Notes: a model not told the origin generated them from the sequence alone. Positions 1 through 64,000 are shown, numbered from the stretch's first letter. The stretch: 64,000 nucleotides of DNA from Candidatus Melainabacteria bacterium 17Bon1m (GCA_032128875.1 JAVLKG010000005.1:192001-256000); one strand, 5' to 3'. Numbers and translations are program-made.

Positions 1-1546
1 GCTCAGGTGGTGCCGGGGGCTCGAACTGCTGAGATGGCGGCGTAGGAGCCGGACCGGTCATGTATGGTGCCGGGGGCGGTGTCAGAAAAGGAGATGATGC
101 CGAGGGTGTCGGTGTCGGAATGAAAGGCGAAGATTCCGCTGCCGGTGGCGTGAACGGTGTTCCTCCTGGACCTGGCATCGCCGCAGGCGGTGGTGGTGGC
201 GGTGGAGGACTGGGCTCAGGTGAGAACGACGGTTCAGGCGGCTTGGGCGGCTCGGGTATATCTTTGATCGCTGCATCATTCGCTGACTGTACAACCGAAG
301 AGAACATATCGCCTGCTGACGAAGGTGACAAAGGTAAAGAAGTCGGAGCAAAGCTGGAAGAGGGGGTTGGCTCTGCCGGTTTGGGTGGCTCAATTGTCGG
401 CGGCTCAGGAGGTTTTGGTGGCGCCTGTGGTTCGCTTGATGCTGTCGGTGACGAAAGGAAAGGGGACGACTTGAATGGATCTGCCGGAGGCGCAGGAGGC
501 GTTGCAGGGCTAGAAGTCGAACTCACCGGCGAGAAGGTACCGGAAGTAGTTGGTGCTGCCGTTGCCGAGCTAGAAGGAGACACAGGCGTAATTGTTGGCG
601 CTGGGGGCGCTGGAATCTCCTCTTCCTCATCTACATCAGTATCTAGTCTTTCAGCGTTTGAAAAGGAAGGTACTTCGCCTGTTGTCTCATCGGCTGAACG
701 CGCGCTAACCAAAGCAGATTCATCTTCTGCGATTTCTTCATCGAGCTCTTCTTCCTCGAGCAATGCATCGGCTTCTTCCTCGCTCATTCCAACAGAAGGT
801 GCGGGCGCAGGTGGCGGAGCAGGGGGTGCAGGCGGCGGCGGTGCATTGGGCTCTCCAATAATGCTGCGGCGCTCGGGTGCTCCTAGTGGAGTCGACAAGC
901 CGGAGCCTGGAGTGGAGAAAGAACTCGAAGAAGGACCGACTTCAAAAGTTGATTCTTTCGGCGTTGCCGGCGCACCAATTATCGACGTCCTCTGGGGCGG
1001 CGGTGGAGGTGGGGGCGGCGGAGTGAATTCCACAGGAGGACCGGCGGAAAAATCAGGACCAATTGAAATTTCTTGCGGTGGAGCAGCTTTTGGCTCCGGC
1101 GCGAATTCGCGTTGCATGGGCTGCCATGGCGAAGACGGTTCGCCTTGCAGCTCTTGCTTGAGGGTGATGGAAATGAGCAATTGCCTCAATTCATCGATTT
1201 GTCTGGAAATTTCGATGAAGCGACGCTCGGTAAAATTGCGGAAGCCAATCAAGGCTTCGTTGAGAACTTCCGGATTTCCAGGCGGCGGCGGCAGGCCGAT
1301 GAGCTTCGGCGTAACGAGACCTTCGGCTTCCAGCTGCGGGCGGATCTGAGACGTAGGCCAGCCTTGCTCGACCAGCTCTTTGATTCGCTCAAGGACCGAC
1401 ATATCTTCAGAGCGGTATTGCCTCTGTTGCCCTCGCCCGCGCTTAATCTCAAGACCGAACATTAGCTCCCAGCGTCTCAACTGGTGAACTGAGAGCCCTA
1501 ATTTGGCTGCTACAGCATTGATTGAAAGCATATCGGCTTGGGACAT
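1..1546 (-). CDS. MerR-type HTH protein with a long Pro-rich low-complexity tail (3' end beyond window)
   Basis: Not in the ORF track. Manual translation from ATG 1546: MSQADMLSINAVAAKLGLSVHQLRRWELMFGLEIKRGRGQQRQYRSEDMSVLERIKELVEQGW (MerR HTH pattern), then a helical segment and Pro/Glu/Ser-rich sequence towards the window edge. Confidence 0.85.
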   Translation of the reverse strand, partial: MSQADMLSINAVAAKLGLSVHQLRRWELMFGLEIKRGRGQQRQYRSEDMSVLERIKELVEQGWPTSQIRPQLEAEGLVTPKLIGLPPPPGNPEVLNEALIGFRNFTERRFIEISRQIDELRQLLISITLKQELQGEPSSPWQPMQREFAPEPKAAPPQEISIGPDFSAGPPVEFTPPPPPPPPPQRTSIIGAPATPKESTFEVGPSSSSFSTPGSGLSTPLGAPERRSIIGEPNAPPPPAPPAPPPAPAPSVGMSEEEADALLEEEELDEEIAEDESALVSARSADETTGEVPSFSNAERLDTDVDEEEEIPAPPAPTITPVSPSSSATAAPTTSGTFSPVSSTSSPATPPAPPADPFKSSPFLSSPTASSEPQAPPKPPEPPTIEPPKPAEPTPSSSFAPTSLPLSPSSAGDMFSSVVQSANDAAIKDIPEPPKPPEPSFSPEPSPPPPPPPPAAMPGPGGTPFTPPAAESSPFIPTPTPSASSPFLTPPPAPYMTGPAPTPPSQQFEPPAPPE

Positions 1547-1735
1547 GAAACGACTCCAGAAGTAGGTTGTTCTACCATTATATACACTAACTAGCGCAGG
1601 TGGCGTAGCTCCGATACTTGCTTATTGAAACGTTGGTAACTCCTTAACTGGTTTGGGTTTTAAGCTTCTGGCATCGTTCAGTCCTATGCTTTTTAATCAC
1701 CCCAAAAGATACTAAATTGTGTAGTATTAACGAGC

Positions 1736-1775
1736 AAAAATGAAAGGGAGGAGCACCCGAAGGTGCCCGCTCCCT
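1736..1775 (-). terminator. Probable intrinsic terminator of the 1848-2291 gene
   Basis: Imperfect inverted repeat GGGAGGAGCACC-CGAA-GGTGCCCGCTCCC next to an A-rich run (T-rich on minus). Confidence 0.55.
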
Positions 1776-1847
1776 CCGAACATCGCTCTCAACCGAAGTC
1801 ATCATCTGACTTCAGCTGAAAACCTCGGTTCGGCCGAGTTTCTGGGC

Positions 1848-2291
1848 TCAGTAGCCGTCGATGACGTGCTGCCGACCGTAGCTGTCGCGGTACACGTAGG
1901 CACCGAAATAGCTGTCCCAGTAGGCGACCACGCGAACGCGAACCGGTCGATCCTCCCACCCGTAGCGGGTGCGGATCTGGCGGTACTCCAGCACGGTGAC
2001 CGTGATGGTCTGTGGCGCTCTGTTGTAGTAACGGTCGCCGTAGTAGTAACGGCCGCCACGGTAGTCCGGGTAGCCGTACACGTCGTTGCGCGGATAGCGA
2101 CGATAGTCACCACCCCAGTGGCCGCCGTGGCGGTAGCCGTGGTTCCAGTTGGGGTTGCCGCGATACGAGCCGATCGAAACGCCGAAGCCGTCACGACCGA
2201 CGTAAACGCCGACGTTCTGGGCGTTTGCCGGGGTTGCCGCGAAGCCGATCATCATGCCGACGAACGCGAGAGCAATTGCTAGCTTTCTCAT
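1848..2291 (-). CDS. Secreted Tyr/Gly/Arg-rich small protein
   Basis: Signal peptide ending ANA, then VGVYVGRDGFGVSIG and aromatic-rich sequence; AGGAG RBS. Confidence 0.85.
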   Translation of the reverse strand: MRKLAIALAFVGMMIGFAATPANAQNVGVYVGRDGFGVSIGSYRGNPNWNHGYRHGGHWGGDYRRYPRNDVYGYPDYRGGRYYYGDRYYNRAPQTITVTVLEYRQIRTRYGWEDRPVRVRVVAYWDSYFGAYVYRDSYGRQHVIDGY

Positions 2292-2901
2292 ACAGTCTCC
2301 TGTGATTTTTAGAGCGACGAAAACCCACCTGCGCGCTTGCCTCGCACATGTGTGAACTCGTTTATGCTCCGGTTATTGGTAGGTGAAAGACCTTGCAAAG
2401 CCAAGCCTACCGCTCAGTTTTGCAAGCTTCTGATTCCCAATCTGCAGTACCCGTGTGTCTTCCCCTCGCTTGCGCGAAAAGAAAGAGAGCTAGAAAGTGG
2501 CAAGGGTGAGCGCTTTCTTGGCAGGTATTTACGGACTAGGTCTTGAATAAAGAACAGAAGTATTTTGAAGCTAGCAAAGCTGCTCATGCCAACTCAATGC
2601 CACTGGGTGGCAACTTTGCACCTAAGTGTGGAAAACACGATGCGCGCTTTACAATTGGCATTGCCAAAAGCGTCAGCCTGCCGGGTTTTTCAATCTGCCT
2701 GCGCTAATGCCGCAAGCGGTTGCATTGCAGCAACATCTTGTCGTGAAGCACTTTTCTTCCCTTTCTCAGTGAAAGGTTTCGCACCTAACTTCGATCAAGC
2801 CCGACCAAAAAGCCGTAATATATGGGCTCGCTAATGTCCGGTGCCGCCTTCTGCAGTGCCGAACAAAACTCCGTCGGGCGAAATCACAAAGGTCGGCAAT
2901 C

Positions 2902-4164
2902 ATGAAAGAAAACGCGAGACGCGCAATTGTGCTGGTTATTGATGGCTGCGGAATAGGCGCGGCACCGGATGCGGAAGCTTTCGGCGATTCGAACAGCTGC
3001 AACACCCTAGCTAATACCGCACAAAAACTGGGCGGATTGAAGTTGCCTACAATGGAAAAATTAGGCTTGGGCAATATCACCGCTATCAATGGTGTTAAGC
3101 AACTTGACCAGTGCTTCGCACGCTTCGGCAAGCTTGAAGAGTCCTCCAACGGAAAGGACACTCAAACAGGGCACTGGGAGATGATGGGACTGGTAAGCGA
3201 GCAAGCGTTTCCCCTGTACCCTAATGGCTTTCCCCAGGATTTGATCGACGCTTTCATAAAAGAAACCGGCTGCAAGGGCATACTCGGAAATAAGCCTGCA
3301 TCAGGAACCGACATCCTCGAAGAACTCGGTGAAGAGCACAAGAAAACTGGCTATCCGATTGTCTACACTTCCGGCGACAGTGTTTTCCAAATCGCGACCA
3401 ATGTGGAAACCACCGACCTACCAACTCTTTATCGTTGGTGCGAAACTGCCCGCAAACTGCTCGATGGACCGCATCGCGTCGGTCGAGTCATCGCTCGACC
3501 ATTCAAAGGCAGCAAAGGCAATTACACAAGACTGGGTGGAGATCGCCGCGATTACGCTGTTCCACCGCCCAAAAAGACCTTGCTCGATATTCTGCTCGAT
3601 CAAAAAATCGGCGTATACGGCATCGGTAAAATCGAAGATATCTTTGTGAAACAGGGCTTGAGCCATGCCAAACACACAGGCACCAACGTTGAAGGTTTGC
3701 AGTTGACTCTGGATGCCATCACCGGCTCAACCGACTTGAGCTCTTACAAATTGGGTCCGAATATGCCCGACGACATTCAGATGATCTTTACCAACCTTGT
3801 TGATACTGACTCGCTTTACGGGCACAGACGCGATGTTGCAGGCTATGGCAAAGCACTCGTTGAAATTGATCAGTGGTTGGATCGCATTGTGAAAGCCATG
3901 CGCAGAGACGATTTACTGATTATTTCCTCCGACCATGGTAACGACCCGACCGCTCCCGGCACGGACCATACTCGTGAGTTTGTCCCATTCATCGGCTACT
4001 CTCCCGCCTTCATCGAGGGCGACAAGCCGATGGCTCAAAACAAAGCAAACGTTGGAACTCGCGCAGGGTTCATGGATATGGCAGCTACCGTTGCCGATTG
4101 GATGGACATCAAATGGAGCGGGCTCGGCACCTCCGTATTGGAAGGACAGGGAGCGAAAGTCTAG
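2902..4164 (+). CDS. deoB: Phosphopentomutase
   Basis: Motifs VIDGCGIGAAPDA, GKDTQTGHWE, YTSGDSVFQIA, RVIARPF, NLVDTDSLYGHRRD, SDHGNDPT, TDHTRE. Confidence 0.97.
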   Translation: MKENARRAIVLVIDGCGIGAAPDAEAFGDSNSCNTLANTAQKLGGLKLPTMEKLGLGNITAINGVKQLDQCFARFGKLEESSNGKDTQTGHWEMMGLVSEQAFPLYPNGFPQDLIDAFIKETGCKGILGNKPASGTDILEELGEEHKKTGYPIVYTSGDSVFQIATNVETTDLPTLYRWCETARKLLDGPHRVGRVIARPFKGSKGNYTRLGGDRRDYAVPPPKKTLLDILLDQKIGVYGIGKIEDIFVKQGLSHAKHTGTNVEGLQLTLDAITGSTDLSSYKLGPNMPDDIQMIFTNLVDTDSLYGHRRDVAGYGKALVEIDQWLDRIVKAMRRDDLLIISSDHGNDPTAPGTDHTREFVPFIGYSPAFIEGDKPMAQNKANVGTRAGFMDMAATVADWMDIKWSGLGTSVLEGQGAKV

Positions 4165-4174
4165 CTCGGTAACC

Positions 4175-4223
4175 GTAGGGTGACGCCATGCGTCGACCGG
4201 GCAATGCATGGCATCGCCCCTAG
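4175..4223. repeat. GTAG-type REP-like palindrome doublet
   Basis: GTAGGGTGACGCCATGCGTCGACC followed by an inverted relative (reverse complement CTAGGGGCGATGCCATGCATTGCCC). Confidence 0.65.
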
Positions 4224-4268
4224 AAGAACCGCACACAGCAAGTTTATGAAACGTTAGGAGTAACGAAA

Positions 4269-4778
4269 GTGTCAGCAAAAAAACTAATTGATTTCACCGG
4301 TCAGGCTAAGGGTTTCCAAAAGCATGATCGCTTTGACGACAATGTAGTCAACGAGTTGAGAAAAGATGGAGCAGGTGGAGAAGTTGTGGTTATCGACTAT
4401 GCCATCGGTTTAAGCGAACCGGCTATCGTTTCCGATCACTTGAACTTGACCGGTTCGAGCCCTCTTTGCGGACCTAACAACCCAATCGGAGAGCGCTTCC
4501 CGGTGGTTAACGACATTTATGTTTGCGACGATGCGAAGTTGCCGAAAGGACTTCAATCATTGAAGAAAATTGTTATTGCAGGCTTGAAAGACGGCGTAAA
4601 AACCGGCGAAAAGGAACTTGAGCTGATTAAGTCGATGGGTGCGGAAGCCTTTTGTAAGAACGTCGTGCACACGATGATCGTGGCAGCTCATGCTAAAAAG
4701 AAAGTTCTTGCGATTGTTGTTCCGGAAGGAAAAACATTGAGCGCAGACCTTTTGGCTGCGATTGCTGAATTGAATTAA
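4269..4778 (+). CDS. Short, degenerate purine nucleoside phosphorylase-like protein
   Basis: Keeps SDHLNLTGSSPLCGPNNPIGERFP and ELELIKSMGAEA...IVAAHA..KVLAI; lacks GSG, GRxHxYEG, YET, GMST and TN motifs. GTG start with AGGAG RBS. Confidence 0.8.
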   Translation: MSAKKLIDFTGQAKGFQKHDRFDDNVVNELRKDGAGGEVVVIDYAIGLSEPAIVSDHLNLTGSSPLCGPNNPIGERFPVVNDIYVCDDAKLPKGLQSLKKIVIAGLKDGVKTGEKELELIKSMGAEAFCKNVVHTMIVAAHAKKKVLAIVVPEGKTLSADLLAAIAELN

Positions 4779-4779
4779 C

Positions 4780-4804
4780 GGTCGACGCGTGGCGTCGACC
4801 CTAC
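4780..4804 (-). repeat. GTAG-type REP-like palindrome
   Basis: Reverse complement GTAGGGTCGACGCCACGCGTCGACC, near-identical to 4175-4198. Confidence 0.7.
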
Positions 4805-4850
4805 AGAAACTTTCGAAAACTAGCTATTTATCGAACTAAGCGAGGATGAA

Positions 4851-5678
4851 ATGAGTCAAGCAGTTGCAGACAGAGCTGAGAATGCGGTTGCCTATTTGAA
4901 GGACAAAGTTACTGGTATACCGGCAGCAGCAGTGGTTTTAGGCTCCGGTGTCAGTGTTCTGGAAGGGCTTGTCGATAGCAAGAGTTTTCCATTCCTGGAC
5001 GTTTTTGGAATCTCTCCCAGTGTTCATGGACACTCAGGCAATGTCACCGTCGGTCGTTTGAGCGAAGCTGAAGATGCGCCGCTTATAGCTGTTTTCCGCG
5101 GTCGCTTCCATCTCTACGAAGGTCATGACTGGTCTGTAGTCACACTGGCTGCACGTGTCGTCGCTCTCTGGGGCGTGAAGAAACTCTTGTTGACGAACGC
5201 TGCAGGTGGACTCAACAAGGACTATCATGTCGGCGATTTAATGGTGCTCACCGGTTACAGAGACCATCTGAGTCCTGAACTGGCTCAGACGGGTTTGCTG
5301 TCAGCCATCGCAAAGCCGACGACAAAATGCAGCAATGCGCTTAGTGATGAGCTTTTGAAAGTCGGTGAACAACTGGCGAAAGACGACAAAGAGTTTCGCC
5401 CGCTTAGACAGGGCACGTACTGTGCGCTGGCTGGCCCTAACTACGAAACGATGGCGGAAATCGAGATGTTGCGCCGTCTGAAAGGCGATGCAGTCGGTAT
5501 GTCCACTGTTCCTGAAATGCTCGCAGTAGAAGGCACAGGGACAATGGCTGCTGCCGTTTCAGTCATCACCAATGTCTGGCGCGAAGACGAGCCTATGGGC
5601 GGTCATGAGGAAGTTCTCGAAGCTTCGAAGATGGCGTCCAAGAGACTCGATCAGCTCTTCAGAAAAGTTCTCGGTTAA
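4851..5678 (+). CDS. punA: Purine nucleoside phosphorylase, trimeric (PNP-I/XapA) family
   Basis: VLGSG, VHGH, GRFHLYEG, LTNAAGG, GPNYET, DAVGMSTVPE, SVITN, HEEV; downstream of deoB. Confidence 0.92.
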   Translation: MSQAVADRAENAVAYLKDKVTGIPAAAVVLGSGVSVLEGLVDSKSFPFLDVFGISPSVHGHSGNVTVGRLSEAEDAPLIAVFRGRFHLYEGHDWSVVTLAARVVALWGVKKLLLTNAAGGLNKDYHVGDLMVLTGYRDHLSPELAQTGLLSAIAKPTTKCSNALSDELLKVGEQLAKDDKEFRPLRQGTYCALAGPNYETMAEIEMLRRLKGDAVGMSTVPEMLAVEGTGTMAAAVSVITNVWREDEPMGGHEEVLEASKMASKRLDQLFRKVLG

Positions 5679-5862
5679 CGTCTGAAAACTGTTTTTGTTC
5701 TCAAATAACGCCGGTATTTGGATTCGACGGCGTTGTTTGCATTCGACGATGCTGCTTTGTAATTGAAAACAGAGCCGATGATGCCACCAATTACGGTGTC
5801 GTATGTGGTTGTGTCGTCGAACCCTCCTTGGATATACGATATAGAATCGTAGGGGTGGGCGT

Positions 5863-5893
5863 AAAAAACGAATGCCTCAGAACGAGGCATTCG
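5863..5893 (-). terminator. Intrinsic terminator
   Basis: Perfect 10-bp stem CGAATGCCTC-AGAAC-GAGGCATTCG next to A6 (T6 on minus). Confidence 0.8.
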
Positions 5894-5987
5894 CCCGCGC
5901 TAGACCAGTCGCCCGGCATCCGCCACCAAAGGTGACCAATGCCGAGCTCCTGGCTGCACGGTAAAGCTTGACTTGAATCAGGCGCCG

Positions 5988-6557
5988 TTACTGGGTCTGA
6001 TGATCCTGGCAGTGTCCGCAGTTGTTGCAGCAATCGCCGGCGAGGGGCGTTGAGCAATTCCAACAGGCAGGCACCGTCCCCGGAAGATGGTGGTCGTTGG
6101 TGTAGACGACCGGGGGCGTGGTGCTGCGCGCGGCACTTTCCTGGAGCTTCTGCTCCAGCGTGGCGGCGTATGAAACAGGGTCGAGCAGATGGAACTTGAA
6201 CGTTCCGACCACTTGCCCGCCCGCGCTATCACGGCGCACAAGCACCGTCATCTCGCTGGGGAAGGGGTTGCGATTCTGGCTGCGGCTGCCACCAATGAGG
6301 TTGCGCAGCAGGCTGCCAGCGCCGGACGGCTTGGAAGCCGCGGGCACATCGATGGGAGTGGCGGGCTCGTCGAGCGCGACACAGGAAACCTCCTCACCGT
6401 CCACCTCGATGCACGCGTGGAAGCCAGGCTTCATCGCGAACGCGAGCATCTGAGGGATGGTGCCTTGTGGCACGCTGACGAATGTGGTGGTTCCGTCTTG
6501 TTCGACAAACCGATCGAACGTCTTGCGAGCGGTATCACATACTCGGACTGTGATCAT
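5988..6557 (-). CDS. Hypothetical protein with C-terminal Cys-rich zinc ribbon
   Basis: Start moved to ATG 6557 (GGAGG RBS); ends CWNCSTPLAGDCCNNCGHCQD. Confidence 0.75.
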   Translation of the reverse strand: MITVRVCDTARKTFDRFVEQDGTTTFVSVPQGTIPQMLAFAMKPGFHACIEVDGEEVSCVALDEPATPIDVPAASKPSGAGSLLRNLIGGSRSQNRNPFPSEMTVLVRRDSAGGQVVGTFKFHLLDPVSYAATLEQKLQESAARSTTPPVVYTNDHHLPGTVPACWNCSTPLAGDCCNNCGHCQDHQTQ

Positions 6558-7221
6558 ATGCGTTTCTTCCTCCGAGAAAGCTCTCCGGCTGCAATTGCCT
6601 TCGAGGTTCTCTCTTGTGTTGCCTTCGTCATGAATCAAAGGCGGGGTTGAAGCGCCAAAGCCCAGTTGCAGGATTTCAATCCGCGCAGGGCAATGCCACC
6701 GCTCTGGTTTTTCTCAGCGGAGGCATGGGCGAATAAGCACGAAGCGACCAAGCACGATTGCTTGCGCCGCCATGGTTAGACTCGTCGTCAATCGTTTCGC
6801 TAAGCGTCAATCCAAACTTCCGTAACAAGTGCAAATTCGACAAGCTGTTTGCCTGTCGTTAAAGAGCGCTGGTTTGGGTGGAAATAGGGCTGGAAGTGGG
6901 CTGAAGCTCAGAAAGAACGAGAGAGAGATGAGTACGAATAACCTAACAACAGAACCTCTCCATGCCTAACGAGATCCTTCAAATCCCGCTTATCCAGGGG
7001 ATAAAGGAAAGGTTAAGACTCCTACGCTCGCGAGAAAATTGGAGGTTTGTGCAAATCCGAAGCCGCACATCTGGAGCGGGACTTCGGCGCTGTCTCCAGT
7101 TGGCTGCAAGAGCCCTGAGGTTAGCGCGAAGTGCCCGCCCCTGTGCGTCTATTAATCTCAGGCGATGCTCGTTTTGCTAGCGCAACTACGCTTCACAAAC
7201 TTTACGAAGCACCACCGGCGG

Positions 7222-8337
7222 TTACGATTTTCCTTCACTCGACTCGGGTTCGCCTGTGGCTGCAGGACCCGTAGCCGCCGGGCTGGACGCGCCCAACTGG
7301 TCAGTGCACGGGCAATAGCCGGAAGTGTGCACGACGACGCGATCGTGGCAGTGAGCCGGATCACGCATTGCCGTGATTTTCTTGAGCAGCTTTTCGGCTG
7401 CCTTCGAATTGCCGGCGTCATACGGGTTCAGATCCAGGTGCATGCGCACCCAGTACTGGTTGGTGTGGGTGACCGGCCAGCGGCTCGGCAGTTTCAGCTC
7501 GGCCGGGATGTGCTCGGCAGGAATGTTCTGCAGAGCGGCGAGCCAGGCTTCTTGAGAGCGAGTAAGCGGACGTGCCTTCTTTCCGTCTTCGGCTTTACGC
7601 GCAATGAACGCGTTCAAGCCCTCGCGAATCCCCTCGTACGCCAGCTCATGCTCGCCGTAGGTGAAGTTGTAGCCGAGCGTTTTGAAAAAACGCGCCACGT
7701 TGTACCAGCTGGGCACGGCGTCGATGCGATGGTAGCCGATTTCCTTGAGCAGCTTTGCTGCTTGGCGGACGAAGTGCACAGGCACTGCCGACATCGGTCG
7801 AGCCATTTGCCAGGGCGCGCGGCCCAGGAAGAAAGCCTGCGACCAGAGCGACATGTAGGTGTCGCGGTCGTATTGACGCCAGGCATAGAAGTCCGGGTCG
7901 GAGATGAAGTGTCCGACGGAATCTTCGACATCCAGTCCGTCGAGATATGTGGCAGGATCCCAGGAGTAGATGGAGAGCTCGGCGGCCAGAAAGCCTTCAG
8001 GCAAGCGGTTGCAGGCGGGATCGGTGTTGGGGAAGAAGGTCAGAGGAGACGATTGGTCGGTGCCGTCCAGTTGCCGATCGCGTAGAGCGCAGCGGAGAAT
8101 CGGCTTCTCGCTTTGCCAGCCTTCGATCAGAATGCGGATGCCGTCGTTGCGCACAAGAATGCGTCCCTTGTCGGTGACGTATTCATGCGACCGGACGCCA
8201 TCAGCATCTGTGACGGTTGCTTTGGCATCTTTCAGCGACAGTCCAATCAGAGAAAATACAGATGAGTGCACCAAACGGCTCAGAAGTTCCTCGCTAGGAA
8301 CTTGAGCCAGCTTGCTGCTCAGTTTTGTTTTCGACAT
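7222..8337 (-). CDS. Hypothetical protein, possibly GNAT-like fold
   Basis: 371-aa ORF with GAGG RBS and coding-like codon bias; KLLKEIGYHRIDAVPSWYNVARFFKTLGYNF resembles acetyltransferase C-terminal motifs. Confidence 0.75.
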   Translation of the reverse strand: MSKTKLSSKLAQVPSEELLSRLVHSSVFSLIGLSLKDAKATVTDADGVRSHEYVTDKGRILVRNDGIRILIEGWQSEKPILRCALRDRQLDGTDQSSPLTFFPNTDPACNRLPEGFLAAELSIYSWDPATYLDGLDVEDSVGHFISDPDFYAWRQYDRDTYMSLWSQAFFLGRAPWQMARPMSAVPVHFVRQAAKLLKEIGYHRIDAVPSWYNVARFFKTLGYNFTYGEHELAYEGIREGLNAFIARKAEDGKKARPLTRSQEAWLAALQNIPAEHIPAELKLPSRWPVTHTNQYWVRMHLDLNPYDAGNSKAAEKLLKKITAMRDPAHCHDRVVVHTSGYCPCTDQLGASSPAATGPAATGEPESSEGKS

Positions 8338-9182
8338 CTTTCATGCCTCAGGTAGAGACCGTCAACCAGGTGGAAAACCTGGTCAGGTGATTGTTTAACA
8401 GGGGCAGCAAGAGAAATGGGGAAGTGAAGGAAGGACTCAAAAAGTGAGAAGGAATGAAGTGTGCTTGTACCTAACAAGTCCACTGATTCGTCATCAAGAA
8501 GCTAAGAGAAACCTAACTGGCCATAGCTTTAGACCTCTGCCCGGTCTTGAAAACTTTGTGAAAGCTGAAAACCTTTGCCCCAATTCCGATTGCGACAAAG
8601 TCTCGAAGATCCTCTTGGTTTCTGGCTCGCGGTGCTTGCGACACTCGCGCTAGTTATCAAGCGAATCTCTGTTTTCTTTCATCTTCGATTTGGTAAAGAG
8701 TCCCCTGAAAACCCTGTCTAGGCAAGGGTTTTCAAGTCCAGATCTGAAAAGCATGACGGGCCGGGCTTCGTCAGTTAAGTTCACCTTCAGACATATATCT
8801 TGCTTGTATTCATGAGCTTTCTCTAGATTAACTACGCATATTTGTTTTCTCTCTCGCTTAAAGAACCCCAAGTTCCAAAACCCAACCATCATCTGCTTTA
8901 GCTGTTTTCTTCACACCTAACTTCGTTAGGAGTAGTGTGTCGGGAGCAGCATTACTGGTGGTGGCATGGCGAGAAGAACAAGCTGCAGCTTGTAGCGTGT
9001 GTTGATATGACTGTCTCGATGTGCGCACGCCGAGATAGCCTCCGTAACGCAGAATGCGGAGCGGCATCGACACACAAAGCAATCGATCGATTCTTAGTTT
9101 TAGCGACCCAAGCGTTGTTATGAGTGTGCGCTCATCGCAACGCCGCAAGTCGCGTGCCAGTTCTACTGGAGGACCAACAACT

Positions 9183-9755
9183 ATGAAAGCTAGCTTCGTA
9201 GTAAATCCCGCTCTGAAGGGAGCAGCCGGTGTCGAATCCGTCGAGACCGATGTGCTTCTTCTCTGCACTGTTGCAGGAACTGAACTCGGTCCTACCACTC
9301 GTGCCGTCGATCAGAGTCTGAACGGGCTGATCACCCGCAAGCTTCAGACGAAGAAGAACGGTTTCACGGGAGAAGTCGGCCAGCTCATCAGCATCGCTCC
9401 GAAAGGGGCTCCGGCGAAGCGCATCAGCATCGTCGGTCTGGGTGAGATGGGGACTCTTCAGCCACGCAATCTCTGCAAGGCAATCCACACGACCGTCGAG
9501 GATGCGCTCAAGCGCAATGCATCTCGGCTTTCCATTCCCGTCGCCGCCAACAGCATGAGCCAGATCAAGCTCAAAGGCCAGGCCAAGATCATCCGTGAGG
9601 TGGTCGAATCGCTCCTGGCTTCGGCTGCCCACCGCGACAAGGAAGGGGAATTCGAGGTCGAACTGCTCTGCACTCCGCAAGCCGCACATCTGATTCAGCA
9701 AGGACTCGACATCGAGCCCAATCTGGACAGCGTGTGCTGCCTGGACGACGAGTAA
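9183..9755 (+). CDS. Stand-alone leucyl aminopeptidase (M17) N-terminal domain protein
   Basis: GGAGG RBS before ATG 9183; AVDQSLNGLITR, FTGEVGQ, PAKRISIVGLG match the M17 N-terminal domain; no catalytic domain follows. Confidence 0.8.
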   Translation: MKASFVVNPALKGAAGVESVETDVLLLCTVAGTELGPTTRAVDQSLNGLITRKLQTKKNGFTGEVGQLISIAPKGAPAKRISIVGLGEMGTLQPRNLCKAIHTTVEDALKRNASRLSIPVAANSMSQIKLKGQAKIIREVVESLLASAAHRDKEGEFEVELLCTPQAAHLIQQGLDIEPNLDSVCCLDDE

Positions 9756-10073
9756 CAAGACGGCGACAAGGATTGTCTAACCGCAGGTTGCCACTGAAGT
9801 AACCGAGTTAAACTGCAAATCGCAGAATCGCTGTAAGTGAACGAAGGGCGGGGTTCGGTGAAAGGCGCGACCTAGATTGGTCTGCGGCCGCATCGGACCC
9901 CGCCTGGAGTTTGCTGAAGCAAACATCTTTTGCGCTGTATGAGCCTCCAAAACTCATACATGCGCATTTTGTTTTTGCGATTTTAATACTAAAGCACGTA
10001 GTACGATCTTCGTTTTCTGAGAGTATCAGCTGTTCTTGAGCTTGTATGCACATTCGATTTCGGTCTGAGTATT

Positions 10074-10514
10074 TTACTTGCCGACGGTTTCGGCGAGGCT
10101 TTTTCTGCATGGGTCGTACCGTCTGAGTGGTTGCTCTGGTGCGTCGAGATACATTTCTGCGGCGTGTCGACGTTGAATGCTGGCGTTTCGCGCACCGCTG
10201 CCGACGAGTGCTCGCACGATAAACAGTGCAATTAGAGGCAAGCCGACACAGGCTCCTGCAATGCTGAAAAACATGCTCAGCACGCCCATCATGCATCCAT
10301 CACTTTCTGACGGTTTACTGTCATCAAATGATGTAGAGACGCCGGACAAGTAGTCGTAATCAACGTTTTGATATGAGTTGGTCGTTGATTCTTGTTGCGA
10401 TTCTACTAAGTACTACTGCGCCTGTGCTGGCTGCGATGCGGATATAGAGAGGCAAGAGAGAGCGGCAATAAAAACTAGCACGTATGCAAATTTCGGCAAA
10501 CGGATGTTGCGCAT
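10074..10514 (-). pseudogene. Exported/membrane protein interrupted by an in-frame TAG
   Basis: GAGGA RBS, ATG 10514, signal peptide ending QPAQAQ, TAG at 10415-10413; the same frame continues into ORF 10074-10349, which has a TM helix. Confidence 0.6.
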
Positions 10515-11124
10515 TCAGTCCTCGCAAGGGAATGTGATGACGGGAAGATATTTCTGATGGGCGTACTTTATGTTGCAGCAGGACGCGTGGCAGCCGTGTG
10601 ACACAATCCTAAACGTGGTTATCGGAAATCGACGCAACGAAATGTCTTGTTCTTTAAATATGCGATGCGTGTTCGCTAACTAGGAAAAGCTAGCGCGAAG
10701 CTCATTAAAAGCCGGTTGAGGTCGGTTTATTGCCGGGCAAGTAATCAATGCGCATATAAAGATCAAACTATAACTTCGCGCTAGGGTTTAGGTTTTCTTA
10801 GTGACACAAAACGATGGAATTAGAGCTATGGAATGGTTTTCTGGCTCTTCAGTTTCATAAGGTAAAAGCGTCTTTTTCATTTTCTTGTCCTAAGGAAACC
10901 TCGAACTCAGCAGCTCTTTCAGCCAATCGCATACGCAATCTTCCGGCTTTTAGTGCTGTTGTCTTCGTGTCGAAAAAGACTTTCTGCGACTCTCTGCATA
11001 TGACTTGACGAGGACATTCCATCCTCTATCTTGCCCGCACAGAGCCGCTCACCGCGCTGGTGCCACCGAGCCTGCCTGGACTCAGGTGCCCGTGCTAACA
11101 AACAACCAGGTAAGGAAAATTTCA

Positions 11125-11940
11125 ATGACTAACAAGACCAGCCACCCGACCTTCAAAGCAAGCTCCAGCCAGAGCGAGCTGCCCGTCTACAAGCACTCTG
11201 ATGCTGCCGAGTTCATCCGAATCGAGGACTTCGACCTCTTCGAGATGACGCTCTGGCACCAGGGTGCTGCTCGCGATCAAGCCAACGCCAAGGCGGAAGA
11301 GCTGCGTCGCAACGGCGTCATGTCGCTGCGCAACAGCCCCCATGCCGATGCCGCTGCGAAGTGCCGCATTCACTTCGAGACCCTGCAGCAGGCATTCGAT
11401 TGCCTCCAGTCGCTCAAGGAGCAAGAGAAGCTCGCTCGCCAAAACCGTGGTCAGGCCAAAGGGCGCTTGATTCCCGGCTGGCAAGACTTTGTCGCAAATG
11501 CCGGCAAGGGCTCCAGCAAGAAGGTCGATCCGGCGCACTCCGATACCACGCGCTCCAGCCTGGAGCGTCTGCACAGCTACAAGGTGGCGTCAACCGGCTG
11601 TGATGTGATCGCGATGATGCAGCGTCCGGCCTGGCAGCGCCTCAACCTGGCGCAGAAGGAACTGTCCCGTCGCCTTTATCTCATTCACAACACGACGCTG
11701 AAGGAGATGGCGATGAACAACATTCTGTGCGCGCGCCAGCTCCTGCTCAGCAAGGAGTCCGCGAACACCGACGCGACCGAGCAGCGCGAGAGCTCGACGC
11801 TTTCGTGCGCAACGCAGTTCTTGATCAGCGATCAGTGGGATGCCGATGAGTCCGGCGAAAAGCTGCGCGGTGGCGACTCGGCACATGCCGAAGAGCGCTC
11901 CGTCGGCTGGGGCAACATGCCTTCGCCCGTGGACTACTAA
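11125..11940 (+). CDS. Hypothetical helical protein
   Basis: AAGGA RBS before ATG 11125; strong G/C-ending codon bias; followed by a terminator. Confidence 0.75.
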   Translation: MTNKTSHPTFKASSSQSELPVYKHSDAAEFIRIEDFDLFEMTLWHQGAARDQANAKAEELRRNGVMSLRNSPHADAAAKCRIHFETLQQAFDCLQSLKEQEKLARQNRGQAKGRLIPGWQDFVANAGKGSSKKVDPAHSDTTRSSLERLHSYKVASTGCDVIAMMQRPAWQRLNLAQKELSRRLYLIHNTTLKEMAMNNILCARQLLLSKESANTDATEQRESSTLSCATQFLISDQWDADESGEKLRGGDSAHAEERSVGWGNMPSPVDY

Positions 11941-11991
11941 GAGGTAGTTCGCTGAACAACAGCGTTTTGCTGTCGTAAAGTGACTTGAAGG

Positions 11992-12038
11992 TACGGGAGG
12001 TCGGCTTCACAACCGACTTCCCGTATCCTTCTTTCTTT
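11992..12038 (+). terminator. Intrinsic terminator
   Basis: TACGGGAGGTCGG-loop-CCGACTTCCCGTA (one G-U pair) followed by a pyrimidine/T-rich run. Confidence 0.75.
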
Positions 12039-12234
12039 CGAATTTATTACTAAATAAACTAGTAGAAAATTTTGGAAAAAACAAAGGAGGGAAGACCGGC
12101 TGCTCATCTGACATGAAGCCACCTGGGCGGTGCGACGAATTGGAGTATTCGTACACACCGCCCGGCAGCAAGATGGTGACCTGTCGAGCTTCATTCGGCT
12201 CGACAGGCAAGTCACCTATGAACGCGAACCTGGC

Positions 12235-12675
12235 TTACTGAGCCAGGTTGAACATGACCACGCTGAACGCCACCTGTCCGGCGATCGCCAGAACGGTGAT
12301 GAGCAGCGCGGCGCCGATGGTGGCACCGAAGGACTTCACTGCGAGCGACTTCTTCATCACCTTGGACGCGCCCCAGATGGACAGCGCCAGGGTGAGGATG
12401 TCGGCGGCCATGAAGCTGAGCTCGTAGGTGGCAGCGGTTGCGAAGCCGCGACCGAGGATGCCGACCAGCGCGACGGCCCAGAACTGGGCTGCGATGTTCA
12501 GCGCGATGCTCAGAGCGCCGTAAACGGCGGTGATGCCGAGGACGGCGACGCTGCGCCAGACGAACGGCTTGTTCTCGCTGGCGGCGAATGCCACGTTGCC
12601 TGACGTGAGCCAGGGCGAGGCATAACGAAGTCCCACCGCTGTTGCGATGGCATAGATAATCAGGCTTGCAAGCAT
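12235..12675 (-). CDS. Membrane protein (about 4 TM helices)
   Basis: Several long hydrophobic segments; last gene of the patatin run. Start 12675 preferred, 12714 possible. Confidence 0.8.
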   Translation of the reverse strand: MLASLIIYAIATAVGLRYASPWLTSGNVAFAASENKPFVWRSVAVLGITAVYGALSIALNIAAQFWAVALVGILGRGFATAATYELSFMAADILTLALSIWGASKVMKKSLAVKSFGATIGAALLITVLAIAGQVAFSVVMFNLAQ

Positions 12676-12743
12676 GATTTTCACTCTCAGGTTAGGTTGA
12701 GAGCGCGGCGTCATTGCCGCGCTCCTGCGTGACGGTGTTCCGT

Positions 12744-13028
12744 CTACGCTTCGTCGTGAATCACTCCTTCGTCCTCGTCGTCGTCGTAGAGCTCATCTTC
12801 GTTGGACTGCGCACGCGACGCGTCCGAGAAGTTGAAGTCAAAACGCGGGCCGAAGTCTCCGAGACCATGCTCGGCGACGATCATCTGGGCGAATTCCATC
12901 AGGTCCTGGCGCTCGTCCACCGGAAGCGAGTCGAGCGGATGGATGATGGTCATCGCCAGCGGACCGTTGCGGCGCACCGGCTGGAAGATGCCGTACTTGG
13001 CGAGGAGGAGTGTGTCAACGCGAGCCAT
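12744..13028 (-). CDS. Small hypothetical protein with acidic tail
   Basis: AAGGGA RBS; ends NEDELYDDDEDEGVIHDEA. Confidence 0.75.
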   Translation of the reverse strand: MARVDTLLLAKYGIFQPVRRNGPLAMTIIHPLDSLPVDERQDLMEFAQMIVAEHGLGDFGPRFDFNFSDASRAQSNEDELYDDDEDEGVIHDEA

Positions 13029-13115
13029 CTAAATTCCCTTTCTTGACGAAGACCAAGTCCGACGAACCGAATGTTTTGCACCCGGGTCGTACTTTCGCGT
13101 GCAGCAGCGTTGCGT

Positions 13116-13367
13116 TTAGCTTTGCTGCTGAGAGTCTTCTGAAACTGCACCGGCGGTGTCGAGCGTGTCGAGATGGTTTTCGACGCGCTCGCCACCTTCG
13201 AGTGCAATTTGCAATGCCACGAACTGAGGCGGTGAGCTGTTCAGAACGTGGGACGGAATGCCGAGTCCGAGCGTGTCGACCAAGGAAGTCAACTCACTCT
13301 GCGGCTCGGCAACGCCGTCACGATGGGCGAAGGAGAGGATTCGTTTTTGTAGTTGCAGTGACTTCAT
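13116..13367 (-). CDS. Small hypothetical protein
   Basis: AAGGAG RBS 20 nt after the patatin stop; 83 aa. Confidence 0.7.
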   Translation of the reverse strand: MKSLQLQKRILSFAHRDGVAEPQSELTSLVDTLGLGIPSHVLNSSPPQFVALQIALEGGERVENHLDTLDTAGAVSEDSQQQS

Positions 13368-13387
13368 TCTTGTTCGTCTCCTTCGTG

Positions 13388-14242
13388 TTAGTCCGCAGTC
13401 GCTGCGCTTTCGCTACCGCTTTCGGCAGAGCCTTCCAGCTTGCCGTCGGCAATCGCCTTGCGCAGCACCTGCATGCCGTGCTTGTATCCCTGCTCGTACA
13501 TCCACATGCAGCGCTTCGTGCTCAGATTGAACGCGAGCCCGCAGATGTCGTCCGCCTCGTGCGCGACGAGCACATGGCGTTCTTCGTCGACCTTGGTGGG
13601 CTGGTGCACCACCGGAAGATAGACTTCGCGCCACTGGAAGTAGGCAGAGATGGGGTCTTGCAGCTCGAGGCTGAGCCGCGTAGCAAAACCGAGCGCCGAG
13701 ATGATGGCGGTCGTCTTGCAGAACTCATCGGGGTTGCGGTGGTAAGCCGCGCCGTCGATGAGCATTTTGTCGTCGAAGTGCACCGGCAGAAACACGCCGG
13801 GCAGAGCACCGGAAGCGCTCAAGGCGAGGTGCAGCTTGTAGCTGGTGCCCTCGAACAGCACTGCCTTCTTTGTGCGCGCGTCGCAAGCGACAATGCGCAG
13901 CCGGTCGTTGGGCATCAAACCGAGATGCTCAACGGTTTCTTCCCATGGCTTCTCGAGGCTCAGGAAGCTCATTCCGACCAGGAAGCTCTTCATGTCCGGC
14001 ACCGTGACGGCGCTGGCCAGAAGAAGAGGGTTGCCTGATTTTTCATGAGCTTCCAAGAAGAGCTTCAGAATCTGGTCGGAGTTCATGCCGTTCGTGAAGA
14101 AGGTGGCGATAATCGCACCCACACTCACGCCCGTCACTTTGTCGACCTTGATACCGAGCTCTTCAACAGCCTTGAGCAGACCGATGTGGAAGTAGCCCTT
14201 GACGCCGCCGGCGCCAAAGACCAATTCGACAGATTTGGTCAT
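13388..14242 (-). CDS. Patatin-like phospholipase
   Basis: GAGGVKG glycine loop, GVSVG nucleophile elbow, SASGALPGVF, DGA catalytic Asp. Confidence 0.93.
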   Translation of the reverse strand: MTKSVELVFGAGGVKGYFHIGLLKAVEELGIKVDKVTGVSVGAIIATFFTNGMNSDQILKLFLEAHEKSGNPLLLASAVTVPDMKSFLVGMSFLSLEKPWEETVEHLGLMPNDRLRIVACDARTKKAVLFEGTSYKLHLALSASGALPGVFLPVHFDDKMLIDGAAYHRNPDEFCKTTAIISALGFATRLSLELQDPISAYFQWREVYLPVVHQPTKVDEERHVLVAHEADDICGLAFNLSTKRCMWMYEQGYKHGMQVLRKAIADGKLEGSAESGSESAATAD

Positions 14243-14583
14243 GACATAGCTCCTGAATACATGCTCGCCGCACTGTCCTCACGGGGGTTCAGTAGCGCGC
14301 GAACGGGTTGCAGATTTCGGCAACATCCGGAGGAAACCGGAATCACCGTAACGATTTCCTCCGTTGGACCGCATTAGATGCGACCCTACACAACGCAGCT
14401 CTTGCGAGTTTGCGCTATGCAATCGACCAAATTCGGCAGCTTCCCAACGACACGTGAATGCCGTTCATCTCTCTGAAGTTGGTGAAGGAAGTAGCCTTTT
14501 GGTCTGATCTGAAGTCTTTTGTTGAGGGGAAATTGAGAGATACTTATGTGGTACTAGAGCTGAAAGACTAAAGCCTATAAAGT

Positions 14584-14608
14584 CATGTAAAGTCGTGCTC
14601 TTTACATG
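14584..14608. promoter_or_regulatory. Candidate operator palindrome upstream of the patatin operon
   Basis: CATGTAAAG-N7-CTTTACATG perfect inverted repeat in intergenic DNA. Confidence 0.4.
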
Positions 14609-14905
14609 TCATTACAAGCTTCATATAGGAAGCCTTTTGGGGCTTTTCTAGGAGACAGGCGCCCGAGATCAAATCGCTTTTCTTGGAGGATGCATTTTTC
14701 GCTCGTTTTTCCGGTTAAAAACGACCCTTAATTCTCAACGTAAATCAGTTCGCTCTTGTGCGCTAGTCTCTAATGTAGAGATTGCACAGTCATGCACAGC
14801 GATAGTGTTCTCGAATACACGGCAAATTAGGCGACACAAGATTCCTTAGCGCGAGTGACGAGAAACACGGACTGTTGGTACCGTATCTGATACCGATTGC
14901 CTGTT

Positions 14906-15136
14906 TCAAACTTCGTGTACTCCGGCTGGATTTAAATTGGACTTTGCCAGGCACTCAAGAACTTTCTGTTGGTTTTCCTTTTCTAAGAGCTCGAGTGACA
15001 TTCCGCAAATTGCCGAGCCTAAGCCCGGAGGGGTTGGAGTAGGTCGAGCCGCAGTTTTGGTGGTCTCATTATTTCGCAGAGCTTTCTCGGCGGCGAGCAC
15101 TTGATGCAAAGTGGGAAACGTCAGAATGGTGCGCAT
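14906..15136 (-). CDS. DUF3343-like small protein
   Basis: ILTFPTLHQVLAAEKAL...PTPPGLGSAICGMSL matches the DUF3343 pattern; start moved to ATG 15136. Confidence 0.8.
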   Translation of the reverse strand: MRTILTFPTLHQVLAAEKALRNNETTKTAARPTPTPPGLGSAICGMSLELLEKENQQKVLECLAKSNLNPAGVHEV

Positions 15137-15311
15137 TTGAACAGTATTGTTGTCTTTGTGTAAAACCGATTCTCCCACCCCTAAAAATACGTTTCTAAGT
15201 GTTAGGTAAGAGGGAAGTAAAAAATGGGGAAAGACTAAAGACCCAAACCGGATCAGCCGTTTCGCCAAAATTTACTCTGTTATACTCGAATTAGAGAGAG
15301 GGGTCTTCAAA

Positions 15312-15515
15312 ATGCTTTATTACTTGTGTTCTCGTTGTCAATTTAGAATTCAGGCGAACAAGCACATTTGCCCCACTTGCGGCTACAAAGTTCCGGCGTC
15401 GAAGCCCGAACAGACCGAAGAGCAAGCTTCTCCGCGTGCCAACGCGTTGCTGAAAATGCTGGGTCTGGGCGAAAAGAAAGAAGCTTCGCACGAAAAACCT
15501 GCACTTGCTGAATAG
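15312..15515 (+). CDS. Small zinc-ribbon protein
   Basis: CSRC...CPTCG; GAGGGG RBS. Confidence 0.75.
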   Translation: MLYYLCSRCQFRIQANKHICPTCGYKVPASKPEQTEEQASPRANALLKMLGLGEKKEASHEKPALAE

Positions 15516-15689
15516 CATGTAGTTAGCGGTGGTTGCAAAAAAAGTCTTGTGAGGCGGTGCATTGCATCGCCTTTTTGTTTGATGCAAACGATTCGCGAGC
15601 GAGCCGCTTGTGTAGCAGGGGCGCCGCATGCCACGTAGTATTCGGGCAGCCGCATGTGGCTCCCTGACAGGGAAGCGCATGTGCTTGCC

Positions 15690-18020
15690 CTACTTAGAAT
15701 AGAGCTGCTGGTAGGTCCAATAACTGCCGAAGACTTTGCGCACATAGTCGCGGGTTTCACGGAAGGGGATGTTCTCGACAAAGAGATCGAAATCCCCTGA
15801 TGTATGGCGACGCATCCAACTGCCTACTGCGCCGGGACCACCGTTATAGCTCGCTACGCCCAGCATAGCGTTGCCGCCGAAGCGTTGGATTGCATACGAC
15901 AGGTAATATGTACCGAGCTTGATATTCACCTCCGGACGGGTGATATCGCTCTCTCCCGAGAGAGTAATGCCGACTTTTTTGGCCGAACCGTATGCGGTGC
16001 CGACCAAGAGCTGCATTAAGCCTAATGCATGCGATCTTGATACTGCAGAAGGCTTGTATCTGGACTCTTCTCGAATTAAGGCGTGAACAAGTAGCGGGTC
16101 AACTCCTCGCATGGAAGCATTTTCGGACACGTAAGTCCCGAATTCCAGCGGATACGATTCCTGCCAGAGATCATTCTTGATCGGCTTGCCATCAGCTATT
16201 TTGCTTGCAGCTCCAATAGCTTCCATGTTCATTCCCAGTTTAGCTAGCAGTGCTGACTTGAGAGTTCTAGGCGCCGACGACGGTAGAAGCTCGACACATT
16301 CGTCCCACTGGTTGAGGCGAAACAGCGACATGAACGTCGGATCGAAAGGAGCATCAGCTCCTGCTTTTGCGGTCGGTAGTTCAGGCTCAGGCCAGCGCCA
16401 ATTCGGTTGAGGATGTTTTCGCCCTGTCTTCGTTGACCAGCCTGCATCGCCGCCTCCGGGCTTCAATGCTGCCAGTCGGTGCCGTGCGCGATAGCCGTAG
16501 TAGTTGCTGGGAAAGCGTTCGTAAGCGGCTGTGTAAGCGTTGATCGCCATGCCTTTCTGACCCATGCGTTCTTGCAGTTTGCCGATCCAGAAAAGTAATC
16601 TTGCGGCCTGTCTGGTTTCTGGATATTGGTGCGCTGCCTGTGTTCCAATTTGAATTGCAGTGGGATAGCGTTTTTTATCGCCTGTCTTCGCCTCGTGCCA
16701 GAAGAGCCACCATGATGATTCTGCTGCAAATTCCGAAGTGGGAAAACGTTTGATAATTTCACGAAAGTAAGGCAGACCCTCATCTCCGTTCGCTCTGATG
16801 CCGATGTTCCACAGAGCTGCGTCCGCATGAACAGGCGCAGCGGCCAGGCAAGCTTTCCATAAATCCAGCGCTTGCGCTTTTGTTAGGGGATTGCTTAAAA
16901 GCGTACCGGCGGCGGAGTACGAACGGCTTTGCGGATCATTCTTTATGGCTTGCAGGAGTGTTGCACGCGCTTCTTCATGTTTGTTCAAGCGACTGAGGGC
17001 AATTGAGCGGAGGAATAAATTCTTGCCAGGATCGGCTCTATCCCAGGCTTTGAGAGCGGCACTCGAATTGCCGAAGTTGTAATAAGCTCTGCCGAGAACA
17101 TCGTAGTCGGCTGGGGTGAGTTGTATTGTTCCTTGCGCTGCCATGGCTTCTAAACGTCCAGCAATTTCTGGTGCGAAACGGCCGTCATGAGCATTTTTCA
17201 AATAATCTTTGAATAGGCCAATGGCTTGTTCTGCTGCTTCCGGTGTGGGGGCTGGTGTTGTTTTGAGCAACAGATCGCCGATGTAATAGGAAGAACCGTA
17301 TGAATACTTGCTTGTGGGGGCTTCCTGTTTTACGGTCTGAAAAAGCTGCATCGCGGCATCGTATTCGCCTGCTTTGAGAACGGTCTGTCCAAGCGTGTAG
17401 TCTGCATATGCTTTTTCTTCCGCAGACTTGGAAGTAGATTTGAGAACTCTCAAGCATTCTCGAATTTGAGCGTCGTCACCGGCCTTTGTTGCGATGTCCA
17501 AAAGATGCTTGCTGGAGCGTTGGCTGAGAGGCGCATATTTCGCGGAGTTCTTGAACAGTCCGACCATGGTCGTGTAGGTTTCGTCAGTCTGCCCGCCCGT
17601 GGGGGCTGGGCTCCAGTCTTTTTTTAGCAGTTTGGCGAGAACGTAGCTCGCTTCCTGCTTTGTTGTTTGGCTGACTCCGCCATGATTGAGTAATTCATTG
17701 ATTTTCTCGATCGTTGATTGACGTGGCTCGCTGTCTAGCTTTTCTACAATCTGATCGAGCGATGGTGCACCCGATATTGCGGCTATCGCACTGTACCAGC
17801 CGTTTTTGCCATCTCCAGCCCCACCACCTAAAGCACAGCCGGATGCCAGGCAAGCCAGCACAACAAGAGAAAGCGCGCTGCCTTTGCGCACTGAAACTTT
17901 TCCCACTTTGAAGCTTTGAGATTGCTTGCGTGAATTTCGCATGCTTGCCTCGCTTGTCAATTCTTCTTTTGCCTGTTTCTTCAAAGCAGAAGTCTTGGTT
18001 GAATTTAGAAATGCTAGCAT
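15690..18020 (-). CDS. slt: Soluble lytic murein transglycosylase with TPR superhelix
   Basis: ALIREESRY, ALGLMQL, NIKLG..YL, ASYNGGPG, IPFRETRDYV; N-terminal hydrophobic segment with LASGC. Start uncertain (18020 or 17942). Confidence 0.93.
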   Translation of the reverse strand: MLAFLNSTKTSALKKQAKEELTSEASMRNSRKQSQSFKVGKVSVRKGSALSLVVLACLASGCALGGGAGDGKNGWYSAIAAISGAPSLDQIVEKLDSEPRQSTIEKINELLNHGGVSQTTKQEASYVLAKLLKKDWSPAPTGGQTDETYTTMVGLFKNSAKYAPLSQRSSKHLLDIATKAGDDAQIRECLRVLKSTSKSAEEKAYADYTLGQTVLKAGEYDAAMQLFQTVKQEAPTSKYSYGSSYYIGDLLLKTTPAPTPEAAEQAIGLFKDYLKNAHDGRFAPEIAGRLEAMAAQGTIQLTPADYDVLGRAYYNFGNSSAALKAWDRADPGKNLFLRSIALSRLNKHEEARATLLQAIKNDPQSRSYSAAGTLLSNPLTKAQALDLWKACLAAAPVHADAALWNIGIRANGDEGLPYFREIIKRFPTSEFAAESSWWLFWHEAKTGDKKRYPTAIQIGTQAAHQYPETRQAARLLFWIGKLQERMGQKGMAINAYTAAYERFPSNYYGYRARHRLAALKPGGGDAGWSTKTGRKHPQPNWRWPEPELPTAKAGADAPFDPTFMSLFRLNQWDECVELLPSSAPRTLKSALLAKLGMNMEAIGAASKIADGKPIKNDLWQESYPLEFGTYVSENASMRGVDPLLVHALIREESRYKPSAVSRSHALGLMQLLVGTAYGSAKKVGITLSGESDITRPEVNIKLGTYYLSYAIQRFGGNAMLGVASYNGGPGAVGSWMRRHTSGDFDLFVENIPFRETRDYVRKVFGSYWTYQQLYSK

Positions 18021-18049
18021 GGCAGTTCTGCACCTTGCTTTGTTGAAAG

Positions 18050-19288
18050 ATGAATCCAGAAGGCGCCACCGCCCAGCCCATCTACATGGATAATGCCGCC
18101 ACCAGCTATCCCAAGCCGGAGGGGGTATATATCGCTGCCGACCAATATTTTCGCAGTGCGGCCAACCCAGGGCGCGGCGCTCACAAAAGGGCACTGGATT
18201 CGGCTCGGCAGATTTTTGAGGTGAGAGAGAAGGTCGCCAAGTTTTTGAAGGTGCGTGATACCGAACGCCTGATCTTTACCCCGGGGTGTACCTATTCGTT
18301 AAATATGGTTTTGCAGGGGCTGGCAAAACCCAATCCGATTACAGGGCAGAGCGCTTTTTTAAAACGCGGGGATGCCGTCCTGGTTTCATCGCTGGAGCAC
18401 AATTCGTTAATGCGCCCGCTTACCAGACTGGCGGCAGAACTTGACCTGCATGTGGTTCGTCTCCCGTATGAGGCGGGAAAAATTTTTTCTGTTGCAGAAC
18501 TGCGGCGATTGTTGAACGAGGTTCGTCCAAGTTTGGTCGCAACGGTACATGCCAGTAATGTCACCGGCGAAGCTATTGATATTGGCGCTGTAGCGGCAAG
18601 CTGCCATGTGGCGCGCACACCGCTTTTAGTTGATGCTGCGCAAACTGCTGGGCTTGAAAAGCAGCACTTGATCCATCCAGGTATCTCCTTCTGGTGCGCC
18701 TCTGCGCATAAGGGACTGTTCGGGCAACCCGGGCTGGGATTATTGCATGTATCCAAAGAATATGATCTGGAGCCGATTATCTCAGGCGGTACTGGATCAG
18801 CTTCAGAAGAATTGACCATGCCGGTTGTCTATCCGGATAGACTGGAGCCAGGTTCTGTTGCTGGTCCTGCTATTGCAGCTCTTGGTGCGGGTGTTGATTT
18901 CATTGAAAGTGTCGGCGCCGATCAGATCCTTCAACACGAAATCAGGCTGAGCGATGCGTTCATTTCATTTTTGAATGCATCTAATAACATTCGCGTCTAT
19001 TCGCCCGGCAGTGTTAACAACAGTAATTCGATAATCCCGCGTGTGGCCAACGTTTCCTTTGCCGTACCAGGGATGACGGCTGACCGTGTCGTCGATGCGT
19101 TGGACAAAGAGTTCAACATTGCGGCGCGTGGAGGTCTGCACTGCGCGGCGGTTGCGCACGAAACACTCGGAACAACCAAAGAAGGTTTAGTGCGTGTGAG
19201 TTTTGGATATTTCAATACAGAGACTCAGGTAAACGAGCTTGCCAGGGCTGTTCACGAGATAAGTCAGCGAGCCGCAGCTACCGCGTGA
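18050..19288 (+). CDS. Cysteine desulfurase family protein (class V PLP enzyme)
   Basis: YMDNAATSYPKP, EHNS, VDAAQTAG, SAHKGLFG (PLP Lys), RGGLHCA (catalytic Cys), RVSFGYFN. Confidence 0.93.
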   Translation: MNPEGATAQPIYMDNAATSYPKPEGVYIAADQYFRSAANPGRGAHKRALDSARQIFEVREKVAKFLKVRDTERLIFTPGCTYSLNMVLQGLAKPNPITGQSAFLKRGDAVLVSSLEHNSLMRPLTRLAAELDLHVVRLPYEAGKIFSVAELRRLLNEVRPSLVATVHASNVTGEAIDIGAVAASCHVARTPLLVDAAQTAGLEKQHLIHPGISFWCASAHKGLFGQPGLGLLHVSKEYDLEPIISGGTGSASEELTMPVVYPDRLEPGSVAGPAIAALGAGVDFIESVGADQILQHEIRLSDAFISFLNASNNIRVYSPGSVNNSNSIIPRVANVSFAVPGMTADRVVDALDKEFNIAARGGLHCAAVAHETLGTTKEGLVRVSFGYFNTETQVNELARAVHEISQRAAATA

Positions 19289-19372
19289 CCTTGTTGAAAC
19301 CGACAAAAATTTTGCGTCGTGCAATTGCAAAGCGGCATGTTTGCTAAGAAGTTCTAACTTAGACGCAAAAGC

Positions 19373-19400
19373 GGGAACTTGACTGTCCCTACTGCGTCAC
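19373..19400 (+). promoter_or_regulatory. ECF sigma-type promoter
   Basis: GGGAAC-N17-GTCAC; same spacing at 47471 and 59972. Confidence 0.7.
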
Positions 19401-19507
19401 TGGGTTGGTTGTCCCCTACTGGGCGTATAGACACTCTCGAATCGTCATCCTAAGACCTTTTCTTATGATTGACACTTTAGGACTGACATTGCGCCAAGGA
19501 AGTGCGT

Positions 19508-20095
19508 ATGAAACGTAAGACGTTCGAAGGAGTCATCGCTAGCGCATCTTGCCTTCTTTCTTTGATAGCTATTGCACCAGCGTTTTCTCAAACAACTATG
19601 TTGATGGGCTCAGCCACCCATAACACAGCACCTACAAAAGCTTCTGCCAGTACCTCGACTGTACGGCTAACACCCCCTCAGACTCCGCGCTATGACTACC
19701 GCCCCTCGCCACAACCGGCCCCACGGACTGTTTATCAAACGCGAACAGTATATGTAAAAGACAATAGAACTTATTTTCAAAGACATCCTAAGGTAAAAGC
19801 TGCGACTATCGGTGCCGGTGTAGGCGCAGGAGCCGGCGCTTTGACCGGTCTTGTTACCGGGCGCGGTGTTCTGCGTGGTGGCGCCATTGGTGCGGGCACT
19901 GGTGCAGGCGTCGGTTTGGTTCGCTCCAGCACGACTATGAAACGCCATCCTATTATTCGTGATGTTGCCACAGGCACGCTCGTCGGCGGTGGTCTCGGCT
20001 GGGCCGGCTCACGTCGTCGCGGCACCATTGCTAAGACTGCAGGCGTCGGCGCGGCGCTTGGATTGGGCGTTGGATTGTTCAAGCATCTTCAATAA
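19508..20095 (+). CDS. Secreted glycine-zipper protein
   Basis: Signal peptide (APAFS); repeated GAGVGAGAGAL, GGAIGAGTGAGVG, GVGAALGLGVG motifs. Confidence 0.85.
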   Translation: MKRKTFEGVIASASCLLSLIAIAPAFSQTTMLMGSATHNTAPTKASASTSTVRLTPPQTPRYDYRPSPQPAPRTVYQTRTVYVKDNRTYFQRHPKVKAATIGAGVGAGAGALTGLVTGRGVLRGGAIGAGTGAGVGLVRSSTTMKRHPIIRDVATGTLVGGGLGWAGSRRRGTIAKTAGVGAALGLGVGLFKHLQ

Positions 20096-20107
20096 CGGGT
20101 TAATCTC

Positions 20108-21187
20108 ATGTCTATGAAATTTCCTTCGACGTTGGCATTGGTTGTTATCGGTGCCTCTGCAATTGGCTTTGCAGGCTGCGCTCAGCAGAAAGATGCCGTG
20201 TCTCTTCGAAATGAGGCGCAGCTCCTGACTAACAAGGCTGAATTCTCGCGAGCAGAAGAGTTGCTGCGCACACAGCTTGCTCATGACGAAAAAGGTTATG
20301 GGACAGATTCGATAGAAGTCACGCCCAATCTGGATTTGCTTGGAGACCTGTATTTGCGAGAAGGTCGTCTAGGCGAAGCAGAGACAATGTACAAACGAGC
20401 TGTTGCTATTAAAGAGAAGAACCTCAAGCCGCATATGATGGATCTCTCTACCAGTCTGAACGGACTTGGAAGGACGCTTACAGCGCGGGGGCACATGGTT
20501 CAAGCTCAGCCTGTCTTGGAGCAGGCGATTCAATTGCGTGAAGAAAATGACACTACAAATGGTGTCGCGATTGCCGATAGCGAAAATAGTCTGGCATCGT
20601 TTTATGTAGGTTCTGGTCACTATGCCGAGGCCGAAACGTTATACAAGCAATCAATAGCGCATTATGAAAAGTCAGTCGGTAAGGGCAGTATGGAAGCTGC
20701 CAATGTTCGCAACAACCTGGCTAGCCTTTATTACGTTCAACAAAAGTACGATCTGGCTCAACCGATGTTCGAGTGGGTTCTTTCCATTTACGAGAGAAAT
20801 CTGGGCGATTCACATCCGGATGTTGCCAGCGTTTTGAACAATTTAGCCGAATTGCATCGGCATAAAAAGGAGTATGGAGTTGCCGAATCGCAGTACAAAC
20901 AGGCGATTCAGATTTTTGAAAAACGTCCGGGTGCCGATACTAATCCGTCGCTTGCTTGCATCTTGAACAATCAAGCACTTCTATACGCTGCACAAAATCG
21001 CAATCTGGATGCCGAGCCATTGGCGCGGCGTGCTGTAGCAATTTACGAGCGCTCTGCCGGCGCATCGCCGGTTGCGGTCGCCAATGCTCTTCGCACTCAC
21101 GCAACGATTCTTTCTGCATGTGGTCGTGCAGAGGAAGCGAAGCAGGTGCAAGAAAAAGCGTCGAGATTGCTCTCAGCTAGTCGTTAA
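20108..21187 (+). CDS. TPR-repeat lipoprotein (kinesin light chain-like repeats)
   Basis: Lipobox FAGC; repeats such as HPDVASVLNNLAELH and AETLYKQSIAHYEK. Confidence 0.9.
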   Translation: MSMKFPSTLALVVIGASAIGFAGCAQQKDAVSLRNEAQLLTNKAEFSRAEELLRTQLAHDEKGYGTDSIEVTPNLDLLGDLYLREGRLGEAETMYKRAVAIKEKNLKPHMMDLSTSLNGLGRTLTARGHMVQAQPVLEQAIQLREENDTTNGVAIADSENSLASFYVGSGHYAEAETLYKQSIAHYEKSVGKGSMEAANVRNNLASLYYVQQKYDLAQPMFEWVLSIYERNLGDSHPDVASVLNNLAELHRHKKEYGVAESQYKQAIQIFEKRPGADTNPSLACILNNQALLYAAQNRNLDAEPLARRAVAIYERSAGASPVAVANALRTHATILSACGRAEEAKQVQEKASRLLSASR

Positions 21188-21318
21188 ACCGGTCTATTCT
21201 TCAGAATAGATCCAGCAATCTGCACTCAATCATCGTCTTTCGAGTGCTTCAAAAGTTTCTCCCCACCATCAGCGAGCCGTGCATTCAGTGCACGGCTTGT
21301 TGACTTTAACGGTTAGTT

Positions 21319-22182
21319 TTGAGCATTGGCAGGCATGTATTAATTGTGATCGATTCAAGTCGGTTGGGAAAAAGCGGCGTGTCCTTTCGAAATAGAATTG
21401 GTGCTTCGTATCTTTTCTTTGTTTTTGCGCATTATGCTGTTTCACCGTCATCGGCGGCACCGGCACCAGCACCGTCCCAGGAAAGTAGGACTTCTTCCCC
21501 TGTCAACAAAAGAGTTTCGTCCCGAAACGAAACAGCTTCTCTCAGGCACAAAAACGTTTCCACCAGCGACAAAAAAGTCTCGCCCAGTGGCAAAACCAAG
21601 TGTTGGTTTTTCATGCAGACCAACAAAATCTTCGGAGACTGTGATGTTTACGCCTGTCCTCAAGGTCTGAAGATAACTTTCTCAAACCAAAAATGGGCTA
21701 ACCTGGCTAAACCACCGGATTGGGATTTATATGTTTTCAATCCCAAGGCTAAGGTCTATTGCCGAATGCCGCTCAAAGACTGGCGCGCGCGTAAATTGGG
21801 GATGTCGTTTGTCAGAAATTTGAGGACTGTTGGCAAAGAAGAGACCATTGCAGGCATGAGGACGAAAATCTATGACGCCAAGCCGCTCGACCAAGAAAGG
21901 CGGTCGACCAGAATATTTATGGTGGAAAATCTCGGACTTCCCAGGCAAGTCAGCGTAATACTTTGCGGCAATGACGCTATACCGGAGATGAAGGGCGTTC
22001 CTTTTCGAGTGCAGCACTATGGTGGGGATGCGGCAGGCAAAACCATAGAGACACATGTGGCTAAAGAAGTTTATGTACCGGCCGGTTTTTTCGACGTGCC
22101 AAGCGGTTTTCGCCTGGTGAAGAAACCTGAGGATGTAATCACCGGGGGGATTTCCGACATCATCGAGGAGATGGCGCGGTAG
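21319..22182 (+). CDS. Hypothetical exported protein (DUF4412-like)
   Basis: Hydrophobic stretch, low-complexity linker, GKEETIAGMRTKIY and FFDVPSGFRLV. Start uncertain. Confidence 0.65.
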   Translation: MSIGRHVLIVIDSSRLGKSGVSFRNRIGASYLFFVFAHYAVSPSSAAPAPAPSQESRTSSPVNKRVSSRNETASLRHKNVSTSDKKVSPSGKTKCWFFMQTNKIFGDCDVYACPQGLKITFSNQKWANLAKPPDWDLYVFNPKAKVYCRMPLKDWRARKLGMSFVRNLRTVGKEETIAGMRTKIYDAKPLDQERRSTRIFMVENLGLPRQVSVILCGNDAIPEMKGVPFRVQHYGGDAAGKTIETHVAKEVYVPAGFFDVPSGFRLVKKPEDVITGGISDIIEEMAR

Positions 22183-22305
22183 GTTTGAGCGCCATTTACG
22201 TCTGATATTCTGCCTTGTTTCCCTGTTCGAAAACAGCTTCTATCGCCGGAAAGTTGGGCTGCCAGGGTATAAAGACCTCGTCTCCGGCGTGCGACTAGAG
22301 TATCT

Positions 22306-23913
22306 ATGAGCGAAAGCGCGCAAGCATCTTCCGACAGCATTTGCCCTCGCTGTGGCCTGAAAATAGGTCAGGTCGGTTCGTTCACATATTGGATTTTCAA
22401 GGATGACCGCTGCCAATGTCCCGGAGCGGTTCCTGGTCCGCCGGGAGCAGCCGCACCGAAACCGGTCGACCCGCCGCCAAAACATGTTTTGAACAACCGT
22501 TATGAACTGGTTGAGTGCGTCGGCAAAGGCGCCATGGGTTTTGTTTACAGAGCCATAGATTTGACCAACGGCGACGTTGTTGCTTTGAAGATAATGCGTC
22601 CGGAATTGGCGCAGAATGAGTTGGCTGTGAAACGGTTGATGCGGGAAGTTGCGGTGGTTTCAACCCTGAGTAACTCGCATCTGGGGCAGGTGCACGGCTA
22701 TGGTCAAGAAAAAGATGGCGCGCCTTATCTCGTCATGGAGTTCGTGGAAGGGCAAAATCTCGCGGAAATCATCCAAGGTGAAGGAAAGCTCAAGATGGCG
22801 CGGGCTCTCGATATTTTTATCCAAATTTGCTCGGGTCTGATGTGCGCGCACACGAATGGCATAATTCATCGCGATCTCAAGCCAAGCAATGTGATCATTC
22901 AATCGAAACAAAGCGGTCAGGATCGCGCAGCAATTGTGGATTTTGGCTTTGCCAGGCTGTTGAGCGATGCGGCCGAGACGGTTCGATTAACACAACAAGG
23001 CGAGGCATTCGGCAGCCCTGCCTACATGAGTCCCGAGCAGTGCCTTGGAGAAGAGCTCGATGTTAGATCGGACATTTATTCTCTAGGGTGTCTGATGTAT
23101 GAAACTCTCACGGGCACGCCACCGCTGGTTGGTGAGAATGTGCTTTCCACTGTTGCAAAACAAGTGCGAGAAACGCCAATTCCCATGAGAAGCCACAATC
23201 CGACACTGCCGGAAGCGATTGATGATCTTGTAATGAAGTGTCTCAGCAAAGAGCCGGTTCTGAGATACCAGAAAGCGAGCGATTTGCGAATTGATCTTGA
23301 AAAGATCAAGAGCGGTGACTATGTGAATGTCACCGCCAAACGCCCGAATGTAGCAGCAAAATCGGAGAAGTCTCAAGAGAGCAAGGCGCTTCGCAGCACT
23401 GAAGACGGCTATCGGAAGTTTGCATCACTGGCGGGAATAGTTTTACTTGCCGCTGTCGTTGTTGGTGGCATTACGGGCGGTGTCGTCTGGTTTGTAATGC
23501 AGAGTTCGGGTTCGCAAAAGACGGCGACTGTCCAAACGGCTCCATCTCTTCAGACGGCTCCGTCTGTTCCGTTCCCACCCACTGGGCAAATCTCACGGTC
23601 TGGGCATGTTCAGCACTCGGTTCAGCCTCCATCATCGAGGCGTTCTGCTACAGGTGAACAAACAGAACCGGTTGGTAAAACCGTATCTTCCGAGCAAACT
23701 ACGACGATGGCACAACACTCAAGAATTGTCCGACCATCGTCCGCTAAGACTTCGGCTAGAAGCAGTGCGGTTGTTGTTTCTCACTCGAAACCCGCTGTTC
23801 ATGCGGCAGCAGGCGTAAGGCATACTGTTGTACCACCGAAAAGAATTCAGCGAAACGAGGCAACCAATTCAGCAGGATGGGCTCAACTTAAGGAACTTCG
23901 GGTGCACAAATGA
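22306..23913 (+). CDS. Transmembrane Hanks-type Ser/Thr kinase
   Basis: GKGAMG, VALK, HRDLKPSN, DFG, GSPAYMSPE, DIYSLG; one TM helix and low-complexity tail; N-terminal CPRC...CQC. Confidence 0.95.
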   Translation: MSESAQASSDSICPRCGLKIGQVGSFTYWIFKDDRCQCPGAVPGPPGAAAPKPVDPPPKHVLNNRYELVECVGKGAMGFVYRAIDLTNGDVVALKIMRPELAQNELAVKRLMREVAVVSTLSNSHLGQVHGYGQEKDGAPYLVMEFVEGQNLAEIIQGEGKLKMARALDIFIQICSGLMCAHTNGIIHRDLKPSNVIIQSKQSGQDRAAIVDFGFARLLSDAAETVRLTQQGEAFGSPAYMSPEQCLGEELDVRSDIYSLGCLMYETLTGTPPLVGENVLSTVAKQVRETPIPMRSHNPTLPEAIDDLVMKCLSKEPVLRYQKASDLRIDLEKIKSGDYVNVTAKRPNVAAKSEKSQESKALRSTEDGYRKFASLAGIVLLAAVVVGGITGGVVWFVMQSSGSQKTATVQTAPSLQTAPSVPFPPTGQISRSGHVQHSVQPPSSRRSATGEQTEPVGKTVSSEQTTTMAQHSRIVRPSSAKTSARSSAVVVSHSKPAVHAAAGVRHTVVPPKRIQRNEATNSAGWAQLKELRVHK

Positions 23914-24854
23914 ACCCTAGATTGCGTGATATAAGCTGCTTACTCGTTGGTTGTGTCCTCTTATCGCAAGCCTTTCCCGCCCTTGCTCAAACATCGTCCG
24001 AGATCAATGCATTGTTGCGGAAGTCCAAGTTTGTCGACACTGGGCGTGAAGTGAACACCTCAATTGGCAAAGACGTGACGACAATTTCGACATTCAGCCA
24101 TCCACAGGCAACCGATCAGGATTGCAAGGTCACCGCGCTGTTGATGTTGAAAGAGTTGAGGCAGCATTACAGCAATATCCATCGCATCCGTGTGTTTTTC
24201 TATGACCCGGCAAACATCCGCTCCTATCGAGAAGTTTCTGTCCAGCAGTCTGATGTAGCGCAGGTCGACATGGGCAAGTCGTTGAAATCAGTTTTATCAC
24301 AAGTTGCTGTGCGGCGAGTGAGTGCACCAATGACTGCGGCTGGCGGTTCTTCTTCTTCTTCTTCTTCTTCTTCTTCGTACTCGAGGCAAAGAGGAGCGAG
24401 TCGCACCCAGGAATATACGAATTTTACTTCGCAAGATGGTGATCTCAGCATGCAGTGTCCTGCGGGTTGGACACCGCAGCCGACAAACATTTATTTAGTC
24501 AAGCTCTACACTGCTAGAGGTCCTTCAAGTGCAACTGTTACTTTGCTGCGTCAACACTTTGAGTTTGCCGGCCCATCAATTGAAGACCTCGTAAACAAGC
24601 AAGAAACCGCACTCCTAGCCCGAGGACCCGGTGTGAAAATTAAGGCGAAGAGAAGCGAATCGTGCGGTGGAACACCAGGAATTTACCTGGAGGCTAGTAC
24701 TCACATAGGCAATACCGAAGGTGTGGAAAGAATGCTCATTCTGCGTAATCCGAAAGCCTATTTCTTGCTTTCGATGACTTCGGTAGGAATGGACGAGCGT
24801 GAGATGGGAGCGGTGTTTAGCAAGATGTCGAGTTCTTTAAGAATTCGCGGGTAG
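23910..24854 (+). CDS. Secreted two-domain hypothetical protein (C-terminal PsbP-like)
   Basis: Signal peptide ending ALA; poly-Ser linker; YTNFTSQDGDLSMQCPAGW; overlaps the kinase stop (ATGA). Confidence 0.75.
   Translation: MNPRLRDISCLLVGCVLLSQAFPALAQTSSEINALLRKSKFVDTGREVNTSIGKDVTTISTFSHPQATDQDCKVTALLMLKELRQHYSNIHRIRVFFYDPANIRSYREVSVQQSDVAQVDMGKSLKSVLSQVAVRRVSAPMTAAGGSSSSSSSSSSYSRQRGASRTQEYTNFTSQDGDLSMQCPAGWTPQPTNIYLVKLYTARGPSSATVTLLRQHFEFAGPSIEDLVNKQETALLARGPGVKIKAKRSESCGGTPGIYLEASTHIGNTEGVERMLILRNPKAYFLLSMTSVGMDEREMGAVFSKMSSSLRIRG
24348..24374 (+). repeat. (TCT)9 microsatellite encoding poly-Ser
   Basis: Nine identical TCT codons followed by TCG. Confidence 0.9.
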
Positions 24855-24859
24855 CAGAA

Positions 24860-25990
24860 ATGAAAAAGGACGACCCTCTTACTAAAGATCGAAAGCCGCA
24901 GACGCTCGAAGAGTTAAAGGCTCAACTGGAGAAGAGTACCGAGCGCTTGCACAATAGCGAATCTCGAATTCGCACTCTGATAGAAACAATTCCAGTCGGT
25001 TTGCTAATCGCTACGCAGGAGGGTGTAGTCGAGTCTGGCAGCCCGGTTTGCCTGAATTTATTTAACTGCACCTATGCTGATTTACATGGTCGCAGCCTTG
25101 GAGAATTGTTTCACTTTGAAGGAAAGATGGACGAGTTTCTATCGACCATTGATTCGAACGAAACCAAGGAATTCATGGCCCGAAGGCGCGACGGAAGCGA
25201 GTTTCCCGCAGCAATTAAAGTCAGCAGTTTTGCTAGTTTTTCCACGCCCGGGTTACTAGTGGTGGTTGAAGATGTTTCAGCAAAACACGAATTGGAAAAG
25301 TTGAAACAAGAATTTCTTTCCATGATGGCGCATGATTTGCGCACACCATTGACCTCTATAAAATGCTTTCTGGAATTGGTTTCTGAGGGTGTATATGACG
25401 GTCGTATAGATGAGTTGAAGCGTCGCTCGTCTGGTATCGGCAACGATACCACTCGTTTGATCAACATGATCAGCAGTTTGCTCAACTTGCACAAACTTGA
25501 AGCGGGGCGATTGCAGCTTAGTGTGGAAGTAGTGCCAGTCAGCGAGATAATATTCAGGTCGATGCAGTCGCTCGCGTCGTGGGCTGAGAGTCGCAATATT
25601 CCACTCGATGTGCCTACGCCAAAGCCAAACTTGCTCGTCAGCGCCGACGGCGATTATACGGTGCAGGTCTTGGTCAACCTATTATCCAATGCAATTAAAT
25701 TCTCGCCCAAAGGTAGCCCGGTTTCCATCGCTCACGAAGCTCATGATGATTTTGTCAAAATCAAAGTTATCGACAAAGGCAGAGGCATCCCTAAAGACGT
25801 TCAAGCGCGCCTGTTCAACCGCTTCGAGCAAGCCAGACTTTCAGATGCCCGAGTGGAAGGCGGTAGCGGACTTGGGTTGGCAATTTCCAAAGCGATTGTC
25901 GAAGAACAAGGCGGTAGCATTGGCGTAAACAGCGAGCCTGGGCAAGGTTGCGAATTCTGGTTCACTATGAAAAGAGAAACCGCTGACTAA
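24860..25990 (+). CDS. Cytoplasmic PAS sensor histidine kinase
   Basis: PAS (RRRDGSEFP), H-box HDLRTPL, NLLSNAIKF, DKGRGIP, GSGLGLAI. Confidence 0.95.
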   Translation: MKKDDPLTKDRKPQTLEELKAQLEKSTERLHNSESRIRTLIETIPVGLLIATQEGVVESGSPVCLNLFNCTYADLHGRSLGELFHFEGKMDEFLSTIDSNETKEFMARRRDGSEFPAAIKVSSFASFSTPGLLVVVEDVSAKHELEKLKQEFLSMMAHDLRTPLTSIKCFLELVSEGVYDGRIDELKRRSSGIGNDTTRLINMISSLLNLHKLEAGRLQLSVEVVPVSEIIFRSMQSLASWAESRNIPLDVPTPKPNLLVSADGDYTVQVLVNLLSNAIKFSPKGSPVSIAHEAHDDFVKIKVIDKGRGIPKDVQARLFNRFEQARLSDARVEGGSGLGLAISKAIVEEQGGSIGVNSEPGQGCEFWFTMKRETAD

Positions 25991-26828
25991 TTGAGGCTGT
26001 GAAACACATGGATATCCGGCAGGAAGTAGCCGTGCGTGTCATTCTTGAAGTGCGTTTAAGCGGAGCGTTGGGTGCTGTCTAATTTATTCCCACGAACAAA
26101 AAAAAATCGCCGATGGCGACCGAGCTGAGATCAACGTTTTTGAATACCCCAAATTATGGTTTTGCTTTAAATAACAACCCTGGGATTCAAAAGTGCTCCC
26201 AAGAAATAAAGTCGCAGAGCCCTGGGAGCTAATTGGTGACTGGCTTTCGCGGCTCTGCCATTATATATGGTGGCATGAAACATAATACAGTTTATTGGGC
26301 GCTGGGGGTTTTCGTGTGGCCAGTCCAGCTCTCGAAACTGTGGCCGGCAAGACTTCTTGGCGCTCCTACTTTTGTGCTTCTTGAAATCACCAAAAGGTGT
26401 GATCGCGCGAACTGCAATCAGGGACTGTCCGCAAACCAGCAACTGGATTGGCTGTGCGAGTGTGTATCTTAACTGGCAGTCATCAAAACAAGACTAGCGC
26501 TAGGATTTCGATTGCCTTAGATTCTTGCTTCTCTTGGCTCGCAAGGCTTTGCCTTGTTTGAGGGTCTGGCTGTAACGATTGTTTCCTGCATTACAGATAG
26601 TAACGAAAATTCCACCCAGCTTACATTTCGGGATTTCAGACCTTTCGGTTTGTTAGGTTCAAGGTCCACCTTTTTAACCGATAAGCAGAAGCGGAATCCC
26701 AGGCTCAGCCTAAATCCCAAGCACTGAAACAGACACGAAACCCAGCAGCAAGCGCTGTCTATGTTTCGTGTCGTCTGCTTTTGCCCGGTCGAATCGGTGC
26801 AACGAACAACTTCCCAAAAGGAAAAGAT

Positions 26829-27854
26829 ATGAACTTAAGAAAGACATTCCTCGCGCTTGGCGCGATGATTCTCGGCGTCGGCTTCCTCGGCGCATTCCCG
26901 CAACAGGCAAACGCGCAAGCAATTACTTGCACTGCTGTTCCCAAGTCGATCACTGACTGGCCATATGCAGGCTCCACAAATCCTGCCAGATACTGTGGTA
27001 CGGCAACTTCTGCCAATGGCGTAACCGTTGGCGATTCGCTGCATCAGCTCCCAAAAGGCTATCTCGAAAGCTCGTACACTCTCTTGAAGAATGTGGCACC
27101 TTTCTATGTTTTCAAGAACAAAGCGGAGTTCCAAACGTATTGGAATCAGCAGAACTCGAATCCTCCTCCTGGCGTAACAGTTCCGAATCCCGCTGATACA
27201 GCGCCTGGTTTCACGTTTTACACAGGCGCATTGGCACCTGTCTATACAGTCGTGTTTGTACAGGCCAAGACTTCTTCTGGGGCAACGGTCAACACGAACA
27301 TGAGAAACACCACCGTCCACGAGGCCGGGCACTGGCTCGACTATTTCCACCGAACAAAGTTTAGCGGTGCGGTATCAAAAGTTACTGAAGGCACGGCCTG
27401 GGCGAATAACCTTGCTGTTGACTGGAACAACTTCAACGGTAAACCTAATTGCGGAACAAATGGCGTGTTTCGTGGCAAAAAGAATCACATGGGAGCATTC
27501 ATTTGCTCTGGTCTAAATGGTGTCGGCGGTTCTCCGATTTACTCTGGCAACAACCAGGCTGTTCTGAATGCTGCCTGGCCAGGCTTTTTCAATCTGCCGA
27601 AGGAAATTTTCGCAGAAGAATTTGCGGCTGACAATAATGCTGCCGACGGCGGCGGCCAGATGGGTATCACTCAGTATCTTTCAGGTTTTACCTGCACAAA
27701 AACAATCGTCCATTCGTTGGGTGATTATGGTACCAAACCTGGTGTCGCGCCGACACACGACGCAGCAGGCAACCCGATTACTAACGGCCCAGTCGTCACT
27801 TGGATTCCTTCGACTCCCGGTGGGCAACAAGCATGTGTGGTCAACATAAACTGA
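26829..27854 (+). CDS. Secreted HExxH zinc metallopeptidase-like protein
   Basis: AAGGA RBS; signal peptide ending ANA; VHEAGHWLD and distal KEIFAEEF. Confidence 0.8.
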   Translation: MNLRKTFLALGAMILGVGFLGAFPQQANAQAITCTAVPKSITDWPYAGSTNPARYCGTATSANGVTVGDSLHQLPKGYLESSYTLLKNVAPFYVFKNKAEFQTYWNQQNSNPPPGVTVPNPADTAPGFTFYTGALAPVYTVVFVQAKTSSGATVNTNMRNTTVHEAGHWLDYFHRTKFSGAVSKVTEGTAWANNLAVDWNNFNGKPNCGTNGVFRGKKNHMGAFICSGLNGVGGSPIYSGNNQAVLNAAWPGFFNLPKEIFAEEFAADNNAADGGGQMGITQYLSGFTCTKTIVHSLGDYGTKPGVAPTHDAAGNPITNGPVVTWIPSTPGGQQACVVNIN

Positions 27855-27870
27855 TCACTGACTAGCTTCG

Positions 27871-27901
27871 GGGAAGACCTGCAATCGCAGGTCTTCCCTT
27901 T
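27871..27901. terminator. Terminator between convergent genes
   Basis: Perfect 12-bp stem GGGAAGACCTGC-AATC-GCAGGTCTTCCC followed by TTT. Confidence 0.85.
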
Positions 27902-27902
27902 C

Positions 27903-28424
27903 CTACATCGCTGCTTTTGTAAGGGTAATTCTTTCGCCTAAGCCTGTCGAAATACTCAGTTTGTCTTTGTCAATGACCTTGTATGTCAATGTGATTTTTT
28001 CTTGATTGTCGTCGACGACTTGCAGGTCTACACTTTGTTCGGAATATTGAATGAGACTGACGTTGCTAGGCTGACCGCACATCATGAAAGAACTGTCAAA
28101 TGATCTAGATCTTCCGAAAGCACCGAACTTGCCTTCTTCCATTATCGTGACTTGCGTTTCAATTCGCCCATCTTTAGCACTTTTTCGAAGGCCAATCATC
28201 GAGCCATTGCTAACCGGAGTCCAGATTTCCTCGATTTTCGTATTGCCACTGGAACCTTCCCACCGTCCAACCAAAAAGGAAAGAACTTCTACGCTTGGGT
28301 GATTGACGTATCCTGGTGCTGTTTGAACTAAGGTTTGGTCTCTGTCCGTTTCTGAATTTTGCGCCAAAACAGGCGAAAACACAGAAAACGCGATCAACAG
28401 TAAACTTGGAACTTTGGTCTTCAT
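27903..28424 (-). CDS. Secreted hypothetical protein (DUF6265-like)
   Basis: Signal peptide; LSFLVGRWEG...IEEIWTPVSNGSMIG. Confidence 0.75.
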   Translation of the reverse strand: MKTKVPSLLLIAFSVFSPVLAQNSETDRDQTLVQTAPGYVNHPSVEVLSFLVGRWEGSSGNTKIEEIWTPVSNGSMIGLRKSAKDGRIETQVTIMEEGKFGAFGRSRSFDSSFMMCGQPSNVSLIQYSEQSVDLQVVDDNQEKITLTYKVIDKDKLSISTGLGERITLTKAAM

Positions 28425-28602
28425 TAGTTTCACCGCCTGAAGTAAGTGACAGATAACGCACATCATAAGACGAGAAGCTCATATCATTCGATTTTTTTTG
28501 AACCCCTTAATAATAGACCGGTCTGTCTAATACATAAAGTCGGTTATCGGACTTGAGCGTCCAAATGGCGCGACCGCTTCATTGCGCCCGAATTGCTCGA
28601 AA

Positions 28603-29790
28603 TTAGCCTTCGGTGTCAGCAGGATGCGAGTGTTTCCGCAGTCCAAGCTCTTCCAGTGCGTCGTCCAGGCTGATTTGGTTCTCTCTAGCAAACTGAAGTG
28701 TCTTGATAGCATCCTCTAACGTGATCAAGTCGTGTTTCAAGAGATACTGGCAGCGCAATGACGAAATCAAAGTCGCCTCGTCGATGGCGCCCGAAATGAC
28801 GAGCATCTTCCCTATTAAGGAAGGATATTTGTTGCTTAGGTCGACTGCCTCCTGGATGTCTGCATCAGTGACGAATCCGGTCATCTTCAGCAATTCGCCA
28901 AGCAATGGAACATTCTGACCGCCATCCTTTGCCTCAGAGCCAAAGACAAATTTGTGCATCTCCTCCGTCGCATCTTTGAGCGTCCGCTCGCCGGAGGCAA
29001 TCTGGCTATAGACTTCCTGCGCCTGGTAGTAAACACGGCTGGAGATTAGCCCGAGATTGACGATTGCTTCACCCAGGGTCTGACCTTTCTCCATGCTGAT
29101 CTCGAGAGCATTGAGAATTTCACTCTCGGTGGCCAATCCACATAAGATAATGAATTCACCAAAGCGTACCTGCTTGTTGCCCGGCGCTGGTGCCATTGAA
29201 TAGGCTTCCAGTTTGATAGGCATGCTTGCTTGTTTCGATAGAGCGGTGTTGAGCATCATTACGCCCTGTTCTAGCGAGATTCGGCGCTCGCGAATCGAGT
29301 GTTGTATTTCCAGTGCTTTCGTAAGCATCTGGTGATTGATGAAGCCGTTGAGGAGAAGAACCCGACCGAATCTCATTCCCGAGGAGTAACTGACCTTTTT
29401 GGCTTGTTCTAATTGCTCTTGATTAATGACGCCTGCTTCGAGAAGTAAGGCGCCGATCGTTGCTTTCTCGGTTGAATTGAGAACGCCTATTTCCGACAAT
29501 GCCTGGGAAGGCGTGAGTTTTTTGGCTTTTAGAGCATTTACCGCGCCCTTGGCCTTATCTATAGAAACAGTTTGACTGGCTATAAGTGGCTGGAGTTCGA
29601 CCACGAGCTGAAGTTCTTCGTCCGTGAGGAAGCCCGTCAGCACCAGGGTCCGCCCGATTGGCAAGCCGAACTGTGGCGCCACTTTGAGCGCATCGGCGAG
29701 GTCTTCTTCCCCAATCAACTTCAGCCTGACGAGGAGATCGCCGAACTTCAAAGCTCTAGCAGGTGATCTGCTTTCTGTGCTCAAATCCAT
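28603..29790 (-). CDS. Protein made of tandem MshEN/T2SSE-N-like motifs, no ATPase
   Basis: Eight degenerate (R/K/L)(F/I/L)GxxL...G(L/F/V)(I/L) motifs, e.g. RFGRVLLLNGFINHQMLTKALEIQ. Confidence 0.8.
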   Translation of the reverse strand: MDLSTESRSPARALKFGDLLVRLKLIGEEDLADALKVAPQFGLPIGRTLVLTGFLTDEELQLVVELQPLIASQTVSIDKAKGAVNALKAKKLTPSQALSEIGVLNSTEKATIGALLLEAGVINQEQLEQAKKVSYSSGMRFGRVLLLNGFINHQMLTKALEIQHSIRERRISLEQGVMMLNTALSKQASMPIKLEAYSMAPAPGNKQVRFGEFIILCGLATESEILNALEISMEKGQTLGEAIVNLGLISSRVYYQAQEVYSQIASGERTLKDATEEMHKFVFGSEAKDGGQNVPLLGELLKMTGFVTDADIQEAVDLSNKYPSLIGKMLVISGAIDEATLISSLRCQYLLKHDLITLEDAIKTLQFARENQISLDDALEELGLRKHSHPADTEG

Positions 29791-29894
29791 TCCTCGAGAA
29801 GGCGTTCCTAATATTAGACCAGTTCAACAAAAATAAACCCTCATGGATTCCTAACTTTCCATTTTGGGTAGTAATCCATGAGGGAGGAAAGATC

Positions 29895-32504
29895 ATGATT
29901 ACTAACAAAGTCTGGAAAGGAAAATCGGCGAGACTGCCTCTGGCAGTTGGTTTGGTGGTTTGTTTGACGGCGCCACAAGGTGCTTTGCTTTCCGCGGGCG
30001 CTGCAAATGTGGCTCCGAAGGCGGCGGCAGCAGCAAAAACGGCCAAGCCGGCGGGTGCCAAAGGGACGCTTCCGCTTCCGGCATCCCACAACCAGTCCGG
30101 CACACCCGCGAAAGTGCAGCAGGCGCTTTCTAATTTCAAAGGTGACAAGTGGGCGGTGGTGATTGGCGTTAGCCGCTTTTCGGACGGCAGCATTCCTCAA
30201 CTCAAGTACTCAGCCAAAGATGCGCAGGATTTCTACGATTACCTGACAGACCCTAATTACGGGCACTTCGCGAAGGATCACGTCAAGCTTCTCCTCAACG
30301 AAGACGCGAGCAAAGTCAATATTATGGATGTGATCGGCGACTCCTTCTTGCCGCACGGAGCCGCACCCGGAGACCTCGTCGTCATTTATCTTTCCACTCA
30401 CGGCTCTCCTGCCGGCGCTGATATCCGCGGCGTCAACTACGTCGTAGCCAGCGATTCGAGGGTCAACAAGCTATTTGCTACTGGCATCGAGATGCGCCAA
30501 TTGCTGCGTACGGTTAAGGAGCGCGTGCATACCAATCGCGTGGTGCTCGTTCTCGATACTTGCTACAGCGGCGCCGGTACCGAAGGCGCGCACAAAGGAA
30601 TTGCCCGCAGAAATGTCGATACCGAAGCGCTCGCCTCCGCCTCCGGTAGTGTTGTGATTTCTTCCAGCTCTGCGGACCAGCAGTCATGGGAAGCGGATGA
30701 GGTAAAAAACAGCTATTTCACTAAGTATTTGCTCGATTCGTTGCGCGATCCTGCGGTTGGAAACGACCTCGAGCGCGCGTTCAATAGTATGAAAGACCGG
30801 GTTCAGTCTGCGGTTTTGAAGGATAAAGGCGCCCTTCAGACCCCGGTCATCGGTGGAGCAGTGAATGCTCGCGGTTTGGCACTTGGTGCCATGCCCTCGG
30901 TGACTCGTGAAGCACCTGTCGTCGCCTATGCTTCTCCAGTGACCGGAAGCACCACCGGTATCAGTGATGGTTCGCGTGGCGGAATGGCCATTGATCTTTC
31001 CGATTATGGTCAGCGAATGCGCAATGCCTACAATTTTAGAAATTCGCACAAGAGCTGGGATGCAATCCACGAATTGCAAGCCGCGCAGAAGATCAATCCG
31101 AGTTCAATCGAAGCCTTCATGCAGGCTACCGACATTTTGGATGAACAGGGTCGCTACGCCGAAGCGCTCGAGTCCGCGAAAAAAGCTGTGCTCAATTCGG
31201 AGCATTCTTCTGAAGCGCACTTCCGCCTTGGTCGCGCCAACCTGCGCGTCGGCAACAAAGAAGAAGCATTGAGGCAAGTACGCCTGGCGCTTAGTTTGGA
31301 CCCAGGCAATGCAATGGCATACAACTGGCTGGGTTTTATAAACCAGAATGATCTTCAGCGTATCGATGAGGCCGAGCAAAATTATCGCAAGGCACTTGAG
31401 CTAGATCCTCTTAACGCGCGCGCCATGGTTAACCTCGGACTTCTCTTGCAGTCAGATCCAAAGAAAACCGATGAGGCCGAGAAGCTCTTTCGACGCGCAC
31501 TTGAAGCCGACTCTGAAGACTGGCAAGCACGCATGTCGCTCGGTTATCTGTTGTTTTACCTGAAGGGCAACAAGGTTGCAGGTGCTAAGGAATTGCGCAA
31601 AGCAATCGAGTTGGACCCTGCCAATTCGCGCTTGCACTCAGAGCTGGGAGAGATGCTTTCTGACAATCCTGATGAGCACAGTACCAGCGAAGCTGAGTTT
31701 CGCAAGGGCATTGAGCTTTCTCCGAAATCGGGACTTGCTCACTTCAAACTGGCAGAGTTTCTCGCCCTCAAAACCAATCGCGTGGAAGAAGCTGAGAAGG
31801 AGTATCGCGAAGCAATTCAGCTGGACGCCTCGCTTGATGCCGCGCGCGTTGGCTATGCGTATTTATTGATTGACCAAAAGCATATTTACGACAAGTCGTA
31901 CGATCAGCTCAAAGAGGCTATCAAGATCAACCAGAGGAATGCCAAAGCCTACCTCGGTCTTGGTCGAATTCAAATGGAGCTGTACAAAAACTATCCGGCG
32001 GCTGAGGCTGAAATCAAGAAGGCTCTTGCGATCAATCCTAACTATGCTGAAGCATATGACGTTTATGGCGTGCTGCTTTCCACTCGCATGAATAGACTGA
32101 GTGAAGCCAAATCTGCATTCGAGAAAGCAATTGCCGCTGACCCTAAAGCAAGTCAGCCGCTATATCACTACGCTCAAATGCTGATTACTCAAGGCAAAGA
32201 TATCGAACAGGCAAACAAACTTTTGCGTTCGGCAATGGATTTAAATCCTAAAGAATCCAGCTACAAGACAGCTCTTGCTTACATCCAAATTTCGCACTAC
32301 AAGCAATTCAAGTCTGCCGAGCAGTTGCTGAGACAAGCACTTGAGGCTAATCTCAGTGATTCGCAGGCGCACTACCGTCTGGGTATGCTTCTTATTGAGA
32401 AGCTTGGACTGCGCAAAGAAGGTGAATCCGAGCTGAAGACCGCATTGAGCCAGGACCCGGAGAATCGCGAAATCAAGACCGCAGTGGAGAGATTTGCTCG
32501 CTAG
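29895..32504 (+). CDS. Caspase-family (C14) peptidase with long TPR array
   Basis: GGAGG RBS; KWAVVIGVS, LKYSAKDA, YLSTHGS (His), VLDTCYSG (Cys), SYFTKYL, QTP; more than ten TPR-like repeats. Confidence 0.92.
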   Translation: MITNKVWKGKSARLPLAVGLVVCLTAPQGALLSAGAANVAPKAAAAAKTAKPAGAKGTLPLPASHNQSGTPAKVQQALSNFKGDKWAVVIGVSRFSDGSIPQLKYSAKDAQDFYDYLTDPNYGHFAKDHVKLLLNEDASKVNIMDVIGDSFLPHGAAPGDLVVIYLSTHGSPAGADIRGVNYVVASDSRVNKLFATGIEMRQLLRTVKERVHTNRVVLVLDTCYSGAGTEGAHKGIARRNVDTEALASASGSVVISSSSADQQSWEADEVKNSYFTKYLLDSLRDPAVGNDLERAFNSMKDRVQSAVLKDKGALQTPVIGGAVNARGLALGAMPSVTREAPVVAYASPVTGSTTGISDGSRGGMAIDLSDYGQRMRNAYNFRNSHKSWDAIHELQAAQKINPSSIEAFMQATDILDEQGRYAEALESAKKAVLNSEHSSEAHFRLGRANLRVGNKEEALRQVRLALSLDPGNAMAYNWLGFINQNDLQRIDEAEQNYRKALELDPLNARAMVNLGLLLQSDPKKTDEAEKLFRRALEADSEDWQARMSLGYLLFYLKGNKVAGAKELRKAIELDPANSRLHSELGEMLSDNPDEHSTSEAEFRKGIELSPKSGLAHFKLAEFLALKTNRVEEAEKEYREAIQLDASLDAARVGYAYLLIDQKHIYDKSYDQLKEAIKINQRNAKAYLGLGRIQMELYKNYPAAEAEIKKALAINPNYAEAYDVYGVLLSTRMNRLSEAKSAFEKAIAADPKASQPLYHYAQMLITQGKDIEQANKLLRSAMDLNPKESSYKTALAYIQISHYKQFKSAEQLLRQALEANLSDSQAHYRLGMLLIEKLGLRKEGESELKTALSQDPENREIKTAVERFAR

Positions 32505-32543
32505 GTGTTGGCTAGCTGACTGGACTTTTCTGCAATAATACCG

Positions 32544-34127
32544 GTGATGGATGAGGCTAAATCTCGAAACATCAAAATCACCGTAGCGGCCGCACTGCAG
32601 GCTGCGTTGTACGGCGTATGGCCTGTGCTTTTGATTTATTCGATTACACTCGGCGACTACGCTCCCGATCAGCTTGTCGAGCCGATAACTATTGTTTGCC
32701 TTGTGAATCTTGCACTCTGGGCAATTCTCTGGCTTTTTCGCATTGACGCGGCAAGGGCTGCTTTGGTCGTGACGATACTTTCTTTGGCAAACTTCTTTTA
32801 TTTGCCCTTCTCTGAGATTCTTATTTCCCCAACCAGGTTGTTTCCAGTTCCTATACCGGCAGCTGTTGTCCTAGGAGGGTATTTCCTTATTTTGGCGGCG
32901 GTCGTGACCGTTGTTGGAGTGGGCGAAATTAGGCTTGGGCAGAAAAACTTGAAGATAAACGTTGAACCTCTGGTGCTACCGGCGGTGGCAATTGCAGTGG
33001 CTCTTTGTGGCTTTAATGTCTTCACAATCGCCGGCTTTGAAACTAAATCAAACGAAATTGCAAAACAACTAGCAGCCAAGTATTTTCTGGCTGATCAGAA
33101 ATTGGTTATAGACAAAACTTCCGAAAAGCCGGACGTCTATTATGTGATTATCGATGGTTTTGCAAATCCGGAAACGCTCAAAAACATACTTGGTTACGAT
33201 AATTCCGAGTTTGTCGACTATTTGAATCAAAATGATTTCTATGTTGCCTCAAATAGTTGCAGTAATCATGATCGCACTGTATTTAGTGTCACATCTTCGC
33301 TGAATATGGGTTTGATGACTCCACTTTCAGAGTACCTTGGACCGAAAGAGCTGGACTCAAACGTGCCACTCAAGCTGCTTCGCGATAACAGAGTGATGAA
33401 ACTTTTCAAAAAAGCTGGATATCGCATCGTCAATGTTTGTTCGGGCTTTTGCCCAACTGATTACATCCCGCAAGCTGACGTGAATTTGAGATCGGGCTGG
33501 GGCACGGGTTTTAACATGTCTCTGTTTCATCTTTCCCTGCTTGGCGCGTTCGAGCCTTATTTACATACTGTCGAGGACGAATATGCAAATGTTCGAACCG
33601 CGCCAATACGAAGAGCTGCGGAAATATCAAATCTTGAAGGACCAAAGTTCGTCCTGGTACATTGCTTGTTGACCCATCCGCCTTTTATTTTCGATGAGAT
33701 TGGGCGGCATCAACCGCTGACGATGCAGTTATTGTCGGCTCCTTACGTTAGAGACCCTTATCTTGCTCAGCTAAAGTTCACTGAGAAGAATCTGAAAGAG
33801 TTGCTTAATACTTTGTGTCGTGCGGACAATGGAAAATCAATTGTCATATTGCAAAGCGACCATGGTTCGTCCTGTACGGACTGGCGCAATGGCTCGTTGT
33901 TTATAAAGGAACGCATGCGGATTTTGAATGCATACCGTGTGCCAGACCATATGAAAAGAGCTCTGTATCAAACTATCACACCGGTCAATACTTTCCGTGT
34001 TGTGTTGAATGATTTGTTTGGTGCAGACCTTCCTCTGCAAAAGGACGAGTCTTATATCGCCATTCCACCCGCAGAATGGCACAAGTTTCGAGATGTCACT
34101 GAGTTTTTGAAGAAGTCTTGGCAGTGA
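32544..34127 (+). CDS. Membrane sulfatase/LTA-synthase-like (alkaline phosphatase superfamily) protein
   Basis: N-terminal TM helices; KPDVYYVIIDG, SSLNM, HPPFIFD, ILQSDHG, TITPVNTFR. Confidence 0.85.
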   Translation: MMDEAKSRNIKITVAAALQAALYGVWPVLLIYSITLGDYAPDQLVEPITIVCLVNLALWAILWLFRIDAARAALVVTILSLANFFYLPFSEILISPTRLFPVPIPAAVVLGGYFLILAAVVTVVGVGEIRLGQKNLKINVEPLVLPAVAIAVALCGFNVFTIAGFETKSNEIAKQLAAKYFLADQKLVIDKTSEKPDVYYVIIDGFANPETLKNILGYDNSEFVDYLNQNDFYVASNSCSNHDRTVFSVTSSLNMGLMTPLSEYLGPKELDSNVPLKLLRDNRVMKLFKKAGYRIVNVCSGFCPTDYIPQADVNLRSGWGTGFNMSLFHLSLLGAFEPYLHTVEDEYANVRTAPIRRAAEISNLEGPKFVLVHCLLTHPPFIFDEIGRHQPLTMQLLSAPYVRDPYLAQLKFTEKNLKELLNTLCRADNGKSIVILQSDHGSSCTDWRNGSLFIKERMRILNAYRVPDHMKRALYQTITPVNTFRVVLNDLFGADLPLQKDESYIAIPPAEWHKFRDVTEFLKKSWQ

Positions 34128-34128
34128 G

Positions 34129-35544
34129 CTACGGTTGTCCAGGGATGTTGTAGTTTCGCTCTTTCGTGCCGTGAAGCTTCATCAGATACAGCACGCGTCC
34201 TGATTCTTCAAGCGGTGTCTTTTCTATAATTTCAAAGAATTTCCCAAACTCATTTTCAAAAGTCTCTTCCGTGTATGCGGTGAAAATGTCTTTGCGACTG
34301 GCTAGTAGTCGTTGTACCTGCACATCTGATTTTGGCACGAATTCTATGATGAGGGTTTTGCAAACCAGTGAGAAGAATTCTGCAATCCTTTCGAAAGGTA
34401 CGTTGTTGGAGATGGCCAGGTGATGTACTAAAGCAAGTGCAAGACCTGTATCGCAAGGACCTCTTTCAATAAGACTGGCGCGTTCGTTGTTTGACCAGCC
34501 GATGCTGGGAGTGGGTGCGGTCAAATCTATGACGAGTGGAAGAATGCGATTGGAGCTCTCTTTTTCTGCATCGAGGTAATTTTTCTGAACGCAAAGAGGA
34601 TCCATGTCCAGCGATATTGTCATCGCGCCGAGTTCTGCTGCGACTCTGCTATAGCGCCCGCAATTGGCACCAAAGTCGAAGACTGTTTTAGGTGCAGTCT
34701 GCATGAGCATATCGCGCACAGTCGCGAGTTTCTTTTCAGTCGTCTCTGCAGAGTAGCTGTTGCAGTCGTAATAGTCAGACCAATTTGATTGACACTTCGG
34801 CAGATGAATACTGGAGACTGCGGCTTCAAGTGAGTCTATCAAACCCAGCAAGGCATGCTTTGGTAGTCTTCTTGAACTTGCACTTGCGCGAGTGCCTTCG
34901 AATTTGTTTTGCAATCTTGCGTGCAGGAATAAGTGCATCAGCAGATTTCCGTTGAGCAATGCTCGTTTTGGCAAAAGTTTGCAAGCAAGGTCCAGTGGAA
35001 TCCCATCAATATGACTTTGAGTCAGTCTGCTCAAACGCAGGTCTACAAAAGCCATTAGCGCAAGCGGAGCAAGGAAGTGTTGGCAAAATTGTTTGTACGC
35101 AACCCATGGACTGCCTTCTTCATACACTTCGAAAGAGAGCGTATCTATGAGCGATGGCGTTATTCCAAAGAATTGAATGTTATAGGCGCTTGCATCTTTT
35201 AGACTCATTCCGTATTCGAGAGAAATTTTTTGAATTCGCAAAGTGGCGAGTGCCGCTGATTTTAGTTGGCTAAAGCTCCATTCGTACGGATATGAAACGA
35301 ACGGCACACGTGCGGGCTTCAGAATTTTGAATGTACGTCCCGTGCGATTGACTTCAATGTCTGCGTCTTCGTGCGGGACAAGAAGCCCTTTTCCGACGAG
35401 AGTTATGTAGAGGCCGGACTGAGTAAGTTGTTTGAAATTTTCGCTGTAAGAGACGCGAACTTTGCGATAGAGATTTCCTCCTTCTTCGAATACGAATCCA
35501 TTTGGATCGCGGAAGGAGGAAGATAGCGGTTGTGGAGTTGTCAT
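34129..35544 (-). CDS. NoeA-like SAM-dependent methyltransferase
   Basis: SSFRDPNG, SYPYEWSFSQLK, LKDASAYNIQF, WSDYY, DFGANCG, ALALVHHLAI, IIEFVPK.D. Confidence 0.9.
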   Translation of the reverse strand: MTTPQPLSSSFRDPNGFVFEEGGNLYRKVRVSYSENFKQLTQSGLYITLVGKGLLVPHEDADIEVNRTGRTFKILKPARVPFVSYPYEWSFSQLKSAALATLRIQKISLEYGMSLKDASAYNIQFFGITPSLIDTLSFEVYEEGSPWVAYKQFCQHFLAPLALMAFVDLRLSRLTQSHIDGIPLDLACKLLPKRALLNGNLLMHLFLHARLQNKFEGTRASASSRRLPKHALLGLIDSLEAAVSSIHLPKCQSNWSDYYDCNSYSAETTEKKLATVRDMLMQTAPKTVFDFGANCGRYSRVAAELGAMTISLDMDPLCVQKNYLDAEKESSNRILPLVIDLTAPTPSIGWSNNERASLIERGPCDTGLALALVHHLAISNNVPFERIAEFFSLVCKTLIIEFVPKSDVQVQRLLASRKDIFTAYTEETFENEFGKFFEIIEKTPLEESGRVLYLMKLHGTKERNYNIPGQP

Positions 35545-35546
35545 CG

Positions 35547-35768
35547 CTATTCTCGCCTCGTAGTTCGCTTGAGGCAAATGCGCTTGAGAAACGCTTTTAT
35601 TGTGAACATAGCGCCGAAAAGAAAGCCCATTGCTAGTTGCAGCATGTAGCTGCCGGTCGAAGGGTCTACATAAGCGGAGGCCGGTTGGATAAAGAAAACT
35701 GATAGTAAAAGAGCCATTGGCAGCGAGTCACTGCCTAGCTGAGCGAAATTGGCACGTTGGCACAACAT
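35547..35768 (-). CDS. Small membrane protein with AYVDPSTGS motif
   Basis: GGAG RBS before ATG 35768; QPASAYVDPSTGSYMLQLAMG resembles the YxDPGTGS small-protein motif; 2 nt upstream of the methyltransferase. Confidence 0.75.
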   Translation of the reverse strand: MLCQRANFAQLGSDSLPMALLLSVFFIQPASAYVDPSTGSYMLQLAMGFLFGAMFTIKAFLKRICLKRTTRRE

Positions 35769-36011
35769 TGAAAAATCTCCTGGAGTAAGCGCGCCCTTGC
35801 GGCTTCTAAAGTCCAACCTATCGCAGTTTTCGGGATTCGCCTATTCTTCAGAGCGTCTTATCGATTGTGAGTATGGAAGTGCCTATAAGAAAATATGGGG
35901 AAAAGTTAGAAAATATAGCTACTCTTCCTTATGCTGTATCCCGAAATGACCGTCGGACTTGCCATAGCGGGAAAGTCCGTGCTGCGCGCGCCTTCTGAAG
36001 AATTTCTGGCG

Positions 36012-36029
36012 TTCCCTCACGTGAGGGAA
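36012..36029. promoter_or_regulatory. Perfect 18-bp palindrome, candidate operator
   Basis: TTCCCTCACGTGAGGGAA is its own reverse complement; lies in a divergent intergenic region. Confidence 0.5.
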
Positions 36030-36111
36030 TTTTTCTAGACAAAATTGTCCTATTAATAGTGTTAGCCGGGAGGACCCGCGCCGGTTTGGCTTTAGCAAAA
36101 AGGGACGACCC

Positions 36112-38100
36112 ATGAAACGCCAGAGAATACGCACAGAGCAACTCTATAGAGACCGTATGCGGGGCAACATGATTGTCCTTGTTGTTTCTATTCTTGCGGG
36201 TCTGGTAATAGCCGTCATTCTATTCATGCTCGGCTATATTCGTATTCTCGGATCGCATAGCGAACAGCGCACGGCTATTGAAAGTGCTGCCCTGGCGGCT
36301 GCGAAAGACCTCAGCCGCATTGTTGTCGAGGATCCGAATTTCGGCTTTATCTCTTTGTCGGATGGCGCTCCGGTCGGCACCAGTACCACTGCGGGCGATA
36401 AATACTTCATGCCGGTGCACGGAATCAACACTATTCTCGGCACTATCCGTCTCGACTTAATAGTCGCCGATCAGTTGAATGATCCAGTCATGAAAGAATT
36501 CATCGACAGGGACTACAACAATGCGATGGCTGCCAAAGACAAGCTCGTCAACGTTTTGGACGGTGCAGTCTCCGGAGTCAGCAGCGCGGGGGCGGAGCCT
36601 AAAGACCGAGATGGCGCTATTGTCGACCCCTATGATTCGGCAGTAAAGGCTTACAAAGCCAACGTCATAAGGCAAACAGCCAACTCCAAGTTTGTTGAAG
36701 GTTCGCTCAAATTGCAACTCGGTTGCATCGTTGGCGGAGGCGGCACAAACATCCCGATTCCCAAGCCTGAGAATCTGAGCACTGTCAGCAGCAGCCAACG
36801 CATTGGCAACTTCTATAAGTCTTATACAAATATCCCGTTCGGCGACAAAGACTTCGTCTTCGCCGGTATCGCAGAAGGCGCGACGATTGTCGACAACAAC
36901 AAATTCACGAAGACAATTCCAGGTCTTCCTTATGTGATTCCTTCGATCGTCCGTGCTGAAGGCGATCAAATGATCTCCACGACTGATGGTACGACCGTGC
37001 ATAAGGGTGTGCAAAAAGCAGCAGCTTGCGCTCAACCTTTCAATGTCTACGACCCCAAGCCGGCACCCGGCATCCTCTCGATTAGTTTTCCAGATGGAAA
37101 ACCCCCTGAGATTGCCAGCCTCGGCAGTCTGTGGATGGACCCGCAATTTTTATCACCTTCCAAAGACACACAAATTCTCACCCCCTTGGGCGGTGATTAT
37201 CCTGGCGGCGGCGGAACTCTCACTCCCAGCACCTGGTCAGCAGGTGGTGGCGGAGGCGGCGGCGGCGGAGCTTCCAGCAATACGCCAATGAGTATCATCT
37301 GGAGCAGTTCCTTCTACGACTGGTTGCGCCGCGGTGGCACCAAGGTTGATATCGGTTCAGTTAAGGCGGCAGTTTCTGCGCCATTCCCCAGCCTGGTTCC
37401 GAGCAGCAAAGGTCACGCCAACGTATTCGGTTTTAATCCTGATGGTTCTGTTCGCACAGGTCAGCTTTCCATTCAGCCAATGCCGTACATGTCCGTTAGC
37501 GAAAACCAGTTTGTTTCAGTGTCGAAAGACGCCTACACTAGCAGCGAGCCCGTCAAATATGACGTTATCGTCAGAGACCAGGCCAACATTCGCGGTCGCC
37601 TCAACGGCGGCAGACATGGTGGAGAGCCTCTAGACAACCCGGTTTACGCCTCTGCTCTGGCGGCAAGTCTAGGAGGTTCGGGTGGTACTTATGGTGGTGT
37701 AGTAACCTGGACCCCGACCGCAGCAAGTCTTTTGGGATTGATTGGTATTCAGGGAAACCCATGGAGCGGCGGCCTGCTTGGAGTAGTCCCGACAGGCATC
37801 GCCATTCTCGGACCCTACGGATTGATCACACTTATCTATCCGCCGACCAGTCCTAACTGGGTTGCCGGACCGAACAATGACTTCGGCCAGGGTGTGCTTC
37901 CACCCGCGCAAATAACCAGCTTCACGACTGGACCAGGCGCCGGTGCGCAGCGCCCAACCTACACTACCAATGGCACGGTCATTGATGTCAGGTTTAGAAA
38001 GCAGATTCCAATTTTGCCGGCGCCAGCTCCGCTCACTGTTCTTGGTGGTCCGCGCTATAAGTTGATTGAATACGGCAGCAGCAGTAGCAGCGGACCATAA
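36112..38100 (+). CDS. Large TadG/pseudopilin-like surface protein
   Basis: RG followed by a hydrophobic helix (RGNMIVLVVSILAGLVI), then EQRTAIESAALAAA, typical of Tad N-termini; Gly/Pro-rich C-terminus. Confidence 0.7.
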   Translation: MKRQRIRTEQLYRDRMRGNMIVLVVSILAGLVIAVILFMLGYIRILGSHSEQRTAIESAALAAAKDLSRIVVEDPNFGFISLSDGAPVGTSTTAGDKYFMPVHGINTILGTIRLDLIVADQLNDPVMKEFIDRDYNNAMAAKDKLVNVLDGAVSGVSSAGAEPKDRDGAIVDPYDSAVKAYKANVIRQTANSKFVEGSLKLQLGCIVGGGGTNIPIPKPENLSTVSSSQRIGNFYKSYTNIPFGDKDFVFAGIAEGATIVDNNKFTKTIPGLPYVIPSIVRAEGDQMISTTDGTTVHKGVQKAAACAQPFNVYDPKPAPGILSISFPDGKPPEIASLGSLWMDPQFLSPSKDTQILTPLGGDYPGGGGTLTPSTWSAGGGGGGGGGASSNTPMSIIWSSSFYDWLRRGGTKVDIGSVKAAVSAPFPSLVPSSKGHANVFGFNPDGSVRTGQLSIQPMPYMSVSENQFVSVSKDAYTSSEPVKYDVIVRDQANIRGRLNGGRHGGEPLDNPVYASALAASLGGSGGTYGGVVTWTPTAASLLGLIGIQGNPWSGGLLGVVPTGIAILGPYGLITLIYPPTSPNWVAGPNNDFGQGVLPPAQITSFTTGPGAGAQRPTYTTNGTVIDVRFRKQIPILPAPAPLTVLGGPRYKLIEYGSSSSSGP

Positions 38101-38321
38101 CCGCGGCTCCGTGAGCGCAGCTTCCTTTAAAATTGAAGTTTGAATGATCAAACAGAGCAGAAGCTTCATCTGCTCTGTTTTGCTTTTCAGGTTGTCGAAT
38201 TGCTTGATTTCGCACAATTCTTTCTCACTGGTTTTTTGAGGCTCAACTTGGGCAATAGGTTAGTATTGAGCCAATGTGCTAGTGTAGCTCGGACGAAAAA
38301 TCCCATGGTGAGTGCGAATTG

Positions 38322-38993
38322 ATGGACGAAAAGATAAAGGTCTTGCTAGTTGAAGACCATCCGCACATGCGCAAATCATTGAGGCGGCTTCTTGAAAGCG
38401 ATACTGCGATTAGTATTATCGGAGAAGCTTGCGATGGGCGCGAAGGCGTCGATATGTGCGTAAAGCTGAAGCCGGATGTCGTCCTTCTCGATGTGGGTTT
38501 GCCGGTTATGGACGGCATCGAGGCGTGCAGAATGATGCGCGAGAAGAATCCGGCAGTGAAGATAATTATGCTCACTTCGCACAACAACGAGCGCGATATT
38601 TTTGCATCTCTGGCAGCTGGTGCCAATGGCTACTGTTTGAAAGACAGCGACTTTCGAAAGTTTCCCCAGATCGTACAAACAGTCAAAGGCGGCGACCTTT
38701 GGCTGGACGCTGTAATTGCTGCAAAAGTGTTGAAAGTTTTGCCGACAACGGCTTCGACTTTGATCTCGCAGAAGCTGTCGGCTGAACAGCAGATAGTCTA
38801 TGAGCCCCTGTCAAAGCGAGAAGTAGAAGTTTTAGAACTGCTGGTAGATGGTTTGTCTAACTCGGACATCGCAGCGCGAATGGGCATAGGAATCGAAACC
38901 GTAAAGACTCACATTAAGAGTATTCTTGGAAAATTGGCGGTGAGCGATCGCACCCAAGCCGCTATCAAGGCGCTGCGCGCTGGAATTATCTAG
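38322..38993 (+). CDS. NarL/LuxR-family response regulator
   Basis: LLVEDH, VVLLDVGLPVMDG, LSKREVEVL, TVKTHIKSILGKL. Confidence 0.95.
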   Translation: MDEKIKVLLVEDHPHMRKSLRRLLESDTAISIIGEACDGREGVDMCVKLKPDVVLLDVGLPVMDGIEACRMMREKNPAVKIIMLTSHNNERDIFASLAAGANGYCLKDSDFRKFPQIVQTVKGGDLWLDAVIAAKVLKVLPTTASTLISQKLSAEQQIVYEPLSKREVEVLELLVDGLSNSDIAARMGIGIETVKTHIKSILGKLAVSDRTQAAIKALRAGII

Positions 38994-38997
38994 AGTC

Positions 38998-40791
38998 CTA
39001 TTTCGTTTCAAAAGGAAGTCTAACTATGAACGAACTTCCTTTGCCCAGCTCGGTTTCCACAGCGATTTCGCCGCCCAGTAGTCGCACGATTTCATTGCAT
39101 AGATAAAGCCCCAAACCGCTGCTGCCGTAGCTTGCGCGGGTGCGATCACCTTTCACAAAACGGCGGAAAATCTTCTCTCGGTCTTCTTCTGTCAGCCCCG
39201 GCCCCTGGTCTGTGACGCATACGTTGACGAAGTTGTTGTCGACACTTGCACTCACAACGACTTTTGTATTGGCCGGTGAAATTTTTACCGCGTTGGTGCA
39301 GAGATTTGAGACGAGATGAACGATCGCTGTTCTATCTGCTCTGACAGCGATGTTCGTGCCGTTCAAATCATTGACGAGTTCAACATTGTGGTGTTGTGCA
39401 AGCGGGCGAACCACGTCGATGCTTTCTTTGATGGCTGGCGCGAGATCGACGTTTTCAAAGCTGAGCACTTCTACGCCGTCGTCGTATCGGGAAAATTCCA
39501 GCAGTTGTTTGACCATGGTTAGAACGTCTTCGATGCTCTCCCTAATTTCTTCAAGCATCTCTTCGTCTTTGTTCTTTTGCTTTTCTGCCTCGAAAAGCAA
39601 CGCCTCAACTGTGTAATTGCAGGCGATCAGTGGCGTTTTCAAATCGTGCGCGATTGTTTCCAACAAAAGTTCTTTCTGCCGAGAAAGACGAACTTCATCC
39701 GTAACGTCTCGGAGCAAGAGGATGAAACCTTTTAGCTCACTGCCTTCTGTTACGGCCCAGCTGGTTGTATCGAAGAGATGTTCTTCTTTGCTTGAAGGGC
39801 GCCTGATACTGAGGGCGGTGCGTTTCTTTGGCCCGGAGGAATCATCTGTTTGTCTCAGTCCCACCTCGCCAAGCTCGGGAAGCAGCAGTCCTATGCCTTT
39901 TCCCAGGAGCTCGGAGCCGCTGCTATGTAAGAAGTCCGCGATCATTGGATTGGCGTTGACTATCTGTAATTGTTCGTCCAATAAAATTATCCCAACGGGT
40001 GCATTCTCGGCGATTTCACGGCTAATGCGTTTTGCTGATTCTGCCGATGCTTGCACGAGTCGAATATGTCGCCTGATGATAAACATCAGAAGCGCAAAGA
40101 GTACGGCGAGGAAAACCGCGAGGGCTATGAAAACATTGGCCGCCGACTTCGCATCGCTTTCAGACTTGAGGGCTCTGGCTTTTACTATTCGCTGCTGTTC
40201 GAGCTCGATGTAGACTACTCGGCTGCGGATTTGCTGAACTATCTCGAAGCCTTTTTTCGCCGCGAGCTTTGCCGCGCTTTCGTCCAAATCACCCTTGCCT
40301 CGGCTGGCAATGGCAGTGTCATAATGCCGCTCTAACGTCGACATCAGCCATTCCAGATATGAGATATGGTGCGCTCGCCTGCTGTCTGTATCACTCAGAT
40401 TTTTTGTGTTGCGCATGTGCGGCGCCAATTGTTTTGTGGCGCGCTTGTAGTGCTCAAGATTCTCTTCGCTCGGTCGTTTTAGATACTCCACGGCCTGTGC
40501 CTGGACATCTTTCACTACCAGAAAGAGAGATTCCAAAGTCGCCAGCAGCTCGAGCGATCGTTCCGCGGCGCGCTCGCCTTCAATCGCTTTGAACGAATTG
40601 TGATACGCGGAAGCAGAAGTTAGAGCGACCAGAATAATTGCTGTGACAAGACCCGCAGCAAGAATTCCTTCCGCCGACCAGAACGATTTATGCGGCGATT
40701 GAAAGCTATCGGATTTCGCCCTTTGTGGGAGATTGCCGTCCGGCAAAATCAATGGTTTTGCAGCGTCGCTCGAATTGCTGTTTGTGACCAC
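38998..40791 (-). CDS. Membrane CHASE3-like/PAS sensor histidine kinase
   Basis: Two TM helices flanking a helical sensor, PAS, HDLKTPL, NLCTNAVK, DQGPG, SSGLGLY. Confidence 0.92.
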   Translation of the reverse strand: MVTNSNSSDAAKPLILPDGNLPQRAKSDSFQSPHKSFWSAEGILAAGLVTAIILVALTSASAYHNSFKAIEGERAAERSLELLATLESLFLVVKDVQAQAVEYLKRPSEENLEHYKRATKQLAPHMRNTKNLSDTDSRRAHHISYLEWLMSTLERHYDTAIASRGKGDLDESAAKLAAKKGFEIVQQIRSRVVYIELEQQRIVKARALKSESDAKSAANVFIALAVFLAVLFALLMFIIRRHIRLVQASAESAKRISREIAENAPVGIILLDEQLQIVNANPMIADFLHSSGSELLGKGIGLLLPELGEVGLRQTDDSSGPKKRTALSIRRPSSKEEHLFDTTSWAVTEGSELKGFILLLRDVTDEVRLSRQKELLLETIAHDLKTPLIACNYTVEALLFEAEKQKNKDEEMLEEIRESIEDVLTMVKQLLEFSRYDDGVEVLSFENVDLAPAIKESIDVVRPLAQHHNVELVNDLNGTNIAVRADRTAIVHLVSNLCTNAVKISPANTKVVVSASVDNNFVNVCVTDQGPGLTEEDREKIFRRFVKGDRTRASYGSSGLGLYLCNEIVRLLGGEIAVETELGKGSSFIVRLPFETK

Positions 40792-40881
40792 GGCTCGGCG
40801 CGTCTAGACTGGTGAGGGTACACATCAATGATAGTCGGTTCTCAGGACATTTTCGCCGACAATTCAAAAATGCAAATACTG

Positions 40882-40935
40882 AAAATAAAACGCGGCCACG
40901 AAGCGAGGTGGGCATCTCACTTCGTGACGCGCGTT
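40882..40935 (-). terminator. Long hairpin with T-tract on minus strand
   Basis: CACGAAGCGAGGT/ATCTCACTTCGTG stem next to AAAATAAAA. Confidence 0.6.
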
Positions 40936-41236
40936 GTCTTTGGAATCTCAGCGACCTCGCGAGGCATCCAAGAATGCCAATCTCCGAAATTCCTTTTTCT
41001 TTCAATCCCAAACCCTAATTGGGTGGCCAGTCAGTCCGTTCGCTAGATATGAGCGCGAGAGTTGAGTCCCGCGCCCTATCTTGCGGCGAATTCTTGCGGG
41101 GGGTCCTTTGGATGACCTCTGGCTACTCTCAATTTACGTGGTGAATCGAGAGTGCATACCCCTCGTGCGAGGGAGTGGCGGAAATATTTTAAAGAGCCCA
41201 CAGGCGAAGCGATCAGGCTGTTTGTCCGATATCGAC

Positions 41237-42538
41237 CTAAGGACTCTGAGAGACTTCTGTGGCACTTTTGCTGGCAGTGTCCTGATAAAGTGCTACGTTG
41301 CCCGTGACTATGGCGCGCCTATAAAGTTCGAGCATTATCAGGACAAAGACAATTGGAATTGCGAATGTTTTCTTGGTCACGAGCAATACAGCATAGGTAT
41401 TGATGATTAGCCAGGTGGCATAGGTGAGTGACCGGATACGCCACTCCAAATACTCCGGCCACTTGAAGGCGCAGGCAATAAAGCCGGCAGCGGCAAAGAT
41501 GGTGAAGTCATAAAAGAAAACATGCGGGACCACCATAGGGGTGGCAAATATACAGATGATTGCTGCCAGTGAAACTTTGAATGAATCTGGTAATGGTGAC
41601 CTTAGCAAGCGACAGACAAAAAACAATCCAATGCCGCCAAGAATGGCTGAAAGAGCGTACACGAGCGGTTTGAATACTGCATGTTGCGCAACCGGCAACA
41701 TGAGAATAATTGCGCGTGGAAGGCTGGTGGCGAGCTGTGTGTTTACCCCGTATTTTGTGTCGGAATAGACTGCATCGGCGAGTTTGAGCGTCGATAACCA
41801 TTCGCGAAAAAGGTCAGGGGAAAAAAGTACAAGATTGATCGCGATAACACCGGCGATACCACATGCGATACCGAATATTGGTTTGAAGCGTTTAGCGCTT
41901 GCCAGCCCGAGCGTCATCATAACTGCCGGAATGAAGAATTGTGGTTTTAAAACTGCAAGCGACCACATCAAACCACCGAGAAAATCCTTGCGCTTGTAGA
42001 CGAAGTAAATTCCGCCCACAAGCGGCAAAAGTCCGTATATGGCGCTCAGTTGCCCGATCCAAATTGAAAGTGCAAGCGGAATCAAAGTCAGTGATATCCA
42101 GCCTGCAGCAATGTCCAGGTTGCTTGACTCTTCGGTCTGGGATGCGTGGGACGAAATGAGAAACGCTGAATACGCTACCGCAACCAGCGAAAGAATCTGC
42201 CAAGCCAGTATCGAATAGCCGAGTGGCAGAAAGCTGAAGGGGACGAAAAGCCCGGCTATTAGCGGCATGTACATGTACTCCGCAGTGGCGCGAGCTGGCA
42301 AAAGAGGTAAGACTCTGTGTGCCGCTTTGTCGAACTCAGTATCAATGAAAGAAGTCGAACCAGCCGGTGGGTACAGCATGCGAGCGTTGCCCTCGCGCAC
42401 TAGTTGCCCCGCTGTGTGATAGGTCATCAAATAATCCGAATTGGAGACTTCTTTCGGCATTTGTAAGTCGGTATATATGAAGAGCATGACGAGGATAAAA
42501 CCCCATGCAGCTGCGATTAACGAAAGATATCTCTTCAT
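41237..42538 (-). CDS. GT87-like (DUF2029) multi-TM glycosyltransferase
   Basis: DYLMTY..G, YMYMP...LFVPFSFLP, IWIGQ, LKPQ, PHVFFYD. Confidence 0.85.
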   Translation of the reverse strand: MKRYLSLIAAAWGFILVMLFIYTDLQMPKEVSNSDYLMTYHTAGQLVREGNARMLYPPAGSTSFIDTEFDKAAHRVLPLLPARATAEYMYMPLIAGLFVPFSFLPLGYSILAWQILSLVAVAYSAFLISSHASQTEESSNLDIAAGWISLTLIPLALSIWIGQLSAIYGLLPLVGGIYFVYKRKDFLGGLMWSLAVLKPQFFIPAVMMTLGLASAKRFKPIFGIACGIAGVIAINLVLFSPDLFREWLSTLKLADAVYSDTKYGVNTQLATSLPRAIILMLPVAQHAVFKPLVYALSAILGGIGLFFVCRLLRSPLPDSFKVSLAAIICIFATPMVVPHVFFYDFTIFAAAGFIACAFKWPEYLEWRIRSLTYATWLIINTYAVLLVTKKTFAIPIVFVLIMLELYRRAIVTGNVALYQDTASKSATEVSQSP

Positions 42539-43812
42539 TTTGAGTGCCTTTCTTTCTTGGTACTCAGCATGTCCATGACGCGGCTTATAGCTTTCACTCC
42601 TCGCCTAAATGGTCGGGCTTTGGCAAGTTCTTGATTATCCCTAATGAGCTTATCGTAGTTTTCTTGCAGCAAATTGTAGTGATGAAGCGCATTTGCCAGT
42701 GCTTCCTTCATCGTGGCGAATTCCTCATCAACATGCCGCCTGTAGCGCGCTGCGTCTTCCAATTGCCAAACTCGCTCACATTCTCTACGTAGCATTCGTC
42801 TGATTGCTTTCTCGATTCGCGGATCAAGAGGCATCATTAGTGCTTCTTCGTAAGTCTCTCGCCAGGTAACATGATTTACCTGGTCGAGCGCCTCCCAGAC
42901 CTGAATGTTTTGGTCGAAAACCGTGAAACTATCAAGTTTTCCCAATATGTGCAGATCCAACAATGTGCGCACACACTTCTCACATTTTCCGCAATTTCGA
43001 TTTTTCTCCTGCTTGTTGAAGCAAACAAACAGGTTTTCTTGGGCAACGGGCCAGTCAGCAATTGCTTTTACTCGTTCTCGACGTTTTAGCTCCGTGTGTG
43101 GTTGATGAATTTTGACTTTCTTCGAAGAGAAGAGTGGATCAAGCAAATAATGTCCACCATAAACCACTGGACTGTCTTTGTGGAATGAGGGCGAAACTGT
43201 GAGCGAACTGATGTGTTGCGACAAGAGATGCCCCAAACTAGCCAGCAAACCGGAAAATGTGTCGATCAGTTTGTGTGTCTTGTAGCTTGGATGCTGAAAA
43301 ACATTGTTTCTTATAGTGACCGGTCGAGCATTCACAGCATTGGCCACGCGCACCAGTCGAGTGCGGGTAGCCTGATAAGTTTCTTCCGACGCGGCTGGTA
43401 AATCGAAAGGATGTGCGCTTACCAAAAACTCTGGAGAATCGCTTTTGTAGAGGGTGTGAAAGGTGTCGACGCCGCCGGAAAAGCAGACTGCGGATCCTGT
43501 TTTGTTAGAAACTTTGGTTTCGACCGTCTCTGCATGGACTTGTATTTTATGGGTTCCCCAATTTTCATTGAGGAAGTCGATGATAGAAAGCGCGTTTTCA
43601 TACCACGTTCGGCAGACTGGTTGCGTAAATCTCAGATTGCGCCCGCTTAGAATGCAAGGGATGAGCCATAGTGATCCAAAGGCTTCAATTGCCGGTTCTA
43701 GCTCTAAGTCTTCGCACTCGAAGCAAATGGACGCGCCATCAAAACTCGATGAAACCTTTGAGAGGGCTCCGACTTTCTCGTGTTTTAAATCGCCTATGAC
43801 AGCTTCATTCAT
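42535..43812 (-). CDS. PP-loop (adenine nucleotide alpha-hydrolase-like) protein with Cys cluster, paralog 2
   Basis: CFSGGVDT, LDPLFSS, LFVC...NCGKCEKCVRT, helical C-terminal extension. Confidence 0.8.
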   Translation of the reverse strand: MNEAVIGDLKHEKVGALSKVSSSFDGASICFECEDLELEPAIEAFGSLWLIPCILSGRNLRFTQPVCRTWYENALSIIDFLNENWGTHKIQVHAETVETKVSNKTGSAVCFSGGVDTFHTLYKSDSPEFLVSAHPFDLPAASEETYQATRTRLVRVANAVNARPVTIRNNVFQHPSYKTHKLIDTFSGLLASLGHLLSQHISSLTVSPSFHKDSPVVYGGHYLLDPLFSSKKVKIHQPHTELKRRERVKAIADWPVAQENLFVCFNKQEKNRNCGKCEKCVRTLLDLHILGKLDSFTVFDQNIQVWEALDQVNHVTWRETYEEALMMPLDPRIEKAIRRMLRRECERVWQLEDAARYRRHVDEEFATMKEALANALHHYNLLQENYDKLIRDNQELAKARPFRRGVKAISRVMDMLSTKKERHSK

Positions 43813-45130
43813 GCGAAGTGCCCTGATTCGTGCGCGAGTTGCGCAATTTTTTAGCGACTTTTCTCACGAATGTAATGCCTTTCTTTATCGGCAAATTCCC
43901 TACGATGGCGTCATAGTCAGCGGACAATCGACTGTGTTCCTCTTGTAAAAGTGAATAATGATGCAGCGCATTATCCAGACCTTCTTGAATCTTGGGAAAT
44001 TGGTCATCGACGTAGCGGCGCTGTTTCAATTGATCTTCGATTTTGCTCTGACATATGGCATTGCGCCGGAAGAGTCTTGTGATTGCTTCTTCGAGCTTGG
44101 GTTCTAGTGTTTTGTTTAGCACCTCTTCGAAAAACTTCGGCGCTTTGACTCTTGGCAGATTATCAACTCTCTCAATCAGTGAGACTTTTGTGTCAAACGT
44201 TTTGCAGTCTTTCAATTTCCCTGCCAACTCCAGTTCGACCATTGTCCGCACGCACTTCTCGCAGCAAGAACAATTGTACTTTTCAAAGCAAACATGCAAA
44301 TTGTCTTGCACAATCAGGTTGTCGGCAATTGCTTTCACTCGCTCAGACCGAAATGCCGTTGAATCTCCGTGAATAACTTGAAAGGAAGCTGACGACCAAA
44401 GTGGATCCAATTGCCAATTGCTTCCGGTGACTTCGTGATGGTCCTTATGCCACGAAGGAGCAATTGTGATTGATACCAGATGCGGTGGCAGCAGGTGTCC
44501 GGCCGCGGCGAGAAATGAGGAGTGGGTATCGCCAAGCCTGTGAGCGTTGAATGTGGGGTGTTTTTTCGCATTTGTTCGAATTGTAATCGGCTTTGACCCT
44601 ACTGCCTTTGCTACCTTTTCGAGCCTTTCTCTGGCGATTCTTGGTCGCTCTTCATCGCTGGGCACATCGAATGTTTCCAGAAAAACAAGAGATTCCGGCG
44701 GTGGATTGGTCAGCAGGGTGTAAAACGAGTCTGTGCCGCAAGTGAAGAAGAGTCCATTTCCCTTGCCCGGAAATACATCCATAGCGCCGGAAGCTGCATC
44801 TCTGGAAATTGCTTCGACTTCAGAAACCTCATCGACTGTCACCGGGTTGGCGATGATTTCTATGGGTTTTGTGCCCCAAAATCTGCCAAGAAAATCGATG
44901 ATTTTGTGCACGTTTTGATGCCAAGTAGCGCAAACCGGCTGGTCGATCTCGAGTTTGCGATTGGAAAGTAGCGCGGGAATCAGCCAGAGTGTGCCAAGAG
45001 CTTCGGCTGATGGTTTCAAATCGATATCGTCGGATTCAAACCAGAGTTCGATTCCGTCTATTTCCGTCCAGACACGTGATGTTGTGCCTGTTTTGCTATG
45101 TTGAAACGCCTTCGCGCGCAGGTTGCTCAT
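43805..45130 (-). CDS. PP-loop-like protein with Cys cluster, paralog 1
   Basis: FFTCGTDS, LDPLWSS, LHVC..NCSCCEKCVRT; clearly paralogous to the next gene. Start 45130 or 45181. Confidence 0.8.
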   Translation of the reverse strand: MSNLRAKAFQHSKTGTTSRVWTEIDGIELWFESDDIDLKPSAEALGTLWLIPALLSNRKLEIDQPVCATWHQNVHKIIDFLGRFWGTKPIEIIANPVTVDEVSEVEAISRDAASGAMDVFPGKGNGLFFTCGTDSFYTLLTNPPPESLVFLETFDVPSDEERPRIARERLEKVAKAVGSKPITIRTNAKKHPTFNAHRLGDTHSSFLAAAGHLLPPHLVSITIAPSWHKDHHEVTGSNWQLDPLWSSASFQVIHGDSTAFRSERVKAIADNLIVQDNLHVCFEKYNCSCCEKCVRTMVELELAGKLKDCKTFDTKVSLIERVDNLPRVKAPKFFEEVLNKTLEPKLEEAITRLFRRNAICQSKIEDQLKQRRYVDDQFPKIQEGLDNALHHYSLLQEEHSRLSADYDAIVGNLPIKKGITFVRKVAKKLRNSRTNQGTSHE

Positions 45131-45826
45131 GATTGCCAAACGTGGATACTCACCCGTCAGGTTGCGGGCATAGGATCTCATTTTCGTGCCCTGGATAAAT
45201 TAGGAAATCCTCGGTTAGCGCGGGTGGGCGATTCTTGACTGGGTTGGACTAATGACAAAACTATTCCAGTCGAAAGTCCGATATGGCAATTGCCAAGAAG
45301 AACTACCTGCGCGAAGTTGTGACATTGGGTTGAGGATGGATGTCGCGTGACAGCGAGAAGGTGGACGTTGAATCCGTGGTTCTCAAGTGCTTGTGTGAGC
45401 CTAGCTAAATATGTCACTGAATTGGTTTTTGACTCATGAACATTGCTTTGTACTTGATTACTGCTTTCTGCGTTTCATAACCTCTAAGGGTCCACTCTCC
45501 GCATTTTCTATTTCGAGGCAAGCTTTTAAAGCTCCTGAAAATCCCTGCCCTCCGGCAAATTCGGTTTTCTCTCACGCCTGATTCGAGGCGGGAAGTGACA
45601 CACTCAGTCTGGCGGTTACGCCTTGTCTGTGCGGCTTGCCGTTCATGTGTGTGAACGAGGTCGTGAAGTCGGTTTGCATACCGGCGCAATATCTTTAGCG
45701 AAATGACTACTGCCTTGTGCGTCACCTGGTTGCGCTCGAGGCAGTGGTCTTTTCCACCTATCAATTCTTCCAAGTATTTAGGCTCGCCCGATCTGGGGCG
45801 TGCCTCTTACCTATGAGGTAACACCA

Positions 45827-47209
45827 ATGTCTACTGCCCCTCAGCCGCCACCAAGATGGCGGCTTATTCTCAAGCGGACGTTCAAGTGGTCTGCGATTAG
45901 TGGCTTAATGGCGCTGGTAGTGATTCTCACGCTGGCGCTTCATGCCTTCAACTACTACGCCATCGATCCGGTCGTCACTCCTCGTGAGCTGTACCACCGG
46001 ACGTGGGAAACAGTGAGGGTGAATTACTACGATCAGGACAAGCTGCGCGATTGGGCGCAATGGGAACACAAGTACGACGACCAAATTCACACCGAGGAGG
46101 ATGCTCTTCGATTCGCTCGTGAGATGGTCTCGTCGCTCAACGATCCCCACACAATCCTGCATGAAAAGCAGGAAGTGCAAAACCTGATCACGGAGGCAGA
46201 AGGAAAGCAGGACATCATTGGCGTGGTCTTCAAGCCCGCCTATGATCGCTCCGGCACCGCTGTTCTCAATTCAAACGGTCTTCAGTTGCCGGAAGGCATC
46301 GACGCTTTTCCGACCATCGATCAGGTGGTGCGGGGAAGTTCGGCGCAGGAAGCCGGCATTAACCCAGGCGATGCCCTGGTTAGTGTCAACGGCAACTCGA
46401 CCTCGGGAATGGCTATTGCCGAACTGCAACGACTTCTTGCCGGTCAACCCGGAGAGGAGATCAACCTGGTCATCAGGCAGAACGGCGTGGACGTCCCGGT
46501 CAAGGTGACGCGCAGGGAAGTGCAACGACCGATTGTGTCGGTTCAGCGACTGCCCGGCGACATTGCCTACATCCGGGTGGAGAGCTTCTTCCAGCTCGAC
46601 CAGGCCGACCAATTGCAGGCCGCGCTCGAACAGGTGCAAGATTGCAAGGGCTATATCATCGACCTGCGCGACAACGGTGGTGGATTCATCCACTCCGCGG
46701 TCGAGTCGGCTGCGATGTTCATGGACTCCGGCACCATCTCCACCATTCAGTTTCACAGCCCGGCTGGCGTTCTCAACGCTCGTGCCTCCGTGACTCCAGA
46801 CCACCTTTGGGTCAACGTTAACGGAGTTTCCATCCCGTGGAAGCGTCGACCCAACCTGGTGGGCAATAAGCCGGTCGTCGTGCTCGTCAATTTCGACACT
46901 GCCAGTGCCTCTGAGCTGTTTACTTCGGCTCTGCAGGACAACGGGCGTATACATGTCATTGGCGTCCGCACCTACGGCAAGGGCATCGGGCAGACGCTGA
47001 TTCCCGTCGGCAATGGACATCGCCTGCGCGTCACCAACATCGTTGGACACACGCCTTCCGGCCGGTGGCTGGGGGACGCGGGGATTTCCGTGCGCTACGG
47101 CATTACTCCGGACACGGAAGTGACTGCCCCGCGCAATCTGCTCATCGGTTCTCGCAACGACAATCAGTTGCAGGCTGCCGAAGAGTACGTCCGAAAACAG
47201 ATTCCGTAG
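45827..47209 (+). CDS. Carboxy-terminal processing protease (S41) with PDZ domain
   Basis: LNDPHT, PDZ (SSAQEAGINPGD), IDLRDNGGG, TASASE, TYGKG, GITPD. Confidence 0.93.
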   Translation: MSTAPQPPPRWRLILKRTFKWSAISGLMALVVILTLALHAFNYYAIDPVVTPRELYHRTWETVRVNYYDQDKLRDWAQWEHKYDDQIHTEEDALRFAREMVSSLNDPHTILHEKQEVQNLITEAEGKQDIIGVVFKPAYDRSGTAVLNSNGLQLPEGIDAFPTIDQVVRGSSAQEAGINPGDALVSVNGNSTSGMAIAELQRLLAGQPGEEINLVIRQNGVDVPVKVTRREVQRPIVSVQRLPGDIAYIRVESFFQLDQADQLQAALEQVQDCKGYIIDLRDNGGGFIHSAVESAAMFMDSGTISTIQFHSPAGVLNARASVTPDHLWVNVNGVSIPWKRRPNLVGNKPVVVLVNFDTASASELFTSALQDNGRIHVIGVRTYGKGIGQTLIPVGNGHRLRVTNIVGHTPSGRWLGDAGISVRYGITPDTEVTAPRNLLIGSRNDNQLQAAEEYVRKQIP

Positions 47210-47470
47210 GCACGCCTGTGAGACGGAGCGGCAAGGGTAGAGGCTTTCGCCGAAACTCGGCCGCTCCGTTTCGCGTATGTGCATCAACAGGCGGACAAGT
47301 AGCATAGAAACTTTCTAGTGATGGATGCTGAAACGTTCATTACTTGCGGTTCTCCGTGCTACTTGTTTTGTGGCTTTTGTTGCTATGCCGTGTAGTAGGG
47401 TTCGAAGTGGTCCAATGTTGTGGCTATTGCGCCCGTTTTGCTGGCTTTCGATATCTGTGGATGCGGTGAT

Positions 47471-47498
47471 GGGAACTCCGGACACTCGTTTGCGTCAC
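47471..47498 (+). promoter_or_regulatory. ECF sigma-type promoter
   Basis: GGGAAC-N17-GTCAC, 50 nt before the start codon. Confidence 0.7.
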
Positions 47499-47547
47499 AT
47501 CGGTGTGCTTGCAAGGCGAGCCAATTATGGAAACGGAGGAAAGGTAA

Positions 47548-47937
47548 ATGAGGATTTTGATCAGGCTCGGCTTAATGGCTCTCGCATTCGCCTTTATATT
47601 GCCGCAAATTCATGGCATCAGTTTCCACGGAAACTTTGCAATCGCCCTTGTACTGTCACTTCTATTTGGATTGGTTCTCTGGTTGGTTGAGATTTCCGTT
47701 ATCGCGCTTTCTGCAGTGTTGACCGTAACATCCCTCGGACTGGCGCTTCTGTGGCTGATTCCCGCGTGGATTTTGGGCTTCTGGTTGTTGCCTGCCTTTG
47801 CCATGATGATCACTGCGGATTTCGTGCCACAGTATTTGACTGTTAACGGTTTTGTTCCAGCCGCTCTTGCTGGTCTTGTGATGCTGGCCATCAGCTTCCT
47901 GACCAAGGATGAAGGCTGGACGCGAAGAGAAGTTTAG
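47548..47937 (+). CDS. YvlD-like 4-TM membrane protein ('phage holin' family)
   Basis: ILPQIHGISF, LTVTSLGL, ADFVPQYLTVNGFVPAALAGL; GGAGG RBS. Confidence 0.8.
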   Translation: MRILIRLGLMALAFAFILPQIHGISFHGNFAIALVLSLLFGLVLWLVEISVIALSAVLTVTSLGLALLWLIPAWILGFWLLPAFAMMITADFVPQYLTVNGFVPAALAGLVMLAISFLTKDEGWTRREV

Positions 47938-48632
47938 GCTCTGAATGGTTTTGCGCAGCAGAAAATCTGCTCCATAGAAAAACGAAGAGCAACAAAAAGT
48001 GTCTCTGGGTGACTCCTGGACAAAGCAAAGGCGGCGCACTGCGTCGCCTTTGTCGATTTACGAGGTGCTTCACGAGATGCACCACTTGCGGTGCGGTCCA
48101 ACAATGTCGTGAGCTGCGCATTGTGAGCAGTGCTTTGTGAGTTGCGCTTTAGGTGTAGATGCGCCTTGCAAAGCTGAGCGAGCATGATTTTGCCGATTTT
48201 GGCTCATCTGCCGTTTCTATGAGCTTGTGATAAAGATCGCTCGCTGCGCCTGAGCCTCGCAAACGCTTACTAGATTTGTCTTTGCGCTATGTTGACAGAT
48301 GTGAACGGTAAGCGCGGATACAAAACTTTGCTGCAATTAGTACGTAGAAACGCTTATTTATAAAACACACTTCTCCTTCCTCCGATTACTTGCATTAAAG
48401 CCCTTTAGAAAACCAATTCATGAGCTTTTGCTAACAACCTGATGAGAGTTCCTCTCTCTCGATGTTGGCCAAACTTTGAACTTGGTGGCTGATTTGCTAT
48501 GCAAGCTGTTTGCGCAGTTTGCGATGGTCGTGGAAATGGAGGTGTGAGTCCGGCGCTTCTTTAGGCTTTCAAGTTTGGTTTGCGCCGCCCTGAAACACAA
48601 TTGGAAACGCTGTTTCCAGGTAGGAGACATGC

Positions 48633-49034
48633 ATGAAACAGGAACTCGACGATGCACTCGTTCGTGATTTCCCGAATCTCTATGCCGACCGTAAATCCGA
48701 CAAAAGCCCTTTCTACTGGGGCTTCGAGTGCGGCGACGGTTGGGAACCTCTGATTCGCAAGCTCTCCGCGGAAATCGAGGCGATCATCGTCGCGATGCCC
48801 GAGAAGGAGCGCAAGAAGTATAGAGTCAAGCAGGTGAAGGAGAAATTCGGCACTCTGCGGTTCTACATGGGCATTGCCCACGACGGCATTCGTGCTGCAA
48901 TTGATCGGGCTGAGCAGGAGAGCGCGGTGACGTGCGAATGCTGCGGCAAGCCAGGATCTTCCGGCAGCGTCGGCGGTTGGCTCAGTGTGCTTTGCGATGA
49001 GCATCGGGCGGAGCGCCAGAAGAGGAAGCGCTAG
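48633..49034 (+). CDS. Hypothetical protein of a family often seen in phages, Cys motif
   Basis: GFECGDGW..LI, QVKEKFGTLRFY, TCECCGKPG, LCDEH; AGGAG RBS. Confidence 0.85.
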   Translation: MKQELDDALVRDFPNLYADRKSDKSPFYWGFECGDGWEPLIRKLSAEIEAIIVAMPEKERKKYRVKQVKEKFGTLRFYMGIAHDGIRAAIDRAEQESAVTCECCGKPGSSGSVGGWLSVLCDEHRAERQKRKR

Positions 49035-49090
49035 CTCAATTTTCGTGCTGATTGTCTTGCGAATGACCATCTTTCCAGCAAGAGATCAAC

Positions 49091-49333
49091 ATGCGGAACA
49101 ACAAGAAATATCCGGTAAGACCACAGGACAGAGCCGGCGGCATTGCGTCTGCGCTCACTTTTCTCGCTTCTTTGATCACTGGTGGCATTGTCACCCAGAG
49201 TCATGACGTTCGCGTGGTATGCGCAATTGTCTGCGCTATCACTCTGACGTCCACGATGTACTTCGTGACCAAGGACTTTGAGAAGAACGGCGGGCACGAC
49301 GACGAGAATCCGGGTCCCCCGGGCGGTCGCTAA
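49091..49333 (+). CDS. Small two-TM protein
   Basis: Two hydrophobic segments; co-oriented with the previous gene. Confidence 0.55.
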   Translation: MRNNKKYPVRPQDRAGGIASALTFLASLITGGIVTQSHDVRVVCAIVCAITLTSTMYFVTKDFEKNGGHDDENPGPPGGR

Positions 49334-49537
49334 TTTGTTCGATTCGGAATCTTTCCGGCGGGTTGCTCGGCGAAGCATGGGTGTCAACTCATCGCTTCGT
49401 CGAGCTCCTTTTTTGCCTCGCTGTTATACTACACCATGTAGCATAGCGTCGTCTTTGCTTTGCGTTTGTTTGCTTTGTACGACATTGCTGTCTGGTGGCG
49501 AGTACAATTGGCACGCTGTCCAAAAACTGAGGCGATA

Positions 49538-49897
49538 TTGAACACAACTACTGTACAGAGCGAAATTCAGGTGCTTGAGGATAAGCTCGTTGAGGCAGAA
49601 TTGGGACCTGATCCGATTTTCTTTCAAACGTATCTCGATGACAACGCAATAATGGTCAACGAGGGAAACGCCGCAATGATGAAGGATAAGGTGGTAGCGG
49701 CGCACCAGCCTGGCGCGGGTCCAAAGTTCACACGTGTCGAAATGTTTGACATGCAAATTATCGATCACGGCACTGCGGCTGTTGTGGTTTGCAACGGCGA
49801 GTATGAAATGCCCGGTAAGACTCACAAGCTGAAATTTACTCGAACCTGGGTTAAGAAGCCAGAAGGATGGCGCATCGTTTCTGGAACAGTTGCATAG
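49538..49897 (+). CDS. NTF2-like (DUF4440) protein
   Basis: GAGG RBS and TTG start; HGTAAVV, FTRTWVKKPEGWRIV. Confidence 0.85.
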   Translation: MNTTTVQSEIQVLEDKLVEAELGPDPIFFQTYLDDNAIMVNEGNAAMMKDKVVAAHQPGAGPKFTRVEMFDMQIIDHGTAAVVVCNGEYEMPGKTHKLKFTRTWVKKPEGWRIVSGTVA

Positions 49898-49911
49898 GGC
49901 TTACTGTAGAA

Positions 49912-50556
49912 ATGGTTTCTGCCACCATAAGAACTCTTGCTTGTTTGCTATTGCCCGTGTTTCTCACTGGCTGTGTTGATTCGCGTGCCGTGACCGTGCG
50001 ACGCGCGAAGTTGCTTGCTCATAAGCATGACATAAAGACTGAAACACAGCCGAAAAAGCTGGGCGAGTTTCACTGTGCCGCAAACGAAAATACTTTCTGG
50101 GACTACAAATTCGTCCCCACCATCGCTGTCGAAAAGACAAAGATGATCAAGCAAGATGATTGGTTTGCAGTCACCGTCAAAGTGAAACATGTGACAGTGG
50201 AAACAGCGTTGCCATTCGATATGTGGCTGCCCGCAAACGCATCTGACGACGTCATCGCTCATGAGGACGGGCATGTTCGCATTTGCAAACATTACTACCG
50301 TGATGCTGCACGCCAGGCGCGTAAATGCGGATTGCATGTGCTTGGGCGGGATTTCGTCGGCGAGGCTAAAGATGAAGATACGGCGATCAAACTAGCTATA
50401 AATGCTGCAAGCAAAGAGATGACTGAGTGCTATCGCGGAACAATCGTGGAGCCCGCTGCCCGCGCGTCTGCGGCTTATGACAAGATGATGGCAGACAAGT
50501 CCACGAAGCTGTCGGTAGATCGCGCTATCGAGAAAGCGATTGCGGACGCTCATTAG
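49912..50556 (+). CDS. DUF922-like lipoprotein, putative Zn protease
   Basis: Lipobox LTGC; AHEDGHVRI; A..YD near the C-terminus. Confidence 0.7.
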   Translation: MVSATIRTLACLLLPVFLTGCVDSRAVTVRRAKLLAHKHDIKTETQPKKLGEFHCAANENTFWDYKFVPTIAVEKTKMIKQDDWFAVTVKVKHVTVETALPFDMWLPANASDDVIAHEDGHVRICKHYYRDAARQARKCGLHVLGRDFVGEAKDEDTAIKLAINAASKEMTECYRGTIVEPAARASAAYDKMMADKSTKLSVDRAIEKAIADAH

Positions 50557-51676
50557 CAGCGAGTTCTTGCAGCCTGCGCACGATGGCACGTGCCGAGTTC
50601 GCATGTCCCATGGCTGCAGCCGCTTCGCTCATTTCCTTGAGAAGAGGAGGAGAACTGATTACCTTGTCGAGCTTGTACGTCAGTGTTCTGATATTCCCCG
50701 ATGCGGCTGCGCCGTGTTCGAGCAAGTGATTCGCGTTGCGCTCTTCTTGTCCCGGAATAGGATTGACGATGAGCATGGGTAGCGAGGATGCGAGACACTC
50801 GGATGAAGTTAAGCCTCCTGATTTCCCAATCATCAAATCAGCCGCTGCCATATAAACCTGCATGGAATCCGTGTGTCCGACCGCATGAAAGTCGCGAAAG
50901 TATGAAGGCGAGATCGATTGCATTCGAAGCAATTGCGCGCGCAGCTTCTCGTTCTTGCCGCAAAGGACGACTGTTTGAAAGCGAGTTCTGCACAACATTG
51001 CAGATTCGACAGTTTCAATCACAGGTCCTACTCCGAACCCTCCGGCGGAAATTAAAACCACCGGCAGGTCTTCACGCAGCCCAAGTTGTTTTCTCGCCTC
51101 TGATTTTGACGGTGCGCCAGCGAATTTTACCGATATTGGAATGCCGGTAACACTGATGTCCTCTCGGTCTACCCCGAGATGTTGAAGTTGGCGCGAGGTC
51201 TCTTCGAACGCTGTGAAATAGTGGTGAACCGGTTCCGATAGCCAAAATGCGTGAGCGTCGAAGTCGGTGATGACGGTTGCCAGGTATGCATCGAGGCGGC
51301 GCCGGCGGGTTGCGAAAGCTGCAAGTTCGGATGCGAGGAAGTGCGTGCTGACCACGACGTCAGGACGTTCGTTTGTTAGATAACGCAGCATAGGGAGGGC
51401 GTTTGCAACATCGAAGGTCATGCGCCTTGCGTCGAATTTCTTTGCGTGATCGGTCGCGTCGTACAAAGCTCCAAGCAAATGCGGAGCCCGGTTGACGAGT
51501 GTGATGTACTGTTTTGAATACATCGATCGCATGAATGGGCTGACTTTCTTGAGTACATCTAAGTTAATGACCTCCTGCGCGATTCCACTTTCGCGCAGCG
51601 CGCCTTCAAGAGCGTTGGCAGCGGTGACATGTCCTGCGCCAGCTGAAGCCGATAAAACCATCACTTTTCTGAACAT
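50525..51676 (-). CDS. GT28 diacylglycerol glycosyltransferase (UgtP/MGDG synthase-like)
   Basis: SASAGAGHV, VSTHF, VITDF..H..W, TGIP, GKSGGLTSSE, PIPGQEERNA. Confidence 0.92.
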   Translation of the reverse strand: MFRKVMVLSASAGAGHVTAANALEGALRESGIAQEVINLDVLKKVSPFMRSMYSKQYITLVNRAPHLLGALYDATDHAKKFDARRMTFDVANALPMLRYLTNERPDVVVSTHFLASELAAFATRRRRLDAYLATVITDFDAHAFWLSEPVHHYFTAFEETSRQLQHLGVDREDISVTGIPISVKFAGAPSKSEARKQLGLREDLPVVLISAGGFGVGPVIETVESAMLCRTRFQTVVLCGKNEKLRAQLLRMQSISPSYFRDFHAVGHTDSMQVYMAAADLMIGKSGGLTSSECLASSLPMLIVNPIPGQEERNANHLLEHGAAASGNIRTLTYKLDKVISSPPLLKEMSEAAAAMGHANSARAIVRRLQELAANERPQSLSR

Positions 51677-51915
51677 TTTTTGATTTGCTACCTCTTTGTA
51701 TTTGCATATTCCTGTCGAGCAGTGAATCTGTGTTTATTCAAGCTCAAAGGACTACGAGAGTTTTCTCCTGCCAAACAGAATCTCAACTGTTCGTTGGTCG
51801 CTCGTCCACTATCCATCTTTGCGATCAGCGCCCGATTGGTTTTGCTTACAGGGATCGCGGGGAAGAGTCTTAATGTCGGGCGGAAGGACGTCTGCCATTT
51901 CCTGAGGTGTGTTCA

Positions 51916-53274
51916 ATGCCGTTAGTATTCATTCATGGCGTGAACGTCCGAGAGGGCGAAGAGTACGAGCAGGACATGGCGCTGCGCAATCGACTCTTTG
52001 CAGATGTGTTTTTCAAAATTCTGGGGCGCAATGTTCCGGACGCAGCGATTTTTAGCCCTTATTGGGGCGAATTGGCGCCAACTGGTTCTACCGACAATCC
52101 ATATTTGCCGAAGCTCGATCTGAAGAGCCTGCAGGAGCGTCGCAAACGTGTTCGTGCACTAATTCCTGAAGCCACTAAGAAGGTCCTTGGGCTATCGTCG
52201 AACCCTCTTCTTGCGCTCGCCAAATCCGGTTCTATGGAGGAGATGTTCGACCTGATGGTCACGGTCGCGCACGATGACATGAAAAACGCTGAGGACGGCG
52301 GCAAACGAATGAAGTCGTTGAGTCATTTTGCATATGAATCGACAAAGTGGAGACAAAAGTTTGCTGGTCGAAAACAACAACTCGATTGGCTTAACGAGAT
52401 TGGCAGCGATGAAGAATTATTAGACAGATTGCAAAATGAAATCAAACTTTCACCTGCGGAATTCAATTTGCGTACGTCTGTGAATATGCATGAGTGGATA
52501 AAAAACCGCCTGGCTCTGTCGAAAGAACGCATCAAAGACCGTCTGGAGATTTCCAGAGAGCGCTTGAAAGACGGTGTTGATGCCTCTCGCGAGCGCATAC
52601 GCGCGCGCTTAGAACTCTCTCGCACTCGCATTAACAAGGCGCGAAAAGTCGCTCGTGGTGGCGCGAAGGCTGCTATCGCATCAACGCGAAAACTAACAAC
52701 TAACGTTGCTGCTCTTGCTATCAGTAATCCAGCTAGACGCATATTTCACGCGCAGATGTCAGCGTTTATCGGCGACTCGTTCTTTTATTTTGGCAGTCGT
52801 GGAGAGCGTTTTGACCCTGGCTCTGTGCCATCGATTTGTATTCAGGCAATTGAAACTGCGGCGAGTATGCGAACAGAAGAGGATCCGGATCTGATTGTTG
52901 TTGCGCATAGCATGGGCAGCAACATTATCTGCGATATCCTTTCCTACTTTGCACCTTCTTTGGAGATCGATCTTGTTCTCACTGTTGGTGCCCAGTTTCC
53001 ACTGTTTGCAGATCTGGATATGTTCCCTGGTTTTTCTGCAGACGAGCGACCTATCCCTAAGCCTGATGCGGCATTAAACTGGATCAATTTTTATGACCCG
53101 AATGACTTCTTAGGCTACGCAGCGTCCGGCGTTTTCGACGGTATTATTGACGTTCCGTTTAGTAGTGGTCGCTTTGGCGTGACCACTCATGCAGACTATT
53201 TCAAGTTCGTTTCTTTCTTTGAACTCATGGGACGCACTGTTTGTGACGTTTTGGAAATCGAGCCGAGTTGTTAA
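51916..53274 (+). CDS. Alpha/beta hydrolase-fold protein with helical repeat insert
   Basis: VFIHGV, VVAHSMGS, WINFYDPNDFL, THADYF. Confidence 0.85.
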   Translation: MPLVFIHGVNVREGEEYEQDMALRNRLFADVFFKILGRNVPDAAIFSPYWGELAPTGSTDNPYLPKLDLKSLQERRKRVRALIPEATKKVLGLSSNPLLALAKSGSMEEMFDLMVTVAHDDMKNAEDGGKRMKSLSHFAYESTKWRQKFAGRKQQLDWLNEIGSDEELLDRLQNEIKLSPAEFNLRTSVNMHEWIKNRLALSKERIKDRLEISRERLKDGVDASRERIRARLELSRTRINKARKVARGGAKAAIASTRKLTTNVAALAISNPARRIFHAQMSAFIGDSFFYFGSRGERFDPGSVPSICIQAIETAASMRTEEDPDLIVVAHSMGSNIICDILSYFAPSLEIDLVLTVGAQFPLFADLDMFPGFSADERPIPKPDAALNWINFYDPNDFLGYAASGVFDGIIDVPFSSGRFGVTTHADYFKFVSFFELMGRTVCDVLEIEPSC

Positions 53275-53368
53275 ACCCTTTCTGGACGGCAAGCGGAGCA
53301 GCAATCAAACACTGGTTAGGCGCAAGTTCTTCGAAATCGTATATGATGCCTCTTTCCGGAGGTGGGAC

Positions 53369-54070
53369 ATGTCAGGAAAGTTATTAGCGAGCGTTATAGC
53401 CTTAACTGCAGTCAGCATTAGTTTGCCGGCAATTGCGCAGACTGAATCGCCAAAACCATTTCCAAAACCAAAGCCAGGCATCTTTGTCCAGACACTTCAA
53501 AAGAGTTCAACGCAGAAGGACGGCGCTGCCATGCAAAAACAAGATAGTCCCGCTCCCAATCCATCTGCTGTGACGTATCCAGGCATGAAGCGATACGTAG
53601 ACCTGAATGGTTTTTTCTCTATTCTAATGCGCGGTACACCCGACAAGGACGCGCAATTCGAGCTTGTCGACAATGCCAAATACTCGACAGTTTCTGAGAG
53701 CGACAATCAGGGAAAATGGTCGGTAAGTTACGCTGACGTGCTGGGGATGGGTAAAGCGCCTCATGATTCTAAGAAGCAATCCGCTGTAATACAGCAACAG
53801 ACTCAAGCGTACATTGAAAAAATTCACGGCAAGATGAATTCACTAAAAGCGCATGCAAAGTTCGGTTATCAGTTTCGCGATATTTCCGGCAGAATCGATG
53901 GTAGCTCTGAAAATAGATTTCGTCTTAATGCCTATCTATCCGGCAATCGTATGTTCATTGTCGCTGTCGAAGGGAAAGAAGATTGGGTGAAGTCTGCACA
54001 AGTAGAAGCTTTTCTCAATTCATTTGAAGTTCCTGGAGCGACTGCAGTACCCAAACTTAACGTTCAGTGA
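53369..54070 (+). CDS. Secreted hypothetical protein
   Basis: GGAGG RBS; signal peptide ending AIA; C-terminal VEAFLNSFEV. Confidence 0.8.
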   Translation: MSGKLLASVIALTAVSISLPAIAQTESPKPFPKPKPGIFVQTLQKSSTQKDGAAMQKQDSPAPNPSAVTYPGMKRYVDLNGFFSILMRGTPDKDAQFELVDNAKYSTVSESDNQGKWSVSYADVLGMGKAPHDSKKQSAVIQQQTQAYIEKIHGKMNSLKAHAKFGYQFRDISGRIDGSSENRFRLNAYLSGNRMFIVAVEGKEDWVKSAQVEAFLNSFEVPGATAVPKLNVQ

Positions 54071-54089
54071 GCGGTGAAGTGTTTGTTCA

Positions 54090-54854
54090 ATGAGCATTTC
54101 GGTGTCCTTAAATTCATCGTTTGATGTCGTGAAAGTTATTGCTTGCACCGCAGCAGGATTGCTTCTTTGCACGAACAGTGCATTTGCGTTTGACGAGCAG
54201 AAATATCAAAGCTTACTTGAATCAGCTCGGCAGCACTCTCAAGCGATGGAGGTTGAAGCTGCCATCAATGACCTTACGGCGGCAATCAAGGTGAATCCCA
54301 GCGAACCGCGCACATACCAATTGCGCGCAGAAGGCTTGAGGGACCTGAATCTTTTGCCAGAAGCGCTCAAGGACATAGCGCACGCTATTGAATTATCTCC
54401 AAAGGATGCTGGACTGTGGCGGGACAAAGGTTGGCTTCACTACAAACTTGGACAGCACAAACTTGCTGTGGAAGACTACTCTAAAGCGCTCGCGCTGAAT
54501 CCAAAAGATGGTAATGCGTATCGGTCGCGCGCGCGCAGCCACGCGTGTCTGAAAGATTGGAAAAGCGCCGCGGCTGATTACGAAAAATGTTTGCAGTTCA
54601 AATCAAAAGCAATTCTGCGCACTGAAGTTGAAAACAGATGGTCGCTTGGCGATATTTACTTGAAAGATAAGAGATTCAACGAAGCGCTTGCACAGTTCAA
54701 TTACCTGATCGAGCATTATCCTCAAATAAGCAAAGGCTATTACGGGCGCGCTGACCTTTACAAACAGCAAGGCAAAGCCGATCTTGCAAAGAGAGACCTG
54801 CAAAAGGCGCACGAGCTTGACTATGAGATGGATCCGGCTTTGAGAAAAATGTGA
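54090..54854 (+). CDS. Secreted TPR protein
   Basis: Signal ending AFA; repeats AINDLTAAIKVNP, AVEDYSKALALNP. Confidence 0.9.
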   Translation: MSISVSLNSSFDVVKVIACTAAGLLLCTNSAFAFDEQKYQSLLESARQHSQAMEVEAAINDLTAAIKVNPSEPRTYQLRAEGLRDLNLLPEALKDIAHAIELSPKDAGLWRDKGWLHYKLGQHKLAVEDYSKALALNPKDGNAYRSRARSHACLKDWKSAAADYEKCLQFKSKAILRTEVENRWSLGDIYLKDKRFNEALAQFNYLIEHYPQISKGYYGRADLYKQQGKADLAKRDLQKAHELDYEMDPALRKM

Positions 54855-54908
54855 CCCGCATTGTATGATTCTTGCTTGATGCAGGAAGCCGGAGGTCGGG
54901 AGTACTAA

Positions 54909-55307
54909 ATGCCACGAGGAGCAAAGCTGACAGGTTGTGTACCCATGCTGTGGGTGCCGGACCTGACTGATGCTGTTGAGTTCTATGTGGAAACGCTCGG
55001 TTTCAAATGCGACGCGTTAGAGCCCGATGGACACTGGGCGCAAGTGACGCGCGATGGTTTTTCAATTATGTTCGCACTGCCGTATGAAGGCTGGGACTTC
55101 GAGGAGCCGGAGTTTACCGGATCTATCTACTTCCGCACAGACAAAGTTGACACCCTGTGGAAGAAAATCAGCAAAAACGAAGATATCAACGTTTGCTATC
55201 CCATTGATGACATGGAATATGGCATGCGCGAATTCGGAATTTATGACTTGAATGGATACCTGCTCCAATTCGGGCAGCCAATTTCTGGCGATGAAGACGA
55301 TGAGTAG
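54909..55307 (+). CDS. VOC/glyoxalase/bleomycin-resistance family protein
   Basis: PMLWVPDL..AVEFY..TLGF, YGMREFGIYDLNGYLLQFG. Confidence 0.92.
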   Translation: MPRGAKLTGCVPMLWVPDLTDAVEFYVETLGFKCDALEPDGHWAQVTRDGFSIMFALPYEGWDFEEPEFTGSIYFRTDKVDTLWKKISKNEDINVCYPIDDMEYGMREFGIYDLNGYLLQFGQPISGDEDDE

Positions 55308-55455
55308 GTAAAACGCCGCCGCGTTTTATACGTCAGTGGTTGAGCGTCTGAGAGTATTTTTTGCTGGCTCCAAATGAAACCTTCAGATCACAGTTTGAAA
55401 CTTCAGTGAATCAGGCAGGTATTCCATAGGTCTTCACCTTATGGAGTAATTCGAC

Positions 55456-55659
55456 GTGGATCAGAAGGACAAACGCGACTTGATGGCTGCGATGATTGTT
55501 CAGAAAGTAGTCAATGACAAAATCGTCTGGCTCGGCGAAGCCAAGGTGAAAAACGAGACGAGCAAGGTTGATGAAATCTATACGCGTGACGGTTTTCAAA
55601 CCATCGTCGAAGGCGCCTATGTGCTTGTCGACAAGATGCTGGCGAAAGACGGTAAGTAA
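55456..55659 (+). CDS. Small hypothetical protein
   Basis: GGAG RBS, GTG start, coding-like composition. Confidence 0.65.
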   Translation: MDQKDKRDLMAAMIVQKVVNDKIVWLGEAKVKNETSKVDEIYTRDGFQTIVEGAYVLVDKMLAKDGK

Positions 55660-55894
55660 AAGCGTTTCGCCCTTTCTAAACTAGCACCTGGCTCTGCATA
55701 TTACAGCGGGCGCCAGGCGTTTATATCCTTCTTGCAACTAGCTTGCAACCGCCTCGCTTTCCAGGGAATGCGAGGCATACCGCGTTACGCGGTCAACATT
55801 ACTTTGCACAAATGATCATAAAAGTGGAAGGTTCTCGTGAAGCTGCAAATCCGCTGGTAGATTGAGCGCAGGCGAGATTCAATAGGAGAATCAA

Positions 55895-56332
55895 ATGAAA
55901 CGCAAAGCATCTGCTGAATGGCAAAAAGGTCTTAAGGACGGAAAAGGCACCATCACGACCGAATCAGGCGTTTTGGAAAAAACTCAATACAGCTTCAGCA
56001 CAAGATTTGAAGAAGGCAAAGGAACCAACCCGGAAGAGTTGATTGCTGCTGCTCACTCTGGCTGCTTCTCGATGGCATTGTCTGCTCAGCTCGGCGAACT
56101 TGGTTTGACCGCTGACAAGATCAACACCACCGCAACAGTTAAGCTCGAAAAGCTGGAAACCGGCTTCACCGTGACCGAAATTCACCTCGAAGTTGTTGCT
56201 GCTATTCCGAACGCAACTGAAGAACAATTCAAGACCGCAACCGAAAATGCTAAGACCGGCTGCCCGATCTCGAAGCTCTTCAATGCGAAGATCACAATGG
56301 ATGCCAAATTGGAAACCGCTGTCAAAGCGTAG
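55895..56332 (+). CDS. osmC: OsmC peroxiredoxin
   Basis: YSFSTRFE, GTNPEELIAAAHSGCFSMAL, AKTGCPISK. Confidence 0.96.
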   Translation: MKRKASAEWQKGLKDGKGTITTESGVLEKTQYSFSTRFEEGKGTNPEELIAAAHSGCFSMALSAQLGELGLTADKINTTATVKLEKLETGFTVTEIHLEVVAAIPNATEEQFKTATENAKTGCPISKLFNAKITMDAKLETAVKA

Positions 56333-56438
56333 TTTTCAGTTCTAAACATTCAGTAGAAAACTTAAACGAGCTCGGAATTCTCCGGGCTCGTTTTGTCTAG
56401 CTGTATAGTGGAGATATTGTCTATTTGGATGACTCTTC

Positions 56439-57068
56439 GTGAAACCAGAAGACGACAAACGCAAAAAGCTGCCGGTCAAAGAAACTCTGAAGCGCCGCTG
56501 GGAAGAATTCAATGCGCGATTTTTTGAACATTCCTCTAAGGTCATACGGACGTTCGATAGTCTATCGGAAGTTGAGCGGCAGAGGTATGTCGAGCGTTTT
56601 TCAATCACAACCTGTGTAGGGTTTGCCTGCATCCTTTCCAGCTTCTTTTATTGGTTCTTACCGCCCGTCGTTAGAGTTTTGGTTGTGCCTGTATTCATCG
56701 GGTCTGCTTGGTGGGCGGGTGCTCGGATTGGTCCGAAACTCATAACTCCGGAAGGAAGAGAGCGGCTTATTCAGAGTTTCAATATTGTTGAGACTCAACA
56801 ATTATTCGAAGCAATTATGTTTACCAGTTATTCTTCGGTATTCGCAGCACTTCCGCTCGTTTTTGCGCCGCACCAATTTGTTGTGCTGATGCATGATGCT
56901 TCTATTCGAACTCTCTTCCTCTCTCTGTTTACCTGGATTTTGATTGGTGCTCCGCTGTTTGTGTTGTCGAAGACGATTCAAACTCGATGTTTGATTGTTT
57001 TGATATTCTCTGTTCCTGCGGCTGTCCTCGTTTGGAGCTTGGTATTGAATCTTCTGTACTTTAGCTGA
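56439..57068 (+). CDS. Membrane protein
   Basis: About five hydrophobic helices after a charged N-terminus. Confidence 0.75.
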   Translation: MKPEDDKRKKLPVKETLKRRWEEFNARFFEHSSKVIRTFDSLSEVERQRYVERFSITTCVGFACILSSFFYWFLPPVVRVLVVPVFIGSAWWAGARIGPKLITPEGRERLIQSFNIVETQQLFEAIMFTSYSSVFAALPLVFAPHQFVVLMHDASIRTLFLSLFTWILIGAPLFVLSKTIQTRCLIVLIFSVPAAVLVWSLVLNLLYFS

Positions 57069-57214
57069 TGGGTATATTGTGGGATATTGTTTCTTCTCGG
57101 ATTTACCTTGAGAAGGAACGTCAAGAAGAAACAGCAAATGTTGGTTGATGCCACGCCGCCTGCGAATTCAACTGTGTTTTTTGCCACAGAGAATGCGGGA
57201 AGCTAAAGGTAACG

Positions 57215-57616
57215 ATGAAAACCGATAAGAGTAAAACAGACACAGATGGGAAGCTCAAAAACGGGCACCACAAGGAGCACTTCAAAGATGGCTCTGTGAT
57301 GTGCGAGGGCGAGTTTCGTAACGGCGAGAAAGTCGGTGAATGGAAATATTATCTCGTCAACGGCAACTTGAAAGCGATTGGTCGTTTCGAAAACGGCAAG
57401 ATGTTTGGCGAATGGAAGTGGTATCGTGAAAACGGCGAACTAATGCAAACCGGTTCATTCGATAAAGACGAACAAAAGAGTGGTGTGTGGGTTCGCTATC
57501 AAGAAAACGGTAAGAAGTACGATGAAGGTGAGTTTCGTGCTGGGAAGAAAATTGGGGAATGGCATCTCTACGATAAGAATGGAAAACTAGCGAAGACCAG
57601 TAAGCACAAGGGTTAA
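57215..57616 (+). CDS. MORN-variant repeat (YwqK-like) protein
   Basis: Repeated GEWKYYxxNG units. Confidence 0.9.
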   Translation: MKTDKSKTDTDGKLKNGHHKEHFKDGSVMCEGEFRNGEKVGEWKYYLVNGNLKAIGRFENGKMFGEWKWYRENGELMQTGSFDKDEQKSGVWVRYQENGKKYDEGEFRAGKKIGEWHLYDKNGKLAKTSKHKG

Positions 57617-57619
57617 GAG

Positions 57620-58105
57620 ATGCCGCCCGAGAAACAAAAAGTTGACAATGTTCCAAAGATTGTAGAAGTTAGTGCCGAGCTTTTGGAAGAAAATGCTCAA
57701 CTTCCTGCTGCTACTGAGGCGCAAGCGGATGCTGATTCCAACTTTGTTTCAGCAGTTTCTTCAGAGCATGCAAACGGGCCTCTGCCGCCAACTATCGCAT
57801 TGAAGACCACTTTGATGAAGGCACTGCCGTTTGTGCTGATCTCTCTAATTCTGTTTGGACTGCCTTTCATAATGTCTGATTTCAATGTTCTGTGGCTCAA
57901 GTATTCGCAGGTTCGGACGTACATGATGTGTGCGCTCATTTGGAATTTGATTGGTGCTTGCCTTTACGCTCAAGTAGATAAGCGCAATCAAAAAATTCTG
58001 ATTTTCCTTATTTTCGCGCTTCCTCTAATCACGTCACATCACTGGGCCAGCTTAATGTACATTATCGAAATGAGCCTTCGCTCAATTCTCAATGCTCCTT
58101 TGTAA
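57620..58105 (+). CDS. Membrane protein
   Basis: Three hydrophobic helices; starts 3 nt after the previous stop. Confidence 0.7.
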   Translation: MPPEKQKVDNVPKIVEVSAELLEENAQLPAATEAQADADSNFVSAVSSEHANGPLPPTIALKTTLMKALPFVLISLILFGLPFIMSDFNVLWLKYSQVRTYMMCALIWNLIGACLYAQVDKRNQKILIFLIFALPLITSHHWASLMYIIEMSLRSILNAPL

Positions 58106-58219
58106 GTCGTAGCCGATAGAGTACAGTTTTAGGCGCCAGTGCACTGCCTCTACTTGTTTAAGTGGCGCCGCCCAAGGGCATGTGAATAACGCGGTCTATT
58201 ACTAAATCCCCAACCTTTC

Positions 58220-59809
58220 ATGCATAGCCAAGGTCCACTCAGCAGCGGCAATAATGGGCAGCCGCGCCTTCCAAGAATTCCTCCAGATCGTTACACGATA
58301 CTGGGTGAACTTGGCAGCGGTGGTATGGGAACCGTGCTGAAGGCGACCCATGTGCACTTGAACAAGCCGGTTGCGATCAAAGTGTTGAACATGGAACTGG
58401 TCAAGGATCGCACGAGTTTGTCGCGTTTTGAGTCGGAAGCCAAAGCTGGCGGGCAGTTGGCGCATCCGAATCTTGTTGCTGTTTTCGACTTCGGGTATAC
58501 GCTCGATGGCGAGCCTTATTTCGTGATGGAGTACGTAGAGGGATTCAGTCTTGCGGAGCTGGTTAAGCGATGCGGTAAGTGCCCCAGCGCTGACTTCATC
58601 TTTGTGTTTATTCAAGCACTGAAGGCGCTCAACTATATTCACAGGAAAAACGTCATTCACCGCGACATAAAGAGCAGCAATATCATGTTGCAGTTCATCG
58701 AAGGCGACCGTTATGTGAAGCTGATTGACTTCGGTATTGCAAAGGTTCTCGCAGATACTGGTGTGACGATGCAGCAACTCACATCTACCGGAGAAGCGGT
58801 CGGAAGCCCGCTGTACATGAGCCCCGAGCAGTGTAAGGGCAGTCATGTTGACGTGCGAGCTGATATTTATTCGCTCGGATGCGTTATGCATGAATGTTTT
58901 GCAGGATATCCTCCGTTTCGTGGCGGCAACGCCATGCAAACTATTCACATGCACATCAATGATCCGCCCTCTCCTCTTGCCGGTCTGTGTAAGTCCGAGC
59001 AAGAGCTTCTGATTGCCAGCATGATTCACAAGTGCATACTCAAGCGTCCGGAAGACCGCTACCAGACGGCTGCAGAGCTGGGCATGCACTTAGAAGAGAT
59101 CGCAAATGTTGGTTCTCATGTACAGGCAATCCAGCGTCCAACAAACAGTGTTGATGCGGCGAACCGTTGGAAGAAGGGAAATAAAACGACGGAGCAAGGT
59201 TCGCCCATGATGCAGGGGCAGACTGGTGCAAACATTCCCCAGCTCGCACGCCCAGAGTTTCAAGATGCTACGCGAACTTCGGCGATGCAAGACAAATTTA
59301 TCGGCGGGCAAACGCAGGCATCGGGACTGAGTCAAACTTTGCGACGTCCAACGAGCCCGCTAAACCAAACCGGCATAGGGCCGGCTGGCCTGACCAATGC
59401 CGCAGGTGTGCCGGCGCAAGAGCCGCCACAGATTGATGAGCGCCTTCCTGAGCGTTGGAATTTGCATAATGTGAGTGGACAGCAGTCGATGTCGAATGGC
59501 AATTTCTACGAGGCTGAGAGGCACTTCCTTCAGGCAGTGGAAATCGCAGAACAATTCGGTCGCAGCGACGAACGCCTTCCGAACTCGCTTAATAGGCTCG
59601 CCCTCTGCTACAAGTCACAAGGTCGGTACGATGATGCGGAGAAAATCTACGTGCGAGCTGTCGAGATGCGAGAAGCCATTGTCGGTTCTCTGTCCAAAGA
59701 TCTGCTTCCACTACTAGAGCAGTACGCCGGGCTCTTGCGCATAGTAAAAAGAGATCAGGAAGCAGAAAAGATCGAAAAGCGAATTCATTTCATTATGAAA
59801 TCGAAATAG
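58220..59809 (+). CDS. Cytoplasmic Ser/Thr kinase with C-terminal TPR
   Basis: GSGGMG, VAIK, HRDIKSSN, DFG, GSPLYMSPE; SLNRLALCYKSQGRYDDAEKIY. Confidence 0.95.
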   Translation: MHSQGPLSSGNNGQPRLPRIPPDRYTILGELGSGGMGTVLKATHVHLNKPVAIKVLNMELVKDRTSLSRFESEAKAGGQLAHPNLVAVFDFGYTLDGEPYFVMEYVEGFSLAELVKRCGKCPSADFIFVFIQALKALNYIHRKNVIHRDIKSSNIMLQFIEGDRYVKLIDFGIAKVLADTGVTMQQLTSTGEAVGSPLYMSPEQCKGSHVDVRADIYSLGCVMHECFAGYPPFRGGNAMQTIHMHINDPPSPLAGLCKSEQELLIASMIHKCILKRPEDRYQTAAELGMHLEEIANVGSHVQAIQRPTNSVDAANRWKKGNKTTEQGSPMMQGQTGANIPQLARPEFQDATRTSAMQDKFIGGQTQASGLSQTLRRPTSPLNQTGIGPAGLTNAAGVPAQEPPQIDERLPERWNLHNVSGQQSMSNGNFYEAERHFLQAVEIAEQFGRSDERLPNSLNRLALCYKSQGRYDDAEKIYVRAVEMREAIVGSLSKDLLPLLEQYAGLLRIVKRDQEAEKIEKRIHFIMKSK

Positions 59810-59971
59810 CTTTCGCACTTGGGTAGATGTATCACTGGAAAACGGCGATGCGTCGCGCTTTTGGTAATGTCACGCGTGACCTTTGCGTGCATTTGATTCA
59901 TGCTGAAAGTCCAATAAACAGTACGTCTTGATAGTTTTTTGCAACAAAAGTTACCTGAAAATCTGGGAACC

Positions 59972-59999
59972 GGGAACGTATCAGCCTCTTCGATGTCTA
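59972..59999 (+). promoter_or_regulatory. ECF sigma-type promoter
   Basis: GGGAAC-N17-GTCTA, 36 nt before the start codon. Confidence 0.65.
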
Positions 60000-60034
60000 T
60001 TTCTGCAGACAGAATGACTTTGAGGAATTAAACG

Positions 60035-60331
60035 ATGAAACTTACTTCTCTATTTCTCGCCGCTGTCATGGTATCCGCAATGGCTGTTCAGACCGCTGAA
60101 GCGCGCGATCATCATGGTTGGCGAAACCACCATAGATGGAATAACAACTACAATAGAAAAATGTGGAAGCAACAGCGAGCCTGGAACAACAAGATGTATA
60201 AACAGGCTTGGAATAACCGAGGTGGGTACAGACCCGGTCGTCCTTGGGACAACGCATACGATAATGCGATGCGTGCCGAAGCTATTCAGCGACAGCAACA
60301 AGCGATGCAGTACGGCTGGTACTGGCGCTAA
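60035..60331 (+). CDS. Small secreted Trp/Asn/Arg-rich protein
   Basis: GAGGA RBS; signal ending AEA; repeated WNN. Confidence 0.85.
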   Translation: MKLTSLFLAAVMVSAMAVQTAEARDHHGWRNHHRWNNNYNRKMWKQQRAWNNKMYKQAWNNRGGYRPGRPWDNAYDNAMRAEAIQRQQQAMQYGWYWR

Positions 60332-60384
60332 AGGTCTAGTCTGAGTGCGTACTCTGTGAAAAGGAGTACCGACGCAGACTTCGC

Positions 60385-60429
60385 AAACCGCAGTTGATAG
60401 GGTTGAAAAACCATATCGGCTGCGGTTTT
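60385..60429 (+). terminator. Long hairpin with GAAA loop
   Basis: AAACCGCAGTTGATAGGGTT-GAAA-AACCATATCGGCTGCGGTTT with G-U pairs and one mismatch. Confidence 0.65.
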
Positions 60430-60717
60430 GCATTGCGCATCTGCTTTAAAACCTCAATCCCATTGCTCAGCGAGCTACTCTGAAATTTTGCTTGGAATCT
60501 AAGCGCATTTTGATTGTGCCCAAATTTGTTACGGCAGCTGGAGCGTAAGCTGGGCGCCTTTTATAGTTGTCACCCTTGCTTGTCAACTGAAGGCTACAGG
60601 TTAAAAACGGCGGCAGTTGTCGTCAGGGCTCGTATAATAATCGATTCGGCGTCGAAGGCGTGATGATAAGCGCAGCCACTTCCAGATTTGACTGGAGGTG
60701 CCAGAGGAGAAAATATT

Positions 60718-61749
60718 GTGGCAGTTGAAACAGTGAAGAGCCTTATGCAAGCAGCTCAGATTGTTGAACCGAACAAAGGATTCAATATTACGAGCGTTGA
60801 GCGGAAGGAACCCACAGGCAATGAGGTTCTGATCAAGGTGCAGGCTTGTGGCATTTGTCACAGTGACAGTTTCACGGTTCTGGGACAGTGGCCCGGCATT
60901 GCCTATCCTATGACTCCTGGTCACGAGATCGTTGGTACTGTCGAAGCGCTTGGACCGAATGTTGAGCGCTTGAAGAAGGGCGATCGAGTGGGTATCGGCT
61001 GGCATGGTGGTCATTGCCAAGTTTGCGCTGCATGTAGGAGCGGTGACTTCGTCGCATGTGAAAAGCTGCAGGTGCCAGGCATCGCCATTCAAGGCGGGTA
61101 TGCCGAGTATGCAACCTTTTCGGAATCGGTTTGCGCTGTGGTTCCTGAAAAGCTTTCATCTGCGGAGGCTGCGCCCTTGATGTGTGCCGGAGTAACAACC
61201 TTCTACTCACTGCGTCATGCAGGTGCAAAGCCAGGGGATGTTGTCGCGATTTTGGGTGTAGGCGGACTTGGTCACCTCGGTGTTCAATTCGCAAGCAAAA
61301 TGGGTTTTCACACAGTTGCTATTGCGCGTGGGCAGGACAAGAAAAAGCTTTCTCTTGAATTAGGCGCGAATGATTATATTGATTCTGAGAGTCAAGACGT
61401 TGCAGCAGAATTGAAGAAACTTGGTGGAGCGAAAGTTGTTCTTGCCACCGTAACTAGTACCAAAGCAATGTCTCCTACAGTTGACGGATTGTCTATCGAC
61501 GGAAAGTTAGTCATTGTAGGCGCTGGCACTGAACCTCTGAATGTTACGCCCATCCAGTTGATTGGAGCTCGTAAGTCGATTGTGGGTTGGCCGAGCGGAA
61601 CAGCGAAAGACTCCGAGGAGTGCATGAACTTTTGCGCGCTAACAGGAATTCGCCCGATGCTCGAACGTTTTCCATTTAAAGATGTAGAGAAAGCGTACGA
61701 GCTGATGATGAGCGGAAAAGCACGATTCAGAGCCGTAATTGAATATTAG
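60718..61749 (+). CDS. Zinc-dependent alcohol dehydrogenase
   Basis: CGICHSD, PGHEIVG, CQVCAACRSGDFVAC, APLMCAG, GVGGLG. Confidence 0.95.
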   Translation: MAVETVKSLMQAAQIVEPNKGFNITSVERKEPTGNEVLIKVQACGICHSDSFTVLGQWPGIAYPMTPGHEIVGTVEALGPNVERLKKGDRVGIGWHGGHCQVCAACRSGDFVACEKLQVPGIAIQGGYAEYATFSESVCAVVPEKLSSAEAAPLMCAGVTTFYSLRHAGAKPGDVVAILGVGGLGHLGVQFASKMGFHTVAIARGQDKKKLSLELGANDYIDSESQDVAAELKKLGGAKVVLATVTSTKAMSPTVDGLSIDGKLVIVGAGTEPLNVTPIQLIGARKSIVGWPSGTAKDSEECMNFCALTGIRPMLERFPFKDVEKAYELMMSGKARFRAVIEY

Positions 61750-61835
61750 TTTGCCCTCGCGTGCGATTCGTCGAACTGTTCGCACGTCACATCACATAAC
61801 GCGGTGCTAATGCCGCAATCTGACCGATTGGAGAG

Positions 61836-62168
61836 ATGGAAACAATGCCGAGTTATGTAATCGTCTGGGAATTTCAAGTCAAACCCGGGCAAGAAGAAAA
61901 CTTCGAAGAACAATATGGTGATCATGGTATTTGGGCTGAGTTGTTCAAAACCAGCGATAAATACCAAGGCACGAAAGTAATAAAAGACGTCGGGCAAATG
62001 TCGCGTTATGTCACGCTCGACTATTGGTCTTCTGAATTCGACTATGAGCGTTTTCGCAAGGACAACAAAGTAGCATATGAGTCAATCGACAAACGGTGCG
62101 AAGCGCTCACTGATGGTGAGTTGCTTATCGGCAAATTTCACACACTAGATCAAGCATCTGAAAGTTAA
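61836..62168 (+). CDS. Antibiotic biosynthesis monooxygenase (ABM)-like protein
   Basis: YVIVWEFQVKPGQEENFE, YVTLDYWSS. Confidence 0.8.
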   Translation: METMPSYVIVWEFQVKPGQEENFEEQYGDHGIWAELFKTSDKYQGTKVIKDVGQMSRYVTLDYWSSEFDYERFRKDNKVAYESIDKRCEALTDGELLIGKFHTLDQASES

Positions 62169-62325
62169 CACCTACTTTCTGGAAAACTGTTTTCATAACG
62201 CTGCCGCAATCCGATTAGTGTCCTTTTGGATATTAATGGATTAAATTACGTGATTTTTTACTGGATTTGCGGCAAGATAGAAATGAAAACTGGGTGGGCT
62301 TGGAAGAGTACGGGCAGAAAACCGT

Positions 62326-62712
62326 ATGAGAGTACTAGCCATTGATGATGATGCCGTTGCCCCTGTCTTGTTTGGCGCGATCGCAAGAAAAATGGGCGTG
62401 GAGATTGCCACGGCTGCAGATTGCGCTACGGCGCTAAATTTGCTGAAATCTTCGACGTTCGATGTAATTTTGATGGACCTCAACCTAAAAGGGATTGATG
62501 GTTTTGAGGTCACACGCCAGGTACGTGTTTGGCAAAAGGAAGTCGGTTGTTACCAACCGATTATTGCCGTCACCGGCTATGCCATGAGCGAAGACCGCGC
62601 CATGTGCCTGAAAGCGGGGATGGACGACTATCTGAGCAAGCCGTACCAAATAAAAGACCTGTCCGACCTTCTGCTGAAGTGGTCTCTAGCGTCGGCGGCG
62701 CCTCAGGTTTAA
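62326..62712 (+). CDS. Single-domain response regulator
   Basis: AIDDD, ILMDL, IIAVT, AGMDDYLSKP. Confidence 0.92.
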   Translation: MRVLAIDDDAVAPVLFGAIARKMGVEIATAADCATALNLLKSSTFDVILMDLNLKGIDGFEVTRQVRVWQKEVGCYQPIIAVTGYAMSEDRAMCLKAGMDDYLSKPYQIKDLSDLLLKWSLASAAPQV

Positions 62713-62746
62713 CTCCGAGACTGGACCTCTAGACTACTGTCCACGG

Positions 62747-63427
62747 TTAATAAAGTCCTGGAATCAGGCGATATTTGACCTTATTGCAGTATTCGGGATA
62801 GCCGTTTAAGTGCGTGAGGAGAAACTTTTCCTCGTCGATAATTCGCCAGTTGAGAATTGCTACTGCGACAACAATGAGCAAGGCCGACCATAGTGATCCA
62901 AGAGCGAGAGGAATACCGAGGAGCAGCAAGAGTGCGCCCGAATACATTGGGTGTCTGACTACTCCGTACATACCTGTTGAGACAACACTTTGATTTTCTG
63001 CAAGTTCGATGGTTGCTGAGGCAAACGTATTTTCCAGGCACACCTTTGTGAAAACGTAGAAGCTGAGTGCTGTTAGAAAATCGCCGAAAAGCACAGCCGG
63101 CAGAGGCACTCGTGACCATCCAAATCTATGGTCTAGTCCGCAAAGAACCAGAAAGAGAACGAAAGAGAGTGTAATGCCTGTCATGATGATGCGCTGCACA
63201 GGGCGTTTTTCAGCCGTTGGTCCTGCTTTCATTCTGCGCATCAAAACATCCGGTGCATACTTCCATAAGATCAATCCGTGGACCATTGTTGCGACAGAGA
63301 ACACGGTGATAAACACCCACGCCTGCCAGTAGTCGAAAGTCCAGGCCGCTAAGAATATAGGTGCGCCCAGAATTATGAAAAGGGATGGCAGCGCAGTAAT
63401 CAGTCTAAATTTGATCTTCTTGTCCAT
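62747..63427 (-). CDS. Isoprenylcysteine carboxyl methyltransferase family membrane protein
   Basis: ENTFAS, VVSTGMYGVVRHPMY, RIIDEEKFL, YRLIPGLY. Confidence 0.92.
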   Translation of the reverse strand: MDKKIKFRLITALPSLFIILGAPIFLAAWTFDYWQAWVFITVFSVATMVHGLILWKYAPDVLMRRMKAGPTAEKRPVQRIIMTGITLSFVLFLVLCGLDHRFGWSRVPLPAVLFGDFLTALSFYVFTKVCLENTFASATIELAENQSVVSTGMYGVVRHPMYSGALLLLLGIPLALGSLWSALLIVVAVAILNWRIIDEEKFLLTHLNGYPEYCNKVKYRLIPGLY

Positions 63428-63548
63428 GGCTCTAAACTAGCACTTTTGCTCGCCAGCTCACGGACAAAGTGACGAGAAAGCGTATTAAACGTTCCGCAAA
63501 TGCGGCAGTTTTTCCGGATGCTTCACCACGATAGTACAAAGGGGTGAA

Positions 63549-64000
63549 TTACTTAACTGGCGCGGCTTGCAAGCGGTCTAGAGTCTTTTTTCTCTTTTCC
63601 AGCCAGAAAGCTGATTGCACAGGCCATTCTTTGTACGGATTTTCTTCCGGAGCTTGACCAAGTTCTTGTTCTGCATGGAAAAACCACTGGGGTTCGTTCA
63701 ATGCTTCCCGCGCCAAAGCTACAAAGTCGGCACTTCCATCTTCCACAATCTTGTTCGCTTGATGCGCTTCTACGATGAAGCCGACTGCCATGGTTTGGAT
63801 GTCGGCGCCGTGTTTGATTTCGCGCGCAAACGGCACCTGATAGCCTAGCGCGGATCGCAGATTCATTTTTCCGGGCTGTCCGCCGGACGAGCAATCGATT
63901 ACATCTACACCAAGTTTTTTCAGTTCTTTCGCGTATTCAACTGCTTCTTCAATAGTGAAGCCGCCTTCGATTCCATCAACCGACGAGATGCGAACGAACA
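63549..64000 (-). CDS. NADH:flavin oxidoreductase (old yellow enzyme family), C-terminal part
   Basis: Frame open from the window edge: FVRISSVDG...GVDVIDCSSGG...GYQVPFAREIK...ADFVALARE. Confidence 0.9.
   Translation of the reverse strand, partial: FVRISSVDGIEGGFTIEEAVEYAKELKKLGVDVIDCSSGGQPGKMNLRSALGYQVPFAREIKHGADIQTMAVGFIVEAHQANKIVEDGSADFVALAREALNEPQWFFHAEQELGQAPEENPYKEWPVQSAFWLEKRKKTLDRLQAAPVK

Follow-up and report, generated by a model that had tools for sequence, protein, structure and literature searches.

Complementary retention of a catalytic core and an inter-subunit loop in two adjacent purine nucleoside phosphorylase paralogues of Obscuribacterales: a possible enzyme-partner pair

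The window considered here is a stretch of 64,000 nucleotides from the genome of Candidatus Melainabacteria bacterium 17Bon1m (GCA_032128875.1, JAVLKG010000005.1:192001-256000; G000 in our samples), a non-photosynthetic relative of cyanobacteria whose class is called Melainabacteria and whose order Obscuribacterales by the sources. An ORF scan places three plus-strand genes in an operon: deoB, a short gene for a protein of purine nucleoside phosphorylase (PNP) fold and a longer PNP gene, the products of the last two being referred to below as the short and the long protein (Table 1). As read from the DNA, AGGAG stands 5' of the start of the short gene and GAGGA 5' of that of the long gene. The short gene is bracketed by two hairpins of a REP-like element with 92 genomic sites (reversed control: 0). 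An apparent joint from 4222 to 4779 was considered as a deletion and rejected, as it is the repeat that flanks the short gene on both sides. Three sequencing runs (X2-X4) are labelled RNA-Seq and were also rejected as RNA evidence: the operon lies in them within contigs of 13-22 kb, each of one flat depth, and their longest contigs reach 72-138 kb; such lengths and depth look like DNA, and transcription of the operon is therefore not demonstrated by these runs. The other PF01048 gene of the genome (G000:C2:590428-591144) belongs to the same superfamily and, judged by eye from its motifs, resembles S-methyl-5'-thioadenosine phosphorylase (MTAP); it is separate from the pair and full-length, and the long protein does not match it at E<=0.001.

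Table 1. Features of the operon and its spacers, in positions of the window
Feature	Position	Strand	Basis and remarks
deoB (phosphopentomutase), first gene of the operon	2902-4164	+	420 aa; NF003766 6.8e-143, above cut-off
REP-like 21-nt palindrome, deoB/short spacer	4178-4198	.	imperfect copy; within a longer imperfect inverted repeat, 4178-4219
Short protein gene, 169 aa; truncated, predicted catalytically dead PNP-fold paralogue	4269-4778	+	ORF, GTG start, partial PNP profile match
Retained inter-subunit loop of the short protein, D56-P78 (DHLNLTGSSPLCGPNNPIGERFP)	4434-4502	+	alignment to solved PNPs
Second copy of the REP-like palindrome, short/long spacer	4780-4800	.	perfect 9-bp stem
Long protein gene, 275 aa; PNP with catalytic motifs, without the canonical loop	4851-5678	+	ORF, profiles
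Divergent segment of the long protein, T134-P156, in place of the canonical loop	5250-5318	+	alignments
Hairpin and terminator-like site, 3' of the long gene	5702-5754	+	hairpin and terminator scan

The long protein is recognisable as a PNP from end to end. It matches PF01048 over residues 27-274 (8.2e-32; 110.9 bits against a gathering cut-off of 25.1) and aligns throughout with trimeric PNPs of solved structure (8swu, 5.8e-41; bovine PNP, 2.4e-40), and its NCBIfam matches, also full length, fall under the equivalog cut-offs (NF006054, 196.3 against 218; TIGR01697, 181.9 against 197.1). The motifs GSG, GRFHLYEG, TNAAGG, GPNYET, VGMSTVPE, ITN and HEEV all lie in matched columns of the alignments with solved PNPs, the catalytic and substrate motifs are invariant in 93 relatives, and the aromatic residue preceding the catalytic Glu is Tyr. 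Directly after GDLMVL the protein reads TGYRDHLSPELAQTGLLSAIAKP, a stretch with almost no matches in the solved-PNP alignments; at the same site the canonical PNPs of this class have DHINxxxxNPLxGxN....GxRFPDMS. In a 30-row alignment, every one of the 20 Obscuribacterales ORFs has GYRDHLxPE....GLL.A...P in place of the loop, and other loop-less variants occur in the 12 PNPs that were read from four further families of the class (f4, f7, f8 and f10). By its alignments, then, the long protein has the active-site features of a trimeric PNP of the inosine/guanosine type, minus one defining feature, the loop, and would be predicted to work like such an enzyme. The segments that receive the loop of a neighbouring subunit are invariant in the long family (H87 Y89 E90 G91, G195 P196 Y198 E199, and E203). 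The replacement segment is itself conserved in the loop-less clade, with D138 invariant and G135, R137, L140, P142 and G148 each at 90% or more, and an AF2 model of the protein (pLDDT 91.5) folds it into two short helices, 144-147 and 150-154; as the segment is both conserved and confidently modelled, the long protein may stabilise its own site or form oligomers itself.

No Pfam family matched the short protein at E<=1, and its NCBIfam PNP match is partial, joining residues 49-150 to profile positions 126-233 of 274 (E 1.6e-10) and scoring 41 bits against a cut-off of 218; for the N-terminal phosphate-binding part of a PNP, these models found no sequence-level match in it. In the PDB alignments the segment D56-P78 (DHLNLTGSSPLCGPNNPIGERFP) aligns to dh.nl...pl.gpn...g.rfp of solved PNPs, and DGVKT, CKNV and VP stand at the positions aligned to GPxYET, GMST and TN; the catalytic residues are lost from the short protein wherever it can be aligned. 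The equivalents of Asn137 (N59) and Phe159 (F77) are kept, F77 being what we take to be Phe159 of the mammalian enzyme on the alignments and on the numbering of that enzyme. An AF2 model built from an 84-sequence alignment has a pLDDT of 94.2 and a pTM of 0.89, with the loop ordered; its best PDB matches in Foldseek are all trimeric PNPs (E 5e-9), and VIA-align matches 163-169 of its 169 residues to trimeric PNPs (Z 15.3-16.9, rmsd 2.5-2.9 Å). From these matches of fold, the short protein is therefore taken as a cut-down PNP core, of about 169 out of roughly 275 residues.

The sequence-only reading from which this analysis started had described a PNP that keeps its catalytic motifs and has its loop replaced after GDLMVL, next to a 169-aa protein that keeps this loop and lacks those motifs. 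Both descriptions are borne out, the former by the alignments to solved PNPs and to the PNPs of the class, the latter by the PDB alignments; and the broader claim, that the two are PNP paralogues with complementary retention, agrees with the alignments, with the fold and with the recurrence of the pattern in every relative examined. Because it recurs in this way, the pairing of a loop-less with a loop-only protein is not a matter of chance.

Nowhere is the short family more conserved than in the loop (DHxNLxGxxPLxGPN..GxRFP). Of the 17 columns that are invariant in the 84-sequence alignment, 11 lie in or just after it: D56, H57, N59, G62, P65, G68, N70, G74, R76 and F77 within it, and Y84 just beyond. 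Both genes are under strong purifying selection, with dN/dS about 0.03; between the genome of the window and a relative (G000 against G011) the ratio is 0.026 in the short gene, at a dS of 0.71, and 0.029 in the long gene, at a dS of 0.80, and three other pairs with finite dS (1.14-2.69) give 0.027-0.040 for the short gene. Decay of the short gene in relatives with a loop-less PNP had been named beforehand as one observation that would speak against a functional pair, and at a dN/dS of 0.026 the gene is not decaying. The short protein evolves faster than the long one, with a mean distance of 0.70 against 0.49 over 15 genomes.

A word-based search with the short protein returned 96 protein clusters of 161-213 aa, except for two (101 and 105 aa), and of these two one is labelled partial by its source; conservation between families of the class extends to identities of about 40%. 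Its named members belong to Melainabacteria or Obscuribacterales, bar a few oddly labelled metagenome bins, and are for the most part called 'hypothetical protein', with 'purine nucleoside phosphorylase' in a few JGI records. When 1.84 billion representative proteins were searched exhaustively with the profile, 2212 matched at E<=1e-3 and only 23 at E<=1e-30, the weaker of the matches listed being mostly PNPs near full length or fragments of PNPs; in a phylum sample of 201 genomes, all matches outside the class fall in ORFs of 265-467 aa that are full-length PNPs. Among the longer homologues of the short protein no fused form was seen, which is weak evidence, as the ArgJ fusions described below came to light by other routes. 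When genome contigs were searched with the short protein the result was dominated by canonical PNPs, because the loop pattern is common to these; one locus (L041) is clearly of the short type by title and match, and three (L042, L070 and L071) were left out.

The distribution of the two genes was determined in a class sample of 151 genomes, searched alike with a short profile and a long profile, and they co-occur in six families of the class (f1, f2, f4, f7, f8 and f10). In f1, to which the genome of the window belongs, each gene occurs in 20 of 31 genomes, the same 20 for both, and neither occurs in the other 11, a pattern of joint inheritance and joint loss that had been proposed as a check on the pair and that related genomes thus display; f2 has one genome with both and one without either. 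The short and the long gene are each present in all 12 genomes of f8 and in the single genome of f10, in 6 and 8 of the 9 genomes of f7, and in 20 and 30 of the 30 genomes of f4. Two f7 genomes that seemed to have the long gene only (G032 and G045) carry a loop-less PNP plus a divergent short ORF just downstream of rsfS, detected by direct search at E 5.4e-8 and 6.4e-5. Five f4 genomes without an initial short match were rechecked and the domain was found in four of them, on the ArgJ ORF in three (G065, G076 and G130) and as a separate 116-aa ORF overlapping the start of the ArgJ ORF in G029; in the fifth, G090 (92% complete), a loop-less PNP is present, and neither ArgJ nor the short domain was found. 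Matches in f3, f5, f6, f9 and f11 fall solely within canonical PNPs, in ORFs of 255-346 aa, and none of the 151 genomes combines a short-type match with a canonical full-length match. The PNPs that were read directly lack the loop in 12 of 12 cases from f4, f7, f8 and f10 and have it in 4 of 4 from f3 and f6.

The physical linkage of the pair is confined to the order of the window. In all 21 f1 and f2 genomes of the class sample that have them, the two genes share a strand and the short one immediately precedes the long one; the same arrangement is seen in 18 of the 19 genomes of the relatives set, the exception (G001) having the genes at the ends of two short contigs; deoB stands 5' of the pair in every Obscuribacterales locus that reaches far enough, including the f2 locus L029. 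In f4, f7, f8 and f10, neither deoB nor a PNP gene is present in the retrieved surroundings of the short gene (roughly 8-10 kb). The gene order in f8 is Wzy_C - rsfS - short - iPGM, rsfS precedes the short gene in three of four loci scanned in f7, and the f10 genome has Wzy_C - rsfS - short::ArgJ. The short domain forms the N-terminus of 490-640 aa ArgJ ORFs in f4 and f10 (PF01960, 1e-102 to 8e-129), a link to something other than PNP, and the loop is shortened in f4 and f8 (DHxNLxGxxPxxxGFxPxTxLY or NPLKGPQF) with the Phe kept. The adjacency remarked on in the first reading therefore holds throughout Obscuribacterales and does not extend beyond it, where the short gene follows rsfS or is fused to ArgJ (f4, f10). 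Together, the synteny with rsfS and the fusion to ArgJ show that the short module can exist apart from the PNP gene, and hint at another or an additional role. A link between the short protein and DeoB was considered and rejected, since deoB lies elsewhere in f4 and f7 genomes; in two f8 genomes with both short and long genes (98% and 95% complete), deoB was not found.

A tree of 50 rows, rooted on the MTAP-like gene of the genome, recovers the loop-less PNPs as one clade (SH-aLRT 100), grouped with the canonical PNPs of the class at a support of 84, and the short proteins as another (SH-aLRT 100) on a long branch of 2.12. Constraining the short and long proteins to a single clade, the expectation under a single duplication, gives a tree that is not rejected (p-AU 0.41), and neither is one in which every PNP-like protein of the class falls into a single group (p-AU 0.32). 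Trees built separately for the short and the long proteins of 20 shared genomes agree on the families and differ in how they join them, with moderate support. A mirror-tree comparison over 15 genomes, in itself a weak test, gives a correlation between short and long distances of 0.81 and a partial correlation, given deoB, of 0.07; this weak test thus contains no signal of short-long co-evolution beyond shared phylogeny. One ancient duplication followed by co-inheritance fits both the tree and the distribution: the duplication origin put forward at the outset is compatible with the single-clade tree, and one duplication is not thereby proven.

How such a pair might work is best approached from the trimeric low-molecular-mass PNPs (PNPH/PunA, NP-I fold, PF01048; bovine, human, 8swu), with which the long protein has the phosphate, ribose and base motifs in common and the short protein the core of the fold and the inter-subunit loop. 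According to a study of the mammalian enzymes, Phe159 is the sole active-site residue that calf PNP receives from the neighbouring subunit, and the interface sets the loop region (Asn137, Ser142, Asn145, Arg148 and Phe159) against residues 87-91 and 196-205 of the neighbour (PMC9916683). The same source reports that human Phe159Ala keeps its trimer and has little change in activity, whereas replacing six interface residues by alanine leaves a mainly monomeric protein with essentially no activity on inosine (1.4e-4 U/mg, wild type 34 U/mg), so that the contact as a whole, and not the single Phe, is needed (PMC9916683). The emphasis that the sequence-only reading had placed on a donated Phe is to that extent weakened by the mild effect of Phe159Ala (PMC9916683).

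The reading that we favour, at a little short of an even chance, is that the short protein is a pseudoenzyme, a PNP paralogue without catalysis of its own that serves the 275-aa PNP as a partner subunit, in a heteromer to which it makes a completing contribution. This reading is based on homology, fold and complementary conservation, on purifying selection and joint inheritance of the two genes, and on their linkage in an operon in one order; binding between the two proteins, their stoichiometry and an effect on activity are what we infer from it. In an ordinary trimeric PNP, the DHxN...GxRFP loop of each subunit rests on the active-site segments of the next, and activity requires this contact; active site and donor loop there belong to one polypeptide, which assembles as a homotrimer, whereas here the two appear split over two co-inherited gene products. 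The long protein has kept the catalytic residues and the loop-receiving surface whilst its own donor loop was replaced, and the short protein has kept the donor loop whilst its catalytic residues were lost, which would divide the two roles between two proteins in this lineage. The short protein may then take the place of a canonical neighbour and dock with its loop on the long protein, the docked loop stabilising or completing the active site of the latter, and the product would be a heteromer instead of a ring of three identical subunits. Some of the receiving surface is missing from the short protein, and the complex may for that reason be a heterodimer and not a ring. A bolder version, which we regard as speculative and rather unlikely, is that a PNP homotrimer has been split into a loop-receiving catalytic subunit and a loop-donating dead subunit that form an obligate heteromer, a bacterial 'prozyme' of the NP-I fold, and that the donor module has become portable, coupling nucleoside phosphorolysis to an unrelated enzyme through its fusion to ArgJ in one family.

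Several observations stand against a partner subunit: the separate loci outside the order, the fusion to ArgJ, the f4 genome G090, the mirror-tree result, the conserved replacement segment of the long protein, the mild Phe159Ala mutant and the shortened loop of f4 and f8. Some of these suit a different account, a genuine contender though on balance doubtful, in which the short protein is an independent PNP-derived module with a job unrelated to PNP, such as binding a ligand or helping other proteins to dock or to oligomerise; the loop would then be retained because the module's own fold, or a different partner, requires it, and its co-occurrence with the long protein would reflect a single shared ancestral origin. 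In favour of such a module are the conserved rsfS-short synteny seen in f7, f8 and f10, the consistent fusion to ArgJ, or place directly upstream of it, in f4 and f10, the confident fold of the short protein on its own (pLDDT 94.2, pTM 0.89), the lack of specific co-evolution with the long protein in the mirror-tree (a weak test) and the faster evolution of the short protein (0.70 against 0.49). It leaves unexplained, however, why 11 of 31 f1 genomes lack both genes and none has just one, why every part of the order has the short gene within its deoB-PNP operon, why its invariant part is exactly the inter-subunit contact loop of PNP, and why no searched genome combines the short protein with a looped PNP.

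A partner that binds need not complete. The short protein could attach to the long PNP through its loop as a regulator or scaffold, either an inhibitory cap or a tether, for example to ArgJ in f4, with the long protein active alone. The linkage evidence for this account is the same as for a completing subunit, and the conserved, ordered replacement segment would fit a self-sufficient enzyme; the ArgJ fusion would suit a tethering role, and the REP-like hairpins round the short gene could uncouple its expression level from that of its neighbours. Binding, though, is as conjectural here as it is for a completing subunit, no regulatory ligand site is evident in the short protein, because its catalytic and ligand-contact motifs are lost, and the need of a trimeric PNP for its interface, as described in PMC9916683, favours a completing role; we judge a regulator or scaffold improbable. 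That the short ORF is a decaying, functionless remnant of a tandem duplicate is scarcely credible: dN/dS stays at 0.026-0.040 in four comparisons over dS 0.71 to 2.69, matches of 161-213 aa recur across 96 protein clusters, plus two shorter ones (101 and 105 aa), conservation extends to about 40% identity across families and the fold is confidently predicted, however much its truncation, its want of catalytic motifs and its lack of a Pfam match may look like decay.

If the short protein is a partner subunit of the long PNP, the nearest concept, by analogy, is the prozyme of trypanosomatids. Prozymes are dead paralogues that activate AdoMetDC, deoxyhypusine synthase and PRMT1, with a reported activation of up to 3000-fold that has been shown experimentally (PMC5201418, PMC3663545, bioRxiv 10.1101/776112). 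As in those systems, a dead paralogue is retained beside an enzyme, and the short protein is likewise a paralogue of an enzyme, with its catalytic residues apparently lost, that is maintained by selection; the active complex is here proposed. Prozymes are eukaryotic and established by experiment, whereas the present pair is bacterial, its partner is truncated and its division into donor loop and acceptor site is deduced from sequence. The literature within our scope, which excluded subscription journals, yielded no paper on such a PNP pair, nor one joining Melainabacteria with purine nucleoside phosphorylase, and, among the papers listed on PNP pseudoenzymes or nucleoside phosphorylase heterotrimers, titles and opening lines of abstracts pointed to nothing relevant.

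The short proteins constitute a conserved family without a Pfam match in a poorly studied bacterial class, and the annotation 'purine-nucleoside phosphorylase' may, in this class, describe an enzyme that is incomplete alone. Were the proposed assembly true, it would provide a clear natural case of the passage from a homo-oligomer to a heteromer by complementary loss, together with a direct way of testing what makes the interface necessary in trimeric PNPs, and it would take the idea of the pseudoenzyme activator beyond the trypanosomatid prozymes, into bacteria and into the fold of the nucleoside phosphorylases.

Outside the order Obscuribacterales, to which the source genome (G000) belongs, the short gene, encoding the catalytically dead, truncated PNP-fold paralogue, has rsfS, the gene for the ribosomal silencing factor, directly upstream (L127, L128, L131-L135, L154, L155), and the frames of the two genes often overlap stop-to-stop. 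Among the loci scanned in family f7, L129 was the sole exception, with no rsfS found adjoining the short gene. Downstream of the short gene comes iPGM in family f8 and, in two f7 genomes, ribF; the rsfS gene of G000 (C2:478165) has an NHL/SGL beta-propeller ORF after it rather than the short gene. At a further set of loci (L121-L126 and L142-L144, all in family f4 but for L124, in f10), the N-terminal 105-170 aa of ArgJ (PF01960) constitute a domain derived from the short PNP-like protein, and in G029 this domain lies on its own ORF, overlapping the start of the ArgJ ORF. To our knowledge, ArgJ bearing such an N-terminal extension has not been described.

G058 carries one short gene with two long-type PNP genes around it (C39:12783-16076), and in G110 the long gene is in two pieces in different frames (C5:419466-420288), perhaps through a frameshift or through misassembly. 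G000 has a second PF01048 gene (L009, C2:590428-591144; E 3.3e-43, 277-aa ORF), which looks MTAP-like from motifs judged by eye. A profile-search match of 1001 aa, P0127, contains three PNP_UDP_1 stretches (PF01048, 4.1e-71) and may be a covalently triplicated PNP.

Three sequencing runs labelled RNA-Seq (X2-X4) were mapped on window positions 2500-6100 and rejected as evidence of RNA. The locus lay within contigs of 13-22 kb, the longest contigs of these runs reached 72-138 kb, and depth at the locus was flat in each, just as in the run made from DNA of that sample; such long contigs and flat depth resemble DNA, and transcription is therefore unsupported by these runs.

A 21-nt palindrome, GGTCGACGC-NNN-GCGTCGACC, occurs once on either side of the short gene and nowhere else in the 64-kb window, where 0.05 copies would be expected by chance.

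Copies of the 21-nt palindrome around the short gene
Feature	Window position	Location
Copy 1	4178-4198	one flank of the short gene
Copy 2	4780-4800	other flank of the short gene

Genome-wide (7.55 Mb), 92 sites were found against 0 for the reversed control, identifying the palindrome as a REP-like dispersed repeat, which could influence mRNA processing between the genes of the operon.
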